Shown: one piece after another, positions 1 through 64,000 of the stretch
Layout: every line of letters begins with the position of its first letter
Position numbering within the stretch: the stretch's first letter is position 1
DNA from: Promethearchaeota archaeon
GTDB lineage: Archaea > Asgardarchaeota > Heimdallarchaeia > Hodarchaeales > Hodarchaeaceae
DNA length: 64,000 nt
Assembly (NCBI GenBank): GCA_048938105.1
Contig: JBHLMN010000003.1
Location: 1 to 64,000 of the forward strand
Direction of reading: 5' to 3'
Translations under genes and position numbers: made by a program
The notes under the pieces: generated by a model
The model's input: the letters and a program-made list of their open reading frames with translations, nothing else
What the model was told of the DNA's origin: nothing
The model's database searches: none

Positions 1-1737
1 CTACTGGAAATGGGTATATTTATGCAAGCTCTTATGGTAGAGACCCAACAAACTGGCACGGCCCAGCTGTATACAGGAATGTTTCAATGACTGATTTTCG
101 AATAGAAATCATCCCAAGGTGTCAGGCTTCAGCCTGGGGAATGGGAAGATTTTCACTAGCCTTCTACTCTGGGGGTGCTGGATCAGGAACATTATTATGG
201 GAGTTTCGCTGGGGAGACGCATGGTATAATGACGATTCCAACGGGAAGTTGACATTATGGGATCAAGAGCGCTATAGATTATGGTACAAAGGAGAGTCAC
301 TAGCTGTTGGGTCATGGGATGATGCAGGGGATAATATGATTATTACACGTTCTGGTTCGATAATAAAACTGTATATCGATGGAACTTTGGAATATTCAAA
401 TTCAACCCAATCTACTTCGAATGTTGAAAGTGTGATTATTCAGTTCTGTCAAAATAAGAATGATCGGCCGATTTGTGATGAGCTTAGCCTGGATAAAATC
501 AAAATAGACTATACTAGTCCATCTTCTTATGAACATACTTTTACAGATGATTTTAATAATTTAAATAACTGGTCAAATGCTACTATTGCTCCTTTTACGA
601 TAGGAGGAGAAATGATTACCAGCAATGGTCACATTTATGGTAATTCATATGGAATTGAGGATGAACTCTGGCATGGTCCAGCAATATATAGAAATGTTTC
701 AATGACTGACTTTCGGCTAGAAATCATCCCAAAGTGTCAAGCCTCAGATGGAGAATTGGGAAAATTATCTATCAGTTTTTATTCGGGAGGTGCTGGGTCG
801 GGAACATTATTATGGTACTTTATGTGGGCTGATCAATGGTATGAATCTCCCCCTTCAGCAGGTATGTATTTATTCGATCAGGAAAGCCATATATTATGGG
901 TTAAAGGTGAATCTGTAGCTGTTGGGACATGGGATGATATGGGAGATAATATGACAATTACTCGGTCTAACTCTACATTAGAATTATATATTGATGGAGC
1001 TTTAGAATACACAAATGAAACTCAATCTACTTCCAATGTAGGAAGTGTAGTTATACAGTTTTGTCAATGGTGGTATCGGCCGATTTGTGATGAGCTTAGG
1101 CTTGATAAAATTAAAATAGATTATAATAATCCATCTTTTTTTGAATATACTTTTACAGATGATTTTAATAGTCTCAACAACTGGTCAAATGCTGCTATTG
1201 CTCCTTATACAGTTGGAGGAGCAATGACTACTGGAAATGGGTATATTTATGCAAGCTCTTATGGTAGTGACCCAACAAACTGGCACGGCCCTGCTTTATA
1301 TAGGAATGTTTCAATGACTGATTTTCGAATAGAAATCATCCCAAGGTGTCAGGCTTCAGCCTGGGGAATGGGAGCAGTATCTATTGCATTCTATTCAGGA
1401 TTTTCGAGTTCAGGAACATTATTGTGGCATTTTCGTTGGGCTGATGCATGGTATAGTGATGACTCAATTGGAAAAATGTGGTTATGGGATCAAGATGGTT
1501 ATAGATTATGGTCCAACGGTGAATCATTGGCTGCTGGGTCATGGGATGATATTGGAGATAAAATGACCATCATGCGCACTGGCTCTACATTAGAATTGTA
1601 TATCAATGGAACTTTGGAATACACAAATACGACCCAGTCTACTAAACGTGTTGAAAGCGTTGTTATTCAGTTCTGTCAAAATAAGAATGATCAGCCGATT
1701 TGTGATGAGCTTAGCCTGGATAAAATCAAAATAGACT
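1..1737 (+). repeat. Intragenic tandem repeats, units 615 and 612 bp apart
   Basis: 1-146 is nearly identical to 1228-1373, and ~438-510 to ~1665-1737 (offset 1227 bp). Confidence 0.9.
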
Positions 1738-1916
1738 ACAATTCTGACGAGGTTGAAGATACTACTTCCCAAGAATCGTATACTTCCTCGCAAGAGATAG
1801 ATACATCCTCACAAGAATCAGATTTAACAACTCAAACAAATAACATTAAAATTACATCTTTACCATTAGTAGCAATCCTAGGAACCCTAGTATTACTTCA
1901 AAGGAAAAAAAGATGA
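3..1916 (+). CDS. Large surface protein with tandem ~204-aa beta-rich (ConA/LamG-like) repeats, Ser/Thr linker and C-terminal anchor; 5' end outside window
   Basis: Frame is open from position 3 (TGNGYIYASSYG...). Units recur at 87, 702 and 1314 (MTDFR.EIIP.CQAS ... RPICDEL.LDKIKIDY). Ends with hydrophobic LPLVAILGTLVLLQ + RKKR. Fold assignment is inference. Confidence 0.8.
   Translation, partial: TGNGYIYASSYGRDPTNWHGPAVYRNVSMTDFRIEIIPRCQASAWGMGRFSLAFYSGGAGSGTLLWEFRWGDAWYNDDSNGKLTLWDQERYRLWYKGESLAVGSWDDAGDNMIITRSGSIIKLYIDGTLEYSNSTQSTSNVESVIIQFCQNKNDRPICDELSLDKIKIDYTSPSSYEHTFTDDFNNLNNWSNATIAPFTIGGEMITSNGHIYGNSYGIEDELWHGPAIYRNVSMTDFRLEIIPKCQASDGELGKLSISFYSGGAGSGTLLWYFMWADQWYESPPSAGMYLFDQESHILWVKGESVAVGTWDDMGDNMTITRSNSTLELYIDGALEYTNETQSTSNVGSVVIQFCQWWYRPICDELRLDKIKIDYNNPSFFEYTFTDDFNSLNNWSNAAIAPYTVGGAMTTGNGYIYASSYGSDPTNWHGPALYRNVSMTDFRIEIIPRCQASAWGMGAVSIAFYSGFSSSGTLLWHFRWADAWYSDDSIGKMWLWDQDGYRLWSNGESLAAGSWDDIGDKMTIMRTGSTLELYINGTLEYTNTTQSTKRVESVVIQFCQNKNDQPICDELSLDKIKIDYNSDEVEDTTSQESYTSSQEIDTSSQESDLTTQTNNIKITSLPLVAILGTLVLLQRKKR
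1758..1820 (+). repeat. 3 x 21-bp imperfect tandem repeat encoding the xT[T/S]SQEx linker
   Basis: gatactacttcccaagaatcg / tatacttcctcgcaagagata / gatacatcctcacaagaatca. Confidence 0.8.
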
Positions 1917-1961
1917 CACAATAATCTCTTTACTGAATTATTGATTTATTTAACTCCTTGC

Positions 1962-2525
1962 TTATTCAAATGAAACATGTGTTGTTTCAGGTAACTGTTC
2001 TTCTTTCTTTTCAAGATTTTGTCCAACAATTGTTTCAAATAATGAGAAAAAGGCTTTCTCTACGTTCCAGTTATTTTTTGCGCTTGTTATTACTGTTGGG
2101 TATTCTTGTATGGGTGGTTTAGTATGCAATATCTGAAGTTCATCGAGATCAGCTTTATTTCCAACAATAATAATTGGTATTACTTTGTTGCTCGAATCAT
2201 GACATTCTTTTATCCAAGATGGAATATTTCGATAAGAAAGTGCATTTGTAAGATCATAAACCACTATAGCGCCACTTGTACCTGTGTAAAAACGGGAACG
2301 AAATCTTTTGAAATGTGTTTGACCGGACATGTCCCATATAACAAACCGTACAGTTTTACCAGTTTTTTTCACCGAAGTTTCATATGTAGTTATATCGACT
2401 CCGATTGTAGTCTTATAGATACTTGAAAATTTTCTATGAACAAATTGATTAACCAAAGAAGTCTTTCCAGTTCCTCCATCACCAATTAATATTATTTTAA
2501 GCGAAGTTTCTTTCCCTTTTTCCAT
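1962..2525 (-). CDS. Rab-like small GTPase
   Basis: G1 GDGGTGKT, G2/RabF1 TIGVD, G3 WDMSGQ, G4 NKAD, G5 SAK; no C-terminal Cys. Confidence 0.92.
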   Translation of the reverse strand: MEKGKETSLKIILIGDGGTGKTSLVNQFVHRKFSSIYKTTIGVDITTYETSVKKTGKTVRFVIWDMSGQTHFKRFRSRFYTGTSGAIVVYDLTNALSYRNIPSWIKECHDSSNKVIPIIIVGNKADLDELQILHTKPPIQEYPTVITSAKNNWNVEKAFFSLFETIVGQNLEKKEEQLPETTHVSFE

Positions 2526-2532
2526 TTTGGTT

Positions 2533-3240
2533 TCACTTTCCTGTTAATAAGCGTTCTCCTAATTCTATGGCAAAATGATGTGTTTTAATTCCTTCAATAG
2601 CAGTTGTTGGGTCATAAGAAATACGGCGGATTTCTATATCTTCATTAGCAACGTCATACAGGATATAAGATGCTCTAGGATCCCCATCTCGGGGTTGACC
2701 TACACTACCAGGATTACAAATCGTTAATCCATCTTTATAAGTTTTAAAGGGAATATGTGTGTGTCCTAGAAACAAAGTATCAACCTCGACAAGTTTCATA
2801 AATTCAAAGGTAGAATCAAGATCAGCTCTATCATTTGGATAAATATATTGATCCAATGGGTACTCTGGACCTCCATGAATAAACATAAGCTTCTTATTTG
2901 CTGTTCTTTCTGTATGCATGATTGGAAGAGCGTGTAAGATTCTACGTTCTCTTATGGATAAATTCTGATTCGTCCAATCAAGGGGTTGAAGCGAATCAGG
3001 CCTATAATGATCTGGAACTACTCCTAGAGCTGCTGCATGATCATGGTTACCCTTTATTACAACATTGCATTTAGCTAAAGTCAGATGAATAACAGGAATG
3101 GGTTGAGTATAATATCCCACGAGATCTCCAAGGCAATAGATCCTATTTACTCCTTTATGAGAATGAATATCTGTAAGAACGGCTCTTAAAGCATTCAAAT
3201 TTGCATGAATATCAGAGATTATTGCTAAAATGGGTCTCAT
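2533..3240 (-). CDS. Calcineurin-like metallophosphoesterase
   Basis: DIHAN, GDLVGY, GNHD, HG, GHTH, NPGSVGQPRDGDPRASY motifs. Confidence 0.92.
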   Translation of the reverse strand: MRPILAIISDIHANLNALRAVLTDIHSHKGVNRIYCLGDLVGYYTQPIPVIHLTLAKCNVVIKGNHDHAAALGVVPDHYRPDSLQPLDWTNQNLSIRERRILHALPIMHTERTANKKLMFIHGGPEYPLDQYIYPNDRADLDSTFEFMKLVEVDTLFLGHTHIPFKTYKDGLTICNPGSVGQPRDGDPRASYILYDVANEDIEIRRISYDPTTAIEGIKTHHFAIELGERLLTGK

Positions 3241-3532
3241 GCGAATACCTGATTTATCTCAAACTCTAAATAATATAGGAAATCAGAAGGGGCTTTCTCG
3301 GAACTATTTAAGAAAGCTGCTTAACTAAATATACCTGCTTAAAAAGAACCTTTTCGTTATGAAGTTGTCGTCATATCAAATAACATTCTTGTAAAGCTCA
3401 TTTAAACTTAAAGGAGTAATATAAAATCATAGATTCATTGTAATTATTCATGAACTTCATCTTTCGTCAATTTTTTGTCATTAATCCTAATCTTAATAAA
3501 GGAAAATGAGTTCTTTCCCCAACTGAGATTTT

Positions 3533-4873
3533 ATGTTAAAAAGGCTGTATTTTTTACTGACTCTCTTAATTATTGTAATTCTTGGAGTGTTACCATTCAG
3601 GAATTCTTGTAACTATATGAACGCTTTTAATGGTCAAATCAATTCCATGATTGGCAATAATCGGATAAATACACAGTACAACCAATATATTCCAGATGGA
3701 AATAGTTCAGTTTTAGTCGCGTTAGATTCCAATCTATTAGGAGAGGAAAAATATTTCAGTGATGAAAAGTTTGCCCGACAAGTTTTTAATGATTGGTTAA
3801 AGCCTTTTGAGGATAAATTTGATCTATCTTTTCATGTAAAGAACATCACGACTTTCACACCTGGAAAAAATGACAATCTCACTGTTAGTATGGGAAAAGT
3901 GACTGAAGAACTTTCGTGGAGCCTTGCAGCTGGCGTAGACGATGAAAAGGTCGAAGGAAATGGATTTGATTGGTTAATAATTTACCAAGAAAACTATCTA
4001 GGAGGACGTAATCATGTCAATGCTTGGAAAGGAAATGCTCTCATAATTGCGCATAACCAACCTATTTTCGACAGGCAGTTAATCTTGCTTCATGAAGTAG
4101 GACACGTATTTGGTGGATGGCACGATGCTGATGGGAATGTTTATGAACATTGGTATGGGAATGAAAATTATAGTATCATGGATTATTATGATTTAATCAC
4201 TTTAAGAGAGATTTGGGATGGGATTTCTTTGCCGGTAGACGATTATAATTTTGGTACTATTAATACCACAAAATTCCGATTTGATTTAAAAGATCCTGAA
4301 CTTGATGGTCTACCAAACTATTATGAGTATCGCTATGATCTTGATCCTACTATTAATGACTCTCATGAGGATTTTGACAACGATGGACTGAATAATATAG
4401 AGGAATATCAATATGGGACAAATCCAAGTAATACAGACAGCGATAGAGATGGATTTTCGGATTGGGCAGAAAAATATCTGGAAACCTCGCCATTGAACTC
4501 TTCAGACGTTCCCAAGGTCGATAGCCCTATTATTTTTCCTTGGACGAAACAAACGACAATAAATGAAAAAGAAAAGCTCTTCATTACTTGGCGTGGAATC
4601 TCTTCGAACCCTAATTATTTTGAAATATATCAGAATAATAGCTTACAATTGCATACTCTCTGGACAAGTGAATTAATCCAATATCAACTAGAAAATCCCA
4701 CTCCAGGATTCTGGAATTTCACCTGTTTAGTAGCTGATAGTGATGGAGACAAAGCATCTGCTGAAATTTGGATACAAGTCCACAGTGTTAATGATACGTC
4801 TTTTACTATCATTGGGCCAATGGTAGGGATAATTTGTTTAGCAATTATTTATATAAAGAAGATCAAAAAATAA
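3533..4873 (+). CDS. Secreted, membrane-anchored metzincin metalloprotease with Ca-binding (TSP3-like) repeats
   Basis: N-terminal signal; HEVGHVFGGWH plus Met-turn SIMDY; DxDxDG repeats (DFDNDGL, DSDRDGF); C-terminal TM + KKIKK. Confidence 0.85.
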   Translation: MLKRLYFLLTLLIIVILGVLPFRNSCNYMNAFNGQINSMIGNNRINTQYNQYIPDGNSSVLVALDSNLLGEEKYFSDEKFARQVFNDWLKPFEDKFDLSFHVKNITTFTPGKNDNLTVSMGKVTEELSWSLAAGVDDEKVEGNGFDWLIIYQENYLGGRNHVNAWKGNALIIAHNQPIFDRQLILLHEVGHVFGGWHDADGNVYEHWYGNENYSIMDYYDLITLREIWDGISLPVDDYNFGTINTTKFRFDLKDPELDGLPNYYEYRYDLDPTINDSHEDFDNDGLNNIEEYQYGTNPSNTDSDRDGFSDWAEKYLETSPLNSSDVPKVDSPIIFPWTKQTTINEKEKLFITWRGISSNPNYFEIYQNNSLQLHTLWTSELIQYQLENPTPGFWNFTCLVADSDGDKASAEIWIQVHSVNDTSFTIIGPMVGIICLAIIYIKKIKK

Positions 4874-4977
4874 AGGAAATAATATCAGTAAGTGATTTTC
4901 TAATAATAACAAATAAGGAAAATTTCCCGACAAAAAACCATTTTTGTTCATCAAATACTCTAGACTACTTTATTAAA

Positions 4978-5730
4978 TCACAAAAAATGTATTACTCTCA
5001 TGTTACCTTCTAATTCTTCATTGAACCTTTTCCAAGTATTTCCTATCCCTATTATTGCCAATAAGAACTGGACATTTGCATAATTATCTTCTACCACTCT
5101 AAAGAGTATATCTAGGAAACCTCCCCGTCTTATATAATCACTAATAACAAATAAGCGCTTGTTACGGAGCTCTTGACCACTTATAAAATAAGCAGTGAAA
5201 ACTAACTCCTGGTCGATAAGATATGGGTATCGTGATATCCTTGAAGGGTACACAGGAGGAGACCTGAAAGTTACATTAAACCATGGAACATCAAGACTTT
5301 GAGAAAAAGCGATAGCTAGAGGAATAGCTTCTGGATGAGTCAGAATTGCATCAAATTTCCCTTTCAGATGATCTTGACCGATAACATGATAAGCGAGTAA
5401 ATTTAAATTATCTGGGTAAGACAATAGCCTACTCATATCTACTTGGATAGGTGATGCATCAATATCAATATCAATATTTGGTTGAATAAGATCAGCAGCT
5501 AGATTGAAGTTATTATGTAGAAAACGTACAAAAATATCCTCGTTTTTCTTAGTGATAGGAATTTCACCTTTTATATATCGTGTGAATTGGGAATAGGAGA
5601 AAAATTCTGTTTCCTCTCTAAAAAAAGGTTTAATAGCATGGTATAATTCACGAGCAGATTTATATTTTTTAAGAATAAGTCTAAGACTTCCTAGAATCAT
5701 TTTTTTTTCAAATATTGGACTAGAATACAC
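4978..5730 (-). CDS. HTH + phosphoribosyltransferase-fold regulator (PurR/Apt-like, degenerate PRPP loop)
   Basis: N-terminal HTH-like segment (SARELY...YSQFTRYIKG); PRTase features DAILT.PEAIPLA and VISDYIRRGG. Confidence 0.7.
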   Translation of the reverse strand: MYSSPIFEKKMILGSLRLILKKYKSARELYHAIKPFFREETEFFSYSQFTRYIKGEIPITKKNEDIFVRFLHNNFNLAADLIQPNIDIDIDASPIQVDMSRLLSYPDNLNLLAYHVIGQDHLKGKFDAILTHPEAIPLAIAFSQSLDVPWFNVTFRSPPVYPSRISRYPYLIDQELVFTAYFISGQELRNKRLFVISDYIRRGGFLDILFRVVEDNYANVQFLLAIIGIGNTWKRFNEELEGNMRVIHFL

Positions 5731-5912
5731 CTATACATCCATCTTCGCAAATTTATGCAATTAACCCAATTTATTCCCAAATAATCTTCATATATTTTTA
5801 TATATTTGTGTTTCTATAATACATTCACTATTCTATCATCTTGAAAATAAGAATAAGTTATAAATATTTAATCTTTTCATAAATATCTGAACTAGTTTTT
5901 GGATGTTTTACC

Positions 5913-6740
5913 ATGACATATTCGCAAACCTCTTTTAAGGATGTTGTGACGGTGAGAGAAATTGCCTTGATTGCCTCTTTCATGGCAATGGTCTTTCTTT
6001 CGACTTCGTTATTTTACATTGCCTTAGTATCTTCCACAGGATTCTTTAATATAGGTGAGGCTTTTGTTTATCTTGCTGCGTTAGTTGGGGGACCTATTGT
6101 TGGTGCCTTAGCTGGCGGATTTGGGTCTGCTATGGCTGACATGGTTCTCGGTTATGGGATGTTTGCTCCTGGTACATTAGTATTCAAGGGAATGGAAGGA
6201 TTCACTGTGGGTTTCCTTTATCATAAAGGTAAAGATATCAATCAGAAAGTGAGATATTTAGTACTTGTTTTCATTTCAGTCTTTCTAATCTGCTTTGTTG
6301 TTTTTGTCACTACCCCATGGTTACAAAGAGCTTTATTAAATCCGTTTTTAAACGAGGATATTCAAGGGTCATCAACAATCCAAGGAGCCTTCATCATTTT
6401 TGGTTTCAGTCTAGAACACGGCATTACCCAGCAGGAGTTACCGTTTGAGTTTCCTGGCTTTCTTCTGGTGCTAGTTGTTGTACTATTAATTGCGTTAATT
6501 TGGTTTGTAGAACTTAGAATGGGTGAAAAGGGAAAAATGGTTTTATCATGTCTATTAGCTGGCCCAATTATTGTTGTTGGGTATTTTTTGTATGAAGTAT
6601 TCATTTTGAGTGTTCCTTTTGGAGGAGCATTAAGTGAAATACCTTTCAACATTGCACAAGTAGTGTTTGGTATAGTAATAGCAGTTCCAATTTATTATAA
6701 CCTAAAGGAACTCGGTATAAAGCTTGGAAGATTATCTTAA
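5913..6740 (+). CDS. ECF transporter S component
   Basis: GFFNIGEAFVYLAA..GG.GSAMAD..GY..FAPGTLVFKG.EG pattern; directly upstream of EcfA/A'/T. Confidence 0.88.
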   Translation: MTYSQTSFKDVVTVREIALIASFMAMVFLSTSLFYIALVSSTGFFNIGEAFVYLAALVGGPIVGALAGGFGSAMADMVLGYGMFAPGTLVFKGMEGFTVGFLYHKGKDINQKVRYLVLVFISVFLICFVVFVTTPWLQRALLNPFLNEDIQGSSTIQGAFIIFGFSLEHGITQQELPFEFPGFLLVLVVVLLIALIWFVELRMGEKGKMVLSCLLAGPIIVVGYFLYEVFILSVPFGGALSEIPFNIAQVVFGIVIAVPIYYNLKELGIKLGRLS

Positions 6741-6844
6741 GAAAAAAGAAATATTAAGAAAAAAAAGAAATATCCTATAAGGATTAAAAATCTCTTCTTC
6801 CTTCTTCTTCTTCACGTCTGCCAAACAGAGGTGGTGCTCAAGAA

Positions 6845-7660
6845 TTGACACTAATGGAAATCAGTGATCTATCAGTTAAATATCAAGGATCCCCTAACTG
6901 GGCTTTAAGAGGCATAAATTTCTCTATAAAGAAAGAAGAACTGATCATTATAGCTGGTTCTAGTGGATGTGGTAAAAGTACTCTTGCTCAAACAATATTA
7001 GGTCTGATCCCAGCGTTCATTAAGGCAGGAATTCAGGGAAAAATCGTAATTAAGGAAAAAGTTGTTAATGAACTAACAAGAGAAGAGATTGTTCAATTAA
7101 TTGGCTATGTTCCTCAATATCCAGCGGATTTCATTACTAGTTTATTAGTCGAAGAAGAAATAGCGTTTCCGCTTGAAAATCTAGCTTTTCCTCGTCTTGA
7201 AATACAATCTCGAATAAGTGATATTTTCGATCAACTTGAGATTTCAAATCTTCAAAATCGATTAATGACCGAATTAAGCTCGGGTGAGTTACAGAGAGTA
7301 GCTTTGGCAACAGCTTTAGCCCCTCAACCTCCAATACTAGTTTTAGATGAACCAATGGCTCGCATTGACCCTAAAAGTGAGATTAAATTAGCTCATATCT
7401 TACATAGATTAAGTCATGAAGGTCATCTCGTTCTCGCATTTGAACATCGATTAGATTACTTATTACCATTAGCGGATCGGATGATAATCTTAGAAAATGG
7501 CAAAGTAGTCGCAGATGGCAAACCCCGATCTGTTATAGATGATATAAAGCACGTAGATTTGCCTGAAGTCTTAGAAGTTAATTGGCAAGGTATAGTACAA
7601 CGACCTTTATCCATAACTGAAGCTAAAAAGCATTTAATAAAGGTTTTCTCTGATATGTAA
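6845..7660 (+). CDS. ecfA: ECF transporter ATPase (EcfA)
   Basis: Walker A GSSGCGKS, Q-loop VPQYP, signature LSSGE, LDEP, EHR. Confidence 0.88.
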   Translation: MTLMEISDLSVKYQGSPNWALRGINFSIKKEELIIIAGSSGCGKSTLAQTILGLIPAFIKAGIQGKIVIKEKVVNELTREEIVQLIGYVPQYPADFITSLLVEEEIAFPLENLAFPRLEIQSRISDIFDQLEISNLQNRLMTELSSGELQRVALATALAPQPPILVLDEPMARIDPKSEIKLAHILHRLSHEGHLVLAFEHRLDYLLPLADRMIILENGKVVADGKPRSVIDDIKHVDLPEVLEVNWQGIVQRPLSITEAKKHLIKVFSDM

Positions 7661-7705
7661 CAAATAATTAAGTGAAAGCATAGTCCTTATTGCCATGGGA
7701 TATTC

Positions 7706-8488
7706 ATGATTTCTATTTCCATAAAAAACCTTTCATTTCGTTATCCTGGTGGAAAAAAGTACATTCTCAAATCATTTAGTTGGGAGAAGGAGAAACCTGG
7801 AACAATTGGGTTGTTGGGCATCAATGGTTGTGGAAAAACTACTCTACTTAGATTGATTACAAGAAGTCTTAAACCAACCATTGGAAATATTTCTTACACA
7901 AATGGACAAAACAACGATTTTAAACATAAAAGAGAGATTATTTATGTTCCAGAAAACGCTAGGCTCTTCTTGGTGGGCCCCACTCCGCGTAAAGATCTGA
8001 ATCGTATTATCAAAGAAGAAAAACAAGTTGATACATTACTGAGGCAATATAACTTTACTAATTTAGCTGATAAAAAGATTTACCACTTAAGTGAAGGACA
8101 ACGTAGATTAATCGCAATATTTATTGCATTTCAAGCACGAAGTAAACTCCTACTCTTGGACGAACCAACTATAGGTCTCGATACTAGAGGGAGAGAATTA
8201 CTTTTTCATCTATTTGATCAAGCGAAACATCAAGGAAAGATTGTAATTGTATCAACCAATGATTCGCGTGTTTTCCCGAAACTAGATGAACTAATTGTAA
8301 TTCAAAATGGCACTCTCTTTCTACAAGGTTCACCGAGAGAAATATTGTTTAAACTTGAGAAAAGAACTGAACTGATCCCAAATCAGATCGTTCGGCTGAT
8401 AACATCTTTGGAAGACGAAATAAGTCAAGAAATACCTCATTGCCTCACATCAAAAGAATTTAACCAAGTTTTATACAATGAAAGGTGA
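7706..8488 (+). CDS. ECF transporter ATPase (EcfA')
   Basis: GINGCGKT, LSEGQ, LLLDEPT; H-switch reads STND. Confidence 0.85.
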   Translation: MISISIKNLSFRYPGGKKYILKSFSWEKEKPGTIGLLGINGCGKTTLLRLITRSLKPTIGNISYTNGQNNDFKHKREIIYVPENARLFLVGPTPRKDLNRIIKEEKQVDTLLRQYNFTNLADKKIYHLSEGQRRLIAIFIAFQARSKLLLLDEPTIGLDTRGRELLFHLFDQAKHQGKIVIVSTNDSRVFPKLDELIVIQNGTLFLQGSPREILFKLEKRTELIPNQIVRLITSLEDEISQEIPHCLTSKEFNQVLYNER

Positions 8489-9192
8489 TTCCAATGGCAT
8501 TTATGCTTCGAAGAGTCTATCAAGGGTTTCTTTTTCATCCTGAGGCTGTGCATGTGCATCCCCTAGTTGGAATGCTTATTCTAGGACTTCAATTTTCAAT
8601 ATTAATTTTAAATGATCCTTTATTACTTACTTTTCTATTGGTTCTGGTAGTATTTGAAAATATAATGTTCAATAATATTCGTGGCAGTCTTAGTCTTTTA
8701 CGAGCGATAATTCCTCTTTTAATTTTTCTTGGTGGATTAACCTTTATTTTTGGAGGATTATCCCGAACATTCCTTGTAGTTTTAAGACTATTGATTGGGG
8801 CTTTCTCATGTTCTTTTTTCTTTGCGGTCACTAATCCATCTGATCTTACCCGAATCCTTGAAAAACTAAAAATTCCCACAAAATGGGCTTTATTACCTGC
8901 TCTTGCTCTAACCATGGTTCCGCGTGTAGCTAAAGATGCTGAGGAAACCTTTGAAACACTTACTCTTCGTGGTGAGATTAGTGGTTTTTTTCTCAAATGG
9001 TTACCAAAAGCTCTCACAATCTTTGTTGCCTCGGTTCTATATCGATCAGAATTCTTAGCACAATCTCTTTATTTTAGAGGATTAGCAATACAGAAACGTA
9101 CTCATTACCGCTCTGTACCATTCCGAAAGATAGACCTTTTTCGGTTAGTTACATGGTTTATCTTTCTTCTATTGATTCTAGTTGTTTTATAA
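8485..9192 (+). CDS. ecfT: ECF transporter T component
   Basis: Membrane protein with TNPSDL..L and two xRG motifs (LRG, FRG); last gene of the ECF operon. Confidence 0.85.
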   Translation: MIPMAFMLRRVYQGFLFHPEAVHVHPLVGMLILGLQFSILILNDPLLLTFLLVLVVFENIMFNNIRGSLSLLRAIIPLLIFLGGLTFIFGGLSRTFLVVLRLLIGAFSCSFFFAVTNPSDLTRILEKLKIPTKWALLPALALTMVPRVAKDAEETFETLTLRGEISGFFLKWLPKALTIFVASVLYRSEFLAQSLYFRGLAIQKRTHYRSVPFRKIDLFRLVTWFIFLLLILVVL

Positions 9193-9198
9193 TTCATG

Positions 9199-9915
9199 TC
9201 ATTTCTCATAAGAACCAATGATAAATTCATTCAGAGGTGAAAGAAAAGGATTCATTTGTAAGAAGAGAATCCGTTCATTTTTTATGCGGATGATGGTTAA
9301 ATCAGCCTTCCTAAACATAAATACTGGAAAATCATGGTCTGAAAAGGATTTATTTAATAATTTCAGAATGAGAACTGTAAAAGAACCACCATGACCAATA
9401 ATACAGATCTTTTTGTACTGTTCCCCCTTAAATTGGATTAAAGTTTGATAACAACCAGTTGATACACGGTTCCAGAAATCTCTGAGACTTTCGCCGCAAG
9501 GAAAAGAAAAGTTTTTGTCAATGGCTAATAACCCTGCCACAAGAGGCCCTCGTTCATTATATCCCTTACTTAGAAATTGTTTAATTGGAGGTGTAACTTG
9601 TTGGTTGATTTCCTTTTTAGAACGACCAGCCCATTCTCCTACATCTATTTCTGCTAACCAGTCCTGTTCTTGGAATTTTAGTGGTTTGCATTCATCAGCA
9701 ATAATTTCTGCGGTCTGTTTTGCTCTTTTTAATGGACTAGTGAAAAGAACATCGAAAATATGGTTTTTTAGTTGTTTAGCTAGATTTTCTGCTTGAGCGA
9801 TTCCAAATTGACTAAGAGGAGTTGTAGGTAAACCCCAATGGTTTGGTAAGCCTACTGGGTCTGCATGACGTATTAAATAAATGTCAAGTACGATATGCTT
9901 CAGATCCATTCTCAA
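9199..9915 (-). CDS. Histidine phosphatase (phosphoglycerate mutase superfamily)
   Basis: LIRHA, SPLKRAKQTA, EIDVGEWAG, GES, GHGG motifs. Confidence 0.88.
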   Translation of the reverse strand: MRMDLKHIVLDIYLIRHADPVGLPNHWGLPTTPLSQFGIAQAENLAKQLKNHIFDVLFTSPLKRAKQTAEIIADECKPLKFQEQDWLAEIDVGEWAGRSKKEINQQVTPPIKQFLSKGYNERGPLVAGLLAIDKNFSFPCGESLRDFWNRVSTGCYQTLIQFKGEQYKKICIIGHGGSFTVLILKLLNKSFSDHDFPVFMFRKADLTIIRIKNERILFLQMNPFLSPLNEFIIGSYEK

Positions 9916-10038
9916 TCACCATACTTTTATCTTAACCATCGATTATTTCAATAAGATTATTGAGAGAAAACAATAAGTAGAAAAAACGCTTTTAAATGAA
10001 GAAAAGGAGCTTGAATATACTATTGAGGTTTACCAATC

Positions 10039-11145
10039 ATGAATGACTATAAACCAATGTGGGGGAAACCATTTTACGATAAGCTTCACGAAAGTGACTG
10101 TATTATAATGGCATGCAACACCCGAATAGCTCATGGAGTGGTTGAAGGGATTTTTCGAGCTGCTAAAGATACACAGTCACCAATCATATTTGAATTGGCT
10201 AAATCTGAGTCTGATCTTAAGGGTGGGTATACAGGATTAACTCCTGCTAAATATGCGAAATTCGTCAATGAAGCAGCTGTTAAGGTTCAATACCCATACT
10301 ATGTCATTCACGGAGATCATATAAAAGTAGGAAAAATGGAGGATATCCCGGTGGTTAAAGAGCTCATATCTGCTCAAATTGAAGCTGGATATACCTCTTT
10401 TGCAATAGATGCTAGCTTTATGTATGATCCAGCTGGTTCTAACGACAAAGAACATTTGGGTAAAAATATTGAGGCTACTACTGAGGTTTCTCGTTTCATT
10501 AAAGACAAATTAGGACATGATAAATTTGGTTTAGAAGTGGAAGTGGGGGAGATTGGGAAGAAGGATCCAGAAACAGGATTGGTTAAAACAACAGTGAGTG
10601 AAGCTTCAACATATATTGAAGCTTTAAAAGAAAATGGGGTGCATCCACAATTCCTAGCTATTGCTAATGGCTCAGTTCACGGATTTCAGTATGATGAACA
10701 TGGGAATCCACTACCTCAAGTTGGAATTGACATTGACTTGACAAAAAATATTGGGGCTGCCATTAGGCCAATGGGTGTTAAGATTGCTCAACATGGAATA
10801 ACAGGTACTCCATTAGATATCATCGCTGCGGAGTTCCCTAAGGATGTTCTTGGAAAGGGGAATGTTGGGACAAATTGGATGACTATCGCCTGGGATGTGC
10901 TAAAAATCTTCGAACCTAAACTTTATAGCACAATACACGGCTGGACGATAAATAATTTTCATAAAGAAAGAGTCCCCATTAATGAAACGTTTCTAAAATA
11001 TAGTAAATTAGCAATTATTGAATATTTTGATGATATATATACAGTTAAAGAAGAAACAAGGCACGCTTTAGCATATACTTCCTATGCTAGTGCATTATTT
11101 TTCCTTAAAGCATTCAATAGCTACAACAAAGCTAAAAAACTATAA
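10039..11145 (+). CDS. fba: Class II fructose-bisphosphate aldolase
   Basis: HGDH, IDAS, EVEVGEIG, AIANGSVHG, AQHGITG, KGNVGT. Confidence 0.92.
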   Translation: MNDYKPMWGKPFYDKLHESDCIIMACNTRIAHGVVEGIFRAAKDTQSPIIFELAKSESDLKGGYTGLTPAKYAKFVNEAAVKVQYPYYVIHGDHIKVGKMEDIPVVKELISAQIEAGYTSFAIDASFMYDPAGSNDKEHLGKNIEATTEVSRFIKDKLGHDKFGLEVEVGEIGKKDPETGLVKTTVSEASTYIEALKENGVHPQFLAIANGSVHGFQYDEHGNPLPQVGIDIDLTKNIGAAIRPMGVKIAQHGITGTPLDIIAAEFPKDVLGKGNVGTNWMTIAWDVLKIFEPKLYSTIHGWTINNFHKERVPINETFLKYSKLAIIEYFDDIYTVKEETRHALAYTSYASALFFLKAFNSYNKAKKL

Positions 11146-11176
11146 TTCAATTCCTTCAGAGTTAAGAGGTAAAAAT

Positions 11177-11827
11177 ATGACCTTTAAACTACTTGGGATA
11201 AATGGTTCTCCGAAAAAAGCAGTTGATAAATCCAATAGCTTTTTTTTACTCAAAACAGCATTAGATAGTGCTAAAGAGGCAGGTACCCAAACTACGTTAA
11301 TTAATCTTGCTGACTATGACATCATTCAATGTAATGGATGTGAGGTCTGTACAACGAAACCTTGTCCTTTAGATAAGCAGGATGACTACCCTAAGTTAGA
11401 ACAATTAATCCTAGATCATCACGGATTAATTATTGCTTCACCTTCTTACTGGACGGGACCCCCAGGAATTTTGAAGAACGTAATAGATCGATCTCGAGAT
11501 AATAAGATGCCTGAACAGTTATGGGCTGGTAAGATATTTTCTGCTATTGCTGTTTCAGGTTTAAGGGTCGGGGGCCAAGAGAATGTGATAAATTCCCTAA
11601 TAACATTCGCACTAGGTCATGGAATGATAATTGTAGGTGGAGTAGGACATCCATGGTTCAATGCTCCTTTTCCAATGGGAACTATGATGTATGATACAAT
11701 AGAAGAAGATGTACCAAAAATTAAATTCCGATCTGTAAAAAAAGATCCCATTGCGACTAAAGATGCTACAATATTAGGACAACGCTTAGCATCCTTTGGA
11801 AAAAAATTATTTAATTCAAATGAATAA
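11177..11827 (+). CDS. Iron-sulfur flavoprotein / flavodoxin family (FMN_red)
   Basis: GINGSP, CNGCEVC...C, ASPSYW, GGQE; start moved to the ATG at 11177 behind GAGGT. Confidence 0.88.
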   Translation: MTFKLLGINGSPKKAVDKSNSFFLLKTALDSAKEAGTQTTLINLADYDIIQCNGCEVCTTKPCPLDKQDDYPKLEQLILDHHGLIIASPSYWTGPPGILKNVIDRSRDNKMPEQLWAGKIFSAIAVSGLRVGGQENVINSLITFALGHGMIIVGGVGHPWFNAPFPMGTMMYDTIEEDVPKIKFRSVKKDPIATKDATILGQRLASFGKKLFNSNE

Positions 11828-11850
11828 ATAGATCAAGATTTTGTGATATT

Positions 11851-12183
11851 ATGCCGGGTTCAGGACATGGAAGAAGAAGAGGGCGGGGACGGGGTTTTCG
11901 AGGTGGACGACCCAGGGTTCAACCCACCATCCGAGGGAATTATTCTACAATTGGCGGACAAGCAATCCTTCATTTGACACCTGCAGAGTTAGAAGCCTTA
12001 AGACTAGCAGATGAAGAAAATTTAACTCAAGAAGACGCAGCAAAACGCATGAAAATCAGTCGAGGTACATTTTGGCGGATTCTAGATAGTGCTCGTAAAA
12101 AAGTTACATCGTCACTAATGGAAGGAAAACAGATTCGAGTTATCCTCGAACGCGAATCATCATTAAATCAAGAAGATGAATGA
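11851..12183 (+). CDS. DUF134 family HTH protein with RG-rich N-terminus
   Basis: ELEALRLAD..LTQEDAAKRMKISRGTFWRILDSARKKV pattern. Confidence 0.88.
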   Translation: MPGSGHGRRRGRGRGFRGGRPRVQPTIRGNYSTIGGQAILHLTPAELEALRLADEENLTQEDAAKRMKISRGTFWRILDSARKKVTSSLMEGKQIRVILERESSLNQEDE

Positions 12184-12190
12184 TTAGCCT

Positions 12191-12511
12191 TTAATCCACT
12201 CGTGCGCCGCACTTATGACAATATTGAGACTTCTCAAAGATTAATGAACCGCAAGAGAGGCACCATCTTTCAGAAGAAAAATGGGACTTAGGGGAGGACT
12301 CCTCCAAGAATCGGCCTACTTCATTGATATTCTTTAATCCTTTTTTATCGGTATAAAATTCAGTATAACCACAGCTAGCACATGTAAAAGACTCAAGCGT
12401 CGCGGTTTTTGATCCAGGTAAATCTAGCGAAAGATGGCCATAAGCATGCAGTTTGTGAGGACCTGCAATTCTTGAATTGCCACATTTGGGGCATTTATAT
12501 GATAAGTTCAT
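12191..12511 (-). CDS. Double zinc-ribbon protein
   Basis: CPKC...CASCGYTEFY and CLSC...CHKCG. Confidence 0.8.
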   Translation of the reverse strand: MNLSYKCPKCGNSRIAGPHKLHAYGHLSLDLPGSKTATLESFTCASCGYTEFYTDKKGLKNINEVGRFLEESSPKSHFSSERWCLSCGSLIFEKSQYCHKCGARVD

Positions 12512-12572
12512 CTTATTCTCATTTTTTACTTTACTTTTCCTATTTATAATATTTGGGAAGGAGGAACAATAA

Positions 12573-13511
12573 TTATCCTAGAATTGATACAAATATTGAT
12601 CCAAAAATGATCAAAAAAATACCAATCGCCTGAAAAGGGGATAATTTTTCTTTTAATACAAATATACCAATAATAACAGATACAAGTGGATTAATAGAGG
12701 ATATTGGGGTTGCTCGTCCTGCCCCAATCATTTCAATAGATGAAAAAAAACTAATAGCTCCAATACCCCAAGATATTATACCACCCATACCAAGTACAAA
12801 AGCAACTTTCTTAGTCAAGTGAGAAAGGGAAGCAGGATCTACAATTCCCATTTGATGACGATAAGAAGTGTTTATACCCCATAAAACTCCAAAAAAGATA
12901 GTCAAAATGCCAAAACGAAGTGTTGCCAAAGAATAAACATCAACATCTGGAAAATCAAGCAACAATTTCAATGTATATATTCCAACGCTCCAAAATATGG
13001 CAGCTGAAACCGCCAGTGCCAATCCTACCTTTATTTCTCCCTGTAATTCTAGGTTTGAAGAAGAATCTTTATTTTGTTGAGCTAGAAAACCTAAACCCAC
13101 AATTAATATGATGATTCCAATAAAAATAATTAAAGAAATTGTCTCAAGACCAAATAAAATTAATAAAATTGCAGTAAAAAGGGGATAAATTGAAGCAACA
13201 GGCATAGCTTGAGTAACCTCAATTCTTTGTAGAGAACCGAAAAACAAGAGATCACCGAACCCAACAAATATACTGGACACAATGAGAATTGGAAGTACTT
13301 CGGGAGAGAATAATATCGTAAGAGAATAAAAACCATTCACAAAAAAGGTCACCAGTGCAATGAAAGGAACAGCGACTGAACCACGGATAGTTATTGTCAG
13401 AAAAAGAGAATGTTCTGACTTTAACACAGATTTGTACAGAGATGCGCCAACACCCCAACAGACTGCAGCAAAGAGAGCCAAAAGAGTACCAAGTAACTGT
13501 TCATCAATCAA
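12573..13511 (-). CDS. DMT/EamA family transporter
   Basis: About 10 TMs in two repeats; P..SI.PL motifs; LKEK near the C-terminus. Confidence 0.88.
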   Translation of the reverse strand: MIDEQLLGTLLALFAAVCWGVGASLYKSVLKSEHSLFLTITIRGSVAVPFIALVTFFVNGFYSLTILFSPEVLPILIVSSIFVGFGDLLFFGSLQRIEVTQAMPVASIYPLFTAILLILFGLETISLIIFIGIIILIVGLGFLAQQNKDSSSNLELQGEIKVGLALAVSAAIFWSVGIYTLKLLLDFPDVDVYSLATLRFGILTIFFGVLWGINTSYRHQMGIVDPASLSHLTKKVAFVLGMGGIISWGIGAISFFSSIEMIGAGRATPISSINPLVSVIIGIFVLKEKLSPFQAIGIFLIIFGSIFVSILG

Positions 13512-13742
13512 AAGCGTTACCTTCAGAGGTGTAGAGTATAAAGGAATTTTATTACTCTATAATTCAGAAATAAACAAATATCTATGTATTAAATTATTAA
13601 GGATGTTAAATTTCAGTTATATAAATTGATTCAAATGAACTTTAAAACAATTTTTTTGAGAAAGATCATGTTTTTATAAATATGAAGAATGTAAATCCAT
13701 TTTCTAATTCTTTAAAATGATAATCCTTCATTAATACCGTAA

Positions 13743-15197
13743 TTACGAAGTTTGATCACCCCAATTAAAAGTACCGAGTATATCAAAACTCCATGGAGCA
13801 TAAGAGTCTGGGCCAATATAATAAGAAGATAAACAATTTGGATAAGTGCTAGAAAGAGACGTTAAGCTGTATATGAACCTATTTGTCCAGAAGGGTGGTA
13901 TGTTTACCTGACCAATCAATATTCTACTGCTTTTATTATAATAAACATTTAGATATGTGAAAAATTTCAGATGTTCAAGAACACTCATCACTCCTCCTCC
14001 ATGAGTGGGATCTAAGCTACGGATACAAAAATAAATCCAAGATCCAAGACCGAGGTTTGAAAATATTGGAAAACGAAATATGATGCGATTCCTTAATAAT
14101 TTCCTCACATCTAAAGTTACATAAGCTCTACTGATCTTTAATTGTTTTGCAAGAAACTCCTCTTCCATCGTTGATAATTTATGAATTAAATCTAGAAGTT
14201 TACCTTGACGATATGTTAATGGAAATGGATCATAAAACGGATCTAGATTGAACTCAACACCAGTTTCTCCCAGAATTAGCTTTGTATTCCAATTTCCACC
14301 TTCTCGCAAAATTGGGGGAAGCAATTTCCATCTCTCATTTGGATTCTGTGTCAAACCTGAAAAATTCCATCCACAATTTTGCTTTTTTATGATAACCTTT
14401 TCTGTAGGATTAAAGAATTTTAAAATTTTATTATAGATTACTGTGTCATTAAACGGGCATTGAAAGATCGTTGTGTATTTATCATGAGGAGTCAAGGGAA
14501 AAAACATAACAACATATGGTTGAATATGCTTTGGTATCTCTGTTCTTTCTTTTTTATGAAAAATCAGAATTGTTTGATAACCAATGCGGGCCATATCAAC
14601 CAAGTAAATGGTACTCAAGATCTGGTGTAGAATTAAGTAGTCTAAACGGCTAGAGACGGTCCTTGCATCACGACGTATTCCATAAGCTAATTCTTTCACT
14701 TTAGGGTATCTATCCAATGATTTCGAAAATCCGTGTTGTGCGAGTTTTTGAAGGATCTGCAAATCACTATTTATCAACCTAATGTTTAGATCCTCATAAA
14801 GAGATATCAAACTCCTCTCTAAAGATTCGTTCGAAGGATCCTCTCTTAAACGAGAAAGTAATATATTATCAGGTTTTATTGCTTCATAAAGAATAAGTTG
14901 TTTAGGTAGTAATATTGCATCTCCCTTAAAATGGAGTGTAATTGAAGAAAAATTTTTTATATACGATTGAATCCATGAAAATATTCCTAATTGATTCCAT
15001 TTGTCATAGAGGGGGATTGTAAGGGTTTTTAACATATTTTGAGATATATCCTTCCATTTTCTCCAATGAACAACAGACTTTCTCTCAGGTCTTACAATTC
15101 TCTTCACATTCTCCCAATATTCTATAAAATCGTTAATAAAGTTAGGTGGCAATCTTAAACTAATCAATTCAGATGAATTTTCCATGTTTCGCTCCAT
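13743..15197 (-). CDS. Tandem Lrp/AsnC-type wHTH transcription regulator with N-terminal extension
   Basis: Two HTH-Lrp units (KELAYGIRRDARTVSSRLDYL...VDMARIG; FLAKQLKISRAYV...FSNLGLG). Start is uncertain (15233, 15197 or 15185). Confidence 0.7.
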   Translation of the reverse strand: MERNMENSSELISLRLPPNFINDFIEYWENVKRIVRPERKSVVHWRKWKDISQNMLKTLTIPLYDKWNQLGIFSWIQSYIKNFSSITLHFKGDAILLPKQLILYEAIKPDNILLSRLREDPSNESLERSLISLYEDLNIRLINSDLQILQKLAQHGFSKSLDRYPKVKELAYGIRRDARTVSSRLDYLILHQILSTIYLVDMARIGYQTILIFHKKERTEIPKHIQPYVVMFFPLTPHDKYTTIFQCPFNDTVIYNKILKFFNPTEKVIIKKQNCGWNFSGLTQNPNERWKLLPPILREGGNWNTKLILGETGVEFNLDPFYDPFPLTYRQGKLLDLIHKLSTMEEEFLAKQLKISRAYVTLDVRKLLRNRIIFRFPIFSNLGLGSWIYFCIRSLDPTHGGGVMSVLEHLKFFTYLNVYYNKSSRILIGQVNIPPFWTNRFIYSLTSLSSTYPNCLSSYYIGPDSYAPWSFDILGTFNWGDQTS

Positions 15198-15222
15198 AAC
15201 TAGACTTCCTTTCATTATATAG

Positions 15223-15246
15223 AAAAATCGCATAGCAAAAATCGCA
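15223..15246. promoter_or_regulatory. Direct repeat AAAAATCGCA x2, possible operator in the divergent promoter
   Basis: Copies at 15223-15232 and 15237-15246. Confidence 0.35.
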
Positions 15247-15345
15247 ATGTTTTGTGTTATTTTTTCTTCCTATTAACTTCATTAAGATTTCTAAATCAAT
15301 ATTTTCGTGTTGCTTTCTCCTCAATAACATTGGAGGATAATAACA

Positions 15346-15504
15346 TTGTGGAATAAATTCCGTGAGCGACTAGAAAATTATAAGCCAACTAGAAATTCTA
15401 TATTAAAAATAGTTCCTTTAGTTGTTTTCTTAACTATCTTTTTATTAAGGATATCTTTAGGAATGGCTGACCCTAATGGTGTGCCTCCTGGACCTAAACC
15501 CTAA
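15346..15504 (+). CDS. Small secreted peptide precursor, 52 aa (not in ORF track)
   Basis: GGAGG at 15332-15336, TTG start. Translation MWNKFRERLENYKPTRNSILKIVPLVVFLTIFLLRISLGMADPNGVPPGPKP: basic n-region, hydrophobic h-region, G-M-A cleavage-like site. Confidence 0.72.
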   Translation: MWNKFRERLENYKPTRNSILKIVPLVVFLTIFLLRISLGMADPNGVPPGPKP

Positions 15505-15527
15505 AATGATATGGGTAACAAAGATAT

Positions 15528-15543
15528 CCCTTTTTTTTTTCTT
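15528..15543 (+). terminator. Oligo-T tract after the peptide gene
   Basis: ccc-T10-ctt about 25 nt after the stop; typical archaeal intrinsic terminator. Confidence 0.5.
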
Positions 15544-15558
15544 ATGGAAGATTGTGAA

Positions 15559-15885
15559 ATGGTAAAGAAAAGCATACTACAGACTCATGATTCTCAGATG
15601 AATGCTGTTCTCCTAGTAACACTCATATCACCTGTTTTCCTAGGAGACTACGAACTTCAAGAAGATGGGCTACATTGTTTCTTCATTCAATCAATCGATC
15701 ATATTCAGAAAATGATAAAAACCTTCCTCAACGCTTTATATGAGATTACAAATCAGCAATTTTACTTTGAAATAATTAATGATCATGAGGCTATTCTAAA
15801 GATTTATGGAGAAAAAAAATTACAATTTTCTCAAGATATACTGTTCAGATCAACAGTTTCATCACAGAAGAGGGAGCTATTATGA
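15559..15885 (+). CDS. Hypothetical protein
   Basis: ORF 15511-15885. The start is probably 15544 or 15559, after the T tract. The stop overlaps the next start (ATGA). Confidence 0.55.
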   Translation: MVKKSILQTHDSQMNAVLLVTLISPVFLGDYELQEDGLHCFFIQSIDHIQKMIKTFLNALYEITNQQFYFEIINDHEAILKIYGEKKLQFSQDILFRSTVSSQKRELL

Positions 15886-16322
15886 TTCGGAGTGTATTTA
15901 TAATTCATGAATCAGGATTATGTTTATTCTCACGTGCCTACAGGGAAAATTCAAAGAATATTGATCTATTCAGTGGCTTGTTATTTGCAGTTTCTAGCTT
16001 TGCTAAAAATATGATTGGTGAAAAAATCAATGAAATAAAGACGGAACATCATAACATCTACTACGAATCAAAAAAAACAATAGTTATCGCCCTGGTAACA
16101 TCAAAGAAGAAAATCACAAAACGGAAATTGACTATGATTATGAGGAGAATTTCCAATAACTTTGTCCAACAATACGAAGAGTATCTAAAACTTGCAATCA
16201 TTGAACCTCAAATATTTGAAAGCTTTTCGACAACAATAGATAAAATCTTCCAATCTAGTGACTTAATCAAAATACATTACCCTCTAGAAAAGGAGAAAGT
16301 CATTTCAGGCATTCATCAGTAA
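15882..16322 (+). CDS. Longin-like domain protein (Asgard type)
   Basis: MIRSVFIIHESGLCLFSR...LFSGLLFAVSSFA...FESFSTTIDKI matches the sedlin/sigma/Fuz longin pattern. Confidence 0.78.
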   Translation: MIRSVFIIHESGLCLFSRAYRENSKNIDLFSGLLFAVSSFAKNMIGEKINEIKTEHHNIYYESKKTIVIALVTSKKKITKRKLTMIMRRISNNFVQQYEEYLKLAIIEPQIFESFSTTIDKIFQSSDLIKIHYPLEKEKVISGIHQ

Positions 16323-16363
16323 AACAATCAGAAAAACTGTCAAATAAGTAAGAGAGTTTAGTT

Positions 16364-17245
16364 TTGATGAAGCAATCCGCAAAACCGAATCCTATCGGCA
16401 CAAAACCATTTGATTCATTTGTAATTCTGTCATCTAATGATCACTCTCTTTTATTCTTCACACAGTCTTTTGCTCAACTTAGTGGTTTTCATCCCTCTAT
16501 TGTACCATCATTAATCCCTATACCAAACATTTGGGTACAAAATCTTGATATCCAACGCCGAGTACCATTTGACCAGTATGAGATTTATCAATTCAAACAG
16601 AGAACGTCTTTATGCTATGAAAATCTTTGGGTAGAGACCATGATTCATGAATTACGGACTGCATCGTTGACCATCGATCTTGGGGCGCATGTGTTAGTAG
16701 AAAACGATCAGTCAGCACCATATATTCTTCAAAAGCTATTACGAGCTTCCCATCGTCAAAAAATATCAACACTTATCGCATCAGATTTTCTTCAGTTATT
16801 GATATCACCACCCTCAATTTACTCTATTTCTTTAACAAAGATACTAATTAGTGGTCTATCCCACTGTCCAGTAGCACCCTTAAAATTCCATCTGGCTTCT
16901 TCTATCGAAACAAACTTTTTAGGGCATATTAATCCAATCATTTGGGGAAATTTCCATTTCTTAGCTAATTTCTTCACCACCTTTTTCTCTTGGCTTGGGA
17001 TGGAATGTGTCACCTTAGAAATGGAGATTATTAATCCCGTCTCTGTTTTAGTAAGTTTAGACATACCCCCCACTCATTCTTTATCACATATTCAAGGATT
17101 TTCCTTAATACCTCATTATTTACATTATATTACGGCATACTTCAATGGCCGTGCTTGGATGACCCAGAGTTCAGTAAAAATTCTTTTTCCATTGGTCTTA
17201 TCAACCCTTAATTCGGATAGTAACTTTAAACACTCAGAAAGTTAG
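16364..17245 (+). CDS. Degenerate sensor histidine kinase-like protein (PAS remnant, H-box, eroded HATPase)
   Basis: DSFVILSS...FTQSFAQLSGF is PAS-like; H-box MIHELRT; no intact N/G1/G2 boxes; ends in FNGRAW...ILFPL. Confidence 0.55.
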   Translation: MMKQSAKPNPIGTKPFDSFVILSSNDHSLLFFTQSFAQLSGFHPSIVPSLIPIPNIWVQNLDIQRRVPFDQYEIYQFKQRTSLCYENLWVETMIHELRTASLTIDLGAHVLVENDQSAPYILQKLLRASHRQKISTLIASDFLQLLISPPSIYSISLTKILISGLSHCPVAPLKFHLASSIETNFLGHINPIIWGNFHFLANFFTTFFSWLGMECVTLEMEIINPVSVLVSLDIPPTHSLSHIQGFSLIPHYLHYITAYFNGRAWMTQSSVKILFPLVLSTLNSDSNFKHSES

Positions 17246-17279
17246 ATAAATGGGTTAAGAAAAGAATTATTCCTTTTAT

Positions 17280-17792
17280 TTATGAATTTGGGGAGATTTC
17301 AGGGTCAGGATCACGGTATCCATAGTAAGCCCCCATATCTATTTTCACACCATTTTGCCTTAAATAGGTAAATAATTGCCCTAAATGAAACCATTCATGC
17401 CCGATTTCATCAAATATTTCTTTATAAATTGAGGTATTATGGTCTTGATAGAACAATTTGATGTTTTCAACTCGTGCGTCCTCTATATGATCTTCTAGAT
17501 AACTAATTAACTTCTGTAAACCTTCTTCATATAATTTTGTTAATCCTTGGGAATTTAAAGGCATATTTGATGCCTCTAAATTATTGTAAGTCTCTTCATC
17601 TAGAATATTCCCTTGAAATAATTCTAGAATGGCTAGAGGGCTATAAGCTAAGTGATTAGCTAATTGGGCAGTATTTCTCATAGAGGGGATTGGACTCCAA
17701 TCCCATAAATCTAAAGGTACCATCTTCAATATAAATAATATTCCTAAACGACGTGCCTTCAAAGTAGCGATTAATTCTTCCAATTCGATCAA
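17280..17792 (-). CDS. DinB family protein
   Basis: W.P..SMRN..QLANHL and HEWFHLGQLFTYLR. Confidence 0.88.
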   Translation of the reverse strand: MIELEELIATLKARRLGILFILKMVPLDLWDWSPIPSMRNTAQLANHLAYSPLAILELFQGNILDEETYNNLEASNMPLNSQGLTKLYEEGLQKLISYLEDHIEDARVENIKLFYQDHNTSIYKEIFDEIGHEWFHLGQLFTYLRQNGVKIDMGAYYGYRDPDPEISPNS

Positions 17793-17839
17793 CCTATTGA
17801 TTCTTCTTAGATTACAGTTTATGAAATATAGCTTTTAAA

Positions 17840-19456
17840 ATGAGCTTTCATTCCATAAATATGAAGAGTTTTGATAATATGGAATTCTCATTAGACATTA
17901 TAAATCATCTTGATGGGCTTACAATTGAACAACGTGATTATCAACTTGCTGCAACACAAGAAATAGTAACGAAATTACCACATTCCTCATTACTCAATTA
18001 TCCATATGGTACAGGGAAAACAATAATTGCTCTGTTAGTCTTTTTATCTTTGAAAAAAATGAATCCCAAATCAAAATTTATTTTTACCTCTGCAAGAGAA
18101 GCAGCAGCTTTACGCTGCCGACAAGCATTAGAAATGGCGAAGGACTTCGGTTTTGTTGACAAATTGGGATATCTATTCGACCCTAAAACTAGTAGTATGG
18201 GGCTTAGCTTAGCTCAGAAAGAGAAAATGTATAGCGCATCAGATGTCATTTTTTCTCCAATTACAGCTCTTATGAACGACCGATTTCAAATAAAATCACG
18301 CCGAAATAACGACATTTTCAAATCTATCCAATTGTGTGTCATTGATGAAGCAACAGACCTACTTGCTAGATCAATGACGGGATTCAGATTAAGTAAGTTT
18401 TTTGATGAACTCTTTCAGGTTCGTCCAAAGGTTGGTGGTTTTCCTGTTTTAGGAATGACTGGAACACGAGATCAATATCGAGCCCAAGCGATCATTAAAA
18501 TACTCGGAAAAGGGACACATCTAATGCAACGACCTGACTTAGCTCCTTACGAGACAATTACGCAGTTTCGAGAGATCGAACGGGAAGATTATAAAAATAT
18601 AGACAGATTAATATCGACCCTTTTGACCAAACCGATTACCACAGTTCAAGAACTTCTTGACCCACAATTAAGCCGCTTAGATATCATTAAACTGTCTTAT
18701 GGAGGAGCCCTAGATCGATTAAAAGACACACAGTCTTCTTTTCCCATCCGTATTGGAAAATATAAAGTAAATGATAACGAATCTCGTGAACAACTGGTGA
18801 ATGCTTTCTCACTGCTCTTCAAGCTTACCCATGCAAGACTTCTACTACTTGATTCAACTCCAGGTGAGTTTTTAAAATATATTAAAATTGATGAAAACCG
18901 TGAGGCCTTTCAAAACGTTATCGAAGCGAGTTCATACCTAATTTCACATCGTTCTGAACTACCTCGTTTCGATAAACCAGAAGAAACGACCACACGTGGA
19001 TTGATTAATCCAAAAGTGGACACAGCTATTGAACTAATTCATGAACACCTCATTCGAGGGGCTAAAATCCTTTTGTTTACCCGATATTTAGCACTAGGAG
19101 AACAGACCAATATGCTTCTAACTAAAGCATTAGGATTTCCTGGTGTGAAATATTTATCTGGAAAAACCCCTGAAGACACAAGACGAATAATACTTGAGCA
19201 GTTTCAACGAGAAGATGTTAATGTTCTAATTTTTACTCCTGTTGGTGGCCGCGGTCTTAATCTAGGGGAAGCAGATGTGGTAATTCACCTTGACATAACT
19301 AGCAATTTAGATGACATGATTCAACGACGAGAACGCGCTCGGGGTTGTTTAGAATATGTTTTAGTTTTAAAAGGAACAAGCGAAGAAGCAAAGATCAATG
19401 AATATGCAAAACTCACAAAATCATTAATAAGTGCCTCTCCCAGCTCATCAGAATAA
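17840..19456 (+). CDS. SF2 helicase, Hef/ERCC4-helicase-like
   Basis: RDYQ, PYGTGKT, IDEAT, MTGT, NPK, GRGLNL, motif VI QRRERAR. Confidence 0.82.
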   Translation: MSFHSINMKSFDNMEFSLDIINHLDGLTIEQRDYQLAATQEIVTKLPHSSLLNYPYGTGKTIIALLVFLSLKKMNPKSKFIFTSAREAAALRCRQALEMAKDFGFVDKLGYLFDPKTSSMGLSLAQKEKMYSASDVIFSPITALMNDRFQIKSRRNNDIFKSIQLCVIDEATDLLARSMTGFRLSKFFDELFQVRPKVGGFPVLGMTGTRDQYRAQAIIKILGKGTHLMQRPDLAPYETITQFREIEREDYKNIDRLISTLLTKPITTVQELLDPQLSRLDIIKLSYGGALDRLKDTQSSFPIRIGKYKVNDNESREQLVNAFSLLFKLTHARLLLLDSTPGEFLKYIKIDENREAFQNVIEASSYLISHRSELPRFDKPEETTTRGLINPKVDTAIELIHEHLIRGAKILLFTRYLALGEQTNMLLTKALGFPGVKYLSGKTPEDTRRIILEQFQREDVNVLIFTPVGGRGLNLGEADVVIHLDITSNLDDMIQRRERARGCLEYVLVLKGTSEEAKINEYAKLTKSLISASPSSSE

Positions 19457-20773
19457 ATTAGATCCTTCCCACTCGCCTGATAACATCAAACTTCTTCTTT
19501 TTTCTACAATACTTTCTAATTGCTTCTTTGAAAGGGTAATTATTCCAATTATGAAAAAAACTATCAATATCAATCCATTTGATATTAAACTTCCTCTAAT
19601 TCCTATTGCCGTGTCAGCTATCAGTCCAACGATGCCCATACCTATGACTTGGGAGACAGTGATTGATAAATTGATAAAAGAAAAGATTTTTCCTCGTAAT
19701 CTATCAGGGACGGTTTCTTGGGCTATTGTTTGAAGTGGTATCATAATGAACACCTCTATAGCGCCAAACCCTATCCATGCAAGTCCTACTATCAAAAGAT
19801 ATCCTCTCGGCGCAGAACCAAAAATCATTAAAATAACCCCAGCAAGAATTAAGGTCCATGTTATCAGAGTTATTGGCTTAGCGATTCGTTTTTTCCTTGA
19901 CAAAAGATAAGAGATCAGTATACCCATTAAAGCTGATCCAGCCATCATTATTCCATAAATTATTTCACGAATCCCCTGTTCGATCAGCCCATGTTCAACT
20001 TCTAAATATGGAACTATTAAAATCATTGATGCTCCGCCTGCGAACATTAACATTGAGAAAATTATCAATAAATAAAGAAGGGGAGAAAAACCAGCCACAT
20101 AACGGGCTCCTGCAATTAAATCTTGAATAGGTTCCCTTTCTGATGGATTTGAAGCTTTTAATGACCGATTAATTAGTAAGACACAAAAAGCTGAGAAGAA
20201 AAAAGATATACTATCAATAACAAAAGGGATTTCATAACCTAATGTGCCAATAATTACTCCTGCGGCCATGGGTCCAATTAATGCAGAAACCTGATATGAT
20301 CCTACACTCAATGAATTTGCTGTAAGAAGATCCTTATTATCTTCAATTAAATTTGGAATTGAAGCACCCCGTGCAGGATAGAAAAATCTAGCAAAAGTAG
20401 CGTTACAAAAAGCTATTCCCACTATCCACCAAATCCGAATGTTATCTGGAAGCCCTGCTGAAAGTGGAATTATTAAAATAGCAAAAGCTTGACCAACATC
20501 AGCGAAGACCATCGCGTATTTCCGATCGACTTTATCAACAACAACACCAGCCCAAGGGCCGATCAATATCATAGGAATAGCTTGTGCAATAGATAATAAA
20601 GCCATGGCATAGACTTCACCCGTTAAATCATATATAAGAAATATTAAAGCAATGTAGGAAAATTGAGAGCCAATATTGGACACCAACTGTCCAGTAAGTA
20701 ATTTTCCAAAATTTGGATATTTAAAAGGAAGAAAACCTGATTTGTCACTGATTTGATGTAGCTTATCTATCAC
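19448..20773 (-). CDS. MFS transporter (DHA3-like)
   Basis: 12 TMs; GVVVDKVDRK motif A; QETVPDRLRGKIFS. Confidence 0.9.
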   Translation of the reverse strand: MIDKLHQISDKSGFLPFKYPNFGKLLTGQLVSNIGSQFSYIALIFLIYDLTGEVYAMALLSIAQAIPMILIGPWAGVVVDKVDRKYAMVFADVGQAFAILIIPLSAGLPDNIRIWWIVGIAFCNATFARFFYPARGASIPNLIEDNKDLLTANSLSVGSYQVSALIGPMAAGVIIGTLGYEIPFVIDSISFFFSAFCVLLINRSLKASNPSEREPIQDLIAGARYVAGFSPLLYLLIIFSMLMFAGGASMILIVPYLEVEHGLIEQGIREIIYGIMMAGSALMGILISYLLSRKKRIAKPITLITWTLILAGVILMIFGSAPRGYLLIVGLAWIGFGAIEVFIMIPLQTIAQETVPDRLRGKIFSFINLSITVSQVIGMGIVGLIADTAIGIRGSLISNGLILIVFFIIGIITLSKKQLESIVEKRRSLMLSGEWEGSNLF

Positions 20774-20901
20774 TTAGTTAATCACCTGCGATACCTGAGA
20801 ACCTTAATTATACTGGTTCAAGTTGTAGAGGCAATTGATGTAACAGTTGTTTATAGGTTCTGATAAAAAAGATTAATGACTAGTAAGAGATTTCTTGAGA
20901 A

Positions 20902-21411
20902 TCATTCCAGATAATTCACAAGTTCACTTTCTTGTTTTCGAGAAATCTCTTTGGGTTTCTCTGCAGCATAACCAATTGGAGTTAAAGCTAGAAACTGAAA
21001 ATTAGCAGGCATATTACAGGCTTTTTTCATGGTAGAAGGATTAGTATTCGCTATCCATACTGTAGATAATCCCTCTGCTGTTGCAGCAAGAATTAGATGT
21101 TCAAAGACAATACTCCCATCCAACCATGCAAAATTCTTCCCATCGAATTCCCTCACCCATGCAGCTGTTTCATCTACAAAGATAGCTATTACAATGGGGG
21201 CTTGATGGACTGCTTTCTGTTTGACAAAATCAAGTGTTATTTTAGGATTCTTAATAACAACGAGTTTATATGGTTGTTTATTGGCTGCTGTTGGTGCTAA
21301 CCTTGCTGCTTGCAAGATTCTCTTCAACTGTTTATCTTTTATCGGTTTATCAGGATTATAAGCTCTAATACTTCTTCTAGTTTCAACAACACTAAAAAAT
21401 TCCATTATCAT
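20902..21411 (-). CDS. Nitroreductase family protein
   Basis: RRSIRAY, APTAANKQP, LAATAEGLSTVW, IGY. Confidence 0.92.
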   Translation of the reverse strand: MIMEFFSVVETRRSIRAYNPDKPIKDKQLKRILQAARLAPTAANKQPYKLVVIKNPKITLDFVKQKAVHQAPIVIAIFVDETAAWVREFDGKNFAWLDGSIVFEHLILAATAEGLSTVWIANTNPSTMKKACNMPANFQFLALTPIGYAAEKPKEISRKQESELVNYLE

Positions 21412-21476
21412 CTCCTCAAATCATTTAATTCATATAAGTTAAATAATCAGATTATTCTCAAAACTAAAATCCTTGG

Positions 21477-22898
21477 GTGTTCTTTTTGACTGATGTAATG
21501 ATTAAAAACGCTATAATATTAACAGTTAATTCGAAAAATGAAGTTATTTCCGATGGAGGGTTAATAATTGAGGGAAACAAAATCAGTGATATTGGTACGA
21601 TGAAGCAAATAAAGAAATATTCTACAGATGAGGTGATCGATGCAAAAGGAATGGTAGTAATGCCAGGGCTCATCAATTCTCATACACATCTAGCAATGAC
21701 CTTATTCAGGGGAGTTGCTGACGATGTTCCGGGTATAAACTGGCTTCCTATAATTTGGTCGATTGAAAAGAACATTTCAGCTGATTTTTGTCATGTTGGT
21801 TCTCTTTTGGGAATTTTAGAGATGATAAAGACTGGTACAACCTGTTTTGCAGATCAATATTGGTTCATGGATAAAGTTGCTGAAGCTGTCCAGGAATCTG
21901 GAATGCGTGCAAACCTTTCTCAAGGGATTTTGGAACTGAATGACCCTAGTAAGGGAGAAAAAGAGTTAGTAGAGAGTGTTGCTTTCGCAAAGAAATGGAA
22001 TAAGACTTTAAACGATCGAATCGTATGCAAATTAGGGCCCCACTCTATTTACACCTGTTCTCCAACATTACTTCAGAACACACGAGAAGCAGCTGATAAT
22101 ATTAATGTTGGTCTGCATATACATGTTGCAGAAGCTCCAAACGAACCAAAAATGGCAAAGAAAAGCCATGGTACTACATCTATTGATCATTTGAATAATT
22201 TAGGCATTTTAAAAGGAGATGTATTAGCTGCTCATTGTGTGTTCGTTAATGACCGAGATAGAGACATCATTAAACGAACTAATACTTCTGTTGCCCACTG
22301 TCCTTCAGCAATGATGAAGTATGGTAATGAAGTTGCTCCCATCCCCGAATTAATTGATAAAAATGTTGTGGTAGGAATTGGAACTGATGGTTGTGGAAGT
22401 AATAATAATCTTGACATGATTGAAGAAATGAGAACTGCTGCTTTTCTACATAAAATGAATAAAAAAGATTCAACAATGCTCCCTGCTCAACAAATCATTC
22501 GCATGGCAACGATTCTCGGTGCACAAGGCTTAGGATTAGAAAAAAGCATTGGTTCACTTGAAATTGGCAAGAAAGCTGACATAATTATTATAGATTTTAA
22601 AAAACCTCATCTCACTCCTTTCCATAATTGCCCTTCACATATTGTTTATTCTGCTTTTGGATCAGATGTTAATACAACTATTATTGATGGTACCATAGTA
22701 ATGAAAAATAGACACGTCTTAACCTTAGATGAAATGAAAATCATCGAAATGGCTCAAGAAACTTTCGAAAAACTCCTCGAATTAGGTGGATATACCTCAA
22801 ATTTTGAAAAAAATCCCAAAGCAAGTTTCAAAACAAATTTAACAGTTAAATCATTTCAAACTTACTTGAAGATTTCTCAAAAGCTTAAAAGGGGGTAG
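21477..22898 (+). CDS. mtaD: Amidohydrolase, MTA/SAH deaminase family
   Basis: PGLINSHTH, PHSIYTC, HIHVAE, AAHCV, GTDG..SNNNLD. Confidence 0.8.
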   Translation: MFFLTDVMIKNAIILTVNSKNEVISDGGLIIEGNKISDIGTMKQIKKYSTDEVIDAKGMVVMPGLINSHTHLAMTLFRGVADDVPGINWLPIIWSIEKNISADFCHVGSLLGILEMIKTGTTCFADQYWFMDKVAEAVQESGMRANLSQGILELNDPSKGEKELVESVAFAKKWNKTLNDRIVCKLGPHSIYTCSPTLLQNTREAADNINVGLHIHVAEAPNEPKMAKKSHGTTSIDHLNNLGILKGDVLAAHCVFVNDRDRDIIKRTNTSVAHCPSAMMKYGNEVAPIPELIDKNVVVGIGTDGCGSNNNLDMIEEMRTAAFLHKMNKKDSTMLPAQQIIRMATILGAQGLGLEKSIGSLEIGKKADIIIIDFKKPHLTPFHNCPSHIVYSAFGSDVNTTIIDGTIVMKNRHVLTLDEMKIIEMAQETFEKLLELGGYTSNFEKNPKASFKTNLTVKSFQTYLKISQKLKRG

Positions 22899-22946
22899 TT
22901 CAATAAAGGATTATTTCAATGATCATTCTTTCATGGAGAAAATGCA

Positions 22947-24260
22947 TTGATGAAAACCCAAAGATCTTCATTAACAGAAAAAAAAATGGAAACATCCTCT
23001 GATGAATTATTACAAAAAGTCGAAGACATAATGACCTCGGGAATTGATCCAATCAAGCATTTTAAGTGGATTGATTACCCAAGAAGAGCAGGAACTGAAG
23101 GAGACAGGAAGGTTGCTGATTATATATTCACAACTTTACAAGAATATGGATTTCAACCTAAAACCCATGAATTTCATTTTTTAGAAGTTAGCCCTAGATT
23201 TACTTTAATACCACCTCTATTATTCATATGTTGGGGATTATTAAGTTTGATAAATATCCTATATTTAGAAAATAACTTAATAATCTCTGTTGTTATTCTC
23301 TCGGTTCTAGCTATCGCACTATTAGCCTTATTAAAGCTCAATATTTTTGTGAAATTCTTTTTAGACAGAAAAGCAAAGCAAATGCAAATACTGGAGGAAA
23401 AAATAAAACATCAAAGACTTAATGATAAAGAAGAGAAACAAGTTATGAGAAGTAAAAATATCATTGCAGAGGTAGGGACTGACGAAGCAGAGAAATATAT
23501 TTTATTCACAGCACATATTGACACAATTTCTTCAAAATTTTCAATGAGAATCATGAAAAACTTAGTAATATTGAGTATAATTAGTTTTGGTGCGTATTCA
23601 GGAGCATACTTGTTGAATGTGATCGGTGATTTCTTTTTTCATTGGAATTTTATGAAAGAATTATTCCCTTTATTCTTGATTTTGTTAATTCTCGTTTCTG
23701 CATCACTTGGAATTCTCTTCATGTCCCAAAGCATGAGAAGTAATGAATCTCATGGTATTATTGACGATGGGACTGGGATCGTTATATTATTGGAACTAGC
23801 AAAGTTCTTAAAAGATCAGAATATTCAAAATTATAAATTCATATTCGGGTTTTTCAGTGCAGAAGAGTCTGGACTGATTGGTTCTTCATATTACTATCGT
23901 AAAACTCAATTCGATAAGAATAAATTACATGTGATTTCATTTGATATGATTGGGGAGAAACCACCATTAGCCTATATTAAAGGAGTAAATCCAATAATTA
24001 AGACACCAATGAATCCAATGTTCAACCTAAATATCAATGAGGTAGCAAAAAAGTTGAATATTGAAATAAAAGGATCAAATTTCATTTATCCTGGATCGGA
24101 TTTCGCTCATTGGTTATTTAATGGGTATAAAACAAATTGGTTTATCAATAGTAGTAAGGTTGTTCATTCAAAACAAGATAATTTGAACAATGTAAATGAG
24201 AAATTAGTTAACAATGCTTTAAGGTTAATTATTGGTTATATTATCGAGTATTTATCCTAA
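22947..24260 (+). CDS. Membrane M28 family peptidase
   Basis: AHIDT, DDGTG, AEESGL.GS, DMIG, SDF, VHS.QD, with inserted TM pairs. Confidence 0.85.
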   Translation: MMKTQRSSLTEKKMETSSDELLQKVEDIMTSGIDPIKHFKWIDYPRRAGTEGDRKVADYIFTTLQEYGFQPKTHEFHFLEVSPRFTLIPPLLFICWGLLSLINILYLENNLIISVVILSVLAIALLALLKLNIFVKFFLDRKAKQMQILEEKIKHQRLNDKEEKQVMRSKNIIAEVGTDEAEKYILFTAHIDTISSKFSMRIMKNLVILSIISFGAYSGAYLLNVIGDFFFHWNFMKELFPLFLILLILVSASLGILFMSQSMRSNESHGIIDDGTGIVILLELAKFLKDQNIQNYKFIFGFFSAEESGLIGSSYYYRKTQFDKNKLHVISFDMIGEKPPLAYIKGVNPIIKTPMNPMFNLNINEVAKKLNIEIKGSNFIYPGSDFAHWLFNGYKTNWFINSSKVVHSKQDNLNNVNEKLVNNALRLIIGYIIEYLS

Positions 24261-24494
24261 TTATGATTAAGGACTTGATTTTTCTTGTGTTAAGTAACAG
24301 ATGCAAGAAAAATACATGAAGGTGTTTCTATCGGTCTCCCTTTATTGGTATTGACATTCTGAAATCGTTAATTATAAATAACTAAACTACTGTACATTAC
24401 TACCCTAGTAGGAAGAACAAAGAGTTATTTATGGATCAATTATGCTTAAACCAGTATTGGTGCAAAAAATAACTGAAACATGAGATGAAACAGA

Positions 24495-25319
24495 TTGAAA
24501 AAATGTCAGAACTGTGCAAATGAGTTTCCAAATGATTATCTATTTTGTCCAAAGTGTGGAGTCAAATTCAATAGTAAAGAGTTAATTAGTTTCGAAGATG
24601 AAGATTTTAATCTCATGGTGGCCTGTTACGATCTACATAAATCCTATTTGATGGGAAAAACTGCAGTTAATGCCTTACGAGGTGTGGATCTCAAGGTTAA
24701 TGTTGGAGATTTCATATCAATTATGGGACCATCTGGTTCTGGAAAATCAACTTTGATGCATCTCTTAGGAGGGTTAGATTCACCATCTCGAGGTCATGTA
24801 GTAATCAGAAACTGGGAAAATAATTTAGTTGATATCTCAAACCTCTCAAAAGATGATTTATCAGCTATACGACTCCGTGTAACGGGATTTATATTTCAGC
24901 AATTTTACCTGCTACCAACATTGACAGCAGCAGAAAATATTGCCATACCATTAATTTTCACTGGAGACAAATCTGATTCATTTACAAAAACACGGACTAA
25001 TGAATTATTAGAACTAGTTGGCCTATCAAAGAGGGGTCATCATCTCCCTTCAGAACTAAGTGGGGGTGAGCAACAACGTGTTGCTATAGCTAGAGCTTTA
25101 GCCAATGATCCACCTCTTGTTCTTGCAGATGAACCCACGGGTGATCTAGACTCTCGAACTGGTCATATGATAATACAAATACTTGAAAATCTTAATAATA
25201 TGGGGAAAACAGTGATAATGGTGACTCATGACTCCAGTGTTGCTGAATACGCAAAAACTATAATAAATATGATTGATGGGAAGTTCACTGGAAGTCAAAT
25301 GATTTCTGGTGAGGGATAA
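24495..25319 (+). CDS. ABC ATPase (LolD/MacB type) with N-terminal zinc ribbon
   Basis: CQNC...CPKCG; [26 protein letters not shown]. Confidence 0.92.
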
Positions 25320-25321
25320 TT

Positions 25322-28129
25322 TTGTTTAACTTCCAGTCTCTTTTTCAACAGTTTTTATGGATGTTAAAATTTATCTATCGTGATGTTAAAAAGCATAAAT
25401 TAAGGACTGCGATTGGAATTGTATCTATTGGTCTTAGTATAGGACTTTTAGTAGCTATGAACGCTACTGTTGATACTTTATCGAATTCATATGTTGATCT
25501 GATTTTAAATACAGCCCAAGATTATGATTTTGAGATAAATCCTTCTGAAGGAATTTTTATTACCAATTATTCACATCTTATCTCAGAAATCAAAGAGCTT
25601 GATGAGATTAATGATATAACACCCCGATACATATCTTCAGCGTATATGAGGATTCGATATGAGTCACTCGACTTGATTGATATTCCTGCTGTTTTGATTG
25701 GTCTAAACATTACTAAAGAAAATGAATTACGAATAGGTAGCTTTGATCCAGAAATAACGAAACCAATTGGTATTAACCAATGTTTATTGGTCGGAAATTT
25801 TGGTAAAAATGTTAAAACTGTGTTAAACGAGAACTTATCTATAAATCACTTCTATATCAATTTCCAGGATGCTATAGGTACTACTCATGAACATAAATTG
25901 GAAATTTCTCAAGTTGTTGAAGACAATCAAAGATTACCAGTAGGGTTCAACATCGTTGTCGTAGATCTCTCATTAATAGAATCATGGCTACAAATTGATG
26001 AAATTTGTACTACTGTTATTGGTAAATTTCAAGACACATCTATTTATTCAGCACTTGATCCTGAAGGGTCAGTGCAAAAGGCACAGCAAATAGCAATCAA
26101 AATACAATCAAAAATCGGGCTTGATTATTCTGTAGGTTTACCAAAGGCTACAGCAATTGAAGCTGCTGACTTTTCTGGAATAAGATTATTACTAAACTTT
26201 ATTGGAATCCTAATCCTTCTATTGTCTACGTTATTAATTTACAGTCTTAATACAATATCAATTGAAGAGAAGAATCGTGAATACGGAATGTTACGGACAT
26301 TGGGGGTCAAGGATTTGAAAATTCTAATAATGCTTTTTTTGCATCAATTATTCAGTGTATTTTGGGGTGTAATTGTGGGATTAGGCCTGGGATATCTTTT
26401 AACTGTTTTTATCTCAAACCTTCTTCTCTCAAGATTTATTGAATATTCGATAACCGTTTCAACTCAAACCATTTTATTTTCTACCTTTATCGGTGCTCTA
26501 GCTGGATTTTTTTCTGCTATAAAACCAAGTACAAGTTTAATCAACCGAAATATTGTATTATCATTAGAGACTGGCCGACATTACATTCAAGAATATTCTA
26601 TTAAAAGGGAGAGACGTGTTTCTAAATCCATGGGTTTGGTCGGATTAGCAGTTGCGAGTGTAGGATCAATATTTTTTGTTGTTTTTCCCCTCCTTACTAT
26701 CCTTGATGATCCAAATTTAACTCAAATATTATTTTTAGGATTACTATTGTCGTTTTTAATCGGATCTGTTCTTCTGGTTGTTGGTGTTGTTTCTCCGCTT
26801 TTTGAAAGGATTCTCGCCAAGATTCTAATGTTACCAAGGAAAACACGCAAGATAGGGATTCTCGCTAAGACTTTTCTTTTAAAAAATCAGAGACGTAACT
26901 CTTTAACAGCTACTATATTTGCTTTAAGTCTAGCATTCATACTATATTTGTCAATGTCTAATAGTCTTCAAAATTATATGATGATTGAGAATCTTAAACA
27001 TTATTATGGTTCAGATATTGTAGTTCAGTCATCTGGAGTAGTTTCAGACTATGTTGATCCCTCTGTAATAACATTTATGAGGAATCATGAAAATGTCTCA
27101 GTAGTTTCTTATACAAGCTCTGGAAACGTCCTTTTATTGATTGGATGCCGAACTTTGTTAGGTGATATGGCTTTATTCAACTCAATATCACCAAGCGGGA
27201 TTTATGCAATACCTGATCAAGATTTTGGGAATAGCTTATATTCATCTCCCTCTATAAATAATAATGCTTGGACAACTCTTGTGGGAAATAATAACACAAT
27301 TGTTGTTTCTCGAGCAATTGCTGAACGATTAAAGGTTAGAATAAATGAATCAGTTCGATTAAAGGTCTATAGTCAAGTTAAAAATAATGATGATCTTTAT
27401 GGTAAAAACTTGAATCTGACTATCGTTGGTATCGCCGATCGTGTTCCTGGTTTCGTTGATGTACATATTACCTCAAAATTTGCTGATTCTTCGGCAGTGT
27501 TTGTTGGGAATGAAACTTGGAATGCTATAATGAGAAATAAGAAGCTGAACATAAGTGAGCAAATTACTGTAGACACACGAATTGATAGAGTTTTTATCAA
27601 AAGCGTTGATAAAAACATTGAAACAATTGAAAGCATTCAACGCGACTTATTTTTAGAATATGGAACAGCTATTCAAACCATTCGTATAGATAGCATTATA
27701 GAAGATCTTATAGCTCAACAAGAGGATAGTAACGAGACATTATCGGTCATTCTTTCATTGAGTCTTATCATCGCCTTCTTTTCAATTTTTAGCAGCACAC
27801 AGACAAGTATTATTGAAGCTTTACATGAGATTGGAATTATCAAAGCTATTGGACTTAAAGAAAAGGAATTAATACTCGTTTTTATTTCCCAAGCGATAAT
27901 TCTAACTTTAATTTCAACCTTTCTTGGTGGTCTGGTAGGATATAGCCTTGCTTATCTTCAATGGCTTCAGAGTGCGATTACAACTGAATTTCCTATAATA
28001 GTTGTTCCACCTGACCCAATTATTCCCACGATTTACTTAATTGCTTTGTTACTAAGTGTTTTTGGAACTTATCTACCTGTAAGATCATTAAGAAACAAAG
28101 AACCCTCAGAAATACTCAGAACATTGTGA
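25322..28129 (+). CDS. FtsX/MacB-like ABC permease (duplicated)
   Basis: Two FtsX units (REYGMLRTLG, HEIGIIKAIG) with large extracellular loops. Confidence 0.9.
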   Translation: MFNFQSLFQQFLWMLKFIYRDVKKHKLRTAIGIVSIGLSIGLLVAMNATVDTLSNSYVDLILNTAQDYDFEINPSEGIFITNYSHLISEIKELDEINDITPRYISSAYMRIRYESLDLIDIPAVLIGLNITKENELRIGSFDPEITKPIGINQCLLVGNFGKNVKTVLNENLSINHFYINFQDAIGTTHEHKLEISQVVEDNQRLPVGFNIVVVDLSLIESWLQIDEICTTVIGKFQDTSIYSALDPEGSVQKAQQIAIKIQSKIGLDYSVGLPKATAIEAADFSGIRLLLNFIGILILLLSTLLIYSLNTISIEEKNREYGMLRTLGVKDLKILIMLFLHQLFSVFWGVIVGLGLGYLLTVFISNLLLSRFIEYSITVSTQTILFSTFIGALAGFFSAIKPSTSLINRNIVLSLETGRHYIQEYSIKRERRVSKSMGLVGLAVASVGSIFFVVFPLLTILDDPNLTQILFLGLLLSFLIGSVLLVVGVVSPLFERILAKILMLPRKTRKIGILAKTFLLKNQRRNSLTATIFALSLAFILYLSMSNSLQNYMMIENLKHYYGSDIVVQSSGVVSDYVDPSVITFMRNHENVSVVSYTSSGNVLLLIGCRTLLGDMALFNSISPSGIYAIPDQDFGNSLYSSPSINNNAWTTLVGNNNTIVVSRAIAERLKVRINESVRLKVYSQVKNNDDLYGKNLNLTIVGIADRVPGFVDVHITSKFADSSAVFVGNETWNAIMRNKKLNISEQITVDTRIDRVFIKSVDKNIETIESIQRDLFLEYGTAIQTIRIDSIIEDLIAQQEDSNETLSVILSLSLIIAFFSIFSSTQTSIIEALHEIGIIKAIGLKEKELILVFISQAIILTLISTFLGGLVGYSLAYLQWLQSAITTEFPIIVVPPDPIIPTIYLIALLLSVFGTYLPVRSLRNKEPSEILRTL

Positions 28130-28220
28130 TATGAGAATTATGTTGTCTTTCATTTCCTCACTATAAATCTAAAAGTTAAATTTAATATTAATTAAGACTT
28201 GATCTAAACTGGTGGAAATT

Positions 28221-28709
28221 ATGGTAAAATTGGAAACTGTAAAAATTGAGATCCCAGAAGGGATTAACATCATTTTAGGACAAACACACTTCATTAAAAC
28301 AGTAGAAGACTTGTATGAGGCTTTATCTGAGGCCTCGGTAGGAATAAAATTTGGTCTTGCCTTTTGTGAGGCGTCAGGCCCTTGTCTTGTTCGACATTCA
28401 GGGAATGAACCCGAGCTTGAGAATTTCGCTTCAGAGATGGCCCTGAAGATAGGAGCAGGACATACTTTCATCATTTATCTGAAAAATGCTTTTCCTGTCA
28501 ATGTACTAAAGCGAGTTCAGGCTGTTTCAGAAACAGTTTCAGTCTTTTGTGCCACAGCAAATCCTGTAGAAGTAATTATTGCAGAATCTGATCAAGGCCG
28601 TGGCATCCTTGGTGTGATTGATGGTTTTCCTCCTAAAGGGATCGAAACAAATGATGACATTGAAGAACGAAAGAAATTTTTGAGAACAATTGGATATAAA
28701 ACACCATAA
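28221..28709 (+). CDS. Adenosine-specific kinase (DUF355) family
   Basis: [42 protein letters not shown]. Confidence 0.9.
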
Positions 28710-28761
28710 CTGAGAGTAGTTCTCGTCCGTAGTCTTTTTGCAGCATTAAGATCGAAATATA

Positions 28762-30189
28762 TTAACCCATATCTCTAGTTTTTGCACCACAATAAATACA
28801 AAACTGTGTATTAGGTTCGATTTGCCGTCCACAAGAATTACAAGATATCGTGGTTTTAGCACCGCAATAAACACAAAATTTTGCATTAGGGGTAATTTCA
28901 CGCCCACATGAACTACAAAGATTATGAAATGCAGTTGCAGGAGTGGGAAAACCATAGGGATAACTAGGAATCTTTGTTTCTGGGAATGTGAGATCTGAAA
29001 CCCAGTCAGGTTCACTCAAGGGGCCAGATCTTGTAAAAATGAAAAATGCTAATATTATAAGTAAGAGAGTAAAATAGCCAACTTCAATAACATATTGAAT
29101 AAGCAGAATGTCTCTATTTGACTCTCCAAAAAGGCCAAATATGATGTTAAAGATAATTGATGTCCCACCCTCAATTCCTATAAAGCCTAAGGCAATCAAA
29201 CTTATTGGAAGAAGACGAGAGGAACGAATGTTCCCATCAGTAAGAATTCGTAACCATACAGGAGGATGAGAAGACTTTCTATTTCTTATCATTTGTATAA
29301 CAACGTACATTGTTGTTACTAAACCTACAATTACTGCTGTGAACATCCATATTCCATATAGAATGAGGAGGGAAAAGTCGTCGAAGTAATCTTGTCTGAC
29401 CAATCCAATCTGTGCTACAGCTACTACTCCATTATTCAAACCATGTAGGATAATAGGCCAGATAATTTTTCGTGATCGCATATAGATAAAACCTAACGCC
29501 ATTCCACCAGCAAAAGTACCGAAAAAATGTATGATAGTAAATCCAATAGACCCAAATAATATATCTTGAGGAGTGTGCATCAGAGAAAACAGTAGACTAG
29601 AAAACAGAAGAGCCCAGAAAGTTCCAAGACCTCTACGTTCCAAAAAAGGGATAAATGTCCTTCGAAAGACTAGTTCCTCACTTATGGAGGCTCCTACAAC
29701 ATACATACCAAAGAATAAGACATAAAAAACTGGAATCCCTAATAATTCTGGTGTTGGTTCGAAGGCCGCATAAGGGCTATCGAGAGAGAAACCAAACTCT
29801 TCAAGAACTGTAGCAAGGATTGCCACACTAAATGAGAACGCTGATAGCAACGAATAAACAAGGATAAGTGTAAGAAAATGAGACCCCGATGGCATATTTT
29901 TCTCCTCTGGTTCCACTTTCTTACTATTATAAAGTACGACAAATATTATTATGGAACCTATCTGCGCAATTACATTAATTGCTAAACTAGCAATTGTTTG
30001 GGTTGCTTTGGAATCAATTTCAAGGATTTCAAGAATTGTTGCAGAAACAAGAGTGAGAAGAGTTAAGTATCCTGTTAAATCAGAGAATGACATCATGAAT
30101 AAGATTATTGCAAAAGGATACAGTAAATCTTCTTTTTGTATCGAAGGTTCTTCCTTATTAATAGAAGGTTCATCAAACACTTTTTCCAA
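28762..30189 (-). CDS. CPBP (Abi/Rce1-like) intramembrane protease with C-terminal double zinc ribbon
   Basis: EELVFR, FSLMH, HGLNN; four CxxC pairs at the C-terminus. Confidence 0.9.
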   Translation of the reverse strand: MEKVFDEPSINKEEPSIQKEDLLYPFAIILFMMSFSDLTGYLTLLTLVSATILEILEIDSKATQTIASLAINVIAQIGSIIIFVVLYNSKKVEPEEKNMPSGSHFLTLILVYSLLSAFSFSVAILATVLEEFGFSLDSPYAAFEPTPELLGIPVFYVLFFGMYVVGASISEELVFRRTFIPFLERRGLGTFWALLFSSLLFSLMHTPQDILFGSIGFTIIHFFGTFAGGMALGFIYMRSRKIIWPIILHGLNNGVVAVAQIGLVRQDYFDDFSLLILYGIWMFTAVIVGLVTTMYVVIQMIRNRKSSHPPVWLRILTDGNIRSSRLLPISLIALGFIGIEGGTSIIFNIIFGLFGESNRDILLIQYVIEVGYFTLLLIILAFFIFTRSGPLSEPDWVSDLTFPETKIPSYPYGFPTPATAFHNLCSSCGREITPNAKFCVYCGAKTTISCNSCGRQIEPNTQFCIYCGAKTRDMG

Positions 30190-30217
30190 AGAGATACACC
30201 TATTATTGATTATAAGA

Positions 30218-31153
30218 TTAATTTATAAAGAAAACTCCAAAGAAAAACGCCGCCAACGCCCACCAGAGGGCCCAACGGGTATATTTCCGTGCTTTCTTAC
30301 CACCAGATGAAGGAGGTTCTGTAATGACCGTGATGGAAGTTATCCCCATAATGATTACAAGAGCTATTATAAAGAACCAAAATACTAAGTTATTATAAAC
30401 CAGAATCCCTACAAAAGTTGCACAAAATACAGTAGCAGCAAAGAATATCATCGCAACAAAAGCGGCCTTTTTAGGCCCAAATTTAACTGCCAAGGAATTT
30501 AGATTGGACATTAGATCCCCCTCATAGTCTTGGATGTCTTTAACGATTTCTCTCCCGGTAGCCAAGAAGAAAGTTGCAGCTAGTATTAATAAACAACTCA
30601 GAAGGAGAACTTCACCTTGGGGTTTTAATAGGAAGAAACCTATAAAGAGAGGAGCCACATAACCAATCGAAACCCACATATTCCCAAGGAAACCATAACT
30701 TTTAATAAAGTTATATCCAACTCCTATAACCACACAGATTAAAGTCGCAAGGATTAGAAATGCTGTAACATCAAACACGAATACTAAAATTATTGAAATA
30801 AGAACTGAAATAGAATACAAAACAACACATAAAATCCGTACATATTCAGGTGAAAAAGCCCCACGAGCTATTGGACGATCAAACCTCTGATTTGCTTTGT
30901 CCGTTTCAACATCATAAACATCATTTGTAGCTTCAATAGCAGAAGCAAGTAATAGGGTCGCAAGCATCCCTAAACTTAACCCTTGGATGTTTATAACTCC
31001 GTTTTCAAATAAAAACATAAGAAAATCTGGAGAACGATCGCCACTTAACACAAAGACGATAAAACCTGCTACCAATACCGCAATGGAACTTAAAACACCT
31101 AATGAAAATCGGAATAAGTCCATATAGTCCTTAATTCGTGTTTTTACTTGCAT
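30218..31153 (-). CDS. UbiA prenyltransferase, DGGGP synthase-like
   Basis: NDVYDVETD...RPI.RG and REIVKDIQDYEGD. Confidence 0.85.
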   Translation of the reverse strand: MQVKTRIKDYMDLFRFSLGVLSSIAVLVAGFIVFVLSGDRSPDFLMFLFENGVINIQGLSLGMLATLLLASAIEATNDVYDVETDKANQRFDRPIARGAFSPEYVRILCVVLYSISVLISIILVFVFDVTAFLILATLICVVIGVGYNFIKSYGFLGNMWVSIGYVAPLFIGFFLLKPQGEVLLLSCLLILAATFFLATGREIVKDIQDYEGDLMSNLNSLAVKFGPKKAAFVAMIFFAATVFCATFVGILVYNNLVFWFFIIALVIIMGITSITVITEPPSSGGKKARKYTRWALWWALAAFFFGVFFIN

Positions 31154-31259
31154 AATTAGTTCTTTCCGAGGAGGGGGGTGAATTTACCTTTTGATCTTGT
31201 AACAGTGAAAACTCTCTAATAATTAATTTTCTCTGGGTTTTTTTTTTAATTTAGTAGCA

Positions 31260-33572
31260 TTAATAACGCCTTTTTTCTTTTATTGACTGATCTAGATAGT
31301 TATTTACGTCATTTTTTTCGTTTTCGTCAAGGCCAAACCAATCAAATATTAAATCATCTATAAGTTTTTGTTCGTTTGAGAAACCTGCTTCAGGATTTGC
31401 TTTTAACAATTTAATTATTTCATTCACGTAATATATCATTTGATTCTTTAACTTCTCGAAAAAATCTCTATTCTCCTCAGTAGTAGGAAAACGAACAGGT
31501 AAGCGTTTAAAATCTTCTGGAGTGGCATGTCCGCTCATACCGCCTAGAGAAGTATTAATAATCTTCCCTAGGAAGTAACTAGCAAGTTTAGAATTCAAAT
31601 AACCTAGAATAAACTCGGTCTCTAATGTAGTTCCAAATAATAGATTACTATTCCCAGCTACTATAGAATATTCAACAAGAGTTGCTTTTATTACTCCATG
31701 GTGTGCATTAGTTGTTATTCCCTTAATGAAATATAGATGAGGGTTTCTGAAGACAGCTCTTCTCCCTTTAGACTCTCGTGCACGTTTTTTGATTCTTTCT
31801 ACTGAATCAGTACCCCAATCGATAAACCAACCCTCAGTACCCCAATAAGGAAAGTATGAACCTCTCTCGAATGGAACTAAAAATTTGTTACCCTCAATTC
31901 CGTGAAAACGATAACGTTCTAATGTCTTTTCATCCACAGAGGATAGATCTACAATTTCGTCAGCACTTAAAACCTGGTATTTTTCAAGTTTAATGCTTTG
32001 CTGATGATTTAATTTTTTCCAGAGTATTGAATCCTTTATAATAACAAGGTGAGAATAGTTATCACCAGTTGAAATACCTTCTCCTCCACTAATATGGTGT
32101 CTTAATTCTTCATATTTCCAACCATTAGAAGTATTGGTTGGTTTCATTGAATTGGTAAATCTCATTATTTGTACAAAGTTAAGATTTACATTAACCCAGA
32201 ATGGATTTCCATTAATTTTCTCATATTCTCTTTGATTAATAAACTGAATAAAATTTTCTTGAGGATTGAAATAATCTGACTGATCTTTAAGGCGATCAAT
32301 TAATTTAATTCTATTACTTCTTCGATCACGGCAAGCTGCACAAGCACAATACCTTTTACTCTGTAGTTTGGATTTTATTGGCTCGTAATTATATCCTTTC
32401 TTACATAATTGCTTGGTTAAAGTAATAATACATGTTCGTGAGGTTGTCCGAGGCCTGAAAAGGTCAATTGGAGCAAGCAGAATTTCATCGATTTTACAGG
32501 TATCTAATATTAACCGTCTGAGAGTAGTATGCGACTTTAAGGATAAAAAAGTGTCAGTTCCAATGAAACAGATCTTCCCTCCATTCTCAACATTTTTTAT
32601 CGCGCTTGCTAAAAAAAATCCAAAAAGCTCATTTCCTTCCAATTTATAATCATAAACATACGCTTCCTTCCGATAAATCCTTCGATACAATTCTTTACGC
32701 TCTAAAGAGGGGGGAATGCCATATGGAGGATTTCCAATAATACGGTCAATTTTTTTAGGATATATGTATTGATTCCAATTCTTTAATTCAAGCGTATCAA
32801 AATTAAATATGTTTGATTTTCCTAACGACTGAGTCTCAAGGCTTAAAGAAAATATACGGACAGTTGAAAGAAGTACTGCATATGGATCGATATCATTACC
32901 CCAAACTTGAGAAATTGCTTTCTGATTGGCATTTGCTTCATTACAACCCACTTCTACGTTCTTCTTCTTAAGCTTAGTGATACATGGCTCTAAAAAATTC
33001 CCATTCCCGCAAGCTGGATCAAAAACTACTGAGTCTCTCTCAAGATCAAGCTTTGATATCATATATTCAACTGTGTTCTTAGGCGTATAAAATACTCCTA
33101 AGGAGTGCTGTTGATTACATAATTTCAAAAGTTCTTGGTAGATCGCTCCTATTTGATAGTAACTTAGTGTTTTAAAGCTATATTTCGCGAAATACTCAAT
33201 TAAGGCTTTTTTTGCTTTTTGTGAGGGATTTAAATGATCGAAATCTGTCCTAGGAAGGGTGAGCTGTAAATCAGATACTTTATTTCTACTACTAAGATAT
33301 TTAGCTAAAATTTTCTTGCTTAAATAGTTTAATGATGCTCGAAACATGATCTCCCTTTCTATTTTCTTCTCAGAAGTGTAAAGAATTTCTTGTTTAAGTT
33401 GAGAAAATATTTTGTTTAATGATTCATGAGTCCCCTTCTTGTATTCTTTCCCATCCAAATCTATTAGCTTGTTTTGGATTATCCGCCTGATTTGATTAGC
33501 AATAGACTCTTGGATGACTGAAGTGACTTGAGAAAGTTCTCGTATTAGATTTGTAAATAAAAGATCTCTCAT
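31260..33572 (-). CDS. N6-adenine DNA methyltransferase with TRD (Eco57I/PglX-like)
   Basis: GVFYTP, FDPACGNGNF, GNPPY; C-terminal FRN..YF..GIT and LGYLNS. Confidence 0.85.
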   Translation of the reverse strand: MRDLLFTNLIRELSQVTSVIQESIANQIRRIIQNKLIDLDGKEYKKGTHESLNKIFSQLKQEILYTSEKKIEREIMFRASLNYLSKKILAKYLSSRNKVSDLQLTLPRTDFDHLNPSQKAKKALIEYFAKYSFKTLSYYQIGAIYQELLKLCNQQHSLGVFYTPKNTVEYMISKLDLERDSVVFDPACGNGNFLEPCITKLKKKNVEVGCNEANANQKAISQVWGNDIDPYAVLLSTVRIFSLSLETQSLGKSNIFNFDTLELKNWNQYIYPKKIDRIIGNPPYGIPPSLERKELYRRIYRKEAYVYDYKLEGNELFGFFLASAIKNVENGGKICFIGTDTFLSLKSHTTLRRLILDTCKIDEILLAPIDLFRPRTTSRTCIITLTKQLCKKGYNYEPIKSKLQSKRYCACAACRDRRSNRIKLIDRLKDQSDYFNPQENFIQFINQREYEKINGNPFWVNVNLNFVQIMRFTNSMKPTNTSNGWKYEELRHHISGGEGISTGDNYSHLVIIKDSILWKKLNHQQSIKLEKYQVLSADEIVDLSSVDEKTLERYRFHGIEGNKFLVPFERGSYFPYWGTEGWFIDWGTDSVERIKKRARESKGRRAVFRNPHLYFIKGITTNAHHGVIKATLVEYSIVAGNSNLLFGTTLETEFILGYLNSKLASYFLGKIINTSLGGMSGHATPEDFKRLPVRFPTTEENRDFFEKLKNQMIYYVNEIIKLLKANPEAGFSNEQKLIDDLIFDWFGLDENEKNDVNNYLDQSIKEKRRY

Positions 33573-35113
33573 TATTGATCAATTGACAAAATTGCTTCTA
33601 ATACTCTCTTCCAGCGAGTGATTTTTTCAACTCTTTTTTTAGAATTTATGGAGGGATAAAAGTATTGGGGTTCCATTCGTGCATAAATCTCCTGTAACTG
33701 CTTTCTATCTTGCCAAAAGCCAACACTTAATCCAGCTAGATATGCTGCTCCAGTCGCAGTCATATCTGGTTCTGGTGCACGTATAACTTCCAAATTTGCA
33801 TAATCTGCAAGGCATTGTAACATAATATCTGATTTTGAAACTCCACCATCGGCTCTAAGTGACCGAATTGGTATCTTAGTATCCTTTTCTAAACCTTCAA
33901 GAATATCTACAAGTCGAAGCGCTATTCCCTCAAAAACAGCTCTTGCTACATGACTTCGATGGGTGTTTAATGATAATCCTAAAATTGTTCCTCGTGCATT
34001 AGGAGAAAAGTAAGGGAATCGTATCCCTGATAGTGTTGGTATAAAAATTACTCCACCAGTGTCCTTACATTTTGCTGCATACTCATTTAAAATCTTTGGT
34101 GTATCACTTAACCCAATTCCTTGTCCAAGCCAGTCTATTAATGTACCTGCGGTTGCTACAAATCCTTCAAGCATATATGTTCCCTTTCCATCAATTACCC
34201 ATGCTATGAGTGGAAATAAACCTCGTTTTGAGAGCTTTCCTGTTTCCCCTACGTTCATATCAACAAAACTCCCTGAACCCTGAGAGATTTTCACATCTCC
34301 CTTTTCAAAACAACATTGTCCAAAGAGTGCAGCCTGCTGATCACCACAAGCAGCCCGAATTGGAATTTCAACACCCTTAAATAAATTAGGATGAGTAGTT
34401 CCATAGTTACCGTTTGTGTCTTTTAATTCAGGAAGAATTTCAATAGGAATGTCAAATATACTAAATAGAACTGTATTCCATTTTAATTGGAATGGATTCA
34501 AGAGACCAGTTGCAGCGTTACTATAATCAGAAGCATGAACTTTTGAGTTTGTCAATTTGTAAATTAACCAAGTATCAATTGTTCCAAATGCAACTTCCCC
34601 TCTCCTACACCTTTCTCTCAATTTATCAGTATGGTCTAGAACCCATTTTAATCTTGTTGTGACATGATCTGTTGTAAAATCAAGCATTGAGGTTGCAGTA
34701 AGCATTGTACTTCTAGAAATTTTACTTGCAATCCATGCAAATTTCTTTAAAAGCCGCCATTTCTTATTTTTATTCATCTGATTACATGTGTCTGCTGCAC
34801 GAATATCAGCCCAATTTATAAAGTTAATAATAGGTTTACCAGTGTCTTTTTCCCAAAGGCTGAAACTCGCACGTTGATTTGCAATCCCAATTGCTGCAAT
34901 ATCCTTAGGAGACACTTGTGGTTTCTCAAAGATTCGATTGACAACAGTAATTAATGATTGCCAAAGCTCAATAGGATCATGTTCAATCCACCCTGCTTTT
35001 GGATAAAGCGCCGATGTAGTTTGATACTCATGGGCAATGATTTCTCCATCTTTATCGAATAAAACTGCTCGAATACCAGTTGATCCACTATCAATTGAGA
35101 GAATGTACTGCAT
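33572..35113 (-). CDS. glpK: FGGY glycerol kinase, GK5-type
   Basis: IDSGSTG, GWIEHDP, NQR, FGTIDTWL, GDQQAALFG, RADGG; carries an amphipathic insert before FTT. Confidence 0.85.
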   Translation of the reverse strand: MQYILSIDSGSTGIRAVLFDKDGEIIAHEYQTTSALYPKAGWIEHDPIELWQSLITVVNRIFEKPQVSPKDIAAIGIANQRASFSLWEKDTGKPIINFINWADIRAADTCNQMNKNKKWRLLKKFAWIASKISRSTMLTATSMLDFTTDHVTTRLKWVLDHTDKLRERCRRGEVAFGTIDTWLIYKLTNSKVHASDYSNAATGLLNPFQLKWNTVLFSIFDIPIEILPELKDTNGNYGTTHPNLFKGVEIPIRAACGDQQAALFGQCCFEKGDVKISQGSGSFVDMNVGETGKLSKRGLFPLIAWVIDGKGTYMLEGFVATAGTLIDWLGQGIGLSDTPKILNEYAAKCKDTGGVIFIPTLSGIRFPYFSPNARGTILGLSLNTHRSHVARAVFEGIALRLVDILEGLEKDTKIPIRSLRADGGVSKSDIMLQCLADYANLEVIRAPEPDMTATGAAYLAGLSVGFWQDRKQLQEIYARMEPQYFYPSINSKKRVEKITRWKRVLEAILSIDQ

Positions 35114-35395
35114 TTTGATCTCTTCAACTTTTACTTTTAGAAACTTTTAAACTTCATCCAACAAAGAAATTCCTCGTGCAACGATAAGATGTATCTTTGG
35201 TAAACAGATCAACGAAATGATCCCTCTTCTGTTTTGTTTCAAATTAATCACATTGTAAATATATCTTGATAGAATTATGCCACATAAGGAGGATTTTTTA
35301 AAGAGTAGGGATCTTAGCCAATTGAATATTTTTAGTTTGTTGACTGGAATTTTATTTCTCATAAATTAAGTCAAGTAAAAGTAAGTGGTTAAGTT

Positions 35396-36664
35396 ATGCC
35401 AGAACAACAAAAAGTGTTTATTGCTGGAGGAACCACCACACCCTTTGATTATCCATTAAATCTTCAAATCGAAGAGATGGTGGCGAATTGCATCCGGCAA
35501 TTATATACAGATGTTCCCGAATTTCATCTAAGAGATGTTAGGGAAAAAGGTATGGTAGTCTATTCGCATTTTTCAGTGCACTTCAGTCATCAATTGACTG
35601 CTTATTGGATCTTACACGATCATCTTGGCCTTGTCGGCGTTCCCCACTTCCGGATAGATAATGGTGGTAATACAGGTGGTTCTGCGCTTTACGCAGCTTA
35701 TGCTCTTGTACGTGCAGGACTTGCAGACATTGTGCCTGTGATCGGATATGAATTGATGGGATCTGTTTCACAAAGTAAAGGATCTGAATTCATTGCTATT
35801 GCTTCAGATACTAGATATGAGGCAATGCTAGGAGCCAATTATACCAATTATTATGCAGGATTAGCACGAGTTTTTATGGAAAAATACGGTTTGACAGAAG
35901 AGGATTTCGCTGAAATAGCTGCTAAAAATAAGAATAATGCCATAGCCACAGGTGAAAAAGCTCAACATTATCGGAAAGTCGGAAGTAAGTTGACTGTTGA
36001 AGACGTTATGAATTCACGCCTAATTTCCTATCCACTAAAAAAATGGGACTGTTGTTTTATGTCTGAGGGAGCTGCGACGGTTTTAGTGTGCAATGAACAG
36101 TTTGCTAAACAATATGCTCCTGACCATTATGTTGAGATTGTTGGAGCAGGTCTATCATCATGTACTATTCGTGCAGGTGATCGTTATGCATTTCCAGGAT
36201 GGACTGAACGATACGGGGAAGGTTACCCTGGATTAGGGGAATTCGCTGCATGCCGTCACTCCGCAGAAATTGCTTTCAAGATGGCTGGTATTGAATGGAA
36301 AGATTCTTACAAAAGTTTAGATGTCGCAGAAGTTCATGATGCTTTCTCTACTTCTGAATTTCAAATCTACAACGCTCTTGGCTGGTGTCAGTCTATTACA
36401 CCTAAACAATTCATTAAAGATAGAATACCAATGATGGAAGGAGAAATTCCTACAAACCCTGGCGGTGGGCTTATTGGTTATGGTCACCCAGTTGGAGCTA
36501 CTGGATTAATGTCTACTATCGAATGTTACTACCAACTCGCAGGTTTGATTCCAAGAGAGCACAGATCAACAGAGAATGAAGTAAAAGATGCTGAAGTTGG
36601 CTTAGTCAATTCTCATGCGGGAACAGGAACATCAATCAGCAATTTCATCTTGAAGAGAGTGTGA
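35396..36664 (+). CDS. SCP2-type thiolase-like protein lacking the nucleophilic Cys
   Basis: DNGGNTGG where ENACASG is expected; EVHDAF; NPGGG..GHPVGATG. Confidence 0.85.
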   Translation: MPEQQKVFIAGGTTTPFDYPLNLQIEEMVANCIRQLYTDVPEFHLRDVREKGMVVYSHFSVHFSHQLTAYWILHDHLGLVGVPHFRIDNGGNTGGSALYAAYALVRAGLADIVPVIGYELMGSVSQSKGSEFIAIASDTRYEAMLGANYTNYYAGLARVFMEKYGLTEEDFAEIAAKNKNNAIATGEKAQHYRKVGSKLTVEDVMNSRLISYPLKKWDCCFMSEGAATVLVCNEQFAKQYAPDHYVEIVGAGLSSCTIRAGDRYAFPGWTERYGEGYPGLGEFAACRHSAEIAFKMAGIEWKDSYKSLDVAEVHDAFSTSEFQIYNALGWCQSITPKQFIKDRIPMMEGEIPTNPGGGLIGYGHPVGATGLMSTIECYYQLAGLIPREHRSTENEVKDAEVGLVNSHAGTGTSISNFILKRV

Positions 36665-36675
36665 GGTGATTATAG

Positions 36676-37341
36676 ATGAAAAAGAATTTGCATCCAACCC
36701 CAAATAACAAAGATTTTACCTGGGAAAAATGGTCTAAGCTTAACGAGTTAATTCCTGAAAAAGGATGGGTTTTTCAGAAAGTCAGAACGGGAGTAGCAGA
36801 GGGTGCTGACTGGGTTGAACAACAGATCTATTATGATATGCTATACACCTTCCGATTAGGCGCTTTGAGTCCGTATGCTAAAGGATTACTCGAAGGTAAA
36901 TTGTTAGGGACCAGATGCCCTAAATGTGGAGATGTGACCTTTCCTCCACGAGTAAACTGCTGGAATCTTGATTGTAACCTTGAAATAACGGAATGGGTGG
37001 AAATGCCTCCTTCAGGGATTTTACACACTTTCACAATTTGTGGTTTTGCTGCCAAAAGTGCTCTAAAGAAGTTACCTTTCGTTCTTGCATATGTTCTTGT
37101 TGGGAAAAGTAAGACTGCAATTACTAACATATTAAAAATTGCAGAACCTTGGCACGTTGAAACAGATATGCCAGTCGTAGTTAAGTTTACTGAGAAGAAG
37201 CGAGTTGGTAATCTTATTGACTTTTGGTTTGAACCTGATCCAAGTTGGAATCCTTCTCCAATGAACCCCGAGAAAGAGCGTATCAAAAAATTATGTGAGC
37301 CTGTTTACGAATGGATTAGAATACTAAAAAGGAGTATCTAA
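36676..37341 (+). CDS. DUF35 Zn-ribbon/OB-fold protein
   Basis: LLGTRCPKCG..FPPR..C, then an OB fold with PFVLAYV. Confidence 0.9.
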   Translation: MKKNLHPTPNNKDFTWEKWSKLNELIPEKGWVFQKVRTGVAEGADWVEQQIYYDMLYTFRLGALSPYAKGLLEGKLLGTRCPKCGDVTFPPRVNCWNLDCNLEITEWVEMPPSGILHTFTICGFAAKSALKKLPFVLAYVLVGKSKTAITNILKIAEPWHVETDMPVVVKFTEKKRVGNLIDFWFEPDPSWNPSPMNPEKERIKKLCEPVYEWIRILKRSI

Positions 37342-37344
37342 TAC

Positions 37345-37369
37345 CTTTCCCTTTTTTTTATTTTATTCT
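37345..37369 (+). terminator. Oligo-T terminator
   Basis: T-rich tract (T8 run) immediately after the DUF35 stop. Confidence 0.45.
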
Positions 37370-37498
37370 CTGAAATTCAGTAACCAACTATGAATCACAT
37401 CAAGACATATTGATCACAAAATTTTCAATAGCAAAAAAAGTAAATATTGAAAAAGATCATATCTTAAAAACTACTGAATAATATTAGTAATCCTGGAG

Positions 37499-39484
37499 GT
37501 GAAAGGTTTGTCTAAATTACTTTGGGCACCTTCTGAGGAGCAAATCAAGCAAGCAAACATAACTCTTTTCACTGAATTTGTAAACAATAAATATAATCTT
37601 GATTTGACCTCATATCATCAACTTTATAATTGGTCTATCAAAAATGTTCAAGATTTTTGGGCTTCTATGTGGGATTATGGGGGTATTATTTCTTCTAGAA
37701 AGTATAAAACTGTGGTTGATAATTTTGATGATTTTTTCGCAGTCAAATGGTTTCCAGGAGCGCAATTAAATTTTGCAGAAAATCTATTACGCCATCATGA
37801 TGACAAGGATCACTTAGCTTACATATTTCATGGAGAAGATCAAAAATCAAGACGAATGACTTACAAAGAGCTTTTTTTGCAAGTGGCAAGATTTACTAAA
37901 TCATTACAGGAGTTAGATGTGACCTCTGGAGACTGTGTGGCTGGATATATTCCAAATCTTATAGAAACTGTTATAGCAATGTTAGCTGCCACAAGTCTTG
38001 GAGCATCATGGGCATCTTGTGGAGCAGAACTAGGACCAACAGCTGTTCTAGATCGCCTTGGTCAAATAAAACCTAAAATTCTAATCACTGCTGATGGGTA
38101 TTTCTACAAAGGAAAGACATTTTCAAGTTTAATTAATGTCGAACAGGTAATAAAAGAATTACCATCTGTAGAAAGAGTTATTGTAACCCCCTACATAAAA
38201 AAACTACCTAATATTGATAATATTCCTCATTCAACATATTATAATGAATTTCTATCTCCAGAAACACAGCCAAGAATAGAATTTGAGCAATTACCTTTTT
38301 CTCATCCAGGGTATATCATGTTTTCTTCCGGAACTACAGGAAAACCTAAATGTATGGTTCAAAGCACTGGAGGAGTTTTACTTACTCAATTACGGGATCT
38401 GATATTACATACAGATGTGAAAAAGACTGATAGAATCACCTACAATACTTCGCCTTCTTGGATGATGTGGAATTGGCTTAACTGTTCACTCGCTATTGGA
38501 GCAACCATTTTACTTTATGAAGGAAATCCGCTGTATCCTGATTGGGGAGCGATGTGGAAATTAATTCAAGATGAAAGAATTACCATTTTTGGAACTAGTG
38601 CTAGTTATCTCCATTATCTAAGTGGGATTGGCGCTCAACCTAGTAAGAAGTTTGATTTATCCTCTTTACGGGTAATCTCTCAAACTGCATCCCCCATATC
38701 ATCAGAAGCGATGGAATGGATCTATAAAGAAGTGAAGAAAGATGTTCATTTCAATTCAATCACGGGAGGGTCTGATCTCAACGCGATATTTGCAGGGGGG
38801 TGCCTAATTCTACCACTTTACACCGAGGTGCCCATCCAATGCCGAGCTTTAGGGATGAAGATTGAAGCATACAATGATGAAGCTGTAGCTGTTAGAGATC
38901 AACAAGCTGAACTCGTGGTAGAACATCCATTTCCTAGTGCCCCATTATACTTTTGGAACGATCCCGATAACAAAAAGTACGAAGAAGCTTACTTCACTTT
39001 TTTCAAACCAATGGGGAAAACAGTCTGGCGACACGGAGATTATATTATCATCCATCAAGAAACAGAGGGGATAACCATCTTTGGAAGGTCGGATGCAGTT
39101 TTAAAACCTTCTGGAGTTCGTATTGGAACATCAGAGATTTATAATACTGTAGAAACATTGCCTGAGATTGAAGATAGTCTCGCTATAGGTCAGAGCTGGA
39201 AGGGAGATCAAAGAATCATTCTCTTTGTCAAAATAACTGAAGGATATTCTTTAACGAAAAAATTGAGGAATAAGATTAAGCAAATCTTACGAGAAAACGC
39301 ATCACCTCGTCATGTCCCTGCATTAATCCTAGAAACACCTGATATCCCGTATACGTTTTCAATGAAAAAAGTTGAAATTGCAGTCACTAATATCCTTCAT
39401 GATAAGCCAGTGACAAATCGTGGGGCGTTATCCAATCCAGAATCGCTGGATTATTTCGAGAAAATTCGTTCTGACTTAATCTGA
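37499..39484 (+). CDS. Acetoacetate-CoA ligase
   Basis: WFPGAQLNFAENLL, FSSGTTGKPKC, WMMWNW, GRSDAVL.PSGVRIGTSEIY, KKVEIAV. Confidence 0.9.
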   Translation: MKGLSKLLWAPSEEQIKQANITLFTEFVNNKYNLDLTSYHQLYNWSIKNVQDFWASMWDYGGIISSRKYKTVVDNFDDFFAVKWFPGAQLNFAENLLRHHDDKDHLAYIFHGEDQKSRRMTYKELFLQVARFTKSLQELDVTSGDCVAGYIPNLIETVIAMLAATSLGASWASCGAELGPTAVLDRLGQIKPKILITADGYFYKGKTFSSLINVEQVIKELPSVERVIVTPYIKKLPNIDNIPHSTYYNEFLSPETQPRIEFEQLPFSHPGYIMFSSGTTGKPKCMVQSTGGVLLTQLRDLILHTDVKKTDRITYNTSPSWMMWNWLNCSLAIGATILLYEGNPLYPDWGAMWKLIQDERITIFGTSASYLHYLSGIGAQPSKKFDLSSLRVISQTASPISSEAMEWIYKEVKKDVHFNSITGGSDLNAIFAGGCLILPLYTEVPIQCRALGMKIEAYNDEAVAVRDQQAELVVEHPFPSAPLYFWNDPDNKKYEEAYFTFFKPMGKTVWRHGDYIIIHQETEGITIFGRSDAVLKPSGVRIGTSEIYNTVETLPEIEDSLAIGQSWKGDQRIILFVKITEGYSLTKKLRNKIKQILRENASPRHVPALILETPDIPYTFSMKKVEIAVTNILHDKPVTNRGALSNPESLDYFEKIRSDLI

Positions 39485-39528
39485 TAACTGATAATTCTCT
39501 TTCTCCATCAAATAGGAACAATTGTATA

Positions 39529-40170
39529 TTAATCAGATCCTTTAGTCGCTTTTTCGCGCTCAATCTCCCCTTTTAGATTTGTTATTTCATCAATTTTTTT
39601 ATCAATTGCCTCTTTGACGCGTAAAACGTCTCTACTTACTTTTTCTATTTCTTTAGTTACTTCTTTCTTTTTCTCCTCATCCTCAGTCTCAGTTTGGAAT
39701 TCTTCAAGGGTGAATAACTTGTATTGTTGAGAACCAAGTTGAAGTTTCAACTCAATTAATTGGCCTTCTTTAGATTCCAGCTCTTGTTCAACCAACTCAA
39801 CACGGTCAACATCCAGTAGATTTTCAGCTAGTTCAATATAACGACGAATAGATCGAATTTTTAGCTCTCCAGCCTTCTTTTTCTTTCTAAAAAACAAAGC
39901 CAAATTACTATTTTCACCAAGTTTTAAGATTATGACGTTTATTCCATCTGTGTCAAATACAAGTTTATTAAATCCTTCTAAATCAAAATTACATATCTCG
40001 TACATTTTTTGCATGGAAATTAATGTTTCAGAGAAATTTTCCCCCAGTTTTGGTATATTTACTGGACGTTCAAATGTCGTGTGGAATACAGTGCCATCAT
40101 TATAAAACATAACCACATGTTCTACTTCTGGTAAAGTTTTCTTAATGCGTTCTATAGTATTTTCAATCAT
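39529..40170 (-). CDS. Roadblock/LC7-like domain + acidic coiled coil
   Basis: N-terminal helix, VMFYNDG.V, helix, three strands (roadblock topology); E/K-rich heptad tail. Confidence 0.6.
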   Translation of the reverse strand: MIENTIERIKKTLPEVEHVVMFYNDGTVFHTTFERPVNIPKLGENFSETLISMQKMYEICNFDLEGFNKLVFDTDGINVIILKLGENSNLALFFRKKKKAGELKIRSIRRYIELAENLLDVDRVELVEQELESKEGQLIELKLQLGSQQYKLFTLEEFQTETEDEEKKKEVTKEIEKVSRDVLRVKEAIDKKIDEITNLKGEIEREKATKGSD

Positions 40171-40181
40171 AATTCTCGCCT

Positions 40182-41636
40182 TTAAGTAATTATGAAATTT
40201 CTAAATCGTGTGAATGCTTTATTTACTCCTAACTGGATTTTATACGGACCTGTTTTTTGTAAGATAAATATAAAAGTCGTGAAAAAACCAATTATAATAA
40301 TAAAGACAAATCCTAGAGTAAGATGGTAAAATAAAGTGAAATAAAGGGTTGCTAGAAACAATTGGTACATTGTCGCAATAAATCCAAGTTTCCAAAAAGT
40401 TAAAATGCTGATTGGACGATTATTTTCCCTGGCAATATTTAAAACAAGGATATTATCTCCCAAAGGAGTCAAGTTATCACCCCAATTGGCACCAATAGAA
40501 AGACTGAAAAAATACATATTTGTTAAAGTAGAACTGTTACCAGAGATACCTGTTACTATAGGAATAAAAGCCTTAGTAATTGGAACGTTATCAATTACTG
40601 CACTCGATAAAGCTGCAATCCACATAATCAAGATCAACTGTAGAAAATCGTCTCCTGCTCCAATATTCCTTAAAACACTTTCTACATAAGTTAATACACC
40701 TACTACCTCCAATCCTCCAACAATAACGAAAATACCAAGGAGGTAAAAAATTAATTCAAAATCGAATTTTCTTATGATTTCCCTTGCGTCTAAACGACTG
40801 AAAATTGTTAATACCATTGCTATACTCAAAGCGATCGCATCTGGAGCAACAATTTCTTCCAATGCAAACAACGAGATCATTAAAACGATTAAAGCTCCTA
40901 ATGACGCATATAAAAGACGAGGACTTTGGACGACATTCCATATATCAAAATCATATAGAAGGATATTGATGGCTTTGTCTTTTGGGATAGACAATTCATT
41001 CTTATAGATGAATACGAATAATAAAATAGTAAACGCAATTGTGATAATTGAAAAAATCCCAACCTTAAAGAAGAAATCTGGAAACGAAATTCCAACTTCT
41101 CTTGTGATTATAATATTAGGTATAGAAGAAATAGGGAAAACTGTTCCCCCGAGATTCACCATAATTGCTTGTGTCAAGATATAGGGAGTTGGAGACACGT
41201 TCAACACGCGTGATATTGTGATTGTGAGGGGGATCAATATCATAACGGTTAAAATGTTATTCAGAATAGATGAAAAAACAGCTGAAACAATACATAAAAT
41301 AATCAGCAAAGGAATGGGTTTTCCTTTACTCATCTTGATTGCAATCACCGCTAAAAACTGAAATGTTCCTATCTCATCCGAAATGTGGACAATAAACATG
41401 ATACCCACAATTAACATCAATGAATGAAGATTTACGAAACCATCATCTTGAGTTCCAAATAGTAGATCTACGATTAAGGAAAAATCACTTTGTTCAAAGA
41501 ATGTTAATACAAAATATGTGATTAAAGCCCCAGAGATAGCCAAGATGGCACGATTCATCTTTTCTGTCATTATAAGGACAATTAAAGCAATAAAGCAACA
41601 TGTAATGATCAAGGCACTGATTAAAATCCTAATCAC
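40182..41636 (-). CDS. ArsB/NhaD/SLC13 (P-protein-like) ion transporter
   Basis: SSILNN, NLGG..PISSIPN, SAVIDNVP, GANWGDNLTPLG. Confidence 0.85.
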   Translation of the reverse strand: MIRILISALIITCCFIALIVLIMTEKMNRAILAISGALITYFVLTFFEQSDFSLIVDLLFGTQDDGFVNLHSLMLIVGIMFIVHISDEIGTFQFLAVIAIKMSKGKPIPLLIILCIVSAVFSSILNNILTVMILIPLTITISRVLNVSPTPYILTQAIMVNLGGTVFPISSIPNIIITREVGISFPDFFFKVGIFSIITIAFTILLFVFIYKNELSIPKDKAINILLYDFDIWNVVQSPRLLYASLGALIVLMISLFALEEIVAPDAIALSIAMVLTIFSRLDAREIIRKFDFELIFYLLGIFVIVGGLEVVGVLTYVESVLRNIGAGDDFLQLILIMWIAALSSAVIDNVPITKAFIPIVTGISGNSSTLTNMYFFSLSIGANWGDNLTPLGDNILVLNIARENNRPISILTFWKLGFIATMYQLFLATLYFTLFYHLTLGFVFIIIIGFFTTFIFILQKTGPYKIQLGVNKAFTRFRNFIIT

Positions 41637-41851
41637 CTAGAATATATTCGATTATTTTTCCTTTTTTCATATTGTATAACTAGGGAGCTGATTCGAGAAG
41701 AATAACATGGGGATCTTCTTTATCCTTTCTTTTTTTCATTCAGAATCTTTATCTTCAAAGTCTATATTAGTTCCTCGTAAAACTTTCTCGCTTAAATAAA
41801 AAAGGCAAGAAATTACGTTTATTATTATGTCACTCTGAGGTAATCAGAATA

Positions 41852-42394
41852 ATGGCAAGATTTCATAATGCAGAAAATTACCCATTTTTTCTGATTTTAG
41901 GCTCCCCTAATTCTGGTAAAACAACTCTCATGTACCGATTGTACTCTGGGATCTTTTATAACGCTATTCAGACTCTCAAACGGAATATTGAGGAAGTGAG
42001 AGTTGACAAAGTACGACTTCGTACCCTTAATATTGTAGAGAACAATTTAAGCAAGGAAATTTGGGAACCCCTGATTTCAGAATGCTCAGGGGTGATTTTT
42101 ATTATTGACATATCGATATCCGCAAATCTTATTGATAGTTATAGATTATTTCAAGAGATAGGATTATCGGAACGTCTAAATAATCTGCCCCTTGCTGTGT
42201 TTGCCAACAAAGTAGATCTTCAACGTCATGAAGTTAACCTAATAAAAGATTTAAAGATACCTGAAACTCAAGAAAAGGAAGCGTTTATAGTCCAAGCAAT
42301 TTCATGTAAAACGACAGCGGGGATTACAGAAGGAATGAATTGGTTAATGAAAAAAACGAGTAATTACTTCTACATCCCTGCATTTAGGAAGTAG
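41852..42394 (+). CDS. Arf-like small GTPase with degenerate G3
   Basis: G1 GSPNSGKTT, GVIFIID, PLAVFANKVD, SCK..GI.EGMNWL; no DxxG. Confidence 0.8.
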   Translation: MARFHNAENYPFFLILGSPNSGKTTLMYRLYSGIFYNAIQTLKRNIEEVRVDKVRLRTLNIVENNLSKEIWEPLISECSGVIFIIDISISANLIDSYRLFQEIGLSERLNNLPLAVFANKVDLQRHEVNLIKDLKIPETQEKEAFIVQAISCKTTAGITEGMNWLMKKTSNYFYIPAFRK

Positions 42395-42398
42395 CGAA

Positions 42399-43016
42399 AT
42401 GGTTCAACCACACTCCATAAGCCCTTTGAATAATCTTAAAAGTGCTCTTCAATCACCTATTATTCTCGATTTCAGCGAAAAAACGAGATTTTCTAAATTT
42501 TTTTGTCTTCCAGGTTGTAAACAGTGCTGTGGATACTCTTATTTCCTTCCAGCAGAAGTTATTAATCTCCCCAATAATATAACAAAAAAATTAACATTGA
42601 AAAAAGACGGTAAATATGATATCGCACGTCTTAATGGACGATGCATATTTTATAATTCAGATAATGAGTTATTTTGTTCGATCTATAATTGCAGACCTCT
42701 TCGATGTAAAATTTTTCCATATTTTCCACTTATTGTTGACCAGAGGATCGTTATTACTTTAGAACCAGCCTTAAAAATGAAAAATGAATCTACTCAAGTT
42801 AAAACTTGTCCAGGAGTTGGAAAGTCCGGAAAACCTTTGAAAGCATCAATTGCAAACTGTTTATCTTTTTTAAAGAAGTTAACAGATGTCCCCACTCTTC
42901 TTTCTACAGTAGTGATTACTAGTGAAGTTTTTAATAGAATAAGGAATGATCGATGGTTTATTGAAAATTGGAACGATACAAAAGAAATACAAAATCGCAG
43001 AGAAAACCTAAAATAA
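42399..43016 (+). CDS. YkgJ family Cys-cluster protein
   Basis: C..GCKQCC, CIF, CSIY..RPLRCKIFP, CPG. Confidence 0.85.
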   Translation: MVQPHSISPLNNLKSALQSPIILDFSEKTRFSKFFCLPGCKQCCGYSYFLPAEVINLPNNITKKLTLKKDGKYDIARLNGRCIFYNSDNELFCSIYNCRPLRCKIFPYFPLIVDQRIVITLEPALKMKNESTQVKTCPGVGKSGKPLKASIANCLSFLKKLTDVPTLLSTVVITSEVFNRIRNDRWFIENWNDTKEIQNRRENLK

Positions 43017-43132
43017 ACCCATTCTTAGTTTAAGAAAGTCGTGAAGAAAAATTCATATTTAAAGGCAAAATCAAAGTCTTTGGTCTTTGAAAATTCATTT
43101 AATGGTTTAAAAACCGAATTTGAGATGAATTT

Positions 43133-43345
43133 ATTGCAAGACAACGTTTTGAAGACGGAGATTTGTGGGTAGAGATTGACCTCGATTTATGTACGGGAGC
43201 AGGCGAATGTGTTGGCGTTTGTCCCAAGGATTGCTATGAAATGAAAGATGGAAAAGTCACTGCTGATAATATTGGGACATGCATCGAGTGTGCTGCTTGT
43301 GATGGAGTCTGTCCAAACAATGCAATCCTTGATCATTGTTCTTAG
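43133..43345 (+). CDS. Ferredoxin copy 1 (ATT at the start position)
   Basis: CTGAGEC..VCP and CIECAAC..VCP; aligns with copy 2 from att gca aga caa. Confidence 0.7.
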   Translation: MARQRFEDGDLWVEIDLDLCTGAGECVGVCPKDCYEMKDGKVTADNIGTCIECAACDGVCPNNAILDHCS

Positions 43346-43521
43346 TGAATTATTTCATCTTACTTTTATCCTTCTAGCTTATCCACAGACTTTTTTAGGG
43401 GATCAAGTTTTTCATGTTCCAAGATTAAAGAAGAAAAATTATTTATTGAATGCATTTTAACCAGTTTTTAGTCCTGAAAAAATCATAAAATGTCTTAAAA
43501 GCAGAATTGGAGATAAAATAT

Positions 43522-43737
43522 ATGGCTAAACAGCGTTTTGAAGACGGAGATTTGTGGGTAGAGATTGATCTCGATTTATGTACGGGAGCAGGCGAATGTG
43601 TTGACGTCTGTCCCGAAGATGTTTATGAAATAGTCGGAGGAAAGGTTAACGCCAATAATATAGCTGATTGCTCTGAATGTGCCGCCTGTGATGGCGTGTG
43701 CCCGAATGATGCAATCCTTGATCACTGTTCTTGGTGA
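43522..43737 (+). CDS. Ferredoxin copy 2
   Basis: ATG behind GGAG; CTGAGEC and CSECAAC motifs. Confidence 0.9.
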   Translation: MAKQRFEDGDLWVEIDLDLCTGAGECVDVCPEDVYEIVGGKVNANNIADCSECAACDGVCPNDAILDHCSW

Positions 43738-43919
43738 ATTCAATCCTCTCCTCACATCTTTCTTTTTTTTCTATCACAGAGTAGATAAAGACTCTCCATC
43801 CTAGTATTTTCATTAACATTTTATATTATTTTATTTAAAAAGGAATTATATGTCATATTCATCTAAGTATTCCTAATTTAGTTTTAATTTAGCCAATAGG
43901 ATCAAGAGGTTTTTAGAAA

Positions 43920-44582
43920 CTGCAACTCAACCTAGAAGAAATAAAACGTACTCAGATAAATCGCGCCTCGCTAGTTGAGGAAAAAGATTACATTAAAGAC
44001 CCTAAAACAGTACTAGCGGTCGCTATACATCAGAAAAATCAAAAAATTAGAGGAGGTGGGATCCTTTATGACCTTGAATCTACCAATCAGATAGACTCTT
44101 GGCTGGGAGAGGCAATAACAGCTCCTTATCCTTACATCAGTACTTATCTAGCGTTGCGAAACAAGCAACCACTTCGCCAAGTTATCAACCAATTTCAGAA
44201 ATTCGATCTTCTAATGGTCGAGGGGGCAGGAAAGCATCATCCAAGATATTTTGGCCTTGCATGCGAATTGGGACTGGATCTCGACATTCCTACTGTTGGA
44301 ATTACCCAGAAGTCATTAGTTGGTGAAATTATCTTCTCTCAACCTCTTGAGAAGAAGGATTATGACAATGATATTTACCCTGTCTTATATGAGGAAAATC
44401 TTATTGCTTATTTTATAAAGAAAAGAAGCAATAAAAGAGGAATATTTCTGTCAATTGGTCATAAAGTTACATTATTAACCGCAGTGAATATAATTATGCC
44501 TCTTCTTATATTTAAACTCCCAGAACCTTTAAGACTTGTTAAAATGCTACTCAAAAAATCCCCACACGATCTTTATTTCTAA
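43920..44582 (+). CDS. nfi: Endonuclease V homolog, predicted inactive (CTG start)
   Basis: Frame is open from the CTG at 43920 (GAGGT 9 nt upstream); PYPYIS..ALR, MVEGAG.HHPR.FGLA, PTVG, LSIGH, PEPLRL. Confidence 0.75.
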   Translation: MQLNLEEIKRTQINRASLVEEKDYIKDPKTVLAVAIHQKNQKIRGGGILYDLESTNQIDSWLGEAITAPYPYISTYLALRNKQPLRQVINQFQKFDLLMVEGAGKHHPRYFGLACELGLDLDIPTVGITQKSLVGEIIFSQPLEKKDYDNDIYPVLYEENLIAYFIKKRSNKRGIFLSIGHKVTLLTAVNIIMPLLIFKLPEPLRLVKMLLKKSPHDLYF

Positions 44583-44761
44583 TGTAATCGCACAAATTAT
44601 AGACAAACCTTTTATTAATATCTCAAACCCTCTTAAAAACCTGAATAATCCTCTTAATCGTATTTCTACGAATTCTACTTTGTACTAATGTCTGATCAGA
44701 CATTTAATTGCATTAAATTTTTAGTTTAACCTTTAACTGAGGATTTATTCGTTATTTTAGT

Positions 44762-45742
44762 ATGAGGAAGAATGTCAAGACTTGTGTAACCTGCACAAAA
44801 GATAAAGTTTTTTCATATTTTGATACTAATCACTCAATATTCGAGGGACTTATTATTTCAATTTCACAAGTTATCTATGAGATTGATACACAGCAAGGAT
44901 TAGCAAAGCTTTACCATCGAACACCTGATTCAACTGGTTTTCCTGTATTATTTATTCATGGTTTTGGTTCTAACTCAGATATTTGGTTTGCTTTTGATGA
45001 CTCTCTTGGGAATTATTTTATTAATAATAAAATGGATTGTTGGGCATTAAATCTGAGTAATGCTATATCGGGGAACATTCAAACCTTAGCTCATGAGGAT
45101 CTACTAGCAGCTGTTGATTTTATTTATAAAGAGCGAAATCAGCGGGTTCTAATCGTATCACATAGTATGGGAGGAATAATTACACGAGTTTTCACCAGCT
45201 CCCATCTTAGCCATCCATATCCACTGCAGCAGATTGAACGTATGGTCCAAGGAGTTGCTTTACTTACAGTCCCAAATCATGGAGTTGGATCCGCTGACAT
45301 ATCTCGAATTGAAGAAACAGTAAAACTGCTTCACAGCTTTATTAAAAGCGACCAAGAACCTTTAGCTGCAGATTTCGGGCTAGGATTCATCCAATTAACC
45401 CCAAAAAGCCACTTAATTACATCTTTGAATGAACCTCTTCCTTTAAATTCTAATATAATATGGTTGAATGCGGTTGGAAGCTATGATAAAGTAGTCCCAC
45501 TCAATAGTGCGCTTTTTAAAGAATCTGAGGTTGATCAAATCCCCCATTTTTTCCAACAAGAATTTCCCTGTGATCATATGGTTTATCCGTTCAGTAAAAC
45601 AATAAAAAAAATCGTGAGGGTTATCCCCCAAATCATAGAATCTTCAAAACTTGAATCACGAATAAGGATTTATCCTGCTATCCATAGGTATCAACCTGTT
45701 GGTGACTGGATTCTAAAGCATCTCGTTAAGCCTCTTGGATGA
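44762..45742 (+). CDS. Alpha/beta hydrolase (lipase-like)
   Basis: FIHGFGS, SHSMGG, PNHG, DKVVP, DH. Confidence 0.85.
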   Translation: MRKNVKTCVTCTKDKVFSYFDTNHSIFEGLIISISQVIYEIDTQQGLAKLYHRTPDSTGFPVLFIHGFGSNSDIWFAFDDSLGNYFINNKMDCWALNLSNAISGNIQTLAHEDLLAAVDFIYKERNQRVLIVSHSMGGIITRVFTSSHLSHPYPLQQIERMVQGVALLTVPNHGVGSADISRIEETVKLLHSFIKSDQEPLAADFGLGFIQLTPKSHLITSLNEPLPLNSNIIWLNAVGSYDKVVPLNSALFKESEVDQIPHFFQQEFPCDHMVYPFSKTIKKIVRVIPQIIESSKLESRIRIYPAIHRYQPVGDWILKHLVKPLG

Positions 45743-46548
45743 AAATCAAGAAGGATGAACTGATAATGGTAACGGAGTTTTTAAAAGGAGCTGAGCCTCT
45801 TTTTCTGTCGGGTTCAAACACAGGATGTTTACTTCTTCATGGCGCAGGGGGAGGAACTACATGGGATCTAAAAGAGTTTGCTCACACTCTTCATTCAAGA
45901 ACAGGATTTACTATTTGGTTACCAGCATTAACAGGATTTGGAACACGGCCAGAGGATCTTGAAGAAGTCACATTTTCTGATTGGATGAAAGATGCCCGTG
46001 AAGGGGTAACAAAACTTCAACAAACTTGTGATCGGATTTTCATCGTTGGGCATTCTATGGGAGGGGTACTCGCACTACTAATGGCTTCAGAAGAAAAGAA
46101 AATAAATGCAGTTGTAACCTGGGCAGCGCCAATTAATGTTCGATTTCGAAAAATAACATTTCTACCTATCATTATTCGAATCCCCATTCTTAAAGGTTTA
46201 ATTCCTAAAAAATACAACACTGGAGTCTCTTTAGACAATGAATGGGTAGGTTACGAGTGGATACCTTCATCAATTGGACTTAACGTCCTTGAAGGAATGA
46301 AACGCCTGAAGCAATCACTTAATAAAATCACCTGCCCATCTTTCATTGTTCAAGGCTCCATGGATGAGGGGGTCTCACGAAATAGTGCAAAAAGAATTTT
46401 TAAAGCTATAAATTCCGAAAAAAAAGAAATCTGGTATGTTGAAGGCGCACCCCATGCGATAATGACTGATAAGCGATTCAAGAAAGAGTTGTGTGCTAGA
46501 ACAATATCATTTCTTGAAACATTGGACACTTCACAAATAAAACGATAG
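45739..46548 (+). CDS. Carboxylesterase (alpha/beta hydrolase)
   Basis: LLLHG, GHSMGG, QGSMD, APH. Confidence 0.9.
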   Translation: MKIKKDELIMVTEFLKGAEPLFLSGSNTGCLLLHGAGGGTTWDLKEFAHTLHSRTGFTIWLPALTGFGTRPEDLEEVTFSDWMKDAREGVTKLQQTCDRIFIVGHSMGGVLALLMASEEKKINAVVTWAAPINVRFRKITFLPIIIRIPILKGLIPKKYNTGVSLDNEWVGYEWIPSSIGLNVLEGMKRLKQSLNKITCPSFIVQGSMDEGVSRNSAKRIFKAINSEKKEIWYVEGAPHAIMTDKRFKKELCARTISFLETLDTSQIKR

Positions 46549-47496
46549 TTACTTATTTTGAAAGGATCGAAGAGTTTCTATTGTAGAATATCTTGGAGAA
46601 TAACCTTTCGATTTAATTTTGTAATTAGAAGCAACAAAGGGATATGCAACAAAGTCTAGGTAAGAGGGAGGAGCTCTAGAAAGACGAAGTTTCCATTGCA
46701 CCCACAACAATGATTTTAATATTCGCAATGGTACTCTCAAGCCACGACCCTCAAGTATTTTTGGGATTTCACCTATTGTCACATCTTTATTAGGAGTTAC
46801 ATTGTAAACTCCCTCTAATCTCTGATCCAACATAATTTTAAACCCTTGAAGGGCATCCTCTAGATGTAGAAACTGAATGGGTGTTTTTTTGTTTGGAAAT
46901 GGCATGAGAAAAAAAGTTCGCCATCCTCCCCTAAGGATATCAGCTACAAAATTCTGAAGATCATGTGATAAGATAGCTGAAGGACGTATCGTCCCAATCT
47001 TCATATTATTAACAAAATCCTCCCTAAATTCATTAACAATCCTTTCTGCCAAAGCTTTATGGTAAGAATAATGGAATGTTTCATTTCCCTGAAGAGGAGA
47101 TGATTCCGTTAAAGGATATGGATTGTCAGGAAAGGCACCATACGCTAGAGTAGAGGAAACATGAAGGAAATAATCAATACTGGCTTGAGAGGCCTGTTTT
47201 AATGTGTTTTCGGTTCCTTGAATATCCACCTGAAAAGCTTTCTCTTTATTATGAATAGGATTGACAATCCAAGCTAGGTGGATAAGGTCTGTAACGCCGT
47301 TTTCTTCAAGAACTGAAGAAAATTCATCTCTCACATCTATCTTATAGGATGACAAGGGAATCTCTGATAGAAGCGATGTTTCTCGAATATCAATTGCCAC
47401 GAAATGATCAATATCAGATGATGATTGGAATAAATAAGGAATTAAACGCTGACCAAGGTACCCTGATGCACCAGTGACAGCAATGACTCGGGACAT
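46549..47496 (-). CDS. NAD-dependent epimerase/dehydratase
   Basis: TGASGYLG, HLAW, SS..AYG, YSYHK. Confidence 0.9.
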   Translation of the reverse strand: MSRVIAVTGASGYLGQRLIPYLFQSSSDIDHFVAIDIRETSLLSEIPLSSYKIDVRDEFSSVLEENGVTDLIHLAWIVNPIHNKEKAFQVDIQGTENTLKQASQASIDYFLHVSSTLAYGAFPDNPYPLTESSPLQGNETFHYSYHKALAERIVNEFREDFVNNMKIGTIRPSAILSHDLQNFVADILRGGWRTFFLMPFPNKKTPIQFLHLEDALQGFKIMLDQRLEGVYNVTPNKDVTIGEIPKILEGRGLRVPLRILKSLLWVQWKLRLSRAPPSYLDFVAYPFVASNYKIKSKGYSPRYSTIETLRSFQNK

Positions 47497-47781
47497 ATCT
47501 TTGTTTCAACTCTTATGTGATCTTGTAAGATTTTAGTTCTAATTTTCATAGGAATAATGATCAATTGAATTTAGATCAAATCTTCATCAAAAAGAATCTT
47601 TTTAATTATCCGTAAATATGCTAAATATAATCCAAGATTCCTGATATGAATGGGGAAAAATACAAATATCAAAAATATTTTATGTCAAAGAGTAAAAATC
47701 TTGCAAAACAGAAAAACATTGAAAATTAATGAAAATTAACGCATTTTTATTCTTCTAAGGTTGATATGAATTTTAGATAAG

Positions 47782-48513
47782 GTGAACAGTAAATTGGAAT
47801 TTGATCGAAGCCGAATACCAGCATTAATAAGAAAGCGTCAAAGAAAACCAGCAAAAGAACAAGAAGTTCTAATCAAGAATAGAGAGATAATTGGAAAAAC
47901 ATTACAAGTAGCAAGGGGAACAGAAGCTAGTGAACAGGAAATTGCTAGTACAATTAAATGGTTGGAAAAAATCTCAAAGTTTGTACCGATTGATTCTGAA
48001 AACGAATTAGAAGAACTTGTTAAAATTATGGTTCGTTTAAGCCAGGAAAGAGCAAAACTTAATGAGCTTTACGATCACCCTGGCCTTAATTTAATGAAAC
48101 GAGTCCGAGAGGGAATGATCCGCTACCTGATTGTTTTAAGTGAAATTCGTGCTCGCCAAAAAGAATACTTGGAATATTGGTTTACTGATGACTATTGGAT
48201 AACAGAATGGAGCCAAATTTTACTCGGCCAATCATCAGAAAGTAATATGAAGAAATATGGGTTTGAGAATGTGAAAACTAGGGATTTTATCTTCCTTTTA
48301 GAGCTCGAGTTGGCAACTGCGGATGATGCGTCCAAAGTGGAGAAACCTATGGTTCGATTACAACCCATAGAAGATAAAGATTCCTTTTTGATAATACCAA
48401 CTGAAGCAGCGGCTAAAGAATATGAAATTCAAGTTAATCGTATCTTAAACGAAACTGTTACCTTTACAGACTGGGTTACCGACTTCTTAAAAGCATTAGA
48501 TTTACCAAAGTAA
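47782..48513 (+). CDS. Hypothetical helical protein
   Basis: 243-aa ORF with protein-like composition; no recognised motif. Confidence 0.7.
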   Translation: MNSKLEFDRSRIPALIRKRQRKPAKEQEVLIKNREIIGKTLQVARGTEASEQEIASTIKWLEKISKFVPIDSENELEELVKIMVRLSQERAKLNELYDHPGLNLMKRVREGMIRYLIVLSEIRARQKEYLEYWFTDDYWITEWSQILLGQSSESNMKKYGFENVKTRDFIFLLELELATADDASKVEKPMVRLQPIEDKDSFLIIPTEAAAKEYEIQVNRILNETVTFTDWVTDFLKALDLPK

Positions 48514-48700
48514 GATATACAATCCATCACAAAATCTTTCGCTATAAGCAAATTAAATTAATGAATTGTTGATCAGTTTTCAGTGAAAGCCATGCTTTAA
48601 CATGGTTTATCATTTTTAACTTTAGTTGGATTAACTTAATAATTGTAACATTACCGTTAAACAGCTTTAGTAGATTCAATATTTTTTTCACTCCTCCGAT

Positions 48701-48730
48701 AATAAAAAAAAAGAAAAAAAGAGGGAGAGA
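48701..48730 (-). terminator. Oligo-T terminator of the oppA-like gene
   Basis: The + strand A-rich tract reads as a long T/C tract on the - strand just after the stop. Confidence 0.55.
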
Positions 48731-48757
48731 TTTGTGGTTTTACTCTAGTATTCCGAT

Positions 48758-50632
48758 TTATCTCTTTTTGCGGAAGAATATAGCAACTACCACAAAGGAG
48801 GCAAGGATGAGACTTATAGGAGCAAATGGAGCGGGACCGCCCGTCTTAGTGTACTCTTCTCGATCAATGAGGAAGTTCCAACCTTCGTGAAGTTTAAAGC
48901 TGGTGTACTGTTCAGCAACAATCTTGTCTACTTTGTAGGGGCCAGAACCAATCATCTCTGAAGCTTTTGGAACCCAGTCCTCGAATTCTATATCCTTTTC
49001 TGCCACAGCTTCCCAGACATGTTTAGGTAATACTGGTATCCCAGTAGCTCGTCCCCACTCGAAGTAGCCAGACTTGTTGGTGTAAATTTCGACTGTGTAG
49101 TCATCTACCGCCTTAACATCGTAGACGTTGGCTATTCCATCGCTTAGCTCGGGACTATGAGGCCATACTTCCATCCAAGTATACACAACGTCGTCAGCCT
49201 TGACTGCTTCATCATCATGCCAGGTAGCATTCTCGTACAGCTTGAATGTGAACTTCTGGCCGTCTTGTATGCTGCCACTAGCTTTAGTTTCTGCAATGGT
49301 CCAGTTATAAGCTAAATCTGGTATTGGATCCCAATTATTGGGGTCAGTTTGCCATAGGCCTTGCCAGATGATATTGTCCATATTGTAACCTTCAGTCATC
49401 AAGAGTGGGTTGGTACTTTCCCAGCCTTCTGAAAAGACAGGACGGTATTCACCTCCAAAGGGCCCATCTTCGGATTCCTTCAGACGAACTTTCTGGTAAG
49501 CATAATTATTACCAGCTTGGACAATACCAGTACCAGCGAATGTCATGTAACCTTCCCAAATGTCAGTTCGGAAAGCATCGATTACTGCATCGTTATACAT
49601 TACAATCATGGGTTGTTCAAAGGCTAGTAGCTTACCAGCTTCAACGGCTGCTTCTTTTGCTTCCGCGGCTGTCTTTGCTTCCATCATATCATCAAGAGCT
49701 TCATCAATAGTAGCGTTAGAGAAGTAGTACAAGATGTCTGCATAGATCTGGCCGGTTCGGAAGAAGTCAAACATGAGATCAGGGGGATTGACTGGACTCA
49801 CATTCCAACTGAAACAGATAACCCAATAGTCACCTGTCAATGCGTTATCAATGAGGAATGAGAAGTCTTCTTCAAAGACGGTTGCTTTCATACCCATTTC
49901 ATTTAGACCCTCTGCTGCGAGTTCACAGGAGATAATGGCGGGGTCGTATCCTACCGAAGCACCGATTTCTATTGCGCACTCGTCAGAGGTCATATCAGCG
50001 ACTTTATCACCATCGGGATCCCATTCACGCCAACCATCGCCGTTCAGATCTACAAAACCAGCGTTTTCAAGGGATTTATTGCCAGCAGCAATATTTTTGT
50101 CATAGAAGTGGGTATCTAATTTACTTTCAACTTCCCATTCTGTCGCAACGATGGGAACATAGCTATCCATTGGTACACCAGCACCTCCAATAGCTTCTGC
50201 ATTAACATGGTACTTATCAATACCATACGCCATTGCCCGACGGTACCCAGTGAGATTGGTTGGGAAGCGTCCGCTATTCAGGGTTAGCTGTCGATAAATT
50301 GTTCCAAGAGTGACGTTCACAGAGATATCTTCGTCAACAACTAGAGGCGCTACATATGCTGAAAGAACTCTATCATCGTATGAGGTCACACCTTGAGGAG
50401 GACCTTCTCTTAGAGCTAACATTGCTAGGGCGATATCCTCTGTGGGATAAACAACACCCACGATATCATCAACGAATCCTCCGTGAGGACGGAAGTCAGA
50501 TGCCCAGCAATCATAGTCTGTGATGACATCATTTTTAGGTGAGGCAATAGCACCCATATAGCTCGTAAGGAAGAGCGTGAAAAGTGCTAATGTGCCTACT
50601 AGACTAATCAATTTTGCTTTTCTCATAAGCAA
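48758..50632 (-). CDS. Family-5 ABC substrate-binding protein (OppA/DppA), circularly permuted, C-terminal anchor
   Basis: YRRAMAYGID precedes PDLAYNW...ATWHD..VKADDV and GSGPYK; signal peptide; TM + RKKR. Confidence 0.88.
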   Translation of the reverse strand: MLMRKAKLISLVGTLALFTLFLTSYMGAIASPKNDVITDYDCWASDFRPHGGFVDDIVGVVYPTEDIALAMLALREGPPQGVTSYDDRVLSAYVAPLVVDEDISVNVTLGTIYRQLTLNSGRFPTNLTGYRRAMAYGIDKYHVNAEAIGGAGVPMDSYVPIVATEWEVESKLDTHFYDKNIAAGNKSLENAGFVDLNGDGWREWDPDGDKVADMTSDECAIEIGASVGYDPAIISCELAAEGLNEMGMKATVFEEDFSFLIDNALTGDYWVICFSWNVSPVNPPDLMFDFFRTGQIYADILYYFSNATIDEALDDMMEAKTAAEAKEAAVEAGKLLAFEQPMIVMYNDAVIDAFRTDIWEGYMTFAGTGIVQAGNNYAYQKVRLKESEDGPFGGEYRPVFSEGWESTNPLLMTEGYNMDNIIWQGLWQTDPNNWDPIPDLAYNWTIAETKASGSIQDGQKFTFKLYENATWHDDEAVKADDVVYTWMEVWPHSPELSDGIANVYDVKAVDDYTVEIYTNKSGYFEWGRATGIPVLPKHVWEAVAEKDIEFEDWVPKASEMIGSGPYKVDKIVAEQYTSFKLHEGWNFLIDREEYTKTGGPAPFAPISLILASFVVVAIFFRKKR

Positions 50633-50952
50633 ACCTTCTAATTTCCATTTTATACTTTTTTAAGAACATAAGCTCTGCAACTAAAGTTTGTTTTGACTTA
50701 GTTGATAGCTCATGCTAAGCTAAGAAGAGTAACACTTTCAATATTTAAGCCTACGTTTGGACAAACTTCTATGAAAAACAGCTATTTCAAGTGAAGAGGA
50801 AATATAACTAACAGGTAAGTAAATAGCAATGATAAAAACAACTAAATCTTGAATAATGAGTTAAAGATAATTTACGATCATGGATAAACCAAAGTGTTTT
50901 AATACTAAAGCAGTTGACCCATCTTTACTATTCGAAAGACCTAACTTCTATT

Positions 50953-51252
50953 TTATTCCATCTCTTCGCTTAATTGTTCTTTTTCTTCGATTCTTTCACG
51001 GAAAGATGACCGAGATTGAGTTTTTTTGGCCATTGATTGAGCTGCAAATTCAATTCCAACCATAGCTGTGAATAAGACTCCGAAAGTTAAAATTGCAATG
51101 AATACTATTACTCCTCCAACAAGACCGATTGCTGAACCGTAATATCCTGAAAGAAACATTAAACTAAAGCCAATTATAGCCATCAAAACTGGGATTAGTA
51201 AAGTCCAGCGGCGATAAACGACTTTAGCACCATGCATATCTGAAGAGTTCAA
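50953..51252 (-). CDS. Small 2-TM membrane protein
   Basis: Two hydrophobic helices and a charged tail; co-oriented with the opp genes. Confidence 0.65.
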   Translation of the reverse strand: MNSSDMHGAKVVYRRWTLLIPVLMAIIGFSLMFLSGYYGSAIGLVGGVIVFIAILTFGVLFTAMVGIEFAAQSMAKKTQSRSSFRERIEEKEQLSEEME

Positions 51253-51302
51253 GTTCTATCCTTCTAATATATAGCTAGATCTATTCCAAAACTCATGTGT
51301 TC

Positions 51303-51758
51303 CTAGTTGGGATTATATCGAGATTTAATTAGAAATTCGTTTACTACTACTCCAATCATGGTTCCAATCACTGATACTGGGACTAATAAAAAAATCATGG
51401 GTATAGTTGAAGCAACTTGTTGAAAAGCAAAGAAATCGCCTTCACCAGGAAATATGCCTACGAAAGCTGGTAATGCACGAGTGAATGATGTTAGAATAAT
51501 GGTACCAAACACTGACAGAGCCATTGCTAAGAATGAATCTCTAATATCATCGTTAATAAGTCCAATGAAGAATGCTGGTATGATTATTATAAATCCTGCT
51601 GTTAGTTGGGTCAAAGGAATAACTTGAGTAAATGAGACATGAAGAATTGCACTTGAAACGATAATTGCACCAATGATTGAGATCAAGAATGCGAGAATGC
51701 GATTTGATTTTGGTGGTGATCGGTCAGATAAGGAGTCTAAATGCATACTAGATACCAT
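51303..51758 (-). CDS. 4-TM membrane protein
   Basis: Four hydrophobic segments. Confidence 0.7.
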   Translation of the reverse strand: MVSSMHLDSLSDRSPPKSNRILAFLISIIGAIIVSSAILHVSFTQVIPLTQLTAGFIIIIPAFFIGLINDDIRDSFLAMALSVFGTIILTSFTRALPAFVGIFPGEGDFFAFQQVASTIPMIFLLVPVSVIGTMIGVVVNEFLIKSRYNPN

Positions 51759-51809
51759 GACTGTTTTTTGTTATTATAAAAGGCCAAATTCTGGTCTAAT
51801 AACTAATTT

Positions 51810-52808
51810 CTAACCATATTGAATCCGTGGATCTAAAACTCCGTATAAAATGTCAGCAAGGACATTGGCAATAATGACACATACAGCAATCAACCAGAAG
51901 ATAGCCTGGGTTACGGGCCAGTCGTACGAAAGGAGAGAACTAAAGAGTAATCGGCCCATACCATTAAAAGCAAAAACAGTTTCGGTTAAGACGGCACCAC
52001 TAACAATGAATGCAAATTGAATGGCAATCACTGTTATGAGAGGTAAAAAAGCGTTACGAACGCCGTGTTTAAATAATACCGTACGTTCTTCAAGGCCCTT
52101 TGCTCTTGCTGTAAGAATGTAGTCTTCAGTAAGGACTTCAACCAAGGTATTACGCATAAGCAACATATACCCACCGAAAAATGCAAGTGTAAGTGTGGCT
52201 ACTGGTAGTGCTAAATGCCAAGCGAGATCAAATATTAAAAGTATCGGGTTGCTAGGTACAGGAAAACTTACAGTATGCCCTAAGGGGAAAATGGGTATAT
52301 AATACGCAAAGAATAAGATTAAAATCATACCAATCCAGAATACAGGAAAACTATACAAGGAGAGACCAACTGTAATAAAAGCAGTATCAATTTTTCCTCC
52401 ATGACGGCTAGCAATAAAAATACCGGAAACTATCCCAAGAACTACGGCTATAATCGTTGAAGCACCCATAAGGATAAGTGTGTTAGGTAATCGTTCCATG
52501 ACCTCATCAACAACGGGACCCAGTGTTTCGAAACTTTGCCCAAATTGAAGGGTTACCATATTTTGCATATATAATAAGAAGTGATTAAACCATTCCTCAA
52601 ATCCCGCATTTCTTTCAGGAATTCCATACTGTCTTCTAACTTTTTCAATTGACCTAGGATCCATATTCGGATTGATATATAAGCTCATTGGATCCATTCC
52701 AAGGACAAAAATGGGAAGACGAAAAAGAAAGAAGTTAAGGACTAAGGTAGTTATGAATAGAACAACAGCAATAATAGAACGTTTTAATAAATATGTACGT
52801 AGGCTCAT
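51810..52808 (-). CDS. oppB: Peptide ABC permease OppB/DppB
   Basis: FGQSF, RLPNT, EDYILTARAKGL (EAA loop), DPRI. Confidence 0.9.
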   Translation of the reverse strand: MSLRTYLLKRSIIAVVLFITTLVLNFFLFRLPIFVLGMDPMSLYINPNMDPRSIEKVRRQYGIPERNAGFEEWFNHFLLYMQNMVTLQFGQSFETLGPVVDEVMERLPNTLILMGASTIIAVVLGIVSGIFIASRHGGKIDTAFITVGLSLYSFPVFWIGMILILFFAYYIPIFPLGHTVSFPVPSNPILLIFDLAWHLALPVATLTLAFFGGYMLLMRNTLVEVLTEDYILTARAKGLEERTVLFKHGVRNAFLPLITVIAIQFAFIVSGAVLTETVFAFNGMGRLLFSSLLSYDWPVTQAIFWLIAVCVIIANVLADILYGVLDPRIQYG

Positions 52809-52970
52809 TACAACACCTTCAAAAAATTTTACCTTTTTTTTCTAAATTTAGCCTTTTGATAAAGTGATTAGGATTTTAGCGCCAGCCTCAATAAAATATT
52901 AATAAATATATTTGAAGTAAATTAATAAGTCTATTCATGAATGCAAAATCATCTTTCAGGTGAGGTAATA

Positions 52971-53201
52971 TTGAGTAAGAAATATGAATTCCAAGCACTC
53001 ATCGCAACTCGTCCAACTTTAAAATGGTTCATTCTAATAGGAATAGGGATAATGATCATTGGTCTCTTCATCATTATGTTCATTTCACCCTTTATTGGCT
53101 ATCTAGTATTATGGGCTGGTATCATAATAGTTACATTATCGTTAATAGCTCTGCTTTTTCTCTGGTTTTCCGATCGGATTCTTCCTCAACCAAAATATTA
53201 G
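52971..53201 (+). CDS. Small 2-TM membrane protein
   Basis: GGTGAGGT RBS before the TTG at 52971; two TMs. Confidence 0.65.
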   Translation: MSKKYEFQALIATRPTLKWFILIGIGIMIIGLFIIMFISPFIGYLVLWAGIIIVTLSLIALLFLWFSDRILPQPKY

Positions 53202-53247
53202 CTAGGATATTATGTTCTAAAAGGGGGTTCTCACTTCTTCCATCAAT

Positions 53248-53751
53248 CTATGTTGTTATCACTTCAGCACCTTGGAAAGGTTGGGATCTGTCGTATCCAC
53301 TTCTACCTATAATATTACTATCGATATTTACTTGAATGACGAAGAACCAACTCCAGGTCTCATTATGATCTGCCTCGTTAAAAAAGACAACAGCTTGTGG
53401 TCGAATGTTATAAGCCCATGTAACAGAAACATTCTCTCTTGGACTAATGATCCTTGAAAACCACTTTTGGCCGCCAAGGTATTCAGGAGTTTCTCCGTTC
53501 AAGATGATTGTACGAACTGTAATCGAGCGGAACTCGAAAGAGGATATATGTGATGGATTCCAGATAATAGCAGAGATTTTCAAGCTAACAATGTCACCAG
53601 TACTATTCTTTATTACTGCTACATCAAATATTTGAAACTCAAAATTCACTATAATATTATATGCCTCAATTTCATATATTGTTGAGTATAATAAAAATCC
53701 TGAAAAAGTAATGACTATCAGAAACCAAGGAATTAATACAATTTTCCTCAT
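53248..53751 (-). CDS. Membrane-anchored beta-rich hypothetical protein
   Basis: N-terminal TM followed by a beta-strand-rich domain (I.NPS, LEA2-like pattern). Confidence 0.65.
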   Translation of the reverse strand: MRKIVLIPWFLIVITFSGFLLYSTIYEIEAYNIIVNFEFQIFDVAVIKNSTGDIVSLKISAIIWNPSHISSFEFRSITVRTIILNGETPEYLGGQKWFSRIISPRENVSVTWAYNIRPQAVVFFNEADHNETWSWFFVIQVNIDSNIIGRSGYDRSQPFQGAEVITT

Positions 53752-54034
53752 TTTAACTATCCTTTTGACTTACTCTTTCGTGTTTATTTGTTTAATGTAC
53801 TAATACTCAAATTTTGTATAGGCATAAATTTGTATCTTAGCTCGTTAAAAGATTAATAAACTTATTGAATAATGCAAGTTCTCCCGTTATATTAATATAG
53901 GTAACTAATAGAAAGCTACAAACCGCCCGTAACGGTTATATGAAAAATAAACGCAGATGAAACGCCGCAAACCATTAGTATTTATAATATTAATTTAAGA
54001 AACTGTTGGGTTAAAGAAGCGCTTCTAATCTGGG

Positions 54035-55528
54035 GTGTTTATACTGGAAAAATCTAGGATTATCCATAGAAAAAGCCGTATTGATCGGATTAAGGGTGTT
54101 ATGAAAAGATATTGGGAGGTGAAGCATGGAATCATTGGTCTTGGAATTGTCATTATGTTCGCAATTTTGGCTATTTTAGCCCCTGTTGTTTTTCCTGAAT
54201 ATCCAGGCCAATTAGCTCGTATTGGGCCTGATTATGCTGCTCCTGAATGGACAGGTTTTATGGATCCCAGTGCACCACCTTTCGGAAATTATGTTCCCAA
54301 CCATGGTTTTGAGGATGAATCAATGTGGTCATTTAACGTATATGCAGGAACAAAAGGTGGTACCACGGACAACCAAACAGGATTCTATAATTACGATACA
54401 AAAGAATTTTCTCAAGGGAAACAATCAGTAAAATTAACTCTCTTTGATAATAGTACTACTATAGGATACAACACTGGAGTGAAGGGGGTAGCTAACTTTC
54501 ATTATGATTACAGTTTTCCACAAATGGTTTATGTAAATTTCACCGTAAAATCCAATTTAACGGGCAATATAGATCCAAAAGATGTTAAACCATACGTCCA
54601 GCTACTTATGCCCAAGAGTTATACTTCATTTCAGTCTATCGCTCTTTTTGAAGTCGAACCTGTCTATCCGACTGAATGGAAAAATGTTTCTCGAAAACTT
54701 CATCAACTTGGCACCCGCACCATATTTGCGAAGGGCCGAGATGTGACAATAGAATTTGGATTAGAGTTTGATGGCGCGGTTCCTTCAGATACAGGAACTG
54801 TAGAATTCTGGTTTGATAATATTCAGGTTTTTTGCTATCCAGCATTTTGGGGTCCTCTTGGTACTACCGATAGAGGCCAAAATGTCCTTGCTCAACTTTT
54901 TTGGGGAGCACAAGTATCACTGTACATTGGAATAGTAGCAACAGTCATTGGAGTTACAGTTGGGCTTTTTGTTGGATTGGTTTCGGGATATTTTGGAGGC
55001 ATTGTGGATGAATCACTTATGCGAATAGTTGACTTCTTCCTAATTATGCCTGGTTTACCTATCATGATGGTACTTTCTGCTTTACTTAGTCCAAGTTTGG
55101 AAGTAACAGTCATTGTAATCGCCCTTTTTGCTTGGCCGGGACCTTCAAGAGTTATTCGTTCACAGGTTTTGGTTGAAAAGGAAAAGGCTTACGTTGAGGC
55201 AGCAAAAGCTGCAGGGGCTGGGGATGTCTATCTCATCTTTAAACATGTATTTCCAAACGTATTAACTCTGGTTTTCATCCAGGCTGCAACGGGTGTGTCA
55301 GGAGCGATTCTTCAGGAATCAGGTTTGAGTTTTCTAGGATTAACACCACAAAACCTTGTTTCTTGGGGACGCATGCTACAAGCAGCTTATGCTACTGGAG
55401 GAATTACAATTGGAGCATGGTGGTTTGTGATACCACCTGGTTTTATGATTGCAGCACTTTCTTTGGGCTTTGTATTCATTGGATATGCTGTTGACAAGGC
55501 AATGAACCCACGATTACGAAAATTATAG
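54035..55528 (+). CDS. oppC: Peptide ABC permease OppC/DppC with large extracellular insert
   Basis: PLGTTDRG, YVEAAKAAGA, LSFLGL, WG.ML, NPRLR; ~200-aa beta-rich insert. Confidence 0.9.
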   Translation: MFILEKSRIIHRKSRIDRIKGVMKRYWEVKHGIIGLGIVIMFAILAILAPVVFPEYPGQLARIGPDYAAPEWTGFMDPSAPPFGNYVPNHGFEDESMWSFNVYAGTKGGTTDNQTGFYNYDTKEFSQGKQSVKLTLFDNSTTIGYNTGVKGVANFHYDYSFPQMVYVNFTVKSNLTGNIDPKDVKPYVQLLMPKSYTSFQSIALFEVEPVYPTEWKNVSRKLHQLGTRTIFAKGRDVTIEFGLEFDGAVPSDTGTVEFWFDNIQVFCYPAFWGPLGTTDRGQNVLAQLFWGAQVSLYIGIVATVIGVTVGLFVGLVSGYFGGIVDESLMRIVDFFLIMPGLPIMMVLSALLSPSLEVTVIVIALFAWPGPSRVIRSQVLVEKEKAYVEAAKAAGAGDVYLIFKHVFPNVLTLVFIQAATGVSGAILQESGLSFLGLTPQNLVSWGRMLQAAYATGGITIGAWWFVIPPGFMIAALSLGFVFIGYAVDKAMNPRLRKL

Positions 55529-56539
55529 GTGAAATCAATATTGTCCCTTCGTGTTGAAGACCTTAAAGTATACTATAACATGAAACGCGGCACATGTCGA
55601 GCAGTTGAAGATATCTCCTTTAAAATCGAAAAAGGAGATTCAGTCGGGCTTGTTGGGGAATCTGGATGCGGAAAAAGCACAGTTGCATTTGCTCTGCTTC
55701 AAATGTTACCTTTCCCTGGTGAAATCATGGATGGTCATATATATTATAATGATGAAGATCTAGTGGAATTTTCTGAGGGTCACATGCGTCAATTCCGTTG
55801 GAAGAAAATGTCCATGGTGTTTCAAGGTGCGATGAATGCTCTTAATCCTACAATAAGGGTTAGTGAACAAATTACTGAAGCTATTAGGCAACATGAGCCA
55901 AAGGTTACTCAAAAAGAAGCACTTGAAAGAGCACGCGATCTTTTTAACTTGGTTGGTATAGATCCTGATCGAGTAAATCACTATCCTTTTGAATTTAGTG
56001 GAGGAATGAAGCAACGATCGATGATTGTTATGGCATTGGCTTGTAATCCTGAATTTGTTATTGCTGATGAACCAACGACAGCATTGGACGTTACAGTACA
56101 GGCTCAAATCATGGAACTTCTTCGGAAACTCGCTGATGAACTTGGTATCACTCTTATGCTTATCACTCACGACCTCTCCGTCGTCGCAGAAACCTGTCGA
56201 AAAGTTATCATAATGTATGCAGGTAAGATAGTTGAAACAGGGACAATATTTGATATATTCGATAATCCAAGGCATCCTTATTCTCAAGGATTAATTGCCT
56301 CAATACCTTCAATAGAAAAATCACACGATCAAACACTTGCTTCGATTCCTGGCCAACCACCGAATTTGTTAGATCCCCCTCCTGGTTGTCGGTTTCATCC
56401 CCGATGCGAATATGCTCAAGATATATGTCGAGCTGAAGACCCTCCTTTGGAGAATATAAGGGAGGAACACTTTGTAGCGTGTCATCTCTCTTCAGGAAGG
56501 ATAACAGATGCCCGATATAATCCCAACAGGAAGTATTGA
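55529..56539 (+). CDS. oppD: Peptide ABC ATPase OppD/DppD
   Basis: GESGCGKS, FSGGMKQR, DEPTTALD, PPGCRFHPRC; true start may be the TTG at 55541. Confidence 0.92.
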   Translation: MKSILSLRVEDLKVYYNMKRGTCRAVEDISFKIEKGDSVGLVGESGCGKSTVAFALLQMLPFPGEIMDGHIYYNDEDLVEFSEGHMRQFRWKKMSMVFQGAMNALNPTIRVSEQITEAIRQHEPKVTQKEALERARDLFNLVGIDPDRVNHYPFEFSGGMKQRSMIVMALACNPEFVIADEPTTALDVTVQAQIMELLRKLADELGITLMLITHDLSVVAETCRKVIIMYAGKIVETGTIFDIFDNPRHPYSQGLIASIPSIEKSHDQTLASIPGQPPNLLDPPPGCRFHPRCEYAQDICRAEDPPLENIREEHFVACHLSSGRITDARYNPNRKY

Positions 56540-57600
56540 CAATGATTAATAATGGAGAACCACTAGTTTCGTGTCGTGACCTTCGAAAATGGTTTGCAGT
56601 TCGCTCAGGTTTTTTTGCCCAACTCCTTGGGAGTCAGATTTGGCTAAAAGCTGTTGATGGAATAGATCTCGATATTTATCCAGAAGAAATGTATTGTCTT
56701 GCAGGAGAATCTGGTTGCGGTAAGACAACTATAGGAAAATTATTGATTGGGTTATTAGAACCCACTGATGGCCATGTGACCATTGATGGTCGTGATCTCA
56801 TGAAACTTTCACGCGGAGAACTACGTAATCTCAGAGCGCAAATTCAGACAATCTTTCAAGACCCCTACTCGTCATTGAATCCACGATTAAGCCTTTATGA
56901 CACTGTTGCTGAACCATTACGGTTGAATAAGCTTGCTGCATCCCCACAAGATGAGGAGGATCGTGTTGTCAAGGCCTTCGAGGCTGTTCAACTTGTCCCT
57001 GCAGAAGAATTCACTTTTCGTTATCCTCATGAACTCAGTGGAGGACAACGCCAACGAGTAGCTATTGCTCGGGCTATTGTCGTTAATCCCAAGTTTATTG
57101 TTGCTGATGAACCTGTGTCGATGCTTGATGTTTCAATTCGTTCCGAAATTTTGAACCTTTTAGAAAGTATTCGACGTAAATATCACATTGCTTATATTTA
57201 CATTACTCATGATCTCTCCGTTGCTAGCTATATTGGTGATTCGATCGCTATTATGTACCTTGGCAAAGTCATGGAGAAAGGATCCATAAAACAAGTCATT
57301 CATGGCGCAGTACACCCGTATAGCAAAGCTTTAATCTCTTCTGTTCCTGCACCGAACCCAGTACGTCAGAAAAAACGTGAAATACTTCCTGGAGAACCTG
57401 GTAGTCCCATTAATCCACCTCCAGGTTGTCTTTTTGCACCACGATGTAAATATGTTCAAAATAAATGTACCATTCAGGAACCACCTTTAGAAGAAATCGA
57501 AAAAGGCCACTTTGTTTCATGTTGGTTCCCTCGCCCTCCAATTGATCTTGGGACAGATCCAGCTGATCTAATTAGACAAGCTGCTGAAAAAACCAATTAA
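56536..57600 (+). CDS. oppF: Peptide ABC ATPase OppF/DppF
   Basis: GESGCGKT, LSGGQRQR, DEPVSMLD, PPGC.F.PRC. Confidence 0.92.
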   Translation: MTMINNGEPLVSCRDLRKWFAVRSGFFAQLLGSQIWLKAVDGIDLDIYPEEMYCLAGESGCGKTTIGKLLIGLLEPTDGHVTIDGRDLMKLSRGELRNLRAQIQTIFQDPYSSLNPRLSLYDTVAEPLRLNKLAASPQDEEDRVVKAFEAVQLVPAEEFTFRYPHELSGGQRQRVAIARAIVVNPKFIVADEPVSMLDVSIRSEILNLLESIRRKYHIAYIYITHDLSVASYIGDSIAIMYLGKVMEKGSIKQVIHGAVHPYSKALISSVPAPNPVRQKKREILPGEPGSPINPPPGCLFAPRCKYVQNKCTIQEPPLEEIEKGHFVSCWFPRPPIDLGTDPADLIRQAAEKTN

Positions 57601-57624
57601 TAGTTTTAAGATTGGTGGCTTCTC

Positions 57625-58014
57625 TTGATAGAGACTGCAATTCAAGAGGAGTTAAATATAGTTATCGAGCTTCTAGATGAATGTTTAGAAAAAATGGACG
57701 ATATTATGAGTCCTAAAGCGAAAAACATTCTCTGGCGAGTTTTCTTTCCAGCTGGACAATTCATGGAACAGAAATCTTCAGCAAAATTGGCAGCTAGTAT
57801 TTTAGTCAACATTGATGAACGCTTACGTGAAATGGTAGAAGTCCTCGAGGATCGTAAGCATTCACAGATGCTAACAATCCGTCAATTACTTGATCTCAAC
57901 CTAATTGAAATGGCTGAGCGACTTGTTGATCTACCTGAACGAGCGCAGTATATGATTCCGCAAATTGAGGCTATGAAAAAGAGAGCCACCGCTATTATGA
58001 CAGAAGACAAATGA
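57625..58014 (+). CDS. Hypothetical helical protein
   Basis: 129-aa ORF, GGTGG upstream of TTG, follows oppF. Confidence 0.65.
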   Translation: MIETAIQEELNIVIELLDECLEKMDDIMSPKAKNILWRVFFPAGQFMEQKSSAKLAASILVNIDERLREMVEVLEDRKHSQMLTIRQLLDLNLIEMAERLVDLPERAQYMIPQIEAMKKRATAIMTEDK

Positions 58015-58076
58015 TAATGCTAAATCAAGCCTTATTTAATTACTAAAATATTATAAAAAAGGATACACTGAATAAC

Positions 58077-61000
58077 TTAGTTTAATTTGTTTTCAGACTT
58101 CTGAGGGGAGTCTACACGTGAGTTCTTAAGTGTTAATATAGATTTTCTGGATTCTTCGTATGGGCTTGGGATAAATCTATGACTTTGATTATGAAATTGC
58201 ACTATTTGATACATTATTAATAATAAGAAAAAACTAATTTCAAAAACTGATAATATTAAGAAAATCACAGGATTAAGAGCTAAATGTGAAAAGGGAGAAA
58301 CCTCACTAAAAAGAAAAGAAGTAGATTCTGTAATCGCTTTAGATGGGGTTTGAAAAAGGAAAAATAAAGATATTTGTATTAAAGCATGAATCAAGATCAG
58401 TCCAATGAATTTAATCTGTCCTCTTGACCCAATTTTTCTCACCCAAATGATTTGCTGGCTGAAATCTAGGCTTGGACTGATCCCACGAAAGACAAGAAAA
58501 CTCCACATTTTCTGAAGGAGGATGACTTCTACGCCTATGATTGCTAAAGAAAGTAGAAAGTAGAATAAAAAAAAAGAGGTACTATAAGATAAACTGATAA
58601 TCATAAGTGAAAAAGGAGCAATAACAGTTATAAGAAGAGCTAACAAAGAAAACGGAGTAACCAAGCAAATAAATGCCCCAAAAATGCCCCAAATGAAACT
58701 TTTTATCAGATGAAGTATTAAATTGTCTGGGAGAGAGTCGTAGGCAAAATAATAAGTAATAGGACTAATAATAGCCAAACCAAGAATGAATAGAAAAGGA
58801 TTAATAAGAAGAAAAGTATCTGGATAGTTTTCTCCGAAATAGAGCCTAATCGGTAAGACATATAGAGATATTCTCCAAAAAAAGTCAAAAGGATTCAATC
58901 CACGAATAATAATATAACCATCGAATAAGTAATTAAAAGTAATTACTACCATTAGCATTAGAAATATGGCTTGAATTTGATGATTATGATCCTTTATAAA
59001 TTTCCACAACGAAGTAGAGGGTGAGGATAAAGCCATTTTCATTTCTTCAGGAATTGTGAGTGATTTCTTATGAAAATTGTCAATATGTAATATGGTATCG
59101 AGTTTTTTCTGATAAAGGTAATATGAATGTGGATGGGATGGTTTTTCGATATATTGACGTCTGATGGGTCGCCCAGAAATAGTGTTAACAACATTTTTCC
59201 TACTAGAACGATATGAAACTACAATTGTACTGATTATTGTAACCAAAAAAGAAAAAAGAACCCACATGGCAATTCTTTCAAGTGGAAACTCAACACTTAC
59301 TGGGATAGAGAGACTTATATACCAAGCCAATAAAACTGCTCCGAATAAGCCATCAAGCGTGCCAATAAAAAGACCTGTTAAACCTAGAGCGATCGATTCT
59401 GACATAAAAATATTAAATACTCCCCGCTTGTTCAATCCTAATGCACGCATAATACCTATTTCTCGTTCCATACGTAAAGTAGAAACAAGAATACATATGA
59501 ATTGAGCTATCGCCGCTAGGATAAATGATTCGATAAATAAGATTTGGAAAATTGCAGATTGGAAACTTAAACTTCTTTCAATTGCTTGTGCATAGAAGTC
59601 TATTGCAGTGACTTCTTTGAATTGAGGAAAATTATGTTCAATCATTGCTTGAGCAGAACTGACATCTCCATCTACATCACACAGAAACCACTTAGCAAGA
59701 GTTGAATTAAAGAATTCTTGGAACCGTTGAGTAGAGATATAGAGGTACTCACCATTCCCAAGAAATACATTTGATTTAATCACAGCAGCGATTGTTACGT
59801 TGACAGTTCTATTATCAGCAGCTTTAATTGTGACATTTGAACCAATGGGCGTAAGAAGCTTTTGAAAAAGAAGGTTTGACACTAATCCATATGTTTTATT
59901 TGTAGAATAGCTCCCCTGCTTCTCATAAAGGAAAAGGAAAGAAGAATAAGTGTAATTATACATTGGTTGAATGGTTTTCTCTGCAAAATATGCGTACCTA
60001 AGAGGATCTACTCCATAAACATAACTAGCAACTCCTTGAACCTCCGTACGCTCTTCTTGGATGAATGATGACTTAAGTATAGGTATACTCCCATCTAGTG
60101 TGTTTGTAAGATTAATGTCTGGGAGTTGACCATCTCTAGCTTCCGCAACTAAATCAATTTTTCCCCACTGTTCCTGAAAATAAACAGGAACAGCTGAAAT
60201 AGCTGCTGCTGACACTAATCCTACAACAATAATAAATGTAAGTGCTAACGCAGAAGTCACAATTGTAAGAAGTGATTTCTGGAATTCTCTTGCAATATTT
60301 CGCATTGAGATAGTTCGTGTAATAACCCCGAAAATGGGGGCAAGGAATTTAAACGCTATTCTCGGTAAGAAGATAAGAATGCCGATCTCTACTAATAAAG
60401 TCCCGAGAAAGATTAATAATACTACAAGAAAGTGTATAGATAAAATCTCAAAGTCAAGAAAGCGAGTAGGGCCAACAAATAATTGTAATATTAAGCCTGT
60501 GAGTGCAAGAAGACCCCCCATGAGTACATTATACTTCCAATATGTAACGAAATTAATAGACGACTTTCCACTCCTCATACGTGAATGAATGTTTTGTACT
60601 ACAGGCATCGAAAGAGCAATAAAAATTGGATACAAACCAGAAATTAAAGATACAATGATTCCAGAAGAAAATGTCGCAAAGAGGGAAGTAGGATGCAAAG
60701 AAAGAGTCTTCACCTTCAAAGTTGGATAGAAATACTGCATTCTCCAAATGAGTAAGATAGCAAACCCGATACCAAAAATCATTCCAAACGAACTTCCAAT
60801 AAGAGAATAAATCAAAATCTCTATCGTAATAGCGATGATGAGCTGCCTAGAATCAGTCCCCACAGATCGAAGTACTCCGATCTCTTTTGAGCGATCACGA
60901 ATCGTTATGGCCAGGATGTTTGTTATAAAAAGAAACTCAACAACGAATGAAGCAAGAATCACTAGGTTCATAGCTGTTTGATATGCACGGATTCCAGATG

Positions 61001-61829
61001 CATCAATGTCAGATATTACTTTTTCAGCCCAAACATAAAATTCGATACCAAGGGTATCTTCTATTTTTTCACTTATTTTTTGAATATTTAGCAGATCCGC
61101 AACAGAAACATCAATTTTGGGCCTTAATATATTCGGTTTTTCAGCGTTTGGGACAATATCAAATAATGTCTCAATATTGATCAAGATGAAAAGGTAACCG
61201 ATATTATTCCCGAAAAATGAAGGATCGTTAATAAGCCCACTTATTCTGAATGTTCTCGATTCCAGATCTACATTAAAATCCCTAGTGTCAATTGAATCAC
61301 CAACTCGTAAACCAGAAGCGAAAGAAAGCCATTGAGAAACAATGACATTGTTACCAGAAAGTAAAGGTTCACCCTTGGTAATATTAAGCTTGGAAAAGTC
61401 AGGATGAGTTTTGGGATCAATGCCATAAATCAAAATGCTAGTATTTGGAAACTCATCCATAATAATTTGATCAAAGGGAAGATGATAAACAGGACTTGCT
61501 TTAGTGACACCTGCGACAGAATTGACATCGTTCGCAATTGCACGTAAAGAGGATAAACCAGTCCACTTCTTCGGAATGACCGAGATGTCAGTATAATTTT
61601 GGTTTCGATTATTAAATATAAAATCATCGTATAATGTATCCACTGAAACAACAATACCTGTTTCTAAAGCGATTGTCAAAAATATACCAATAATTAACAG
61701 TGTACTACGATACTCTGATCGTGTGACATTTATTTTTGCTAATCTAAAAGAAAAACCTAGTTGTCTTAATCTAGTTCCAAGTGTGTTACTTAGAAACAGT
61801 CTTAGAGACGACACATGTGTTCTTTTCAT
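58077..61829 (-). CDS. FtsX/MacB-like ABC permease with an extra C-terminal multi-TM domain
   Basis: RSKEIGVLRSVG and REIGIMRALG FtsX motifs; ~350 additional, mostly hydrophobic residues. Confidence 0.85.
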   Translation of the reverse strand: MKRTHVSSLRLFLSNTLGTRLRQLGFSFRLAKINVTRSEYRSTLLIIGIFLTIALETGIVVSVDTLYDDFIFNNRNQNYTDISVIPKKWTGLSSLRAIANDVNSVAGVTKASPVYHLPFDQIIMDEFPNTSILIYGIDPKTHPDFSKLNITKGEPLLSGNNVIVSQWLSFASGLRVGDSIDTRDFNVDLESRTFRISGLINDPSFFGNNIGYLFILINIETLFDIVPNAEKPNILRPKIDVSVADLLNIQKISEKIEDTLGIEFYVWAEKVISDIDASGIRAYQTAMNLVILASFVVEFLFITNILAITIRDRSKEIGVLRSVGTDSRQLIIAITIEILIYSLIGSSFGMIFGIGFAILLIWRMQYFYPTLKVKTLSLHPTSLFATFSSGIIVSLISGLYPIFIALSMPVVQNIHSRMRSGKSSINFVTYWKYNVLMGGLLALTGLILQLFVGPTRFLDFEILSIHFLVVLLIFLGTLLVEIGILIFLPRIAFKFLAPIFGVITRTISMRNIAREFQKSLLTIVTSALALTFIIVVGLVSAAAISAVPVYFQEQWGKIDLVAEARDGQLPDINLTNTLDGSIPILKSSFIQEERTEVQGVASYVYGVDPLRYAYFAEKTIQPMYNYTYSSFLFLYEKQGSYSTNKTYGLVSNLLFQKLLTPIGSNVTIKAADNRTVNVTIAAVIKSNVFLGNGEYLYISTQRFQEFFNSTLAKWFLCDVDGDVSSAQAMIEHNFPQFKEVTAIDFYAQAIERSLSFQSAIFQILFIESFILAAIAQFICILVSTLRMEREIGIMRALGLNKRGVFNIFMSESIALGLTGLFIGTLDGLFGAVLLAWYISLSIPVSVEFPLERIAMWVLFSFLVTIISTIVVSYRSSRKNVVNTISGRPIRRQYIEKPSHPHSYYLYQKKLDTILHIDNFHKKSLTIPEEMKMALSSPSTSLWKFIKDHNHQIQAIFLMLMVVITFNYLFDGYIIIRGLNPFDFFWRISLYVLPIRLYFGENYPDTFLLINPFLFILGLAIISPITYYFAYDSLPDNLILHLIKSFIWGIFGAFICLVTPFSLLALLITVIAPFSLMIISLSYSTSFFLFYFLLSLAIIGVEVILLQKMWSFLVFRGISPSLDFSQQIIWVRKIGSRGQIKFIGLILIHALIQISLFFLFQTPSKAITESTSFLFSEVSPFSHLALNPVIFLILSVFEISFFLLLIMYQIVQFHNQSHRFIPSPYEESRKSILTLKNSRVDSPQKSENKLN

Positions 61830-62582
61830 TAGTGATAGTTCACTCTCAGATGGACAATATAATTGTTAATACTTCTCGAGAGACAATTTTAAAACTTTCT
61901 TAAGGTGCATTCGAAACTCTCAATAGTTTCTTATCTTTTAACGACTTTTTACCTCCTAGAGTCATGATTAACTTGGATATTTGTTGAGGAGAAATTTAGG
62001 GTCATTATACACCAAATTAAAACTTTTAAAAGATTTAAAGATAGAAACTGTAAAAGCAAATTCTTTACTTGATTTTGGGACACATTTAATCTAAGAATCT
62101 TTTGATTAAGAGAATTATGATAAATTTGGTTTCTTTTAATTAAGCTATTACTAAAAAACGGAGAGGAAAGATAGTAAAGAATTTATTACAGATAATCTCC
62201 TTAAAGTAACTGATATATTAACAAAAAAAATGTAATTACTAAAAAACTGTATTAGACAAGAGAGATGTCTTTTCACTAAAACTCTTCCGTTCCACCGTTG
62301 TATTGTGAATCAGTAGAGGATCAATATAAAGAAAAGAATTGGTATTATTAATGAAATAAGAAGAATCCTCGAGTTCAATTCGGTTAATTATAAAAACCTG
62401 TGAATTATAATAACAAGAATACAAGTTGACTCTCTAAAGAGTCTTCTTATAAAAACATCAAAACAAGAAACCCGTCATTAAATCCTAATTTAAAAATAAC
62501 TCTAGAGAATTTATTCGTAAGTTAAATATCCCCCGAGGAAGGTTTATTTAAAATGTATGAACTAGAAGTATTGCGTACGTAT

Positions 62583-64000
62583 ATGAAAAATGCTAAAATT
62601 ACTCCCCGAAGAATATTACAAGTCTCTTTTGGAATTATAATATTGCTGATTGTTGCTAGCAACTCAATATCCGCGGTAGCTTATCGATCGGAAATAAGTC
62701 AAGCTGTGGAAGAACAATCACAGAGGTTAATCTATACCTATTCACCTGATGACCGTATTGGAATTCTATATGGAGGAAATGATCCAGTCATCGCAGGAAC
62801 AGCGGTCTCACTATTTACCTCATTACGAATTGTCTATACCTCCATTGATCTAATACCAGTCTCTAGTTTGGATGAAATTGAAGAACTTTCATTATTTCAG
62901 TATAATATTCTCATCTATGTCTTTGAGAGCTCAACAGATGGAGTAATTATAGGAGAAACAGTCACTTGGAAGGATTTTGTTACATTCCTAACGGCTCATC
63001 CAGAACTTGACCATGTCCTCGGCATGGGAAATACCAACAACTTGTACCGATACTTACCCGTATCCCAAACAAATGTCTGGATAGAGGGTTCAGATGTTCT
63101 AGATGCAGAACTAGTGTATTTGTGGTGCATCTGGTCTGTAGCTGATATTTTAGAGACTAAAAATTCAGAATATTCGGAATACCATAAAGCAGGTATTAAT
63201 ATCCGTAAATTAAGCCTAAAGTGGTTTGCTGATAATATTGGTTCCATTGTGGAGCGGAATTTATCCCCAAAAGATCCAATGGGCGAGGAGGATCTAAAGC
63301 TTAAGCAAGAAAAATATGATAAAATGAAAGAAAGATTTCCAGCAGAGATAAAACCAAAGTTTGATATTCGTGAATTACCAGAAGAAAATAGGCCTGCTAT
63401 GTACATTAAGAAATCAACGGAAGAACCTCTAGGAGTGGGAGATCTTTTAATTGGATTACTTCCCCTTGATTCTGGCCTACAAGGACCTATAGGAGGAATT
63501 CTTGATATTTTGTTAGAAATATTCATCGCTATGGTTGGGGATGAGATCCAGATCTCTGAAGACTCTATGGATATGATTGAAACTGCATTCAAAGCGATTG
63601 AAGCTTTATTAGGCTTCTTTGGAGGAGGAGATATTTCTGTTGAATCAGCTCTTCATACATTGTTTGAAATACTTGAAGACATGATACCCTTTTCAGAGGA
63701 TCTGAAACCATATGTCAACCTACTTATTGACGCCATTCCTCTCCTCAGAGGAGATTTCTCCGCGATAAGTGATATTATTGGCCGTTTACTTGACTTGGTG
63801 ATTCCTGAGAGTTGGTCATGGTTTAAGGATCTTATTAAAGAAATACTTGCCCTTTCTGTAGAAGTAATTGATACAATGCACGAAGAAGGAGGGAATTTTC
63901 TCGATACTTTGCTTTCTGTTGTTTGTGAACGATATTTAGACATATTAATAGATAAATTCTTTGAACTCATTGGTGTTGATGTAGGAGAATATATTACTGG
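62583..64000 (+). CDS. Large secreted protein, N-terminal part (runs off window; not in ORF track)
   Basis: ATG at 62583 (alternative 62553); MKNAKITPRRILQVSFGIIILLIVASNSISAVA signal peptide; no stop before 64000. Confidence 0.85.
   Translation, partial: MKNAKITPRRILQVSFGIIILLIVASNSISAVAYRSEISQAVEEQSQRLIYTYSPDDRIGILYGGNDPVIAGTAVSLFTSLRIVYTSIDLIPVSSLDEIEELSLFQYNILIYVFESSTDGVIIGETVTWKDFVTFLTAHPELDHVLGMGNTNNLYRYLPVSQTNVWIEGSDVLDAELVYLWCIWSVADILETKNSEYSEYHKAGINIRKLSLKWFADNIGSIVERNLSPKDPMGEEDLKLKQEKYDKMKERFPAEIKPKFDIRELPEENRPAMYIKKSTEEPLGVGDLLIGLLPLDSGLQGPIGGILDILLEIFIAMVGDEIQISEDSMDMIETAFKAIEALLGFFGGGDISVESALHTLFEILEDMIPFSEDLKPYVNLLIDAIPLLRGDFSAISDIIGRLLDLVIPESWSWFKDLIKEILALSVEVIDTMHEEGGNFLDTLLSVVCERYLDILIDKFFELIGVDVGEYIT

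Follow-up and report, generated by a model that had tools for sequence, protein, structure and literature searches.

A propeptide gene paired with a divergent tandem Lrp/AsnC regulator in Hodarchaeales: a candidate peptide signalling cassette

A 52-codon open reading frame in a genome of the family Hodarchaeaceae is a real gene under purifying selection, and together with a divergently transcribed regulator it forms a propeptide-regulator cassette that is real, undescribed and spread throughout the order Hodarchaeales. As an archaeal peptide signalling circuit it is a credible candidate. The gene lies in a window of 64,000 nt (the whole stretch analysed, positions 1 to 64,000 of contig JBHLMN010000003.1), which belongs to a genome of 5.85 Mb with 35% GC. 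A topical literature search, with incomplete coverage, found no description of the cassette. The features discussed below, in coordinates of the window, are the following.

13743 to 15233, minus strand: divergent regulator, a helical N-domain followed by two Lrp/AsnC wHTH-RAM units (homology, fold search, structure model)
15268 to 15293, plus strand: conserved intergenic element with the core CTTCATTAA (comparison of close orthologues)
15332 to 15336, plus strand: Shine-Dalgarno sequence GGAGG, with a spacer of 9 nt to the TTG
15346 to 15504, plus strand: precursor gene, 52 aa, TTG start (homology search, genus profile, dN/dS)
15346 to 15408, plus strand: basic n-region, residues 1-21, ending at K21 of a K-x-x-P motif (alignment)
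15409 to 15447, plus strand: hydrophobic h-region, residues 22-34 (hydrophobicity, alignment)
15448 to 15468, plus strand: small-residue c-region, residues 35-41, with a candidate cut after A41 and an alternative after G39
15469 to 15501, plus strand: Pro/Gly-rich tail of 11 aa, candidate mature signal
15511 to 15885, plus strand: ~108-aa protein, likely start at 15559 (locus maps, fold search)
15531 to 15540, plus strand: T10 run, a possible leaky archaeal terminator past the peptide gene and ahead of its downstream neighbour
15882 to 16322, plus strand: longin-like protein (Pfam Fuz_longin_1, E 2e-4, below the cut-off)
16364 to 17245, plus strand: 293-aa PAS/histidine-kinase-like protein (conserved H-box)

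The frame, its TTG start and the GGAGG with its 9-nt spacer are present as the preliminary description of this DNA had claimed, and the closest orthologues likewise have GGAGG or GAGG ahead of the start codon. A Pfam scan of the precursor gave no match. The gene had been called unannotated, which applies to this copy, since its exact protein is absent from a collection of 15 billion gene calls, whereas its orthologues are on record as hypothetical proteins. Two other cues from the same description exist but contribute little. The T10 run is one of just two runs of at least ten T on the plus strand of the window, but its terminator-like look adds nothing independent: runs of at least six T occur in 12 of the 53 homologues, and a hairpin terminator in front of it was considered and dropped, as folding gave no stable hairpin there (z +1.2). 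The GC-richer patch (58% vs 28%) is also there, but it coincides with the Pro/Gly codons and thus offers no independent evidence. In most close orthologues of this clade the CTTCATTAA element lies 78-90 nt 5' of the peptide start; it is a probable promoter or operator.

A search with the single query retrieved open frames of similar length in relatives, with E values down to 5e-14, and a profile search detected one to seven copies per genome in 19 of the genus's 20 other genomes; elsewhere in the class, across 61 genomes, the profile matches were weak, and mostly interrupted or embedded. Precursor length ranges from 43 to 56 aa across 53 homologues. For the whole frame, dN/dS by the Nei-Gojobori method (few sequences per clade, synonymous sites partly saturated) was 0.43 in the clade of this gene and 0.13-0.34 in six other clades, hence below 1 in all seven clades computed. 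The search for orthologues with dN/dS, which had been proposed as a check on the gene, therefore came out in its favour. The frame is short, starts with TTG and was missed by gene finders, as might be expected of a chance ORF inside a divergent promoter region, but this explanation was ruled out by conservation and retains a negligible probability: more than 50 homologous frames are open, the ratios are below 1, ribosome-binding sites are conserved and homologues are annotated.

The basic n-region, the hydrophobic core, the G39-M40-A41 triplet and the Pro/Gly-rich tail of 11 aa, all recognized at first sight, are in the sequence, and the family alignment supports a layout in which most of the precursor would be export signal. 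The n-region has a net charge of +4 and the best 12-residue hydrophobicity mean is 3.0. Among the 53 homologues, position 21 is Lys or Arg in 96% and position 24 is Pro in 87%; apart from this proline, positions 22-34 are hydrophobic. Small residues occupy position 39 in 96% and position 41 in 98%, with a variable position 40 between them, the span from K21 to A41 measures 21 residues in 50 of the 53, and the tails range from 9 to 15 aa. Export through Sec with cleavage by signal peptidase I calls for a basic n-region, an h-region of 12-15 aa, small residues at -3 and -1 and no Pro at +1, and both candidate sites of this copy agree with this pattern.

The 11-aa product proposed earlier is thus plausible, as the site between A41 and D42 obeys the -3/-1 rule, but its exact ends are uncertain, because the site between G39 and M40, yielding 13 aa, fits too and because seven of the 53 homologues have Pro at +1 after position 41. 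Proline at +1 blocks bacterial signal peptidase I (PMC4704075), and its presence in these homologues speaks against position 41 as the cut site of every member. Cleavage after G39 would suit most of the seven, as well as this copy, so that the mature product may be 11 or 13 aa, or the protein may be left uncut. In the pair formed by genomes G004 and G017 the 12-aa tail is identical at a pS of 0.67, while the leader has a pN of 0.25; another clade combines a nearly neutral tail (dN/dS 0.8) with a strongly conserved leader (0.13).

The preliminary description had overlooked the gene on the opposite strand. Its longest frame encodes 496 aa, and the NCBI call, starting at 15185, 480 aa. The predicted structure, a confident one (pLDDT 88), consists of a helical N-domain followed by alpha/beta residues ~140-479, in which a wHTH and then a RAM domain occur twice. 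Its best whole-chain fold match was the siroheme decarboxylase NirDL / AhbAB (4ch7, 4czc; E 9e-9, Z 14, rmsd 4.2), with 268 residues aligned at ~11-12% identity. Single Lrp/AsnC proteins were also matched (PH0061 2dbb, LrpA 1i1g and AsnC 2cg4), with a Foldseek probability of 1.0 and a VIA Z of 6-7.5 per unit. Both HTH units retain basic Lrp-type motifs, and the regulator is a Lrp-like DNA-binding protein. For the ~125-aa N-domain no usable fold match was obtained, the only hit being saposin-like (Z 5.8). Each of the 20 genomes searched in the genus has the regulator, and the sister family gave weak matches; in the rest of the 399 genomes of the phylum, with the best four candidates per genome considered, there were faint partial relatives only. 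Four distant relatives of 540-570 aa from other Asgard families had no divergent peptide gene in the stretches examined.

The regulator and the precursor travel together. In the first 22 loci a ~480-aa gene stood head-to-head with the small gene in 20, at a distance of ~100-170 nt, and directly upstream on the same strand in one more. Counted from the regulator, 55 of 71 copies adjoin a peptide gene (53 head-to-head and two in tandem); four of the remaining copies are at contig ends and 12 have no peptide gene, eight of these orphans being extra copies in arrays beside a complete cassette. As a background, a profile-free rule derived from the peptides places a peptide-like gene beside 6 of 2034 (0.3%) other large genes of this genome. 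The two regulators encoded here each have one of the genome's two peptide genes as partner. In the sister family, three regulators likewise stand opposite a peptide gene, which in two cases was recognized by eye, indicating that the pairing spans the whole order.

The second cassette of this genome (L074:1106-2835, equivalent to G000 C28:21602-23337) encodes a 50-aa precursor with a different type of tail, ending in Asp; at a distance it has a gene of the 108-aa family and three small genes of no assigned function. Tandem regulator arrays are present at L045, L049, L051 and L063, and regulator matches reach 11 in genome G019 and nine in G001, exceeding the number of peptide genes. In genomes G013 and G002 (L046, L048) the peptide gene is identical and the regulator nearly so, with the other cassettes far apart, which may reflect a recent transfer or a binning artefact. 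The sister genomes G016 and G001 have two long conserved non-coding stretches upstream of peptide-free regulators, one with 89% identity over 516 nt (L073:2005-2520 and L051:11401-11916) and the other with 82% over 630 nt (L068:2201-2830 and L069:3390-4017); Rfam gave no match in these stretches, and nothing in nine loci scanned.

Tail type sorts with regulator clade, a pattern that linkage alone could produce. One regulator subtype (at least 44% identity to the query) and its peptide subtype (E <5e-7) share the same five genomes out of 21. In the sister genomes G001 and G016 this pair is split between contigs whose flanks are unrelated, with both genes intact; the separation is a single evolutionary event, seen in two sister genomes. 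G001 also holds a second copy of the separated peptide, with a diverged leader and the same tail. Regulator-free peptide genes at L079:4225-4377, L080:4279-4431 and L051:17788-17979 share one tail, and are found in the two genomes with orphan regulators of the matching subtype. Among the same genomes, the regulator and three downstream genes have identities of 57-68%, versus 72-91% for their neighbours. Tail distance showed no consistent tracking of the RAM domains across clades. A correlation of tail distance with the first HTH (partial rho 0.38) was put down to ancestry because it vanished within clades. Prediction of a complex between regulator residues 12-483 and precursor residues 23-52 gave 0.02, 0.41 and 0.02 in three runs, with controls not folded, and these values count neither for nor against binding.

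Within this half of the family, each of the 22 loci has the ~108-aa gene directly downstream of the peptide gene, either in one sense-strand tandem or head-to-head; in eight other loci the ~108-aa gene is 300-700 nt away, and overall it is present in 31 of 53 loci and missing from 22, whereas the regulator is there. Its product gave no Pfam match and no PqqD/RRE match, and fold searches reached a Z of about 5 (ArgR C-terminal domain, H-NOX) with a TM of about 0.5. The longin-like gene occurs in a subset of loci only. In the 293-aa protein, the H-box HELRT is kept in 11 of 12 homologues. At loci L032, L040, L038, L039 and L071 the peptide or 108-aa gene is followed by other content: clusters judged by eye to be PAS/kinase-like, genes of ~1000 aa together with ABC ATPases, or one small gene resembling a GTPase.

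In the other half of the family, a TCTAGA-N7-TCCG motif precedes 25 of 29 cassettes, often just past a TATA-like box. In this genome 28 of the 51 top matches to it are intergenic, with 22% expected and 2-10 obtained from shuffled matrices; by eye, the genes behind them include several with signal peptides, one TFB-like and one histone-like, and may form a regulon of the second regulator. The motif is absent on either strand upstream of the genes of the clade described here (shuffle p 0.1-1.0), and an inverted copy at this locus was rejected on the same values. Elsewhere in the window (62501-64000) a strong site is located 52 nt ahead of a very large gene, a 2213-aa frame whose start resembles a signal peptide and whose first 482 aa have no Pfam match. 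Positions 58077-61829 (minus strand) encode a membrane protein of 1250 aa, which by eye resembles an ABC permease.

Among known systems the closest in logic are the RRNPP pairs of Bacillota and their phages, including Rap-Phr, NprR-NprX, PlcR-PapR, Rgg-SHP, PrgX and AimR-AimP, which are defined by a propeptide of 10-100 aa, its Sec secretion and maturation, a receptor of 250-500 aa, TPR repeats in that receptor and gene adjacency (PMC10075063). Three of these five features are found here: the propeptide length, a candidate receptor of ~480-496 aa, and adjacency in 55 of 71 copies. For secretion, the n/h/c anatomy and the -3/-1 pattern are present, with Pro at +1 in seven of 53 homologues. No TPR family was detected in 22 members of the regulator family, the model being double-Lrp, and the cassette is therefore not a member of RRNPP. 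Both systems place a small Sec-type propeptide gene beside an intracellular protein of 250-500 aa, here with DNA-binding domains, and have several paralogous pairs per genome with differing tails; unlike RRNPP, the partner here is a tandem Lrp/AsnC protein with a helical N-domain, the host is an archaeon, the tails are Pro/Gly-rich and the function is a candidate one. With the Lrp/AsnC feast-famine regulators the partner shares the wHTH and RAM fold, but it has two fused units, an added N-domain and a dedicated micro-gene partner. The fused double-Lrp architecture is that of NirDL / AhbAB, but identity is low, no haem-biosynthesis genes were noticed near the regulator, and the structural match reflects architecture, not demonstrated catalysis. 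Described archaeal quorum sensing, which the cassette may resemble in being density-linked, comprises the carboxy-AHL of Methanosaeta and a disk-forming signal of Haloferax, small molecules or signals of no assigned identity, and the same source lists no archaeal peptide signal that is encoded by a gene and has a receptor (PMC12240190).

The suggestion of a pheromone- or hormone-like signal thus gains a candidate receptor in the divergent regulator. We give an even chance to a circuit, read from sequence, in which an exported propeptide releases a short tail that is re-imported and sensed by the regulator, following RRNPP logic with a non-TPR receptor. The precursor would enter the Sec pathway, and archaeal signal peptidase would cut after A41 or G39 and free a Pro-rich peptide of 11-13 aa. 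Resistant to common peptidases, this peptide would build up outside and come back through oligopeptide ABC importers, then bind the paired regulator, a built-in Lrp pseudo-dimer. The regulator would in turn alter transcription from the shared divergent promoter, the targets being its own gene, the peptide gene and, further along, those for the 108-aa, longin and kinase-like proteins, and paralogous pairs with unlike tails would act as separate channels.

Several lines of evidence favour this signalling circuit: the frequency of pairing over background, its recurrence within this genome and into the sister family, the sorting of tail type by clade with a subtype pair that co-occurs and persists after separation, the two cases of constant tails with changing leaders, and the faster divergence of the regulator and downstream genes relative to their neighbours. 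The small residues at 39 and 41 point the same way, as do an archaeal signal peptidase I encoded at C11:95603-96067 and 31 matches to family-5 peptide-binding proteins in the genome, and a regulator resembling an amino-acid-sensing family (PMC2995911). Against it stand the +1 prolines, the lack of tracking between tails and RAM domains with one near-neutral tail, and the Lrp ligands in PMC2995911, which are amino acids or small metabolites, all non-peptide. Physical linkage by itself gives genes a common history, the separation counts as one event, and signal peptidase and importers are generic. The 21-residue span with small residues at 35/39 and 37/41 would also suit a transmembrane helix.

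This last point supports an uncleaved single-pass membrane microprotein, N-in with the Pro-rich tail out, as the first gene of a Lrp-controlled operon, with a membrane partner, or the 108-aa and kinase-like proteins, as its target. MgrB-type kinase modulators are the model for such a role. The near-constant span, the small-xxx-small faces, a K-x-x-P conserved beyond what is usual for signal peptides, the +1 prolines, the 108-aa gene that follows in 31 loci and the longer hydrophobic stretches of sister-family versions all agree with it. However, the strongly hydrophobic core covers just ~13 residues, and the Ser/Thr/Gly/Ala-rich stretch after it is what a c-region typically shows; tails stay constant under changing leaders in two cases; the regulator is present in the 22 loci that lack the 108-aa gene; and the peptide subtype remains with its regulator subtype after separation. 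We consider the microprotein less likely than the signalling circuit, but a serious rival to it. Less probable still is a signal with another route or receiver, released by an intramembrane protease with part of the c-region, or sensed through the 108-aa and PAS/kinase-like proteins while the Lrp protein merely controls peptide expression. Eep releases SHP and enterococcal pheromones by such a cut, which would sidestep the +1 proline, and the genome has several M50 site-2 proteases and a downstream kinase-like gene with an intact H-box; in one clade of the family, moreover, the leader is more conserved than the tail. On the other hand, the small -3/-1 pattern is a requirement of signal peptidase I, and the kinase-like and 108-aa genes are absent from many loci in which the regulator is nearly always found. 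The precursor had also been proposed to encode a modified peptide, and a RiPP (post-translationally modified peptide) or an archaeocin-like antimicrobial would account for a conserved leader with a variable core and for a regulator whose best structural match is an enzyme of the same tandem-Lrp fold. In cluster maps, and in Pfam scans that covered part of the neighbours, genes for radical SAM, YcaO or lanthionine enzymes or for a dedicated exporter were not seen among the conserved neighbours; with no modifying enzyme seen to travel with the gene, the idea is unsupported. The lack of a PqqD/RRE match in the 108-aa protein, mostly Pro/Gly tails with no shared modifiable residue and the basic motifs kept in both HTH units also speak against it, making it highly improbable.

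Hodarchaeales have the largest heimdallarchaeial genomes and have been placed as sister to eukaryotes (PMC10307638), and cell-cell signalling in archaea is barely known, the known cases relying on small molecules or on signals of no assigned identity (PMC12240190). Were the product an uncleaved microprotein, the result would still be an undescribed, order-wide regulator-microprotein cassette. Our tentative proposal, which we hold at somewhat less than even, is that Hodarchaeales evolved multi-channel secreted-peptide communication independently of bacteria, with a fused double-Lrp receptor and longin and kinase-like outputs. If the signalling circuit is real, its signal and receptor are defined and could be tested without culturing, using synthetic 11-13-mers, recombinant regulator and the 160-bp promoter at 15186-15345. 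Archaea would then have their first gene-encoded peptide signal with a cognate receptor, and the Lrp family, in this regulator, its first peptide-sensing protein, extending Lrp ligands from amino acids to peptides.
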